In this document: piece by piece, positions 1 through 30,122 of the stretch
How positions within the stretch are numbered: the first letter of the stretch is position 1
Layout: each line of letters begins with the position of its first letter
Program-made: the position numbers and the translations under genes
Source of the DNA: a virus
Lineage: Duplodnaviria; Caudoviricetes
IMG/VR virus record: IMGVR_UViG_3300020592_000114
Coordinates: 1-30,122 of that record
Direction: 5' to 3' (one strand)
Length of the DNA: 30,122 nucleotides
The notes under the pieces: model-generated
The model's database searches: none
What the model was told of the DNA's origin: nothing
The model's input: the letters and a program-made list of their open reading frames with translations, nothing else

Positions 1-11
1 GCGTCCAAGAG

Positions 12-32
12 TGGCGACCCCGACAGGATTCG
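12..32 (-). repeat. Probable att core: 3' fragment of a tRNA gene (tRNA-Arg-like)
   Basis: Minus strand reads CGAATCCTGTCGGGGTCGCCA (half T-arm, acceptor strand, CCA); tRNA similarity stops abruptly within the T-loop; lies just past the last phage gene. Confidence 0.8.
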
Positions 33-158
33 GGTATATTCTTGTATGTAACTGATTTTGAAACAGAATCTGGGATTTTGCCCCGCACCGGGACTCAAAA
101 TTGGTCCCTTGATTCTATTGAGAAATCCCGCGCGGCCCCCGCACCTACGAAGCAGTGA

Positions 159-323
159 TCATCCCTGCTTCCGAGGCACCCAGCGCAGACTGCTGGTCGC
201 CTGCATGGCCAACTCAAGAACCTCGATGAAGGACATTTCGGTTTCCTTCCTTCCATCGATCATCAGTTCCCATTTGGGCTTGTCGCCCTCCATCGTCACG
301 CGAATATAGATTCTGTCTCTCAT
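159..323 (-). CDS. Hypothetical 54-aa protein (MRDRIYIRVTMEG...)
   Basis: Manually translated; ATGA overlap with the stop of the phosphoesterase gene. Confidence 0.7.
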   Translation of the reverse strand: MRDRIYIRVTMEGDKPKWELMIDGRKETEMSFIEVLELAMQATSSLRWVPRKQG

Positions 324-1450
324 GCGTTCACCGATACTCGTTGGATTTCACCGCGCTCGCGATGGAACGTAATGGCCTGTAGCTGTGCCCGGGCCGAATA
401 AGCGTGGCTGACCGCGTAGGCGTCCCGCTCTGTGACGGCGCGTAGCTGCTCGTGCTTCATGCCGCCGATGTCCTGCACCTTGGCGTGATGCAGATGGCCA
501 GTGAACAGGAAGCGGTGTTTGGTTCTACCCCATGCCTCCGCGAACTCATCTGCCACGAAATGGACCAGCCGGTCAGGCTTTGCCTTATCGCCATGATGAG
601 CTGCGATCATCACGCGCCCAAACTCATGCAGGAAGAACTCCCCAGGCTGCTTGTGCACGACCACCCGGGGCTCGTTGCGATAGCGCTCGGCAAGAGCGAA
701 CATCACCGCCAGATAGATGGTGGCGTCGTGATTGCCGGGGAGAATGCAGACATGCACCGTCTTGTGCTTGGTTAGAGCGCTTTCAACTGCTCCACCAAGG
801 GTGGCGATGCCCACATCCAAGGTGCGGAACATGCGCGTATCCACGTCCAGCACATGCTTTGACCGCGGCGTCTGGTATGTGTCGTCGTTGGCGTGAGTGA
901 AGTCGCCAACATCTAGAATGATTGCGGTTTCAGATGCGGGCGAAGACGCCACGCATTGCGCTACCCAACTCCGCAACCGCTCTGCCGCGATATCGGTGTC
1001 ATAGTCTGAGCCTGTCTCTTTACTCCATGCCCTGAGGCCCAGATGGGCATCTGCGATCGGGTAGACGGTGCAGAGGTCGCTAAAGACGGCTTCAGGAGGC
1101 GCAACCGGTTGGGCCGGCTCCATGTCCTCGAATGCCGCTTTGATGCGCTCCAGCACATCATCCTGAGCGCTTGGCGGACGAATGTAGATTGATCGGGAGA
1201 TACCATCTGCATCAGGCTTGGTTTTGATCCACATACCTGATGGGGTAACGGTGGTTCCAACCGCATCCATTCCAGCCTGAATGGCGGGGTCGGTTTCTCT
1301 CAGTCCGCGCGCCTCGGCTTGCCTGATTCGGCTTTGAAGTGTCTGGCGGGGGATGCCCATTGCTCTAGCCGCCGGGCCAATCCCCTTGAACTGCTCTACT
1401 GCCAGAACCGCTTCGCGCAGCTTTTCATCACTGATGGGCTGAGCTGGCAT
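320..1450 (-). CDS. Calcineurin-like metallophosphoesterase with N-terminal HTH
   Basis: Motifs DAH, GD, GNHD, HHGD, GHLHH; N-terminal GIGPAARAMGIPRQTLQSRI HTH; ATG at 1450 coupled (TAATG) to the upstream peptide. Confidence 0.85.
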   Translation of the reverse strand: MPAQPISDEKLREAVLAVEQFKGIGPAARAMGIPRQTLQSRIRQAEARGLRETDPAIQAGMDAVGTTVTPSGMWIKTKPDADGISRSIYIRPPSAQDDVLERIKAAFEDMEPAQPVAPPEAVFSDLCTVYPIADAHLGLRAWSKETGSDYDTDIAAERLRSWVAQCVASSPASETAIILDVGDFTHANDDTYQTPRSKHVLDVDTRMFRTLDVGIATLGGAVESALTKHKTVHVCILPGNHDATIYLAVMFALAERYRNEPRVVVHKQPGEFFLHEFGRVMIAAHHGDKAKPDRLVHFVADEFAEAWGRTKHRFLFTGHLHHAKVQDIGGMKHEQLRAVTERDAYAVSHAYSARAQLQAITFHRERGEIQRVSVNA

Positions 1451-1527
1451 TAAGCACCCCGCACTAGCAGTGAGCACGCGATTAAAAGCGCGGCGGCGAG
1501 CGCCACCACGGCAAATAGAGCCCTCAT
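1450..1527 (-). CDS. 25-aa hydrophobic peptide MRALFAVVALAAALLIACSLLVRGA
   Basis: Strong SD AGGAGG; TAATG coupling to the next gene; LIAC lipobox-like motif. Confidence 0.6.
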   Translation of the reverse strand: MRALFAVVALAAALLIACSLLVRGA

Positions 1528-1551
1528 GGGGGCCTCCTATGTGTTGAGGGA

Positions 1552-1713
1552 TTACTTCCGGTCGAGAAGCTTTGTGATGATCTGCACCAGAAGCCAGATC
1601 ACGCCCAGGATTGGGAGCAAAAGCCCCGCGAATTGAGAAACGTCAGCAAGAGAGGGAAGCCACCACGGAGAGGCCACGGCCCCAGCTGCTATGGCGTTGG
1701 TAGCGCGCTCCAT
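1552..1713 (-). CDS. 53-aa membrane protein, holin-like
   Basis: Manually translated MERATNAIAAGAVASPWWLP...LLPILGVIWLLVQIITKLLDRK; TGATG coupling; position in the lysis cassette. Confidence 0.75.
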   Translation of the reverse strand: MERATNAIAAGAVASPWWLPSLADVSQFAGLLLPILGVIWLLVQIITKLLDRK

Positions 1714-1913
1714 CATGGCTTCCACCCACATAGGCGTTGTCCCCGAAGATTGTGTCCGAGCAGTTGATTGACTTGCTCGTCTGTTAGTTGATCGATTTGT
1801 TGGCGGGTGGGGCGAATTGGCTTGGCGAGATCACAGAAGGAACCGCCTGTCGTTTGGCAGCCAGAGAGCAGAAACATGCCAATTGGCATAACGAGAGTTA
1901 GCGTTTTGACCAT
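1713..1913 (-). CDS. Lipoprotein, probable o-spanin (Rz1-like)
   Basis: Signal peptide plus LSGC lipobox; further Cys residues; overlaps the end of the i-spanin-like gene. Confidence 0.75.
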   Translation of the reverse strand: MVKTLTLVMPIGMFLLSGCQTTGGSFCDLAKPIRPTRQQIDQLTDEQVNQLLGHNLRGQRLCGWKP

Positions 1914-2137
1914 TTCGCCAACTCCTCGCGCAGATCGTCAGCCTCCATGCGCGACAGTTCATCATCGATTCTATCGGCTTCGGCGCGTGCCTTGAGGCGC
2001 TCACCGGCTTGCTTCTGCCGCTCTCGGGTCGCCCCTGATGTACGGCCCTTCATGAAGGCCACAATGACAGCGAAGAGACCTCCCCCGATAGCGAGCATTG
2101 TCGGGCTTGAGAGGAAGGAGAGCAGAAGCGCTGTCAT
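1898..2137 (-). CDS. Probable i-spanin (Rz-like)
   Basis: N-terminal TM helix then a charged helical tail ending WSKR; ATGA overlap; directly upstream of the lipoprotein. Confidence 0.7.
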   Translation of the reverse strand: MTALLLSFLSSPTMLAIGGGLFAVIVAFMKGRTSGATRERQKQAGERLKARAEADRIDDELSRMEADDLREELAKWSKR

Positions 2138-2337
2138 GTCGCCCAACCCAGACGCCTGGCTAGGCGATAGGCATACTCAGTGCCGAGCCCGACGATGACG
2201 CCGACGGCGGCTGTAGCAAGCTCGATCAGATCAGGATCGGTATTGAGGAAGGCCGCACTGTCTGGATCAAGGATACCCTTGGCGACGAGTGCGCCAGCGA
2301 TATAGCGCAGCAGAATTCGGGCAATCGGGCCGCTCAT
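2134..2337 (-). CDS. Putative holin, 2 TM
   Basis: Two hydrophobic segments, basic C-terminus; follows the endolysin with ATGA overlap. Confidence 0.7.
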   Translation of the reverse strand: MSGPIARILLRYIAGALVAKGILDPDSAAFLNTDPDLIELATAAVGVIVGLGTEYAYRLARRLGWAT

Positions 2338-2960
2338 TTGGACCTCCTGAACAGCTTGGAGAGGAAGGAGATGAGAAGGGAAAGGAGGGATGGTTTGGGC
2401 GAAGCGGGAATTCCCGTTTCGGGCGCGGGCTGCGGTGATGTCGGTGTTTCCGACACCATCTTGATGGCCTCGGAGCTCACGTCATTGACGCGGTTCGTCC
2501 AGCCTTTGCCGAAGGTCGGCCAGGTGCTCAGCCCTTTGAGGAAGGCCATGCGTTTGGCGCAGATCGCCGCAACGAGATCGGCAGCATTTATGCGCTTCAC
2601 GGCGGCGATGGTGACGGGGCCAATCTTGCCGTCCTGCGTCACGCCTACTGCGGCTTGCAGATACTTGGCTGCTCGCGACGGTCCAGAGTTCACGGCGAAG
2701 TCAAAGACGGCGTAGTCAACGCCACTTGGAAGATCATCGCCCTTCACCGCATCCCAATATTGCTCACGATAGACCTTTGCTACCTGGGCATCGGTGATGC
2801 GCTTCAGATCGTCCACGGTGCCGGTCTTGTCGATGTATCGGCGGAAGGTCGCAAGGGTGATCCCCTTGTTGGTCGCGCCGCCCGGATCTGCGGCTAGATT
2901 CACAAACCCACCCTCATGTGCTAGAACGAGTTGCAACGCTCTCGCGAAATTTCTATCCAT
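2334..2960 (-). CDS. Endolysin, glycoside hydrolase family 108 with peptidoglycan-binding domain
   Basis: HEGG..N...DPGG.TN.GIT, FDFAVNSG, DGKIGP.T, FGKGW.NRV; SD AGGAG. Confidence 0.92.
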   Translation of the reverse strand: MDRNFARALQLVLAHEGGFVNLAADPGGATNKGITLATFRRYIDKTGTVDDLKRITDAQVAKVYREQYWDAVKGDDLPSGVDYAVFDFAVNSGPSRAAKYLQAAVGVTQDGKIGPVTIAAVKRINAADLVAAICAKRMAFLKGLSTWPTFGKGWTNRVNDVSSEAIKMVSETPTSPQPAPETGIPASPKPSLLSLLISFLSKLFRRSK

Positions 2961-2974
2961 CGAAAGGTACTCCT

Positions 2975-3643
2975 ATGGGGAAGTTCATCGACCGCACCGG
3001 CCATCGATACGGACGCCTTTTGGTCCTTCATCGGGCAGATGAAGCCCCGTCCTCGAATGGAAGTCGGGTGCGGTGGCTTTGCCAATGCGACTGCGGAAAT
3101 GAGAAGGTCGTAACAGGCCACGCCCTTTCGCGCGCCGAAACAACAAGTTGCGGATGTCTCAGGAGAGAGAGAACTGGTGCGAAAAAGCGCACCCATGGAA
3201 TGACGCGGACACCCACCTATAGATCGTGGCAAGCAGCCAAAGAGCGCTGCCACAATCCCCGCAATGCCAAGTATGCCTCCTATGGAGGGGCCGGTATTCA
3301 TATGTGCCCCAGATGGCGGGCTTCCTTCGAAGCCTTCCTGGCGGACATGGGAGAACGCCCAGTCGGGACGACACTTGACCGGCTAGACCAGTGCAAAGGC
3401 TATGAGCCCGGCAATGTCCAGTGGGCCACCTCTGTCGAGCAATCAGTTAACCGGGGCACAACGAGGCTCTATCGTTGGCGTGGTGGATGGATGACAACGA
3501 GAGAGATAGCCGAGGCTGAGAGCGTGCCCTTCAACTCTCTTCGCAAGGTCGTCACGAAGCACCGCACCATCCAAGACGCCGTTGCCTATGTTCAGTCGCG
3601 CAAGGGCCGGAGTGGAATACAGAACCTTCGGCAGGATGGTTGA
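2975..3643 (+). CDS. Free-standing HNH-type homing endonuclease-like protein
   Basis: G.RYGRL.V, WLCQCDCG, SCGC, YGG.GI..C.RW..SF.AF..DMG.RP...TLDR.D...GYEPGN..WAT..EQ..N; likely start MGKFIDRTG. Confidence 0.85.
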   Translation: MGKFIDRTGHRYGRLLVLHRADEAPSSNGSRVRWLCQCDCGNEKVVTGHALSRAETTSCGCLRRERTGAKKRTHGMTRTPTYRSWQAAKERCHNPRNAKYASYGGAGIHMCPRWRASFEAFLADMGERPVGTTLDRLDQCKGYEPGNVQWATSVEQSVNRGTTRLYRWRGGWMTTREIAEAESVPFNSLRKVVTKHRTIQDAVAYVQSRKGRSGIQNLRQDG

Positions 3644-3789
3644 CGAAACCGCCTTCCCACTTGAGGACAAGCGAGAGCGACCGCTGGAAATTACTCTCCA
3701 TCGGGATTCCCTTTTTTTGCTGGATTTGCTATGGTTTCAGGGTTGGCGGCGGCTCATCAACGCCGCTCAGCAGACGGCACAAAGCCCCA

Positions 3790-3818
3790 TTGACAAAGGA
3801 TCGGGCCGTCGCCATTCT
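3790..3818 (+). promoter_or_regulatory. Sigma70-type promoter for the moron cassette
   Basis: TTGACA (3790-3795), 17 bp, CATTCT (3813-3818). Confidence 0.7.
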
Positions 3819-3889
3819 TAGTTGCAACTTTTGGGGGTTGGTTTCGTTAACTTCGGGCGGCTAATTCGTTATCGGCCTGGAGTACTGAG

Positions 3890-4093
3890 ATGGAAGCGAT
3901 GGCGGATATACTCTTCACGTTCTTTGCCATAACGTTTAGTGGGCTTGTCGCTGCTAATGCAGCGGTGATCGTCCTGCGCTTCCGGCAGGAAGACCGCGCG
4001 GAGAACCGTCTTCGCAGGTTTCTAGCCCCTATTTCCAGCTACCTTAGCCTTGGAGGTTCACAAGGCGCTAAGTCTCGCACTCGTCACGCCTAA
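3890..4093 (+). CDS. Small single-TM membrane protein (moron)
   Basis: SD GGAG; hydrophobic N-terminal helix followed by a basic tail. Confidence 0.7.
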   Translation: MEAMADILFTFFAITFSGLVAANAAVIVLRFRQEDRAENRLRRFLAPISSYLSLGGSQGAKSRTRHA

Positions 4094-4102
4094 TATTCGC
4101 GC

Positions 4103-4402
4103 GTGACAACGCTGCCAATCGTCGGAGAGCTTTCCGCTTTCTGGCTGGGCTTTCTCGGAAGCGCAGCCGTAGAGGTAGCAGCGGCGGTTAAATCATGTGC
4201 CGATTTGGATGGGCATTGCCCCGAAAGGTATAAGCGCCCCTTCTATCTTTTTGTGCGTGTCCTACTGGCAATAGTCGCCGGGTCACTTCCGGTGGTCTTA
4301 GAGGCCTCGAATGCCCTTACCTCATTCTACATGGGAGCAAGCGCACCCCTTCTTTTAGACCGCCTGGGTAAAGGCATCAAACCCGACGAAGAACCCAAGT
4401 AA
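4103..4402 (+). CDS. Small multi-TM membrane protein (moron)
   Basis: About three hydrophobic segments; fills the gap between neighbouring genes. Confidence 0.75.
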   Translation: MTTLPIVGELSAFWLGFLGSAAVEVAAAVKSCADLDGHCPERYKRPFYLFVRVLLAIVAGSLPVVLEASNALTSFYMGASAPLLLDRLGKGIKPDEEPK

Positions 4403-4464
4403 CGTCTGACCCCTCTCCCCGCCCGTCCAGTAGTTGAGAGCGCGAGAGAGGGAGCCGAGAGACC

Positions 4465-4716
4465 TCATGCCTGCGCAGGCCCATCCAGCAAGGCGTGATA
4501 GGCGTCGATCAATTCCGGTGTCCAGACGGCGCTTGCTACGGCAGCAACGCGCTCGTCAATACCGGTGAGATCGGATCCGGGTTCCACCGTGCACCTGTCG
4601 AAGGAAAAGGCTATCTCGACCCCATCGCGCAGTATGGCCACCCTGCGGCGCACCTGCAAAACGCCGTTCTGAAGCACCTCGATCTTGTCGATAGCAGATT
4701 GCTCAGTCAGCATCAT
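4465..4716 (-). CDS. Probable tail fibre assembly/accessory protein
   Basis: IDKIEV...G..QVR....I..DG.EI and A.AVWT pattern typical of small genes that follow DDYEEG-type fibres. Confidence 0.65.
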   Translation of the reverse strand: MMLTEQSAIDKIEVLQNGVLQVRRRVAILRDGVEIAFSFDRCTVEPGSDLTGIDERVAAVASAVWTPELIDAYHALLDGPAQA

Positions 4717-5276
4717 GCGGCCTCATATTGCAGCCCAACAATAAGGTGCGAGTTGTTGGTGAAGTTCGTGTCATTCAAAACACCACTGGGTAGAGAGTAT
4801 AGGTTGGCCGTAGCGGCGCCTCCGACAACTGCACATCCAACCACAGTCGCTCCAGTTATCCCCCCAACGAAACCCACGTGACCGGAGTAGTAATTTAGGT
4901 TCCCTTGGGCTGCAAAGGGTAGGCCCGCAAGAGTTGCAGCCCCTGTGGATGTTCCCTTGGCAGTTAGCTGACAGTCGATCAGAACGCGAACCGTGTTACC
5001 TATTTTCTGATAGCGCCCTTGCTGGGATGCATAGGACATCCCAACAGAGTTTCCGCCGAAACGGAGAAGTGGGGTACAATTCCCCTCTTCATAATCATCC
5101 AACGTATTAGGATCTGTTGAGGGATTCTGAGTGGCCGGGAATATAATCTGGCCGCCCCAAAGATTTATCGTACCAGTGTCTGCAAGCTGCGTCAGAGTTG
5201 CGTTAAGCGTTTGTTTGCTTGCGAGTTCTCTGATGATATCGGGGCGCCAGGTCGCGGAATATGGCGAAAGTGCCAT
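4713..5276 (-). CDS. Short tail fibre / receptor-binding module
   Basis: KQTLNATLTQLA fibre repeat; LDDYEEG..TP, G.Y.KIGN.V, GLPF motifs. Confidence 0.75.
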   Translation of the reverse strand: MALSPYSATWRPDIIRELASKQTLNATLTQLADTGTINLWGGQIIFPATQNPSTDPNTLDDYEEGNCTPLLRFGGNSVGMSYASQQGRYQKIGNTVRVLIDCQLTAKGTSTGAATLAGLPFAAQGNLNYYSGHVGFVGGITGATVVGCAVVGGAATANLYSLPSGVLNDTNFTNNSHLIVGLQYEAA

Positions 5277-6730
5277 CAGGCATCTTCCAGAGCTTTAACC
5301 CTGCGCCGCAGGGATTGGACCTCAGCCACGATGTTGGCAATGACCTCGGGCGTTCCAGCGTCCATGCTCTGATGGATGGGGTTCCCATCCTCGTCTACGG
5401 CATCCTTCTCGCCGGTCACGCTTCCAGGGGCGACCGACTGGAACTCATGCGCAAGGAAGCCTGCGGTTCTGTATCCGGTATTCTTCCAGGTGAAATTCAC
5501 CGGGCGAAGGGCGTCAATGAACTCGCCGGACCCCTTCAGTTCAGTCACGTCATCCTTGAGGCGGTAGTCGGAGGAGGTGTTGTACTGCGTCGAGGTATCA
5601 CTCCAAGCAATAGAGCCCACAACACCGCCAGTCGAGTTTAGAAACTGGAGCCCAGCACGGTAGACAATCCCCGCAGCTGCGGATTGAATTACCTGAAGCC
5701 AAAGATTGTCAGCGGCCCTAGTCCGTTGAGTTATAGCGGTGTTGGAACCATTCAACGCGCCCCATAGCGTATTCGGAGCAGGCGGATCGCTATCTTTCCA
5801 AACGTCAGTAGGCAGTCGCTGAGTGTTTATTGTGCCGGTCAGGCTGGAAGCCGCTAGAGCCCCGGAAAGCACCGGAGCCGAAAGAACTCCTGAAGAAAGA
5901 GAGAGACCGTTTTCATCAAGGATAAAGTAGTTGAGTAGAGCGGTGCCTGCCCCATTGTAGATACCAAGCCGCAGATCATCGCCGGTGCGATCCCAATAAA
6001 GGACGCCCTGGTTGACGTCATTCTCATCTCGGATATAGACGCGTGCCGCAGTGTCGCCTCCAATAGCATTGACAAGTATCTGGCCATCGAAGCGCTGCGT
6101 GCCCGTCCATATGTTTGACGTGGCGGTCAGGTAAGTCTGAATAGCTGCCTTGATGCTGCCCCAGGTCAGCTTTTTAAGACCCCACGAGGCTGCGCTATCA
6201 GAGATCGGGAGCTCATCAGCATCCACAGGGGTTGTTTTTGCAGCTGCGGAGTGGATGGCTGGGGCCAACGAGAAATCCGTCACCTCGGGGTCGAGAACAA
6301 TCCATCCCCCGGCTCCACTATCAGCAGCCCCGTCATAGACGAGAGTGTAGATATGGCTCTGCTGTAGATCACCTGCGGCCAGATCCTGGTCCGCTGTCAT
6401 GCCGCGGACCTTCTTCCTCAGCTTCTTCGACCCAAGCCCGTTGGCATTGAGTGTTGCTGCACCGGTATTGGTGGCAGCAACCTTGATCCGCATCTGAATG
6501 CCGGTCTCAAGGGTATTGAAGGGCGATGTAGCCGTGACCGTTAGCGCATTCGCCGTCCCGCCTGCTGAAAGGACGCCCTGGTCCTTCAGCCATTCGGCAA
6601 AGCGGGTCATCATCATGCGGGCGCTATTGTTGACGGTCGAGGGAAGCTGCCCTTCGCGCCAATCAATATCGCCGTCTGCCGTCTGGTTATCAGACGCGAC
6701 AAGGCTCCAGTCGTAGATAGATCCGGCCAT
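5276..6730 (-). CDS. Tail fibre with C-terminal intramolecular chaperone (peptidase S74-like)
   Basis: N-terminal adaptor EG..PS.VNNSAR..M; YNTSSDYRLK cleavage motif, LRPV.F.W, GFLAHE, terminal coiled coil. Confidence 0.9.
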   Translation of the reverse strand: MAGSIYDWSLVASDNQTADGDIDWREGQLPSTVNNSARMMMTRFAEWLKDQGVLSAGGTANALTVTATSPFNTLETGIQMRIKVAATNTGAATLNANGLGSKKLRKKVRGMTADQDLAAGDLQQSHIYTLVYDGAADSGAGGWIVLDPEVTDFSLAPAIHSAAAKTTPVDADELPISDSAASWGLKKLTWGSIKAAIQTYLTATSNIWTGTQRFDGQILVNAIGGDTAARVYIRDENDVNQGVLYWDRTGDDLRLGIYNGAGTALLNYFILDENGLSLSSGVLSAPVLSGALAASSLTGTINTQRLPTDVWKDSDPPAPNTLWGALNGSNTAITQRTRAADNLWLQVIQSAAAGIVYRAGLQFLNSTGGVVGSIAWSDTSTQYNTSSDYRLKDDVTELKGSGEFIDALRPVNFTWKNTGYRTAGFLAHEFQSVAPGSVTGEKDAVDEDGNPIHQSMDAGTPEVIANIVAEVQSLRRRVKALEDA

Positions 6731-6739
6731 AGGTTATCC

Positions 6740-7465
6740 TCAGACCATTCGGGATTTCAGGAATTCTTGGAGGTAGCTCGCGAGCTGTGGCATCTGCCCC
6801 GCACCCTGCATCGGTGCCGGTGGTTGAAGCATCTGCGGCTGCGGCGTTTCTTGTTGCTGAGAAAGCATCGAAAGAAGGGGGTTCATCTGGCTTTCGCCCT
6901 GTTCCTCGCCGCCTCCCAAGAGCGCCAGGAGCCCTTTCGGTGCTTGTTCGCTGGACTGAACAGGGGCAACAGGATGGCTCGCTATCTCGCGCGGGGGCGG
7001 CAAGGGGGGGGCGGCTTGGCCACCGATTAGGCCCATAGCTTTCTGGCGGTGATCCGCCATCTGCTTCTCTACCTTGTCGCGCACCGTGCCGGGTGCACCA
7101 CCTGCGGCGGTATCACTGGCATTGTAGCGACCAGGGCCTCCGGCATTCACGATGCTGTACGCATCCAGCATCCCCATGCCCGGTTTCCAGCCTGACGACT
7201 GGTAGTATTTGACGATTGCGCCATCGGGCCCGAGTTGGCTCCGCATGGCATCTTCGGGACTGGAGAAATCCACACCGTATTGCCGAGCCTGCGGTTCACC
7301 GAACTGGATCAGGCCCCTGTGTTTGCCCCATTTTGTAGTTGGGCCGGGTTGCATCGGGTCAAATGTACCGCCCGTCTCGTACGAGATGATGGTGGCCAGA
7401 TCGACCGGGTTCATCCCTAGGGCCTGCGCAGTCGCTATGATGCCTTCGCGGAGGTCACGAGCCAT
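6740..7465 (-). CDS. Virion-associated lysozyme/lytic transglycosylase-like protein
   Basis: LATIISYETGG (catalytic Glu) and GLIQF motifs; P/Q-rich tail; position after the ejection proteins. Confidence 0.7.
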   Translation of the reverse strand: MARDLREGIIATAQALGMNPVDLATIISYETGGTFDPMQPGPTTKWGKHRGLIQFGEPQARQYGVDFSSPEDAMRSQLGPDGAIVKYYQSSGWKPGMGMLDAYSIVNAGGPGRYNASDTAAGGAPGTVRDKVEKQMADHRQKAMGLIGGQAAPPLPPPREIASHPVAPVQSSEQAPKGLLALLGGGEEQGESQMNPLLSMLSQQQETPQPQMLQPPAPMQGAGQMPQLASYLQEFLKSRMV

Positions 7466-7482
7466 AGATGATCCTCAAATAG

Positions 7483-7507
7483 AAAAAGGCGGCTCCGAAG
7501 AACCGCC
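7483..7507 (-). terminator. Intrinsic terminator
   Basis: GGCGGTTC-TTCG-GAGCCGCC-TTTTT on the minus strand. Confidence 0.8.
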
Positions 7508-7600
7508 ATCACCGCCCTCCTCAACTCCAGCGAACAAGCGAGTGTCCGACCTCGACTCTTCCAAGAAGTGACGGCATGATGCCCTCTTTGGGGAGGGGTT

Positions 7601-7828
7601 ATGGACAGCGAAATCGAAGAACTTCGCGCGCAGATCCGTGGTCTGCATCTAGTGATGACAATTGCTCTTGGTGCACGCCCTACAGAACAGGTTTTAGATG
7701 CCCTGAAAAGGACAGAGAAACGCCTTAGAACCCAAAACGCGCACTCAGCCACAATCGAAGTCTTGCGGGAATTCCGCGAGCTTTGGGAGATCGATCTTCC
7801 CTCAACTGGCGCTCCTTCTCCAAAATGA
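7601..7828 (+). CDS. Hypothetical 75-aa helical protein (antisense moron)
   Basis: SD GGAGG; protein-like composition. Confidence 0.65.
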   Translation: MDSEIEELRAQIRGLHLVMTIALGARPTEQVLDALKRTEKRLRTQNAHSATIEVLREFRELWEIDLPSTGAPSPK

Positions 7829-7907
7829 GGTCAAGCATTATGGACTCGCGCTTCTCTTGCGGCGTCCATAACTTGGGTTCGTTGAGAGAGCGCCATTCGA
7901 TGGACAT
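7725..7907 (-). CDS. Possible 60-aa hypothetical protein
   Basis: GGAG 9 nt upstream of the ATG, but overlaps 7601..7828 convergently by 104 nt. Confidence 0.3.
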   Translation of the reverse strand: MSIEWRSLNEPKLWTPQEKRESIMLDLILEKERQLREDRSPKARGIPARLRLWLSARFGF

Positions 7908-7943
7908 CTTTAACTTCTCCACTGGAATCGCTATGTTGCGGGG

Positions 7944-8096
7944 ATGAGAGAACCGTTTTTCGGGCAGAACGCGAAGCCGTTCGTTGTGCAGTTCATTATA
8001 GGCATCGTTGCCCTGAATCTGCTTTACTGGCTGTTCGGGGACATGATCTACAATGCTTCCACAGCCTTCTATTGTGCCAATCTCGGCACCTGCTGA
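7944..8096 (+). CDS. 50-aa single-TM protein (antisense moron)
   Basis: Manually translated MREPFFGQNAKPFVVQFIIGIVALNLLYWLFGDMIYNASTAFYCANLGTC; TATGTT -10-like box just upstream. Confidence 0.6.
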   Translation: MREPFFGQNAKPFVVQFIIGIVALNLLYWLFGDMIYNASTAFYCANLGTC

Positions 8097-9592
8097 CCGC
8101 TCTCTATCGTAAGCAGATCAAGAAGGCCGCGAAGCTGCGGCGACATTTGAGGGGGTGGCAAAGCGCCTCCTGAACGGATCAGAGCGGCTGCTCTTTCTGC
8201 ATTCCCGACTCCGATGCTACCGGCTGCGCGTCTACCAACCTCACCTGCGCCGAGCAGTGCCGCAGCTCCAACGGGTCCAGCAGCACCATAACCCGCACTT
8301 CCTGCAAGAGTTGTGCTTACTACGCCCCGTGGCGCGAACTTGCCGAGAAGGCGAAGCGCGTTTTCAACCGGACCACCGCGAACGACGCCCCGTATGATGT
8401 CCAATTCCGCTTTGCTGAAATTACGGGCGGTGCGAACATTGCCAAGGATGCTCTTAAACTGCTGCCGAAGAGCGGTTGCCATGTCCGCAGAGGTGTAGTT
8501 TGCGCCCACGGTGTTCTTCGCCTTTTCAAAGGCATTCTCGATAATCTCGCTCTTGCGGAACGTGCGCCACATATCGCGAGCCGCCGCGATATTTTCAGAA
8601 GCAGCCTTTGCATTACCCGCCGCCACATCGGTCGGCCTGAGGTTCCCGAGCCAGTCATCGATCTTGTCTATCATGATGGTGGCGATACGGCGCTCGTCAG
8701 GGTCAATGCTTTTGGCTGCGCCACCGACAACACGGCGAAGGGTGTCCACCTCTCTGAGGGAAAGGCCAGCGCCTTGTTCCGCTGCCTCCTGCAGCCGCCC
8801 TAAGGCAGCTGTGGCCTTGGGGTGAATGGTCTTGTCGATCCCGGCGTTTTTGACCGTTTCAGCAATGTCATTGAAGACACGCGTGATGCCCTGACGGGAG
8901 ACGACAAGACCTGCATTATCCGCCTGTTGATAGAGTTCGTGCGCTTGCTGCTTGAGCGCATCTGTTGTTGGGGCGGCCCTGGTCGCGGCCTTAGAGAGCT
9001 GCCGAGAAGCCGCCCCTCCGACTGCCCCGCCAAGTGTCCCGCCGATGACGGTACCTGTGGCCGCTTTGCCGAATCTGTCCATTGCGCCGCGTCCCTCGCC
9101 AGCACCATAGACCGCACCATAAGCTGCGCCCTCTCCGGCCCCTCGCGTGACAAGTGAACCTAGGGTCGGCTTTGCTCGCTGAATCAGGCTAAAGCCGCCC
9201 TTCATGAGAGGGGAGGCTGCCCCCATGCCGCCCGCTACCGTTCCGGCGGTAGAGGCTATGGGTGAACGCTCTTCCCTTCTGCGCTGAAGCTCTTCCTCAA
9301 CCTGCATGTTGCGGTCGTAAGCGCGGCCAATGTCGAAACCTTCGCCTTGCATCCACTCGCGGCCTGCACGGAACGGTGCATTGAGGCCCGAAACAATCTC
9401 ATCAGCGAACGGAATGGCCTTCGCCATACCGCTCCCGGTCATATCGGAGAATGTGCCGGTGTCCTGCCACTTCTCTATTTGGTCAGCCTCAGAACGAGCG
9501 GACCAATCATCATTGGCGGGTGAGGAGGGAGTGTATTTCTGCCATGGGCCAGCCTGACCGCCCTGCTTCTGGTATCTTTCCCAAGGGGCCAT
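8069..9592 (-). CDS. DNA ejection / internal virion protein
   Basis: PWERY/PWQKY N-terminus, Gly/Ala-rich hydrophobic tracts; synteny. Confidence 0.75.
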   Translation of the reverse strand: MAPWERYQKQGGQAGPWQKYTPSSPANDDWSARSEADQIEKWQDTGTFSDMTGSGMAKAIPFADEIVSGLNAPFRAGREWMQGEGFDIGRAYDRNMQVEEELQRRREERSPIASTAGTVAGGMGAASPLMKGGFSLIQRAKPTLGSLVTRGAGEGAAYGAVYGAGEGRGAMDRFGKAATGTVIGGTLGGAVGGAASRQLSKAATRAAPTTDALKQQAHELYQQADNAGLVVSRQGITRVFNDIAETVKNAGIDKTIHPKATAALGRLQEAAEQGAGLSLREVDTLRRVVGGAAKSIDPDERRIATIMIDKIDDWLGNLRPTDVAAGNAKAASENIAAARDMWRTFRKSEIIENAFEKAKNTVGANYTSADMATALRQQFKSILGNVRTARNFSKAELDIIRGVVRGGPVENALRLLGKFAPRGVVSTTLAGSAGYGAAGPVGAAALLGAGEVGRRAAGSIGVGNAERAAALIRSGGALPPPQMSPQLRGLLDLLTIESGQQVPRLAQ

Positions 9593-10779
9593 TATTGCAC
9601 CTTTTCCCAGTTGTCGGGGTTACCGGGGTCTCCGCCCTTAAAGCGATAACCGTCTTCAACGGTGCCGGGAGATGGCGCGCCCATCCCGCCGCCTTCACGG
9701 CGCGCCTGTGCTTGAGGGTCGTCTTCCAGAAGACCGTCATAGGCACGCCTGCCTTCCAGCATGTTCTGGTAAAGGCGCTGGAGGCGACGAAGGTTGAATT
9801 CCAGCTGCTCGCGGCTTTGCGACTGCTCTAGGTTGCCGATGGTAGACTGAAGGAACGCAAGTTCACGCTCTGATACCTGTCCCAGAGCACCGCCAGTGGG
9901 AGACGCCTCGCGCATAGCCTGAAGGCGGTCAAAGCCAGCATTTGCTTTAATGGTGTCGAGCAACCCACGGAGGTCGCGCGCCCCCGTTCCGCCTACACCC
10001 GAAAGCGCGTCACCAATCATTCCGGTGGTCGGCAGCGTGCTGTTGGAGATGGTGTCAAGCGCGCGGCCAATCTCCTGATTGACAATGCCGTTCCAAGTCT
10101 TGGCCTGCTCGTCTTTATTCTCGGTTTCCACCTGAGCTTGTTTCGCCTTGATGTCTTCGGGACTCCCGGGGATGGGAGACATGCTAATCGGATTGCCCTT
10201 GTTGTCGTAATCGACTTTGTAACCAGCAGGCGGTGTGCCGATTGTCCTGGCTGCGCCTGCCTGCGCGATCCTAATCTTCTGCGCCTCGACATCGGGTGGT
10301 AGAACTTCCGACTTCGAACCCCCTATCACATTGTAGCGGCCCGTTTTCTTGTCGATCATGGCCTTGGCTGGCCGCCCCTGCTCGTCATAGATCTCAGTGA
10401 TCTCCCATTCGGGCTTGCTGCCAGCCTTCCATTCGCCATACCAGGCGCGAAGGGCAGCGGGGTCGCTCGCAAGATAGGCCGCCTCGTCCCGTCCTAAGCC
10501 CTGAGTGGTCAGCCATTTGACGGTCTGGTTTTGGCTGGCCTGCTGTTGGCGCTCCTTCTGACGGTTCTGGTTCATCTGCATCAAGCCCATACCAAGCTGC
10601 TGATTGCGTGGGTCCAGCATGGCTATAGCGGGGCCAAGAGCAGACAAGAAGTCGCCCATAGCAACGCCAGCTCGACGAGGGGCGGTTTGCGCCGCCAATG
10701 GCGGCTGCTGTTGCTGCGGCATTGCGAGCATTGAGTTTGGTTCACTGGGTCGAAACAGAGCATCAAGAAGACCTACCAT
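9592..10779 (-). CDS. DNA ejection / internal virion protein
   Basis: IKAN.GFD.LQ.MR..SPTGGALG.VSE.E motif; GYRFKGGDP..P.NWEK C-terminus. Confidence 0.75.
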   Translation of the reverse strand: MVGLLDALFRPSEPNSMLAMPQQQQPPLAAQTAPRRAGVAMGDFLSALGPAIAMLDPRNQQLGMGLMQMNQNRQKERQQQASQNQTVKWLTTQGLGRDEAAYLASDPAALRAWYGEWKAGSKPEWEITEIYDEQGRPAKAMIDKKTGRYNVIGGSKSEVLPPDVEAQKIRIAQAGAARTIGTPPAGYKVDYDNKGNPISMSPIPGSPEDIKAKQAQVETENKDEQAKTWNGIVNQEIGRALDTISNSTLPTTGMIGDALSGVGGTGARDLRGLLDTIKANAGFDRLQAMREASPTGGALGQVSERELAFLQSTIGNLEQSQSREQLEFNLRRLQRLYQNMLEGRRAYDGLLEDDPQAQARREGGGMGAPSPGTVEDGYRFKGGDPGNPDNWEKVQ

Positions 10780-11286
10780 TTATGCCGCCCTCGCAAATGA
10801 GCCAAACCTATCCCGGGCGGCTTCCAAATAAGCACCCCTTGCTGCGTCTATATCAGCGAAGAGACCCAAATATTTGCTTTTCCCCTTGTAATGTATTGTA
10901 ACTTGCCACGCCCTGCGTTGCTTATTCCAATACACCCCCTTGTATCCGCTTGTATTATCCTTTCGGAGCGGCATGTTTCCGTTATTTTGTCTAGGTGTTG
11001 CCTCCCTTAAATTTTCTATCCTGTTGTCGTCTTTATCACAATTTACATGATCGATCGCCTCTTTGGGGAAACAACCATAGACGTACATCCACGCCAAACG
11101 ATGGGCATAATATGATTTACCCTTGAGGCTAATTTGGCGATAAGAAGATCCAGCGCGATAGCCTGCAACCGTGCCCGCATACCTAGTATTCCATTCGCGG
11201 CGAACGCCCTCGCGGGGCCTCCAATAAAAAACCCCCGTCTGGGGGTCGTAGTCTAGGTGACTCTTTAGTTCCTGCTGTGTGATCAT
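10780..11286 (-). CDS. HNH endonuclease with C-terminal AP2 domain
   Basis: AHRLAW, IDHVN..KDDNRIENLREAT..QN..N, NTSGYKGV.W, YLGLF; start MITQQELK with ATGA overlap; visibly more AT-rich. Confidence 0.9.
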   Translation of the reverse strand: MITQQELKSHLDYDPQTGVFYWRPREGVRREWNTRYAGTVAGYRAGSSYRQISLKGKSYYAHRLAWMYVYGCFPKEAIDHVNCDKDDNRIENLREATPRQNNGNMPLRKDNTSGYKGVYWNKQRRAWQVTIHYKGKSKYLGLFADIDAARGAYLEAARDRFGSFARAA

Positions 11287-12131
11287 CGGAAGAAGTTCCC
11301 GAACAGAGAGCCGCCCCCGCTGACAGGGGCCGTCAGAAGGGTCCCAAGCAGACCAGCAAAGTTCATGGGTTGCTTGGTGGTTTGAGTGGTCGTCCCGTAA
11401 GGCCCTGCAACGCCCTGAGCGGCAGAGATAAGGCCGCCAAGACGAGCCCAATCCTCGTTATCCAGCTGCGTCCACTGGTTGATAAGATCGTTGAGACCCT
11501 GTTGCGTGCGCTGGTCGATTGCGCCGCCAATGCCCATCTGCTGGTTCGCGTCGAAGACCTTGTTCCCCTGGATGGTCGGGAGCTGAGAAATCATGCCGAG
11601 CATGTTCTGGAAGCCCTGATTTTCCAATCCCGCTGCACCAAGCGCACGATTGACCTGCGAGGACTCAAGGGCATTCGCTGCGTTCAGCTGATTGCCGCGC
11701 TCAAACTGATAGTTCTGGTTGCGGAGCTGGTTCGACATGTTGCCGATAGAGTCGGCTAGCGTTCCCTGGTGTGCGGCGGAGCCATACCGGCCACCTGCTG
11801 CGAAAAGCTGGTTGGTCTGAGTGCCGATGTCCTGCGCATTCTTGGAAATGATGTCGTCCAGATAGGGCGAGCCGTTCAGGTAGTCGCCCCGAGCCGTCCC
11901 AGTAAGGTAATCATGCGCCGCGCCGCCGCCCTGAAGCGTGTTGATGGCGTTCTGCCCCGTCTGTCCTATACCGCCTTGGGTGAAGGTCTGACTGGCCACA
12001 CCCATCGGCGCTGTCTGCAAGAATGAGTTCATGTTCTTGTAAGCGTCGGAGCCCACCTGTGCCCAATTCGGAAGGCCGGTGTTCTGGGTCGAGGTGGAGG
12101 CCTTGTTCTGTGATTGATTCACGCTACCCAT
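11283..12131 (-). CDS. Ejection/pilot protein
   Basis: G/Q/N-rich, G.YLNG.PYL and GRYGS.AH motifs; TAATG coupling gives start MGSVNQ. Confidence 0.7.
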   Translation of the reverse strand: MGSVNQSQNKASTSTQNTGLPNWAQVGSDAYKNMNSFLQTAPMGVASQTFTQGGIGQTGQNAINTLQGGGAAHDYLTGTARGDYLNGSPYLDDIISKNAQDIGTQTNQLFAAGGRYGSAAHQGTLADSIGNMSNQLRNQNYQFERGNQLNAANALESSQVNRALGAAGLENQGFQNMLGMISQLPTIQGNKVFDANQQMGIGGAIDQRTQQGLNDLINQWTQLDNEDWARLGGLISAAQGVAGPYGTTTQTTKQPMNFAGLLGTLLTAPVSGGGSLFGNFFR

Positions 12132-12601
12132 TACCAAAGCCCCCTTCGTGAAGAGTCACCCTCGACTTGCGTCCACTGCTCGCCGCCAGGTGTGTCTTGT
12201 TTGATCCATCGCCCCGGCTTGTTGTGAATTTTTGCTGCATAAGGAATGCCGGTTCTTAGGGACTCCATGATATCTGTAGTGTAACTAGGCTGCGCTTGCT
12301 GTTGCGGAGCAGCTGAGTTCCTGTTTTTCACCTGCTCAAACAACGCGGATAGGTCAGGGATGAGCGAATTTATGCTCTGATTGGAGACGGGAGCACCGGA
12401 ATAGCCAGTCGCAGCAAGAAGGCTGTTCATGCCGGAAAGCGTCGGGTCGGAAAGCGGTGCCTGGGTCGGGCCCGTGTAGGTGTTATAGCCCTTCCCTTGC
12501 TCATACAGGGCAAGCGCATCCGCCGCCCCACGCTCAAGCATGGGACGAGCCCATTTCGGCGGCTCGTTGGTTTGCGTCGTCTTCGTGCTCTTGCTGCCCA
12601 T
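12131..12601 (-). CDS. Ejection/pilot protein-like
   Basis: MGSKSTKTTQTNEPPKWARP N-terminus; synteny. Confidence 0.65.
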   Translation of the reverse strand: MGSKSTKTTQTNEPPKWARPMLERGAADALALYEQGKGYNTYTGPTQAPLSDPTLSGMNSLLAATGYSGAPVSNQSINSLIPDLSALFEQVKNRNSAAPQQQAQPSYTTDIMESLRTGIPYAAKIHNKPGRWIKQDTPGGEQWTQVEGDSSRRGLW

Positions 12602-12602
12602 T

Positions 12603-13031
12603 CTAAAGTTCCTTCGTCATGACGATTGAGCGCGTTTTGAAGCCCATCGGCTCATAGAGGCGCACCAGGCCGCGGCGGCAGTGGGTCACAGCTTCTGTCG
12701 CCCCCTGTGCCCGCGCCCAATCCTCCATTTCATGAAACAGTTCGAGGCATTCGGCGTATCGGCTGCCACCACACTCAGCCATCACGAGCTGCTTCTTGCC
12801 CGTGGCGTTGATGGTGATAATCTCCGTGACCGCGGCCAGGATCACTTCGTCACCATCAGTGATCACCCAAAGCTGTCGCTTCCCAGCGGCACATTCCGCG
12901 ATGATGTTCTGGATGGTCTCGTACCCGTCGAACTTGCGGCAGTATTTTTCGAGACAGCGCACGATCCCCGGCCAGAGCGGGGCCATTTCTTCAGCGGTCA
13001 TCTCACTGGTGAGGCGAAGCTTTAGGGTCAT
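12603..13031 (-). CDS. GNAT-fold-like virion assembly protein
   Basis: QLW, VTEI, E.WAR..GA......RRG..R pattern; position between tail and ejection genes. Confidence 0.6.
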   Translation of the reverse strand: MTLKLRLTSEMTAEEMAPLWPGIVRCLEKYCRKFDGYETIQNIIAECAAGKRQLWVITDGDEVILAAVTEIITINATGKKQLVMAECGGSRYAECLELFHEMEDWARAQGATEAVTHCRRGLVRLYEPMGFKTRSIVMTKEL

Positions 13032-13057
13032 CCAGCCCTCGCGATATAACGAGACAT

Positions 13058-13402
13058 TTACCCGCTCCTACCCGGCGTTTCTGCGATGGAAACGATCACA
13101 TCAACGGCGTTTGCAGCGCTCGCCTGCACCCGGATTAGATCCCCATTGTTCAGGGCAAAGGCCTCTAGAGGGAGCCAGAGCGATTGCGCTGGCTGAAGGC
13201 TGTAATTTCCCAAAAGGTAGTAGGAGGCGCCGTTTTCAACGTTGACGTAGGTTGCCGAGACAGTGACCGCAGCACCGCTGAAATTCGCCAGCCTGAAGCC
13301 GATGACCTGAGTGTAGCCGCTAGCGTCAAGGACCGTGGTCGCGCTCGTTGTGGTAAGCCGCGTAGCGACGACGCGGCAGTTCTGATCGACATACCGGCTC
13401 AT
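13058..13402 (-). CDS. Small beta-rich virion/tail protein
   Basis: L..GD.I.V.A..AN pattern; ATGA coupling. Confidence 0.6.
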   Translation of the reverse strand: MSRYVDQNCRVVATRLTTTSATTVLDASGYTQVIGFRLANFSGAAVTVSATYVNVENGASYYLLGNYSLQPAQSLWLPLEAFALNNGDLIRVQASAANAVDVIVSIAETPGRSG

Positions 13403-14865
13403 GCCTGCCCCTCAGGAATGCCTACCGGCTCCACGCCGTGAATGTCGTACCAAGTATTTTCCGTGCTTGACGGGATAGATACCTCGAAACGGTGATATCT
13501 GCCGCTTGCCCTGGCGGGTATGAGCCCCGTGCGATTGGCTGTGAAGGGCAGCTTCCAGCCAATCGCAGAACCCGCACTGTCCTTGATCCCTACGCGCCCT
13601 GATATCGTAGGCGCATCGCAGATCGGCCTAAAGCCGTTAACGAATGTGCGACCAGTCTTGTTCAGCTCCACATCGCCGGTTTGAAGCACCGCAGGCAGTG
13701 GGGCGCCAGCGAAGAAGCCAAGCCGGTATTCCAGGTCGAATGCCGCAATCAGCGGTGTAGACCCAGCCCACGCTCTGCTGTCGAGCGAGAACGGCAGTTC
13801 ATCGAGGCCCAATCCAAGGGCATCAAGGCTATCGAGGGTATAGCCCGGTGTCGTCGCATCAATCAGGCCCGTCAGGATCGTCCCAGGCTTGAGCATCGAC
13901 CACTTGTCTATGCCGTAGTGATAGCAAATCACCTTGTCGTAAGAGCGGTCGATGGTGTTTGAAGTCGAACGATACGCCCAATAGACCATCTTCCTGCTCG
14001 GGTCTTCCGAGCCGTAGACATCGTAGATTTCGCTCTTGTTGATGTCGCTCAGGAAGAAATTATCAACCCGCTCATTGCCGATCCCGACAGGCGGAACGCC
14101 GTAGCGGTAAAAGCCATCGTCCGAGAGGTAGAAAATCCCGTGCCCGGTGGACACAACCGAGCGTGGCGCAAGGCATCCATGGTTGGGTATGGTCTGCGTG
14201 AAGGTCATTACCATAGGCGTCTGGAGGGCCAGCTGCCCGACGCGGATGGATTCGGCGTGGAAGATGACGCAGCCATCAACGCCGCCCGCAAATGCCATGA
14301 TTTCGCCGCCATCTGGGAAGGGCTGGAAGTCTGACGAGCGCTGCCGCGGCGTCCAGAAATGGGGCTGGTTCAAGCCGGACCAGTGGACGGAGCGCTGATC
14401 GCTGCCGAGGTTCGCAAGCATGACGAAATCGCCAAGCGTGCCGCAGAACAGCGCGGTAGGAGGATTACCCCCCAAATCGGCAAATTGATCGGGCGTGTTG
14501 ACGTTGATCCACTGAACCGGGTCGGTGCCATTGGTGGCGATGATCAGATCGCCAAACTGAGCAAACGACCACCTGCGACCGTCAACGGTGCTGTAACCGC
14601 CAGTTTTGGAAACGTCCGTCCATCCCAAGGTTTCGGGATTGAACAGGTAAATGGCGTGTTGCGTGCCCACGAACAGGCGATAGTTGCCGTTGATGACGTA
14701 GGCGAGGATTGTGCCCATCGGATGAGCAGGAAGCGGCTGTGAGAAGGCCTGGAAGGACGGGAACGGCCCATAGGAATTGGCCTTGGGCAGAACGTTTTCC
14801 AGCGTATCCGAGAACTGAGGGTCAAAGCGTGACCGATCCGGCCCGTATTGAGCGAATGGGATCAC
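13399..14865 (-). CDS. Tail nozzle / packaged-DNA stabilisation protein (P22 gp10-like role)
   Basis: About 490 aa, beta-propeller-like motifs (W.FAQFG..IIATNG, WSGLN, G.LAP.S); GTGA overlap start. Confidence 0.75.
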   Translation of the reverse strand: MIPFAQYGPDRSRFDPQFSDTLENVLPKANSYGPFPSFQAFSQPLPAHPMGTILAYVINGNYRLFVGTQHAIYLFNPETLGWTDVSKTGGYSTVDGRRWSFAQFGDLIIATNGTDPVQWINVNTPDQFADLGGNPPTALFCGTLGDFVMLANLGSDQRSVHWSGLNQPHFWTPRQRSSDFQPFPDGGEIMAFAGGVDGCVIFHAESIRVGQLALQTPMVMTFTQTIPNHGCLAPRSVVSTGHGIFYLSDDGFYRYGVPPVGIGNERVDNFFLSDINKSEIYDVYGSEDPSRKMVYWAYRSTSNTIDRSYDKVICYHYGIDKWSMLKPGTILTGLIDATTPGYTLDSLDALGLGLDELPFSLDSRAWAGSTPLIAAFDLEYRLGFFAGAPLPAVLQTGDVELNKTGRTFVNGFRPICDAPTISGRVGIKDSAGSAIGWKLPFTANRTGLIPARASGRYHRFEVSIPSSTENTWYDIHGVEPVGIPEGQA

Positions 14866-15476
14866 GGCGTCACCATCGCAACGCGAGCATTCCCGCGCGC
14901 CCACATCGCGCCCTTTTCCTCGCGAATGAGGGCTTCAAGCAGACCGTTGAACATGCTGCCGAAGGAGGCCGCCCGTTCGTTATTGCCTATGAAAAGGCAG
15001 GCATGCTTCAGTGAGCCGTAGAGATAGATGTTGGGGAACTTGTCGAGCAGCCAATTGGAGGAATTGGCGTCAGTCAGAGCCGGGATCTTCGCAAAGTACT
15101 CCAGCTCTATCTCCGCTGTAGTCTTCGGCAAAACCATCAATGTGTCTCCGTCAATGGAGAACACGCTTGGATAGCCCGCCTGGCGAAAGGGATACACATC
15201 GTCGCGCGTACCCGGCGCTACGGCAGAGAGACGGCGCCTCGGGTTGGTGAGAGCGGTCACATTCCTGAATTCGAGGTAATCATCCGGCAGATCGGCTTTG
15301 CTATCGCCGTCGAGAGTAAGGGAAGCCACGGTGATCTGCTTCCTGCCTCGAACCACCCGGTTAAGGTCGGCCTCACAAAGGGTGATGAAATCGCCTGCAA
15401 AAGTCGCAAGGTCGGGCCGGTCAAACATCCAATCGACAATGCTGGACTTCAGGTCCGCGTAGCTCTCAAGCGCCAT
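14862..15476 (-). CDS. Head-tail adaptor protein
   Basis: Y.DLK, FI.L.EA..NR, LP.D.LE, NWLL...P..YLYG.L. Confidence 0.8.
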   Translation of the reverse strand: MALESYADLKSSIVDWMFDRPDLATFAGDFITLCEADLNRVVRGRKQITVASLTLDGDSKADLPDDYLEFRNVTALTNPRRRLSAVAPGTRDDVYPFRQAGYPSVFSIDGDTLMVLPKTTAEIELEYFAKIPALTDANSSNWLLDKFPNIYLYGSLKHACLFIGNNERAASFGSMFNGLLEALIREEKGAMWARGNARVAMVTP

Positions 15477-15853
15477 TAGACCTTCCCCCTGAATGTGCGA
15501 AAACCTGCATTTTCGGACGCGTTAAGCCAGCGCTTTAGGGATGACTGGTTGCCGTCTTTCACGCGAGGGGCGATTTCTCGCGCCCACACATGCATGGGAA
15601 CACTGGCAACCACCTTTCCATCACCGAAGCGCTGCCCATCGGACTCCTTACGGAGAGACGCCGCCTCTTCCATAAAACGCGCTTCGCCGTACCACTCCGT
15701 CTTGCGAATGGTGGCTTTCTCATACTCGTATTCCCAAACCCGCGTACCGGATGCGGGGTCGTGAAATACGACATCTTTTCGGATCAACGCCCCCAGTTGG
15801 AGCCGCCCAAGATCGTTTTTGGAGATGTTGAGATGAGACTCCTTAGAACTCAT
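15476..15853 (-). CDS. Conserved-type hypothetical virion-region protein; start uncertain
   Basis: VASVP and KRWLN..EN..FRT..G C-terminal motif; follows the capsid gene. Confidence 0.7.
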   Translation of the reverse strand: MSSKESHLNISKNDLGRLQLGALIRKDVVFHDPASGTRVWEYEYEKATIRKTEWYGEARFMEEAASLRKESDGQRFGDGKVVASVPMHVWAREIAPRVKDGNQSSLKRWLNASENAGFRTFRGKV

Positions 15854-16031
15854 CGTTGCGAACCGCGATCCCAAGCTTGACCACCGAGCGCGCCTCATCA
15901 ATCGGCAGCTCGATTTCCTCACCCGCCTGATGGCGCCCACCGCTTTTGGGCCAATAGCCCTTCAGGAGCTTGACAGGCAGCGTCTGCGGCTTTGGAGAGC
16001 GCCCGTGGCCGCGTCTGGTCTCTTCTTCCAT
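15843..16031 (-). CDS. Small hypothetical protein after the capsid gene
   Basis: VKLLK.YWP......AG..I.LP..EA......G.A.R pattern. Confidence 0.7.
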   Translation of the reverse strand: MEEETRRGHGRSPKPQTLPVKLLKGYWPKSGGRHQAGEEIELPIDEARSVVKLGIAVRNDEF

Positions 16032-16043
16032 GCAGATCCCCAT

Positions 16044-16075
16044 AAAAAAGACCGCCGCAGTTTCCCGCGACGGCC
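16044..16075 (-). terminator. Intrinsic terminator after the major capsid gene
   Basis: GGCCGTCGCGG-GAAA-CTGCGGCGGTC-TTTTT. Confidence 0.8.
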
Positions 16076-16098
16076 AGGTGTTCGGTTTTCGGTGCCGA

Positions 16099-17094
16099 TT
16101 AGGTGGAGGCAGTCAAGCCGAAGACATCGGCAATGACGCCGTGCGCGGCCTCGTTCTTCATGATCAGCGTGTACTCAACGTTGAGTACGCGGCGCTCCGC
16201 GTCACCTACCTTGGCGACATCGTGCATCTGAATGTCATCGAAGATACCGACCGCCGCCTTGTCGGGGTCAATCACGAGAACATTGCGCGCCGTGGCTGCG
16301 TCGGTGGACATGACGCGGTTCGGAACCACCGTCAAAACGCCGAAGTCAGACACGTACATATCCGCGCCCGCAAAGATGGTGAGCTGGCCTTTGCTGCCCT
16401 GCCCCTGATTGGAGCGCAGTTCAGCGATACCGGCAAAACCGGAGAACACGCGCTTGTTGTAGGGGGAGAGCATGACGGTGCTCGGGTTGCCGCCTGACTG
16501 GTAGGTCTGCTGGATCACCGCATCAAGCTCAGCCTTGGCAAACGCCCGCTGCGTTCCATTGGTGGCAGCATCAACAAGACCGGTACCGGAGTTGAACCCG
16601 CCATCCGCGCCGCCTGCACCGCGCTCGGCATTGGCTTCCAGCCAGGCCGGGAACCCGCCAAGTTCGCGCGGCGTGGTCCCGTTACCGGAGACGGACGCAT
16701 TGTTTTGAAGGAGGGCATATTCCATGTCCTTCTTCAGCTCGACGCCCTTTTTCTTCAACTCACGCTTCAGTTCCGACTTGCGGCCCGCCTTGGACGTACG
16801 GTCCTGCGTGCGGGTGACAGCAATTTTCTTGTCGGAGATCTGCGTGTAGTTGCCGACACGCGTGGTAGGCGTGAACTCCGTGAACACCCATGTGTCGCCC
16901 TCAACCACGGCATTGTTGCCGGGAGTCGCAAGCGCATCGGTTTGCCATTCCGGGTGGGTAGACTTGACCGGCTCACGCCCAATCAGGGTCATAAGCGGCG
17001 TGTCTTCCGGGGTGATCATGTAGATGGCCTCGGCAAGCTCTTCGCGATTGCCGATGGCCTCGTAGGTGTCGAACGCACCTGTTACCTGTGCCAT
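16099..17094 (-). CDS. Major capsid protein (DUF5309/SU10-like)
   Basis: G.RE.L...IY.I.P..TP, EWQTD.L, R.GNYTQI, ELK.DME; strong SD. Confidence 0.9.
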   Translation of the reverse strand: MAQVTGAFDTYEAIGNREELAEAIYMITPEDTPLMTLIGREPVKSTHPEWQTDALATPGNNAVVEGDTWVFTEFTPTTRVGNYTQISDKKIAVTRTQDRTSKAGRKSELKRELKKKGVELKKDMEYALLQNNASVSGNGTTPRELGGFPAWLEANAERGAGGADGGFNSGTGLVDAATNGTQRAFAKAELDAVIQQTYQSGGNPSTVMLSPYNKRVFSGFAGIAELRSNQGQGSKGQLTIFAGADMYVSDFGVLTVVPNRVMSTDAATARNVLVIDPDKAAVGIFDDIQMHDVAKVGDAERRVLNVEYTLIMKNEAAHGVIADVFGLTAST

Positions 17095-17106
17095 TGGATT
17101 TCTCCG

Positions 17107-18108
17107 TCAGATTAGATCATCAAGAATGCGGTCAAGGGCGTCGTTGTCCTTGCCGTGGGATGAGCGCACGCGCTGCCAGTCGGATTGACGATCTCTCTGC
17201 TTGGCTCCCTGCGGGCTTTGCCTTCTGCCGGGGGCGAGAGGGGGCTTCCCCTCGGTCTTAGCCATCGCCTTCGGCTTTGCCGCCATGAGCTTCTGGTAGG
17301 CCATTGCGTCCCGAGCGAGCAGGAAGAGGCGATGATCCTCCGCCGCTGCTACGTCTTGGGGGCTGAAGCCGTACCTCTCAACAGCCTTCACCATATCCGC
17401 GTTGAACTGGTTCAACTTGGCCGGGTCGCGAAGCTCGGGCATGGCATGGAAAAGAGCTTCCGCTTCCCTGCGGAGAACCTCTTTTTTCTGCTCTACGGTC
17501 TGCGTGCTTCGGGCCTGTTCTGCCTGCTGCCTAGCAGCATAAAGCTGCTGCAACTGACCCATTCTGGCGTCATATTCCGCCTTCTGTTGCAGGTAGCCGA
17601 TTGGGTCGGTGTGGATCATCGACTGATCAGGTTCCTGCGGCAGGTATGCGCGGGCTATGTCGATTGCGAGATCAATGGTCTGTTCGCGCTGTGCCAGTTC
17701 CGCCTGACGGGATTGCAGTTCCTCACGGAGTGCTGCCGTCTCCTGCGTCTTGCGGGTGTAATCCGCCTCACGGAGATTGCCGCGGATGAGTTCGTTGACG
17801 GTTGTCACCGTGCCGTCAGGGAGGCGGACGCGGCCATCATGGCCAACAAAGCGCCCTGCTTCACTTTCGGCTTGGGACTCGCCCTCTTGCTCCTCCTTGG
17901 CGTCATCTTCCTTCCCTGCATCGTCATCGGCAGGAAGGTCGGTGTCTGCTTCCTCGGACTGTGCCTCGGCAGCCTGTTCGGTTTCGTCCTGTTCGTTCGG
18001 CGTGTCCTCTTCTTCAGAGACGCCAAGGAACCGGTCGAGAAGCGCATCTGCATTGGGCGCAGATGCATCCTGCTCAACAGTCCCTTCCGGGGTGCTGTCG
18101 TCAGTCAT
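17107..18108 (-). CDS. Scaffolding protein
   Basis: Acidic N-terminus, EL..G.LR.ADYTRKTQE, DP..Y, DHR motifs; directly upstream of the capsid gene. Confidence 0.88.
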   Translation of the reverse strand: MTDDSTPEGTVEQDASAPNADALLDRFLGVSEEEDTPNEQDETEQAAEAQSEEADTDLPADDDAGKEDDAKEEQEGESQAESEAGRFVGHDGRVRLPDGTVTTVNELIRGNLREADYTRKTQETAALREELQSRQAELAQREQTIDLAIDIARAYLPQEPDQSMIHTDPIGYLQQKAEYDARMGQLQQLYAARQQAEQARSTQTVEQKKEVLRREAEALFHAMPELRDPAKLNQFNADMVKAVERYGFSPQDVAAAEDHRLFLLARDAMAYQKLMAAKPKAMAKTEGKPPLAPGRRQSPQGAKQRDRQSDWQRVRSSHGKDNDALDRILDDLI

Positions 18109-18151
18109 TCAGATTTTCCTATTTTCGGAGGGTGAGATAACCCGGGTGCTG

Positions 18152-18397
18152 TCAAACGACAGTCGGGCGCTTACGCGTGCTCTCTTCTCCGCTGAGAATA
18201 ACGGAGCGAAGGTGAGCGCGTATGCCTCGGATCACGCGGACCCTATCTGTAAGCATCCGACGCTTTCGGTCGGACCAGAAGGGTGCGCGCAGAATTTCAT
18301 CAAGTGTGTCCCGCTCTATGCGGTCTAGCGCCTCGTTAAGGAGAGGCTCATCAAGAAGCCTGCGTGCCTCTGCGGCGCGCCGTTCTTTGTCGTTCAT
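18152..18397 (-). CDS. Small head-assembly-region protein
   Basis: A..LL..PL..EA helical pattern; between portal and scaffold. Confidence 0.7.
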   Translation of the reverse strand: MNDKERRAAEARRLLDEPLLNEALDRIERDTLDEILRAPFWSDRKRRMLTDRVRVIRGIRAHLRSVILSGEESTRKRPTVV

Positions 18398-18401
18398 GCG
18401 G

Positions 18402-18827
18402 TTAGGCCGAAATTGTCAACGTGAACACGTCAAGGTCTGCGGTATTGGTGTGGGCGTCGGTGGCCCTCACGCTGAGATTCGGGAACGTGCCGCTTTCAGT
18501 CGGCGTTCCCGATACTGCCCCATTTCCTGAATTTACGGAAATACCGGCTGGCCACGTTCCAACCAGGGAATAGACGTATGGCCCCTGGCCGCCGCTCGCG
18601 GACGCGCTGAACCCGGCATAGGCAACATTGATGGTCCCTGTGGTCACGGGGGACCCGGATATGGCGAGGCCAACAACAGCGCCGCCCTGCTTGGCCATAT
18701 CCTGCCAGAAGCCAGCCCCACGGGTTTTCAGATCGCCATCGGTCAGGTTAGCAGATACATCACCGCCCTGGCGCACCATATCGCCAATGCCGCTTGCTCC
18801 ACCGTAGCGGAATTTGTCGTTAGACAT
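18402..18827 (-). CDS. Putative Ig-domain (He_PIG-like) decoration protein
   Basis: GG..PY.YS....P.G.S....G..SGTPT..G.F....V..TD; SD AGGAG. Confidence 0.8.
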   Translation of the reverse strand: MSNDKFRYGGASGIGDMVRQGGDVSANLTDGDLKTRGAGFWQDMAKQGGAVVGLAISGSPVTTGTINVAYAGFSASASGGQGPYVYSLVGTWPAGISVNSGNGAVSGTPTESGTFPNLSVRATDAHTNTADLDVFTLTISA

Positions 18828-18848
18828 GGGGAACTCCTAGGATATCAG

Positions 18849-19229
18849 TCAAGTTAGCGGCTCGCTCACGAAGGCCGCTGCGCCCATACGGCGGATGGCT
18901 CTATCTACGACACGTAATTCTTTCTTCACGGCTCTTTCTAAGACGGCTTCGGCTTTCCTTGCACCGCGCAATTTCTCACCCCAAGTTGCCTCCAACTGAA
19001 GGAGCAAATTAGTGTCATTTGGAAACGTATCGCGTAGCGATTCGACAGACCGGATGCCCAACCACAAGCTCTCTATTTTTCGGTATGCGTCGGGATGTTC
19101 GTCTAACAAGCGATCTGTGGCGGCATAAAAGGCCCGCCGTGCCTGGGCACATTCTTCAGCAGCATTCTGCGCGATGTCCCGGATCTGCTCGATCCCCGCC
19201 CCGCTATTGCGGGACTCGTCGCTCGACAT
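18849..19229 (-). CDS. Hypothetical helical protein inserted after the portal gene
   Basis: 126-aa ORF filling the gap; SD-like AAGGA; more AT-rich codons. Confidence 0.6.
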   Translation of the reverse strand: MSSDESRNSGAGIEQIRDIAQNAAEECAQARRAFYAATDRLLDEHPDAYRKIESLWLGIRSVESLRDTFPNDTNLLLQLEATWGEKLRGARKAEAVLERAVKKELRVVDRAIRRMGAAAFVSEPLT

Positions 19230-19234
19230 AGGCT

Positions 19235-21412
19235 CTATTCCTTCGCTGTTGCTTTGCGTTCGATGTTCACATCCGCCTGCCTTTCCTGGATGGCGGCGTT
19301 CATGCGGTTAGCCTCAGCCGTAAGCGCTGCCTCGAGCTGCATTTCCTCGCGGCGTAGCTGTGCATCGAGGATGGCGTTTTCCCTCTTCTGCTGGCGCTCG
19401 AATTCCGCCTTCTCACGGGCAACCTGCATCTCCATGGCGTGCTTTTCGCGCATGGCCTCCATGTCGAGGGCGTTCTTCTGTCGCTGCGTCTCGATGGAAG
19501 CGGCGGCCTTCTGCTGCTCTAGCTGTATCTGCGCCTGGGACTTCTGCGCCTCGATCTGAAGCTTTGCCTGCTCGGCCATCACTTTCGGGTCAGGCTGCTG
19601 CTGTTGCTGCGCCATCACCTGAAGCGTCTGCTGGTCCACCTCACCGAAGTATTCGTCGGGGTTGCGAAGCCCTGACATTTCGATCAGCTTGCGCAGCGTA
19701 TTCGCGTATTTATCAATGCCACAGACAGGGTTCATCGGCCCCGCCTGAGCGATGATTTGCTCCTGCTTGGCGGCGATCTGCATCAGGATGGCCGCATCAC
19801 GATCCCGAGAACCAGAGCCAAGGCCAACATTAACGTTGAAATCCATGTTGGCATTCCAACCACGCGGGTCCATCTCCACCCACTGATTGCGCAGGCGGAT
19901 CGTACGTGGGCGATCCTGGTTCTGAACTATCAACTTCAGGATGCAGCGGAAAAACCTCTTGAAGCCCATCTCAGCGAAATTGCGGGCGACAAGCTCTATC
20001 TTGGAATAGGCGGCAGACTGCGCCGCGTTGACCGCCGTAGCCGATTGGTTCTGCAACGCCTCAAGATCCAGCGCCATCGTGGAGCGGGACACGCCCGTCC
20101 TGCGCTCAATCATCTGGTCCATGTAATCGAGACCAGTCAGCGCCTCCTTGGCGATGAAGGGCACAACAGAAGTCGCCACCGCATTGCTGACGTTGCCCTT
20201 AACCCGGATCACATTGCCAATGGCTCGGTCGTACAGGGCGTCCGGGTTCTCAATGACGGACTCGTCAACTACCCGGTCGGGGATGTTGCTCTGATACAGA
20301 TTGTCGAGCATCTGCCGCAGCAGAGTCGTCTTAACGCGCTGGATATCTTCCGTATCATTGAAGACAGATCGGCCCTGCCAGCGGTGCGGCACGCGTTCGG
20401 CAACGAAATCCGTGAAGGGAACTTCGGTTTCCCAAACCTCCCAATCCAGAACCTTCGTGTTCCCTGCCCCACCGACAAGAACACGTAGCGTCTCTGCTAC
20501 CCCATCGCCATCATAATCGACCTTGATGTAACTCTCGATGATCTCAACTTCTTCCGTTGACTTATCGAGGCCAGGGGATGAGACAAACGCGCCAACCTGC
20601 TCCTTACGGGCGACATCAACCCGGTCAAAGCTCATCGTGTTGCCCCAAGTGGGGAGGTTATCCACCTCCTCACGGTCAAGGCCCATTTCAATCAGTTCTG
20701 AGCGGGTTCTCAGGGAACGGTGACCGACAAAACGCGCGTCCTCGATATCGGTGGCGCGAGCATCGATCAGGAATTCTTCAGGTGGAACAGCTTTAATCCT
20801 GAGGCAGCCATCCTCATAAGTGCGCTTGATCTTGACCGAATGGAGCAACACCGGCTGCTCGGAGCCATCAGGACCCGGCAAATAGCTTTCGCTGGTCTCG
20901 TGGGCCAGAACCTCGATGTCATCATCGTTCAGGAGAACCGCCATCTGGTCATCTGTGAGACCGGATAGCATGTGAGTCTCAACCTTCTCTGTCCGGTCCC
21001 ACCAGTGCTTCACGACACCGTTGGCGTGGAGCAAAGAATCGTGGAACACGTCCCAAAAGACCTGATAGCCGTCACACTCGCGCAGGACGATATAATTGAC
21101 GTAATCCGTGGCCTGGCGGGCTGCCTCCTCGTCCTCCGGCTGCTGGGGGTCGTATTGGCCCAGATTGTCAGCAGAAAAGAACACGCGCATGAGACCCGGC
21201 AGCATCCAGCCGATGGTATCCTGCACGTCATGCGTGGTGACGGATGAGCGGCCCTCTTCGCTCGGCAGATCACGCATTTCACCGCGATAATACTCTATCG
21301 CCCGAATGCGGTCCTTCTTGAAGTCAGATCGGTCGTATTCGATGGCGGCAGCTATCTCGGCCTGCACGAGCGTGCCGATCTCCTGCTCTGTCATACGCTT
21401 GCGCTGAGCCAT
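19235..21412 (-). CDS. Portal protein (podovirus type)
   Basis: About 725 aa after terL; P.LMR.F, A.QAT.YVNY, VPPEEF; Q-rich C-terminal coiled coil. Confidence 0.92.
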   Translation of the reverse strand: MAQRKRMTEQEIGTLVQAEIAAAIEYDRSDFKKDRIRAIEYYRGEMRDLPSEEGRSSVTTHDVQDTIGWMLPGLMRVFFSADNLGQYDPQQPEDEEAARQATDYVNYIVLRECDGYQVFWDVFHDSLLHANGVVKHWWDRTEKVETHMLSGLTDDQMAVLLNDDDIEVLAHETSESYLPGPDGSEQPVLLHSVKIKRTYEDGCLRIKAVPPEEFLIDARATDIEDARFVGHRSLRTRSELIEMGLDREEVDNLPTWGNTMSFDRVDVARKEQVGAFVSSPGLDKSTEEVEIIESYIKVDYDGDGVAETLRVLVGGAGNTKVLDWEVWETEVPFTDFVAERVPHRWQGRSVFNDTEDIQRVKTTLLRQMLDNLYQSNIPDRVVDESVIENPDALYDRAIGNVIRVKGNVSNAVATSVVPFIAKEALTGLDYMDQMIERRTGVSRSTMALDLEALQNQSATAVNAAQSAAYSKIELVARNFAEMGFKRFFRCILKLIVQNQDRPRTIRLRNQWVEMDPRGWNANMDFNVNVGLGSGSRDRDAAILMQIAAKQEQIIAQAGPMNPVCGIDKYANTLRKLIEMSGLRNPDEYFGEVDQQTLQVMAQQQQQPDPKVMAEQAKLQIEAQKSQAQIQLEQQKAAASIETQRQKNALDMEAMREKHAMEMQVAREKAEFERQQKRENAILDAQLRREEMQLEAALTAEANRMNAAIQERQADVNIERKATAKE

Positions 21413-21443
21413 CAATATTTCCCAATTTCAACCAGCAATAGGT

Positions 21444-21474
21444 AAAACCCCGCAATCCAATCAGATTACGGGGC
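21444..21474 (-). terminator. Probable intrinsic terminator between terL and portal
   Basis: CCCCGTAATC-6 nt-GATTGCGGGG-TTTT. Confidence 0.65.
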
Positions 21475-21497
21475 TGTCCATTCTCTTTCAGGTTGTG

Positions 21498-22934
21498 CTA
21501 AACCAGACCCTTGATTCGGGGAGCGGCAACAAACTTCCGCTTGGGCACGGTGGCGAAGCGGAGCATCATGAAGGCGTAGCGAGAAGCGCTGATCACGTCA
21601 TCGCGCTCTTTGACGATCACGCCATCCTTGCGGTGATACATGCGGCGTTCTTCAAGCCAGCTGACGCAGTTGGAGAAGACTTTCCATCTTCCCGTCTGCA
21701 TCCGGTCCAGCATGTCGATCACGCCAGCCTCGACGCCAAAGCCGCCATCGGCAAACGTCGCCTTTTCCGGCAACATCGCCAGACCTTGGGCCGCGTAAAG
21801 CTCCTTGTACTCGACACCGCTCTGGTCCTTGTCGCGGCGGAGGCCGTCATGCGGCCATGCCCACGGCAACCAGCCTCCCCACGGCTTCAGTGCAGCGGCG
21901 TGGATGACTGGCGTTGCATGTGATTTGCGATAATCAGCCACGACATACACAACGTCATTGTCGCGGTCGTGGGCGAGCTTCACCGCCCCGAATGGATGAT
22001 CATAACCGAAGTCCATTCCGCCGATCTGCGCCCAATGGTCGGGTATGGCGAATGGCTCGACCACAATCTCCTCTTCCGCCACCGGGAAGATGAGGCCGGA
22101 TCCAAGAGATGGAACACCCTTTGTTCGCGCCTCCCGCTCATGTGGCGGGTAGCTGGCAATGATCTTGGCCCGTTCTTCCTCGGTGTAGTGCTCCGCGTCG
22201 TGGATCGTCATCGACGTAACGGAGCGGTCCTCCGAATCCTCCAGAAGGTAACGGGCCACAACGCTCGACATGCCCTTGAGGGGCGTGAAGGTCACCATTA
22301 CCCGGCCCTTGGTGGCGTTGGTGCGGGTGATGCCCTCCATATACACATCTTCGGGCGGCTCTTCGTCAAACCAGACGAAATGCACCGTGTTGGCCTGCCA
22401 TTTAGACCGGCCCTGGTCATAGCTCTTGAAGTAGAGCGTGGAATATTCGCCGCTTACATGGCGCACCGTGACGCTGTCGAGAGCGTTTGGTACGCCTTGC
22501 CTGCGGGTTCGGTCCGAGATGCAGCGCTGCGGTATTGCGCCCGTGCCCCATTCCTCTTCGCGATCTGGCGGGCCAATAAGCAGGCGCTGGACGCCATCAC
22601 GTGTCAGTTCGCCAGACTCGGAACCAGCAAGCGCTACGATGGGGCCATCAAAACGCTGGCCCCTCCACCAGTCGGGATATTCCCCCGTAAGGTGCATGGC
22701 TGTTTCATAGGCTCCGGCCCAGGTTTTCCCGAGCTGGTTGCCCGCCATGAAAAGCCGCTCTCGCTGTGGCTTCTCGTGAAATTCCTTCTGCTTGGGATAG
22801 GGCTTGTAGTGCTTGAGCTTGTTAGTGCGCAGTCGGCGCTCGATCTCCGCCGTCAACTCCATCCTCTCCCTGAGAAGAGAGGAAAGGTCTGATGGTGGCG
22901 TCGAGCTTGCGGATGCGTTCAAGGAGTTGGTCAT
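21498..22934 (-). CDS. terL: Terminase large subunit (P22 gp2-like); true start may be near 22856-22862
   Basis: AGNQLGKT Walker A, WFDEEP Walker B, TFTP, GMDFG..HP and DD...ASRY nuclease motifs. Confidence 0.95.
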   Translation of the reverse strand: MTNSLNASASSTPPSDLSSLLRERMELTAEIERRLRTNKLKHYKPYPKQKEFHEKPQRERLFMAGNQLGKTWAGAYETAMHLTGEYPDWWRGQRFDGPIVALAGSESGELTRDGVQRLLIGPPDREEEWGTGAIPQRCISDRTRRQGVPNALDSVTVRHVSGEYSTLYFKSYDQGRSKWQANTVHFVWFDEEPPEDVYMEGITRTNATKGRVMVTFTPLKGMSSVVARYLLEDSEDRSVTSMTIHDAEHYTEEERAKIIASYPPHEREARTKGVPSLGSGLIFPVAEEEIVVEPFAIPDHWAQIGGMDFGYDHPFGAVKLAHDRDNDVVYVVADYRKSHATPVIHAAALKPWGGWLPWAWPHDGLRRDKDQSGVEYKELYAAQGLAMLPEKATFADGGFGVEAGVIDMLDRMQTGRWKVFSNCVSWLEERRMYHRKDGVIVKERDDVISASRYAFMMLRFATVPKRKFVAAPRIKGLV

Positions 22935-23217
22935 CCGTCATCTGATCGATCTGGTTCACATTGATGTTGAGATCGCGTGGGAGGATTGAGGCAACGACCT
23001 TCAGGTAAGCGTCAGGCTTCTTCTCACGGACTTCTCGGATCGCTGCCGGTCCATTCGCCTCCCAGTCTGCCAGCATGTCTTCCAGAAAGGCTTCACCGAG
23101 CTTGTTGCGTGAGCCCTTCGGACGCCCGGATGGGTTGCCGGATTGCCCAGGTTGCCAAGGCGCCTTCAGGTGTTTTTTAGGTGTAGGTTCACCGCTGTCG
23201 GTCATATAATCTGCCAC
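22822..23217 (-). CDS. terS: Terminase small subunit-like (DUF5681-type); start GTG 23217 or ATG 23205
   Basis: WQPGQSGNPSGRPKGSRNKL motif; overlaps the terL start. Confidence 0.8.
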   Translation of the reverse strand: MADYMTDSGEPTPKKHLKAPWQPGQSGNPSGRPKGSRNKLGEAFLEDMLADWEANGPAAIREVREKKPDAYLKVVASILPRDLNINVNQIDQMTDDQLLERIRKLDATIRPFLSSQGEDGVDGGDRAPTAH

Positions 23218-23238
23218 AGAGGTTAGGAGGGGTTGGCT

Positions 23239-23406
23239 ATGATCTGGTTTGCGATAGGTGGCGTATTAGGGATGGCGCAGCTTGGAGTGAGCCTTATAAG
23301 AAGGCCGACAACCATGGGCCACCCCATACAGGGTTTCGTAGCCGCTGCCATTTTGGGCGCCCTGATATACGGAGGGATTCTCTGGCTATTGACCCGGCTG
23401 CTGTGA
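23239..23406 (+). CDS. 55-aa two-TM membrane protein (antisense moron)
   Basis: Manually translated MIWFAIGGVLGMAQLGVSLIRRPTTMGTPIQGFVAAAILGALIYGGILWLLTRLL; SD AGGAGG; TATAAT at 23205-23210. Confidence 0.75.
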   Translation: MIWFAIGGVLGMAQLGVSLIRRPTTMGHPIQGFVAAAILGALIYGGILWLLTRLL

Positions 23407-23574
23407 CCGAAGCGTGCTTGCTAGGATTTCTGCGACCTTATGGGGGTCGGCCCAATACGGCATAGCCAGGTCAATAACGATTCCGTCTATGAGGAGCGCA
23501 TGACTGTCTTTAGTGCAGACGACCTGCGCATCCTTCATTGCTGCCTTGAACTTCTCAACATCTTGCGGCGTCAT
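23386..23574 (-). CDS. Hypothetical protein
   Basis: Abuts the upstream stop (TGAATG); SD GAGGAG. Confidence 0.65.
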   Translation of the reverse strand: MTPQDVEKFKAAMKDAQVVCTKDSHALLIDGIVIDLAMPYWADPHKVAEILASTLRSQQPGQ

Positions 23575-23754
23575 TCAATCCAACTCCTCGACCATCCTGG
23601 CTTCTGCCCTCAGGATCTCAGACACGCGCTCACGGCTCATGTGGGTGAGCATGAGAGAGACAGCGCATTCGAGATACGAAACACTATTGCGCTCCAGATA
23701 GAGCTGCGATCTTTCCGCGCTTAACTCGTCTATGCGCTTGGTGCTGTCGGGCAT
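23575..23754 (-). CDS. Hypothetical 59-aa protein (MPDSTKRIDEL...)
   Basis: Manually translated; SD GAGG; fills the gap exactly. Confidence 0.65.
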   Translation of the reverse strand: MPDSTKRIDELSAERSQLYLERNSVSYLECAVSLMLTHMSRERVSEILRAEARMVEELD

Positions 23755-23763
23755 GAGATGCCT

Positions 23764-23952
23764 CTATTTCAGGAGCAGAGCCGCCGCGATGAAGGCAACG
23801 ACGCCCGAAGCGCACACAACTGAAAGCACCGCCATTGACGGCAGGGCGAAGAACCATGCTAGCGGCACCATTAGAAGCGCGGCGGTGAACATCGCTGCAC
23901 CAGCAGCGGCACCCCAAAACAAGACAACCAACCCACTCAGATCAGGCATCAC
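23764..23952 (-). CDS. Small two-TM membrane protein
   Basis: Almost entirely hydrophobic; tight gene packing. Confidence 0.65.
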   Translation of the reverse strand: MMPDLSGLVVLFWGAAAGAAMFTAALLMVPLAWFFALPSMAVLSVVCASGVVAFIAAALLLK

Positions 23953-24139
23953 TCTTGAACCTCACAAAGCCAATGGGCTCCATCTTCCGACGAGCCATGA
24001 TCTTGTCGCCGTTGTGATCAACCACGCCCGTATCGATTAGCTCGTGCTCCTCGTAGACAGTGCGGGCGAGGTAGTTTTCCCCATCTGGTTCATGATCAAT
24101 GTCTGCCGAGCGGCGCTTGATGAAGTACTCACGTGTCAT
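23942..24139 (-). CDS. Hypothetical protein (MTREYFIKRR...)
   Basis: ATGA coupling; DTG..D..G..I......PIGF pattern. Confidence 0.65.
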   Translation of the reverse strand: MTREYFIKRRSADIDHEPDGENYLARTVYEEHELIDTGVVDHNGDKIMARRKMEPIGFVRFKSDA

Positions 24140-24267
24140 GAGAACATCTCGTCGTGCTCTGCCCACTTCTGGCAGCATACGCACGTGGGTTCGAAGTCAG
24201 GGCAGCGAGAACCCCATATGCGGCGAGTGTAAAGCCATGAGATGAGGCGATCTACCATGTTGCCCAT
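24136..24267 (-). CDS. 43-aa Cys-rich protein
   Basis: Manually translated MGNMVDRLISWLYTRRIWGSRCPDFEPTCVCCQKWAEHDEMFS; SD GGAG; ATGA coupling. Confidence 0.6.
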   Translation of the reverse strand: MGNMVDRLISWLYTRRIWGSRCPDFEPTCVCCQKWAEHDEMFS

Positions 24268-24279
24268 GTGATGCTCCCG

Positions 24280-24645
24280 TCAGGACGAGCGCGGACCATT
24301 CAATGCTGGAAGAAGCCCATCGGTAGAACCGGCTTCCAGCAATTCCTCGAAAGCGCGGCCGAACGCCTCTTCGGCTTTCTCTCTCAAAAGTCTCTCCATC
24401 GGAGTCTCTGGCTTGTTCCGACGCTGATATTCTCGCTCTATCATGAGGAGCTGGAACTCATTTTCACGCTCTTGCCGAGAGAGCCCCAATTTATGCCAAT
24501 GTTGTTTGTACTCCGAGAGCTCTGAATCTCGACATATGGGGCAGTCGCAACTGAGCGGCATGAGCGGTCCTTCCGGCTGGTTAGGACAGAACTCGCCCGA
24601 CGCACATTCGCAATGCGGGTCAAAGCAGATGGTCCGAGGATGCAT
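24280..24645 (-). CDS. Hypothetical Cys-containing protein; start may be 24561
   Basis: CDCPIC motif, helical C-terminus. Confidence 0.55.
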   Translation of the reverse strand: MHPRTICFDPHCECASGEFCPNQPEGPLMPLSCDCPICRDSELSEYKQHWHKLGLSRQERENEFQLLMIEREYQRRNKPETPMERLLREKAEEAFGRAFEELLEAGSTDGLLPALNGPRSS

Positions 24646-24648
24646 CGC

Positions 24649-25209
24649 GCCGTCCTGATTACTGACCCCAGGAGCATGTCACAAGACAGAGGCCGACCTG
24701 GGGTGTACTGGTTGTCAGGACGGGCGCGTCAATCCAGAAGTCACGCGCCAAGTTGCCGGAGTACTGGCTTACCGGCGAGACACAGAACTGTTACCAGCCT
24801 GGAGCGTCCTGATTAGTCTCGCCCGCCGATACCATACGCTCAGGGTGTAGGTGCCTTCTGGAGTGTTTCGATGGTGGCGGGCGATTGGTGAAATGATTTG
24901 AGGCCCCGCATTAACCGGTCTGCGGTGGGTAGGACTGTATCGGTTGTCCGGCCTCTGGCGACCCCTACGGGGCATGATGCGATACGGCACCTGCATGACT
25001 GGCAGCCTTCAATTCGAAGACCTTTGACTATCGACGGGGCAGGGCCACTTTACGACCAGCCTCTGACTTTCGGCGTCGCCACCATCCGGTGACCACCGCC
25101 GTATCGCAACTGTTTGGGCGCACCGGGGTAACTGTCTCTCACCCGGTTAAGGCCGACCGCGACAGCCAAGGCGGCCAATGTGTACACCCAACTCTTACCG
25201 CTTACGCGG
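24649..25209 (-). ncRNA. Putative structured ncRNA(s) or late leader
   Basis: No convincing ORF; contiguous nested inverted repeats; G-U pairs and a GUAA tetraloop favour the minus strand. Confidence 0.65.
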
Positions 25210-25213
25210 AATC

Positions 25214-25242
25214 AAAAAGGGCGCTCTTCTTACAAAGCGCCC
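25214..25242 (-). terminator. Promoter-proximal intrinsic terminator (tR'-like)
   Basis: GGGCGCT-10 nt-AGCGCCC-TTTTT. Confidence 0.75.
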
Positions 25243-25256
25243 ATCATCAATTTCAT

Positions 25257-25285
25257 CCCCTAGCATATTCGTTGACTCATTGCAA
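25257..25285 (-). promoter_or_regulatory. Putative late promoter (pR'-like)
   Basis: TTGCAA-17 bp-TAGGGG (preceded by GC) immediately after the stop of the Q-position gene. Confidence 0.55.
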
Positions 25286-25292
25286 CCTACAT

Positions 25293-25934
25293 CTAGGCCG
25301 CTTTGGCGATTCTATTCATCCTTTCCACAGCATTTAGTGCCAGACGCAAATCGCCGATTAGCCCCTCAAGCGATTTGTTCTCAATCACAATACCCTCGAC
25401 GGCCATCATCCCCATTGGGCCACTTGAGAGGATGGCAGTGCGCATAGCTTTCCACCTTTCTATGGCACGCTTGTCTCGCTTCTCGCGATCCTCATCAAAT
25501 GGGTCACTACCATCGAAGCCGCTCGGGCCACTGAAGTCGCTCGCTGAGCGTGGGTTCCTAGAGGCGATGGCGAACCGGTAATTCTCATAGGCCTGTTGAA
25601 CCTCTTTTGCAGTCTCCAGGTGCTGCGCCGTGAACATCATCGGGTTGATCTTGTCCGCTCCATTCTTCCTTTTGAATACCTCGTGCAATTCCTTCCAGGC
25701 ATGAATGACGGAACCGTGTTCCTGTTTTCGGGCCTCATCCCATGACAATGACGGGTCGAGTTGGCGGCGCTTCCATGTAGCAGCCTCCATCATCAGCTTG
25801 TATTCGAGAGTCTTTTGTGCGTCCTCGATCTCCTTGGCCTCCGCTGATCTCGATATGCGCCCACTCTCCGTACGCAAGACACCTGTTTTATGTGGCCTCC
25901 CTCGCCGCTTCTGCCCCTTTGTCCTTGCTTTCAT
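25293..25934 (-). CDS. Putative late-gene regulator/antiterminator (Q position)
   Basis: Last early gene before the promoter-terminator pair; basic KRRGRP N-terminus; LRLAL..L-type C-terminal helix; function inferred from position. Confidence 0.55.
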   Translation of the reverse strand: MKARTKGQKRRGRPHKTGVLRTESGRISRSAEAKEIEDAQKTLEYKLMMEAATWKRRQLDPSLSWDEARKQEHGSVIHAWKELHEVFKRKNGADKINPMMFTAQHLETAKEVQQAYENYRFAIASRNPRSASDFSGPSGFDGSDPFDEDREKRDKRAIERWKAMRTAILSSGPMGMMAVEGIVIENKSLEGLIGDLRLALNAVERMNRIAKAA

Positions 25935-25954
25935 TATAACCCCGCCGCTTGATA

Positions 25955-26224
25955 TCAGGCTCGTTGATAAGCTGGTCTGCCGCCGTTGATCCGCTTCTTA
26001 CGAGCCTCTGCGCAAAGCTCATCCAGTCTGCGCGAGAGGCTTACGACCTTCCTGGGTTCGGGCAGCGTGTAGAACTCCAGGAATGGGCCGTTCGTGTCGC
26101 TAAGGCGGATTTGCAGGGTCCAGTCTCCGCCGTCCCTGAAGATGGAGTAATCGACGCCGCGCCGGTCGGCCCAATCAGCGGCTTCTTCCAAGAGAGATTC
26201 GAACCTGTTCATTCTGCCCCTCAT
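25955..26224 (-). CDS. Hypothetical protein
   Basis: Fills the gap in the operon. Confidence 0.65.
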   Translation of the reverse strand: MRGRMNRFESLLEEAADWADRRGVDYSIFRDGGDWTLQIRLSDTNGPFLEFYTLPEPRKVVSLSRRLDELCAEARKKRINGGRPAYQRA

Positions 26225-26228
26225 CAGA

Positions 26229-26729
26229 TCAGGATGACTTCGGGAGTTTGCGGCCCATGCGCCTCAGGGCCTTGAGAACTGTGGTGTGATCCCGGCCACC
26301 GAACTCCCTCCCTATCTGGACCAAGGAAAGATCAGGCCGCAGATCGTAGGCTAAGGCCAAGGCCTTGAAGCGTGCTTCGACCACATGCCGTTCCCGGCGC
26401 GGGCCCTTTATCTCCTGGACCGACACCCCATGCTTCTCCGACACCCGGCGAATTATTTCCGAGACGGGTATGCGGTCGGTAATGTTCTCTAAAGCGATGT
26501 TAAGCTCTTCGGCAGATTTAGCTGCGGGGCTAGAAATCAACGACTCCCTAATGCTGGCCCGGAGCTTGTCATTCTCCCTCTCCAGCTCGGAGATACGATC
26601 TCGTAAGGTGGAAAGCTCCACCTCGAACATCTGCTCCATTGCTTGCTTCTGCTTCAGCCGAGCCCGGGCGAGGAAACCGGGGGCGTAGCCGCTATTCGTT
26701 ACAAACGTGTCGTGATTGTAGTCTCTCAT
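26229..26729 (-). CDS. Phage protein with DnaA C-terminal (domain IV-like) HTH
   Basis: I...V....GVS..EI.G.RR....V.AR...SL.QIG..FGGRDHTTVL.A; TAATG coupling gives start MRDYNH. Confidence 0.85.
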   Translation of the reverse strand: MRDYNHDTFVTNSGYAPGFLARARLKQKQAMEQMFEVELSTLRDRISELERENDKLRASIRESLISSPAAKSAEELNIALENITDRIPVSEIIRRVSEKHGVSVQEIKGPRRERHVVEARFKALALAYDLRPDLSLVQIGREFGGRDHTTVLKALRRMGRKLPKSS

Positions 26730-27256
26730 TAGGCCGTCTCCGCTCGTCTCGCTTGATACCTTTCCCACACGTGCCTCTTTGCCTCGTACCGTCGCTCTCT
26801 CAGCCACCGAGCAAGAGAGGGGATGAATTTTGACCGCTCCCGATATGTCGGGTCGAATGAAGGGGGTAAGCTGCCCTTCAGCCACTCCGCGGCCTGGAAG
26901 ATCAGTTCGTGATCGCGCTTCGGAGCCTTTTCAAAGGCATCAAGAGCACTGGCGAAATCTTCGGCATCCTTGATGGGATAGACATTCCAGAGGCGCAGGA
27001 ACGCTGCTGGCGCTTGCTCATCTCGTTCGCAGCGAATGTCGTGGTCACGTATCCATTCCGGCTTGAACCCGCGCCAGCCGCGCAGGATCATCTCATCAGC
27101 CGCCTCGTTCGGATCTCGGCAGCGAGCGAACTGCTTAGCCAAGAGCCGCGCCGCGTGTGGCGTGAGCTTTGCCTTGATGGCCTTGCGGTGCTCTATGACA
27201 GCTTGCGCATGTTCTTCGTCTAGGACGGCGCAAAGCTCGGTGAGTGCATCCGTCAT
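26729..27256 (-). CDS. Replication-initiator C-terminal-like protein
   Basis: HRK..K..LT..AA...GW.GFK.EW and F...W..YP.K....FIP...RWL...RY patterns; ATGA coupling. Confidence 0.65.
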   Translation of the reverse strand: MTDALTELCAVLDEEHAQAVIEHRKAIKAKLTPHAARLLAKQFARCRDPNEAADEMILRGWRGFKPEWIRDHDIRCERDEQAPAAFLRLWNVYPIKDAEDFASALDAFEKAPKRDHELIFQAAEWLKGSLPPSFDPTYRERSKFIPSLARWLRERRYEAKRHVWERYQARRAETA

Positions 27257-27501
27257 CCCGACACCTCCTCGCTGAGGGCGGCGTTGATCATGGCAACCCA
27301 TGTATCAGAGATGCCCTTATCCTCTCCGGTTCGGGCATCCCAATCCATCAGGGCGGCATAGCCATCCTCAACCATTCCACGAGTAGGCTCCCGCATAGCC
27401 TCTATTGCCGCGCGGGCCGCCTCTTCATAAGAAGTAAATTCCTGCCGCAATACGACTTCCTCAATCGCCTCAGCGACCTTCTCAATCATGCTCTGTGTCA
27501 T
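27253..27501 (-). CDS. Small conserved-type phage protein
   Basis: ARAAIEAMREPT..M ... W.AMI.AAL motif. Confidence 0.75.
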   Translation of the reverse strand: MTQSMIEKVAEAIEEVVLRQEFTSYEEAARAAIEAMREPTRGMVEDGYAALMDWDARTGEDKGISDTWVAMINAALSEEVSG

Positions 27502-27683
27502 GCTGCATCCCTCCTTGCGGCGCGCTCGAACATGCTTGCTGCCTGCTCAAGCACAGCCAGTTCTCTCTTCCGTGTTTCAACTTCGTGCTGGGGGCGTTTG
27601 GAGCCGTGATCCGCGATCCACGCCTTCTTGCTCCAGGCGAGCTTTTGAAGCTCCAGCGCCATCTCCTCGTGGGGGATCTTCAT
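27498..27683 (-). CDS. Hypothetical protein
   Basis: ATGA coupling on both sides. Confidence 0.7.
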   Translation of the reverse strand: MKIPHEEMALELQKLAWSKKAWIADHGSKRPQHEVETRKRELAVLEQAASMFERAARRDAA

Positions 27684-28039
27684 GAGGCCTCCGCGATTTC
27701 TATGCGGACAACCCCACCTTTACGGGGCTCACCCCAGCGGATGACACCGGGGCGGAAATTGCTGTCATCCACGCCAAGGGCATCGGCAATGCCGTCGAAA
27801 TATGCCTTGCACGAGCTTACGGCTCCGTCCCAATCCCTGCGCCTCTTGTCGGGAGGGAAGAACGTGAGGAAAACCACCAGAGGCTTTGCCTTACGCATTG
27901 GCTTTACGCCCGCCGCCCTTGCCCACCAGGCGGCGTCTTCCCTTGCCTGCTTCGTAGCCTTCGCACGCGCAGCCCAGTGCACCCGAGAGTTCGGATGAAG
28001 TGCTCGTGGCGGGAACGGGAGTTCAACTGTTATGCCCAA
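27680..28039 (-). CDS. rusA: RusA-like Holliday junction resolvase
   Basis: LP.PP..L.PN.R.HW, F.PPD.RRRD.D, K...DG.ADALG.DD..F. Confidence 0.8.
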   Translation of the reverse strand: MGITVELPFPPRALHPNSRVHWAARAKATKQAREDAAWWARAAGVKPMRKAKPLVVFLTFFPPDKRRRDWDGAVSSCKAYFDGIADALGVDDSNFRPGVIRWGEPRKGGVVRIEIAEAS

Positions 28040-28065
28040 GGAACCGCCCTCCCCGCTCCGCGTTG

Positions 28066-28173
28066 ATGCGCATGGCCATCATTGCCGTGGTTGAAAAGGG
28101 GCTTGATCCTGAAAAGGCGCGAAAGGCCTTCGTGGAAGCTGCCAAGGAGTCGGGCATTCTGATCTCGGAATGA
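28066..28173 (+). pseudogene. DUF982-like C-terminal fragment or mini-gene
   Basis: MRMAIIAVVEKGLDPEKARKAFVEAAKESGILISE resembles the DUF982 C-terminal AR.AF..AA.E.GIL motif. Confidence 0.45.
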
Positions 28174-28175
28174 GG

Positions 28176-28772
28176 TCATGCCGCCCTCCTCATCTCGCGC
28201 GGGCAGTTCGCCTCAAATACTGCGCGGGCAAAACCCATCGGCGTAGCTGATCGGAAATTTGCTCGATGGGGGCCTGGGGGAGCCTTGTGGATTCGGTCGT
28301 CCGGCGCACCCGCATCGCGAAGAGGGAACGGATCCGGCATGATGAAGCCGTTACCAGTCCAGAGGCAGGTCTTTTTCGTATAGTTGTCAGTGGGCTCGAA
28401 CCCGGAAAACTCGTGCGGATGGAAAATGTGATCTGGCGTCCGCCAGTAGCTGCTGAACGTCGAGATTGGGTTCTCGATCATCCAGGGAGCCCCAGCCCAC
28501 TCACAAATGTCGCGGGCGCGCTCCAGAAGCTCTATTGCAGATGCAAGGCCAGCCAACCCCTTGTCCTTGAACCAGCGCGCGCCTGATACCGCCACATTGG
28601 TGCAGGGGGGGAAGGCAAAGACGATCTGATATTCCCGGCGCGGCGGCAGCCACCGGAGGACGTCCGTCCCGTCGCGCTGTATGTCAACGCAAAGAGTATC
28701 AAACCCGGCCTCGGCCCATGGCTTGACCATGTTTCCCGTATAATCGAACAGGGACAAAACAAGTTTTCCCAT
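28176..28772 (-). CDS. Short Dcm-like C5-cytosine methyltransferase homologue
   Basis: VLSLFD.TG (motif I-like), FPPCT (IV), IENP (VI), R..TP.GFA.A (X). Confidence 0.75.
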   Translation of the reverse strand: MGKLVLSLFDYTGNMVKPWAEAGFDTLCVDIQRDGTDVLRWLPPRREYQIVFAFPPCTNVAVSGARWFKDKGLAGLASAIELLERARDICEWAGAPWMIENPISTFSSYWRTPDHIFHPHEFSGFEPTDNYTKKTCLWTGNGFIMPDPFPLRDAGAPDDRIHKAPPGPHRANFRSATPMGFARAVFEANCPREMRRAA

Positions 28773-28781
28773 ACCTATACC

Positions 28782-28895
28782 TCAGAACCACGGCCCAATA
28801 ATCCAGACCCAGACAGCAGCCGCCCACACAGCATGGACAGCCACACAGGCAGTAAGGACGCCCAAGAAGTTCCAGTTTGTTCGCGGTCTGCACAT
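28782..28895 (-). CDS. 37-aa single-TM peptide
   Basis: Manually translated MCRPRTNWNFLGVLTACVAVHAVWAAAVWVWIIGPWF; SD GAGG. Confidence 0.55.
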   Translation of the reverse strand: MCRPRTNWNFLGVLTACVAVHAVWAAAVWVWIIGPWF

Positions 28896-28949
28896 GGAAT
28901 GTTCCCTCGTATGGACAGCTTCCGGGTGGGGGGGGGTGAGCGGGGAGGG

Positions 28950-29150
28950 CTAGGTCTTCTCCACGATGACCGCTCCTATGAGCCCAGAGAGGCCTGCGAC
29001 CAGCAGCAGGACCAGAATGAGAACAGCCATATGGACCGTTCCGCCCAATAGAACCGCTACCGCGAACACGGCTGCAGATCCGCAAATCAGAACGATCATT
29101 GCGAGTAGTGTTAGAATGCCGAACGTGCTCAGAAATTTAGATGACGGCAT
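28950..29150 (-). CDS. Small two-TM membrane protein
   Basis: Strong SD GGAGG; hydrophobic. Confidence 0.65.
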   Translation of the reverse strand: MPSSKFLSTFGILTLLAMIVLICGSAAVFAVAVLLGGTVHMAVLILVLLLVAGLSGLIGAVIVEKT

Positions 29151-29583
29151 GATCCCCCTCCTCTTCCTTTGCTTCGGAGAGCTTGGAGTCGATGAGGGCG
29201 AGCGTGGCGTCTATTGCATCAATGGCGTCTACAACACGAGTGGTCTCGTGTAGGTCACCGTTCGTCAGAATGCTCCGAACCTTTTCCAGCGCCGTTATAG
29301 AACCGCTCCGCTGCGGGGCCGGGTAGGCTTGATTGCACAATGCGTCAGCAACAAGCTGCGCCTGCTTCATCGTGGGGAATGTCATGAACCATTCCCCAGC
29401 GACAAGGCGGTCATGAGGATTGTTCTCGCGTGCGGCGGTTGTACCAACTACCCCAGGCATTTTCGCCGGCGCTACGAAAACGGCAGGTTTTCCGTGCGCG
29501 GTGCCGGTACCTACGACCCAATTTCCTTGGCCAAACTCAGCCGCCGGCTTCCCGGCATTGGCTACCGATCTGAGATTAATCAT
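29137..29583 (-). CDS. Hypothetical early protein
   Basis: ATGA coupling with the upstream gene. Confidence 0.7.
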   Translation of the reverse strand: MINLRSVANAGKPAAEFGQGNWVVGTGTAHGKPAVFVAPAKMPGVVGTTAARENNPHDRLVAGEWFMTFPTMKQAQLVADALCNQAYPAPQRSGSITALEKVRSILTNGDLHETTRVVDAIDAIDATLALIDSKLSEAKEEEGDHAVI

Positions 29584-30053
29584 TGGAATGCTCCGTCAAT
29601 TCCGGCGCTATTTCGTCCGCCCATCGCGTTCTTTGCTTGGCTATGCGGTACCACCGTTTGGCCAAGCGATATCGGATCCGCCACGGCAAGAGCCTTCTCA
29701 AGGTGCTCCAGCCGCCCCAGGATTTCTTTTCGTTCACGCTTCAGTTCCTCAATTTGCGCCCTCTTGAGAGCGTCGAGTTCTGCACCATCAACTCGTCGTG
29801 CCGTCCCTTCGTGAAGGGTGCGGACGCGGCGCATCGTGAATTCGCGCTGGATACGCGTCTCCACAAGCGGTTTCATGAAACGATAGGCCTCATAAAGCGC
29901 GGCCTCTACCTTCCCGTACCGCTTTACCGGGAAGGCCTTCCGAAACAGATCTTGTGCATACGCAACGTCACTCATTTTCTTGTCCGTGTTTGACAAGCTC
30001 TTGTCGTGCTTTCGCAACACCTTGTCCGTCCTTCCGTCTACATTGCCCCACAT
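29580..30053 (-). CDS. Putative CII-like transcriptional regulator; start uncertain (30053, 29975 or between)
   Basis: HTH-like T.RRVR....G.ARR.D..E followed by a coiled coil; first visible gene of the early operon. Confidence 0.55.
   Translation of the reverse strand: MWGNVDGRTDKVLRKHDKSLSNTDKKMSDVAYAQDLFRKAFPVKRYGKVEAALYEAYRFMKPLVETRIQREFTMRRVRTLHEGTARRVDGAELDALKRAQIEELKRERKEILGRLEHLEKALAVADPISLGQTVVPHSQAKNAMGGRNSAGIDGAFQ
29979..30048 (+). promoter_or_regulatory. Helically phased TTG(T/A/C)C repeats, possible pRE-like operator
   Basis: CTTGTC at 29979, 30000 and 30021; TTGACA at 29990; TTGCCC at 30043. Confidence 0.5.
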
Positions 30054-30122
30054 GGACAGGACGATTTTGGACAGAGATGGGGAAACACTTGCCGAGGCCG
30101 CGCAGCGCTTGATGGCAGTCAT

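Follow-up and report, generated by a model that had tools for sequence, protein, structure and literature searches.

Two uncatalogued RNA cassettes with complementary loops in a swappable late-leader array of a provirus

The window, the whole stretch of 30,122 nt analysed here, is a provirus that is 71% complete. On the minus strand its genes follow the order methylase, RusA, O-like replication genes, a 213-aa gene, small ORFs, terminase and P22-like head genes; the terminase is followed by P22-like portal, scaffold, capsid and ejection proteins, a tail fibre and an endolysin. A gene-free leader of about 560 nt holds the cassettes A to F and is bordered by a terminator on its 5' side and by the terminase/head genes on its 3' side (minus strand). 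The features are as follows, in the direction of the minus strand (related loci carry L numbers).

25293..25934, minus: candidate late-gene regulator of 213 aa in the position of lambda Q, the role being assigned by position
25252..25290, minus: putative late promoter region, from a -35 hexamer and a downstream hexamer in relatives, judged by eye
25214..25242, minus: intrinsic-terminator-like hairpin with a U tract, found by terminator scan and kept in L005 and L042 at 85% identity
25198..25209, minus: short GNRA-type hairpin before slot A, occurring with its following linker in related arrays; exchange junction at 25209
25114..25191, minus: cassette A, three-way junction with a predicted loop-loop match of 5 bp, which two G-U pairs would lengthen to 8 bp
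24978..25108, minus: cassette B, 11-bp closing stem with a multi-branched variable interior (by folding), 82% identical in L053 with inner hairpins exchanged
24962..24972, minus: short hairpin before slot C, seen in the sequence; a similar hairpin lies ahead of the C slot in L053 and L082
24900..24955, minus: cassette C, three-way junction with a predicted 5-bp loop-loop match
24888..24899, minus: AU-rich single-stranded linker, a recurrent exchange junction and candidate cleavage site
24819..24884, minus: cassette D, long irregular hairpin (z -4.1) with related forms in L003, L004, L005 and L082
24715..24812, minus: cassette E, four-way junction with a 4-bp match between the last two loops; stems covary, loop match invariant
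24665..24704, minus: hairpin cassette F (by folding)
24280..24658, minus: second copy of the opening and closing stem of E (repeats D2 and D4) around a 121-aa ORF, whose stop codon lies within the closing strand
19235..23217, minus: probable small-terminase ORF (labelled by position), large terminase and portal of the late operon (PHROG matches for terminase and portal)

Some ORFs of 75 aa and shorter overlap the leader. They were rejected as genes because the 75-aa ORF has no PHROG match and indels in the relatives shift the frame. The leader has no Rfam match at the gathering score or at E<=10, and ARAGORN finds no tRNA in the window. In phage and plasmid collections BLAST found nothing that matched the leader, likewise for the array of L005, and a search of the leader DNA in 151 genomes yielded one terminator match and three chance matches. 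The longest antisense targets of the cassettes within the window are 10-11 nt, which is the chance level.

The 213-aa protein has 80 homologues, and the named ones come from Rhizobiales; its profile gave two matches in 401 genomes. It is all-helical with a confident predicted fold (pLDDT 86), and the family usually immediately precedes the promoter-terminator unit. In the relatives a canonical -35 hexamer directly follows the stop codon of the regulator, and a downstream hexamer is common to them and the window (both judged by eye); a promoter consensus scan in the leader region found none. Since no Pfam family matches the protein, since neither PDB nor viral folds do so at E<=0.001, and since the one ESM-atlas DUF6456 cluster at 0.90 is a lead only, it is from its position that we regard the family as a candidate new antiterminator. 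An alphaproteobacterial precedent for such a protein is GafZ (PMC11150451).

The initial annotation had described A and C as two three-way junctions with perfectly matching loops. On the minus strand, 25114-25191 (A) and 24900-24955 (C) indeed contain all the stems and both loop matches of 5 nt, CUGUC with GACAG in A and AACCG with CGGUU in C. The geometry given for A stands with regard to its stems except that the G at 25123 had been counted twice, in the 10-bp P1 and in the 5-bp P3, so that one of these stems is a pair shorter. A descriptor tuned to A and C matches the window at 12 places, counting both strands; of these only the two elements themselves, on the minus strand, agree with the minimum free energy (MFE) fold. 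Among 400 shuffles of the leader one descriptor match occurred in nine and two in none, the descriptor having been made post hoc.

The MFE structure of cassette A is the three-way junction (-33.6 kcal/mol, z -1.8; plus strand z -0.8; ViennaRNA). Folded alone, P1 and P2 have probabilities of 0.7-1.0 and P3 in the register of the annotation only 0.17-0.52; in a 370-nt context P1 and P2 fall to about 0.3. For cassette C the three-way junction is likewise the MFE structure (-21.3 kcal/mol, z -2.7), with all three stems at 0.96-1.0 when folded alone and at 0.6-0.95 in the 370-nt context. The plus strand of A folds more weakly and that of C differently, in agreement with the strand specificity that had been proposed.

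The relatives point in the same direction. Single stem changes were found in P2 of C (A-U to G-U in L053), in P2 of A (C-G to U-G) and in the last stem of E, and in each case pairing is kept only as a minus-strand G-U. Contigs from the RNA libraries of two studies cover the leader and the downstream region and have nothing in 25236-26900, where the DNA runs continue; this pattern is a weak hint only. Pieces of 120 nt from the middle of the arrays showed no unusual stability or strand bias (mean z -0.56 sense and -0.70 antisense, n=40). We consider it very probable that these are real RNA cassettes.

Related loci were collected through homologues of the 213-aa regulator and through flank patterns, giving 40 array regions including the window. 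Many of the arrays were found by closing-stem patterns, and the sample is therefore biased to the closing-stem architecture. In the related loci rows of folded units are divided by short hairpins and AU-rich linkers; the closing stems are conserved and the interiors exchangeable. In a few relatives (L006, L013 and L014) no array is visible by eye. The repeated unit is a cassette with a conserved closing stem; the findings do not support the kissing three-way junction as this unit.

Slot A illustrates this. Seven of its 12 clear occupants are junctions with two hairpin arms, and a loop match of at least 5 bp is present in two of the 12 (the window and L057). The sequence of the closing stem differs among the occupants and its pairing stays. 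In L007 the flanks of A and the first linker are kept, P1 is altered but paired, and the loops are 3-4 nt long with no match; L053, L073 and L119 hold an unrelated junction, L053 retaining B, C and D. The C slot is a plain hairpin in L082 and has other interiors in contigs of X8 and X10. Transfer RNA genes (tRNA-Met, -Thr, -Pro, -Arg and -Gln) lie inside or at the edge of six of the 40 regions, none of them in the window. The Rfam tRNA model matches within the A slot of L058 (31.1 bits) and, below threshold, in the B slot of L056 (26.6 bits), and a skipping-rope RNA lies at L082 330-442 within an array that has the slot order of the window. By eye, the B-slot interiors of L005 and L119 resemble the 3' hairpin of this RNA.

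Close relatives exchange whole cassettes or cassette interiors at the linkers. The interior of A is replaced in close relatives, and fixed exchange junctions were found at 25118-25187, 25113-25209, 24894-25209, 24893-25104 and 24897-25189. The joints recur at the same junctions across contigs of several studies, with A or C replaced there; joints and loose ends at 24892-24905 occur in X4, X5, X8 and X10. Cassette C itself is unchanged in an X8 contig and in an X10 contig with 27 listed differences in the B/spacer region.

Smaller parts move as well, since an inner hairpin of cassette B recurs in the A-slot cassette of L007 (3442-3510). Cassette B also has a possible internal long-range pair of 5-6 bp that is kept in L053. 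One and the same interior lies within two different closing stems at L073 150-262 and L115 795-910 (both minus), from which it follows that scaffold and payload assort separately. The Brucella phage Tb (L130 1760-2200) carries an unannotated intergenic row of about 400 nt with the same cassette types, located between terminase-side ORFs and the portal and matched in part by 45 cultured phage records. At L059 895-986 (minus) C-like flanks surround two other hairpins beside a recombinase-like gene, which may be chance. From the pattern and model searches, the 18 metagenome matches to the A-slot pattern comprise six arrays, nine chance-like matches by eye and three duplicates; the five viral matches to the C-slot pattern are one relative, three coding regions and L059; and a model of cassette C gave two matches in 150 genomes, both coding and taken as chance.

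The family of cassette E (the window, L045 4024-4136 and L061 218-326) has three two-sided stem changes, a number equalled in 30 of 500 shuffles, and the four loop-loop pairs never vary; the loop match is kept at 75% identity. A large uncatalogued E-type family was seen in L085, L097, L098, L083, L099, L094, L016 and L043. Its layout is tRNA-like, with a closing stem, conserved first and last hairpins and a variable middle, and in eight E-type cassettes two-sided changes occur at 6 of 20 pairs, five of them outside the stem fixed by the search pattern. The E-type stem also brackets small protein genes. In the window the bracketed ORF has 121 aa, and X3 and X6 skip its unit by a joint between 24254 and 24714; in L119, downstream of 892, the bracketed gene has about 39 aa. 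A search with the E-stem pattern in 401 genomes gave 13 matches against eight in the control and was treated as chance.

We next consider the complementary loops. In all close copies the loops of A and C are invariant and no two-sided loop change occurs, and covariance models run against 66 sources detected no diverged copies with these loops. Given its loops, the match has p about 0.02-0.03 in C and about 0.14-0.16 in A (loop 3 of A taken one base off). As an ordinary nested stem the loop-loop helix of A lies only 2.7 kcal/mol above the MFE, that of C 7.2. With a first loop definition a match of 5 bp is reached by five of 28 junctions, A and C among them, against a swap rate of 11.6%; three of the 28 reach 6 bp against a swap rate of 2.6%. 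When A and C are left out, 3 of 26 junctions have a match of at least 5 bp, which is no higher than the swap rate of 11.6%. A second loop definition, applied without the window and L053, gave 14 of 486 sibling pairs at 5 bp (5-14 in 11 shuffles) and five at 6 bp (0-2 in the shuffles); not all of these matches are clearly genuine. Longer matches occur elsewhere, of 7 bp in L057 and of 6 bp in L085 and L073. Two further candidates were not counted: the L073/L115 loop match is covarying under one of two possible alignments only, and the 7 bp in L005 that had looked like a match by eye turn out to be nested within the MFE structure. Across the arrays long loop matches are therefore somewhat over-represented but far from general, and the excess is marginal.

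The expectation that loop complementarity would be preserved in homologues fails at the level of the slot, where the occupants in L007 and L082 have no match. From the window sequence alone the case for a kissing interaction is modest, the observation itself being real. We regard kissing loops as plausible, especially in C, but not as the defining feature: the kiss probably forms in C, and for A the chances seem a little short of even.

Several known RNAs had been named as analogues, and A and C were compared with each. The purine riboswitch and the SRP Alu domain share with A and C a three-way junction, two loops able to pair and a similar size, and A and C would work like these folds if they kiss. 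In A and C the junction is predicted and the loop contact is potential. There is no matching gene context. Rfam gave no purine riboswitch match, the junction consensus is absent by inspection, and downstream of A and C lie further cassettes, then small ORFs and the terminase, in place of purine genes with an expression platform. The U-turn consensus between the hairpins of the SRP Alu domain occurs in neither linker, and Rfam gave no SRP match. The phi29 pRNA shares the three-way junction, the two complementary loops, the tailed-phage origin and the position upstream of the head genes, whereas A and C have about half its length, their slot is dispensable and the provirus has a P22-like terminase motor. 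Instead of a phi29-type packaging motor we found the large terminase together with P22-like portal, scaffold and ejection proteins; a P22-like packaging motor is not known to need RNA. A and C thus belong to none of the three classes.

The reading as a repeated tRNA mimic was borne out in part. Strand-specific folds do stand in a modular row whose slots also hold tRNAs and tRNA-like RNAs; the kissing junction as the repeated unit was not confirmed. A and C lack the anticodon arm, T-loop and CCA end of tRNAs, and neither ARAGORN nor Rfam found a cloverleaf with anticodon and T arms in the window. Temperate phages carry tRNA genes in the late leader, and the relatives do so in the same slot; the window differs in having no tRNA and in having interiors exchangeable inside closing stems. 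Prophages like phiLM21 of S. meliloti often carry tRNA-Met (PMC12429752).

PMC5737381 describes skipping-rope, ROOL and GOLLD RNAs. Skipping-rope RNA (RF02924), of which the L082 array holds a member, is about 80 nt long with a multi-stem junction, and no self-cleavage is reported for it (PMC5737381). It differs in being a four-way junction, described with a terminator after it and as linked to nearby proteins, and not as a cassette in a swappable row; RF02924 has no match in the provirus at E<=1. GOLLD and ROOL are likewise prophage-encoded, found near tRNA islands and equipped with kissing loops, and the location of A and C is comparable as far as the provirus and the tRNAs of related regions are concerned. 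They are, in contrast, single RNAs of several hundred nt forming cages, whereas here a row of units of 40-150 nt is found; their Rfam models have no match, and A and C measure 78 and 56 nt. HK022 put is also a phage-leader RNA, of about 65 nt with two hairpins (PMC8632103), and differs in that our cassettes are closed by a third stem, lie after a terminator, are exchangeable and accompany a candidate protein antiterminator. A reading as integron attC sites was rejected, there being no stem of the length known for attC between the cassettes. We found no description of this cassette architecture in the literature searched, to which subscription journals mostly do not belong. The 10,006 viral RNA candidates of PMC10690425 include, in the tables accessible, none of eight array contig ids; single cassettes may be catalogued in its alignments.

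A and C are a real pair of uncatalogued RNA cassettes in a swappable late-leader array. We suggest that the upstream 213-aa protein would let the polymerase read through the terminator and that the row would be the first part of the late operon to be transcribed when the late genes switch on. Host nucleases would cut the AU-rich linkers, to judge from the preferences of such enzymes, and free separate cassette RNAs; release as separate molecules seems probable. The closing stem, in some cassettes together with an intramolecular loop-loop pair, would make a tRNA-sized, nuclease-resistant particle, the loop-loop pair being one lock on the fold among several. Against host defences that cut RNA, compact non-tRNA cassettes might serve as decoys or stand-ins, and host pressure would drive the turnover of the interiors. 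It is the slot common to tRNAs and the rapid exchange among near-identical phages that suggest a role in host conflict, and the decoy function is put forward tentatively. Phage tRNAs have been proposed to counter host tRNases (PMC10264068). The whole chain, a modular late-leader array at a tRNA site that is late-transcribed and cut into 55-80-nt RNAs serving as decoys against RNA-cutting defences, is possible and falls somewhat short of an even chance.

Other explanations have to be weighed against this one. One is that the cassettes are never released and work on the late transcript in cis, either by put-like antitermination or by holding up exonucleases and so shielding the late mRNA. The array is the first RNA made after the terminator, the double hairpin of HK022 put is of similar size (PMC8632103), and the E-type stem encloses small protein genes as well; but the phages freely swap cassettes, lose them or carry tRNAs instead, the row lies beyond the terminator that is to be read through, and a candidate protein antiterminator is encoded upstream. 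Action in cis seems unlikely. At the level of the DNA, the array might be a recombination scaffold whose shared boundaries let phages trade near-neutral inserts, with folding incidental. The joints at shared linkers, the same stem around RNAs or ORFs and the overall folding z near zero would agree with that. Changes that preserve G-U pairs and two-sided changes in inner stems argue against it, as do the tRNA and skipping-rope genes that sit intact in some inserts, and we consider such a scaffold highly improbable.

Two further alternatives concern the loops. The RNAs could be real and the loop complementarity of A and C a coincidence or an alternative nested fold, with no kiss. The p of about 0.15 for A and its nested fold just 2.7 kcal/mol worse, the loops of A and C without covariation, the marginal excess across the arrays and the slot mates without a match all speak for this, whereas the p of about 0.02-0.03 for C, the loop match that E retains at 75% identity, the 6-7-bp matches in other arrays that exceed all 11 shuffles and the 0 of 400 leader shuffles with two matches to the post-hoc descriptor speak against it; on balance the absence of a kiss in A and C appears rather unlikely. 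The loops could instead pair between molecules and build dimers, rings or cages of A or C, in the manner of phi29 pRNA or ROOL/GOLLD and perhaps at the portal. Loop 3 of C does hold a 6-nt palindrome (self-duplex -12.3 kcal/mol), and kissing loops mediate the multimerisation of ROOL and GOLLD, which come from prophages near tRNA islands (10.1101/2024.12.08.627333). Palindromic loops are, however, not enriched (17 of 336 loops against 18-37 in 10 shuffles), the terminase and portal genes are P22-like, viable relatives appear to lack A or C, and the elements are about a tenth of the size of GOLLD. The idea of a pRNA-like multimer thus received no positive support, and we hold it to be very unlikely.

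Returning to the array of separately acting cassettes, one may speculate, with a good deal of doubt, that temperate phages of Rhizobiales maintain an RNA-only late-expressed locus in which standard stem scaffolds take up unrelated compact RNAs, such as kissing-loop junctions, tRNA mimics and skipping-rope RNA, or even mini-genes, all traded by recombination and each set free as a decoy or inhibitor of a different host defence. Phage tRNA islands are already known for the structured RNAs GOLLD, ROOL and skipping-rope. At the present locus small uncatalogued folds are traded by the dozen within one defined slot, much as accessory genes are, and the natural deletion and swap variants make the roles of the cassette RNAs testable one cassette at a time. 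Should the cassettes be decoys, they would represent a broad class of counter-defence made of RNA; whatever their role, they provide new compact RNA folds.
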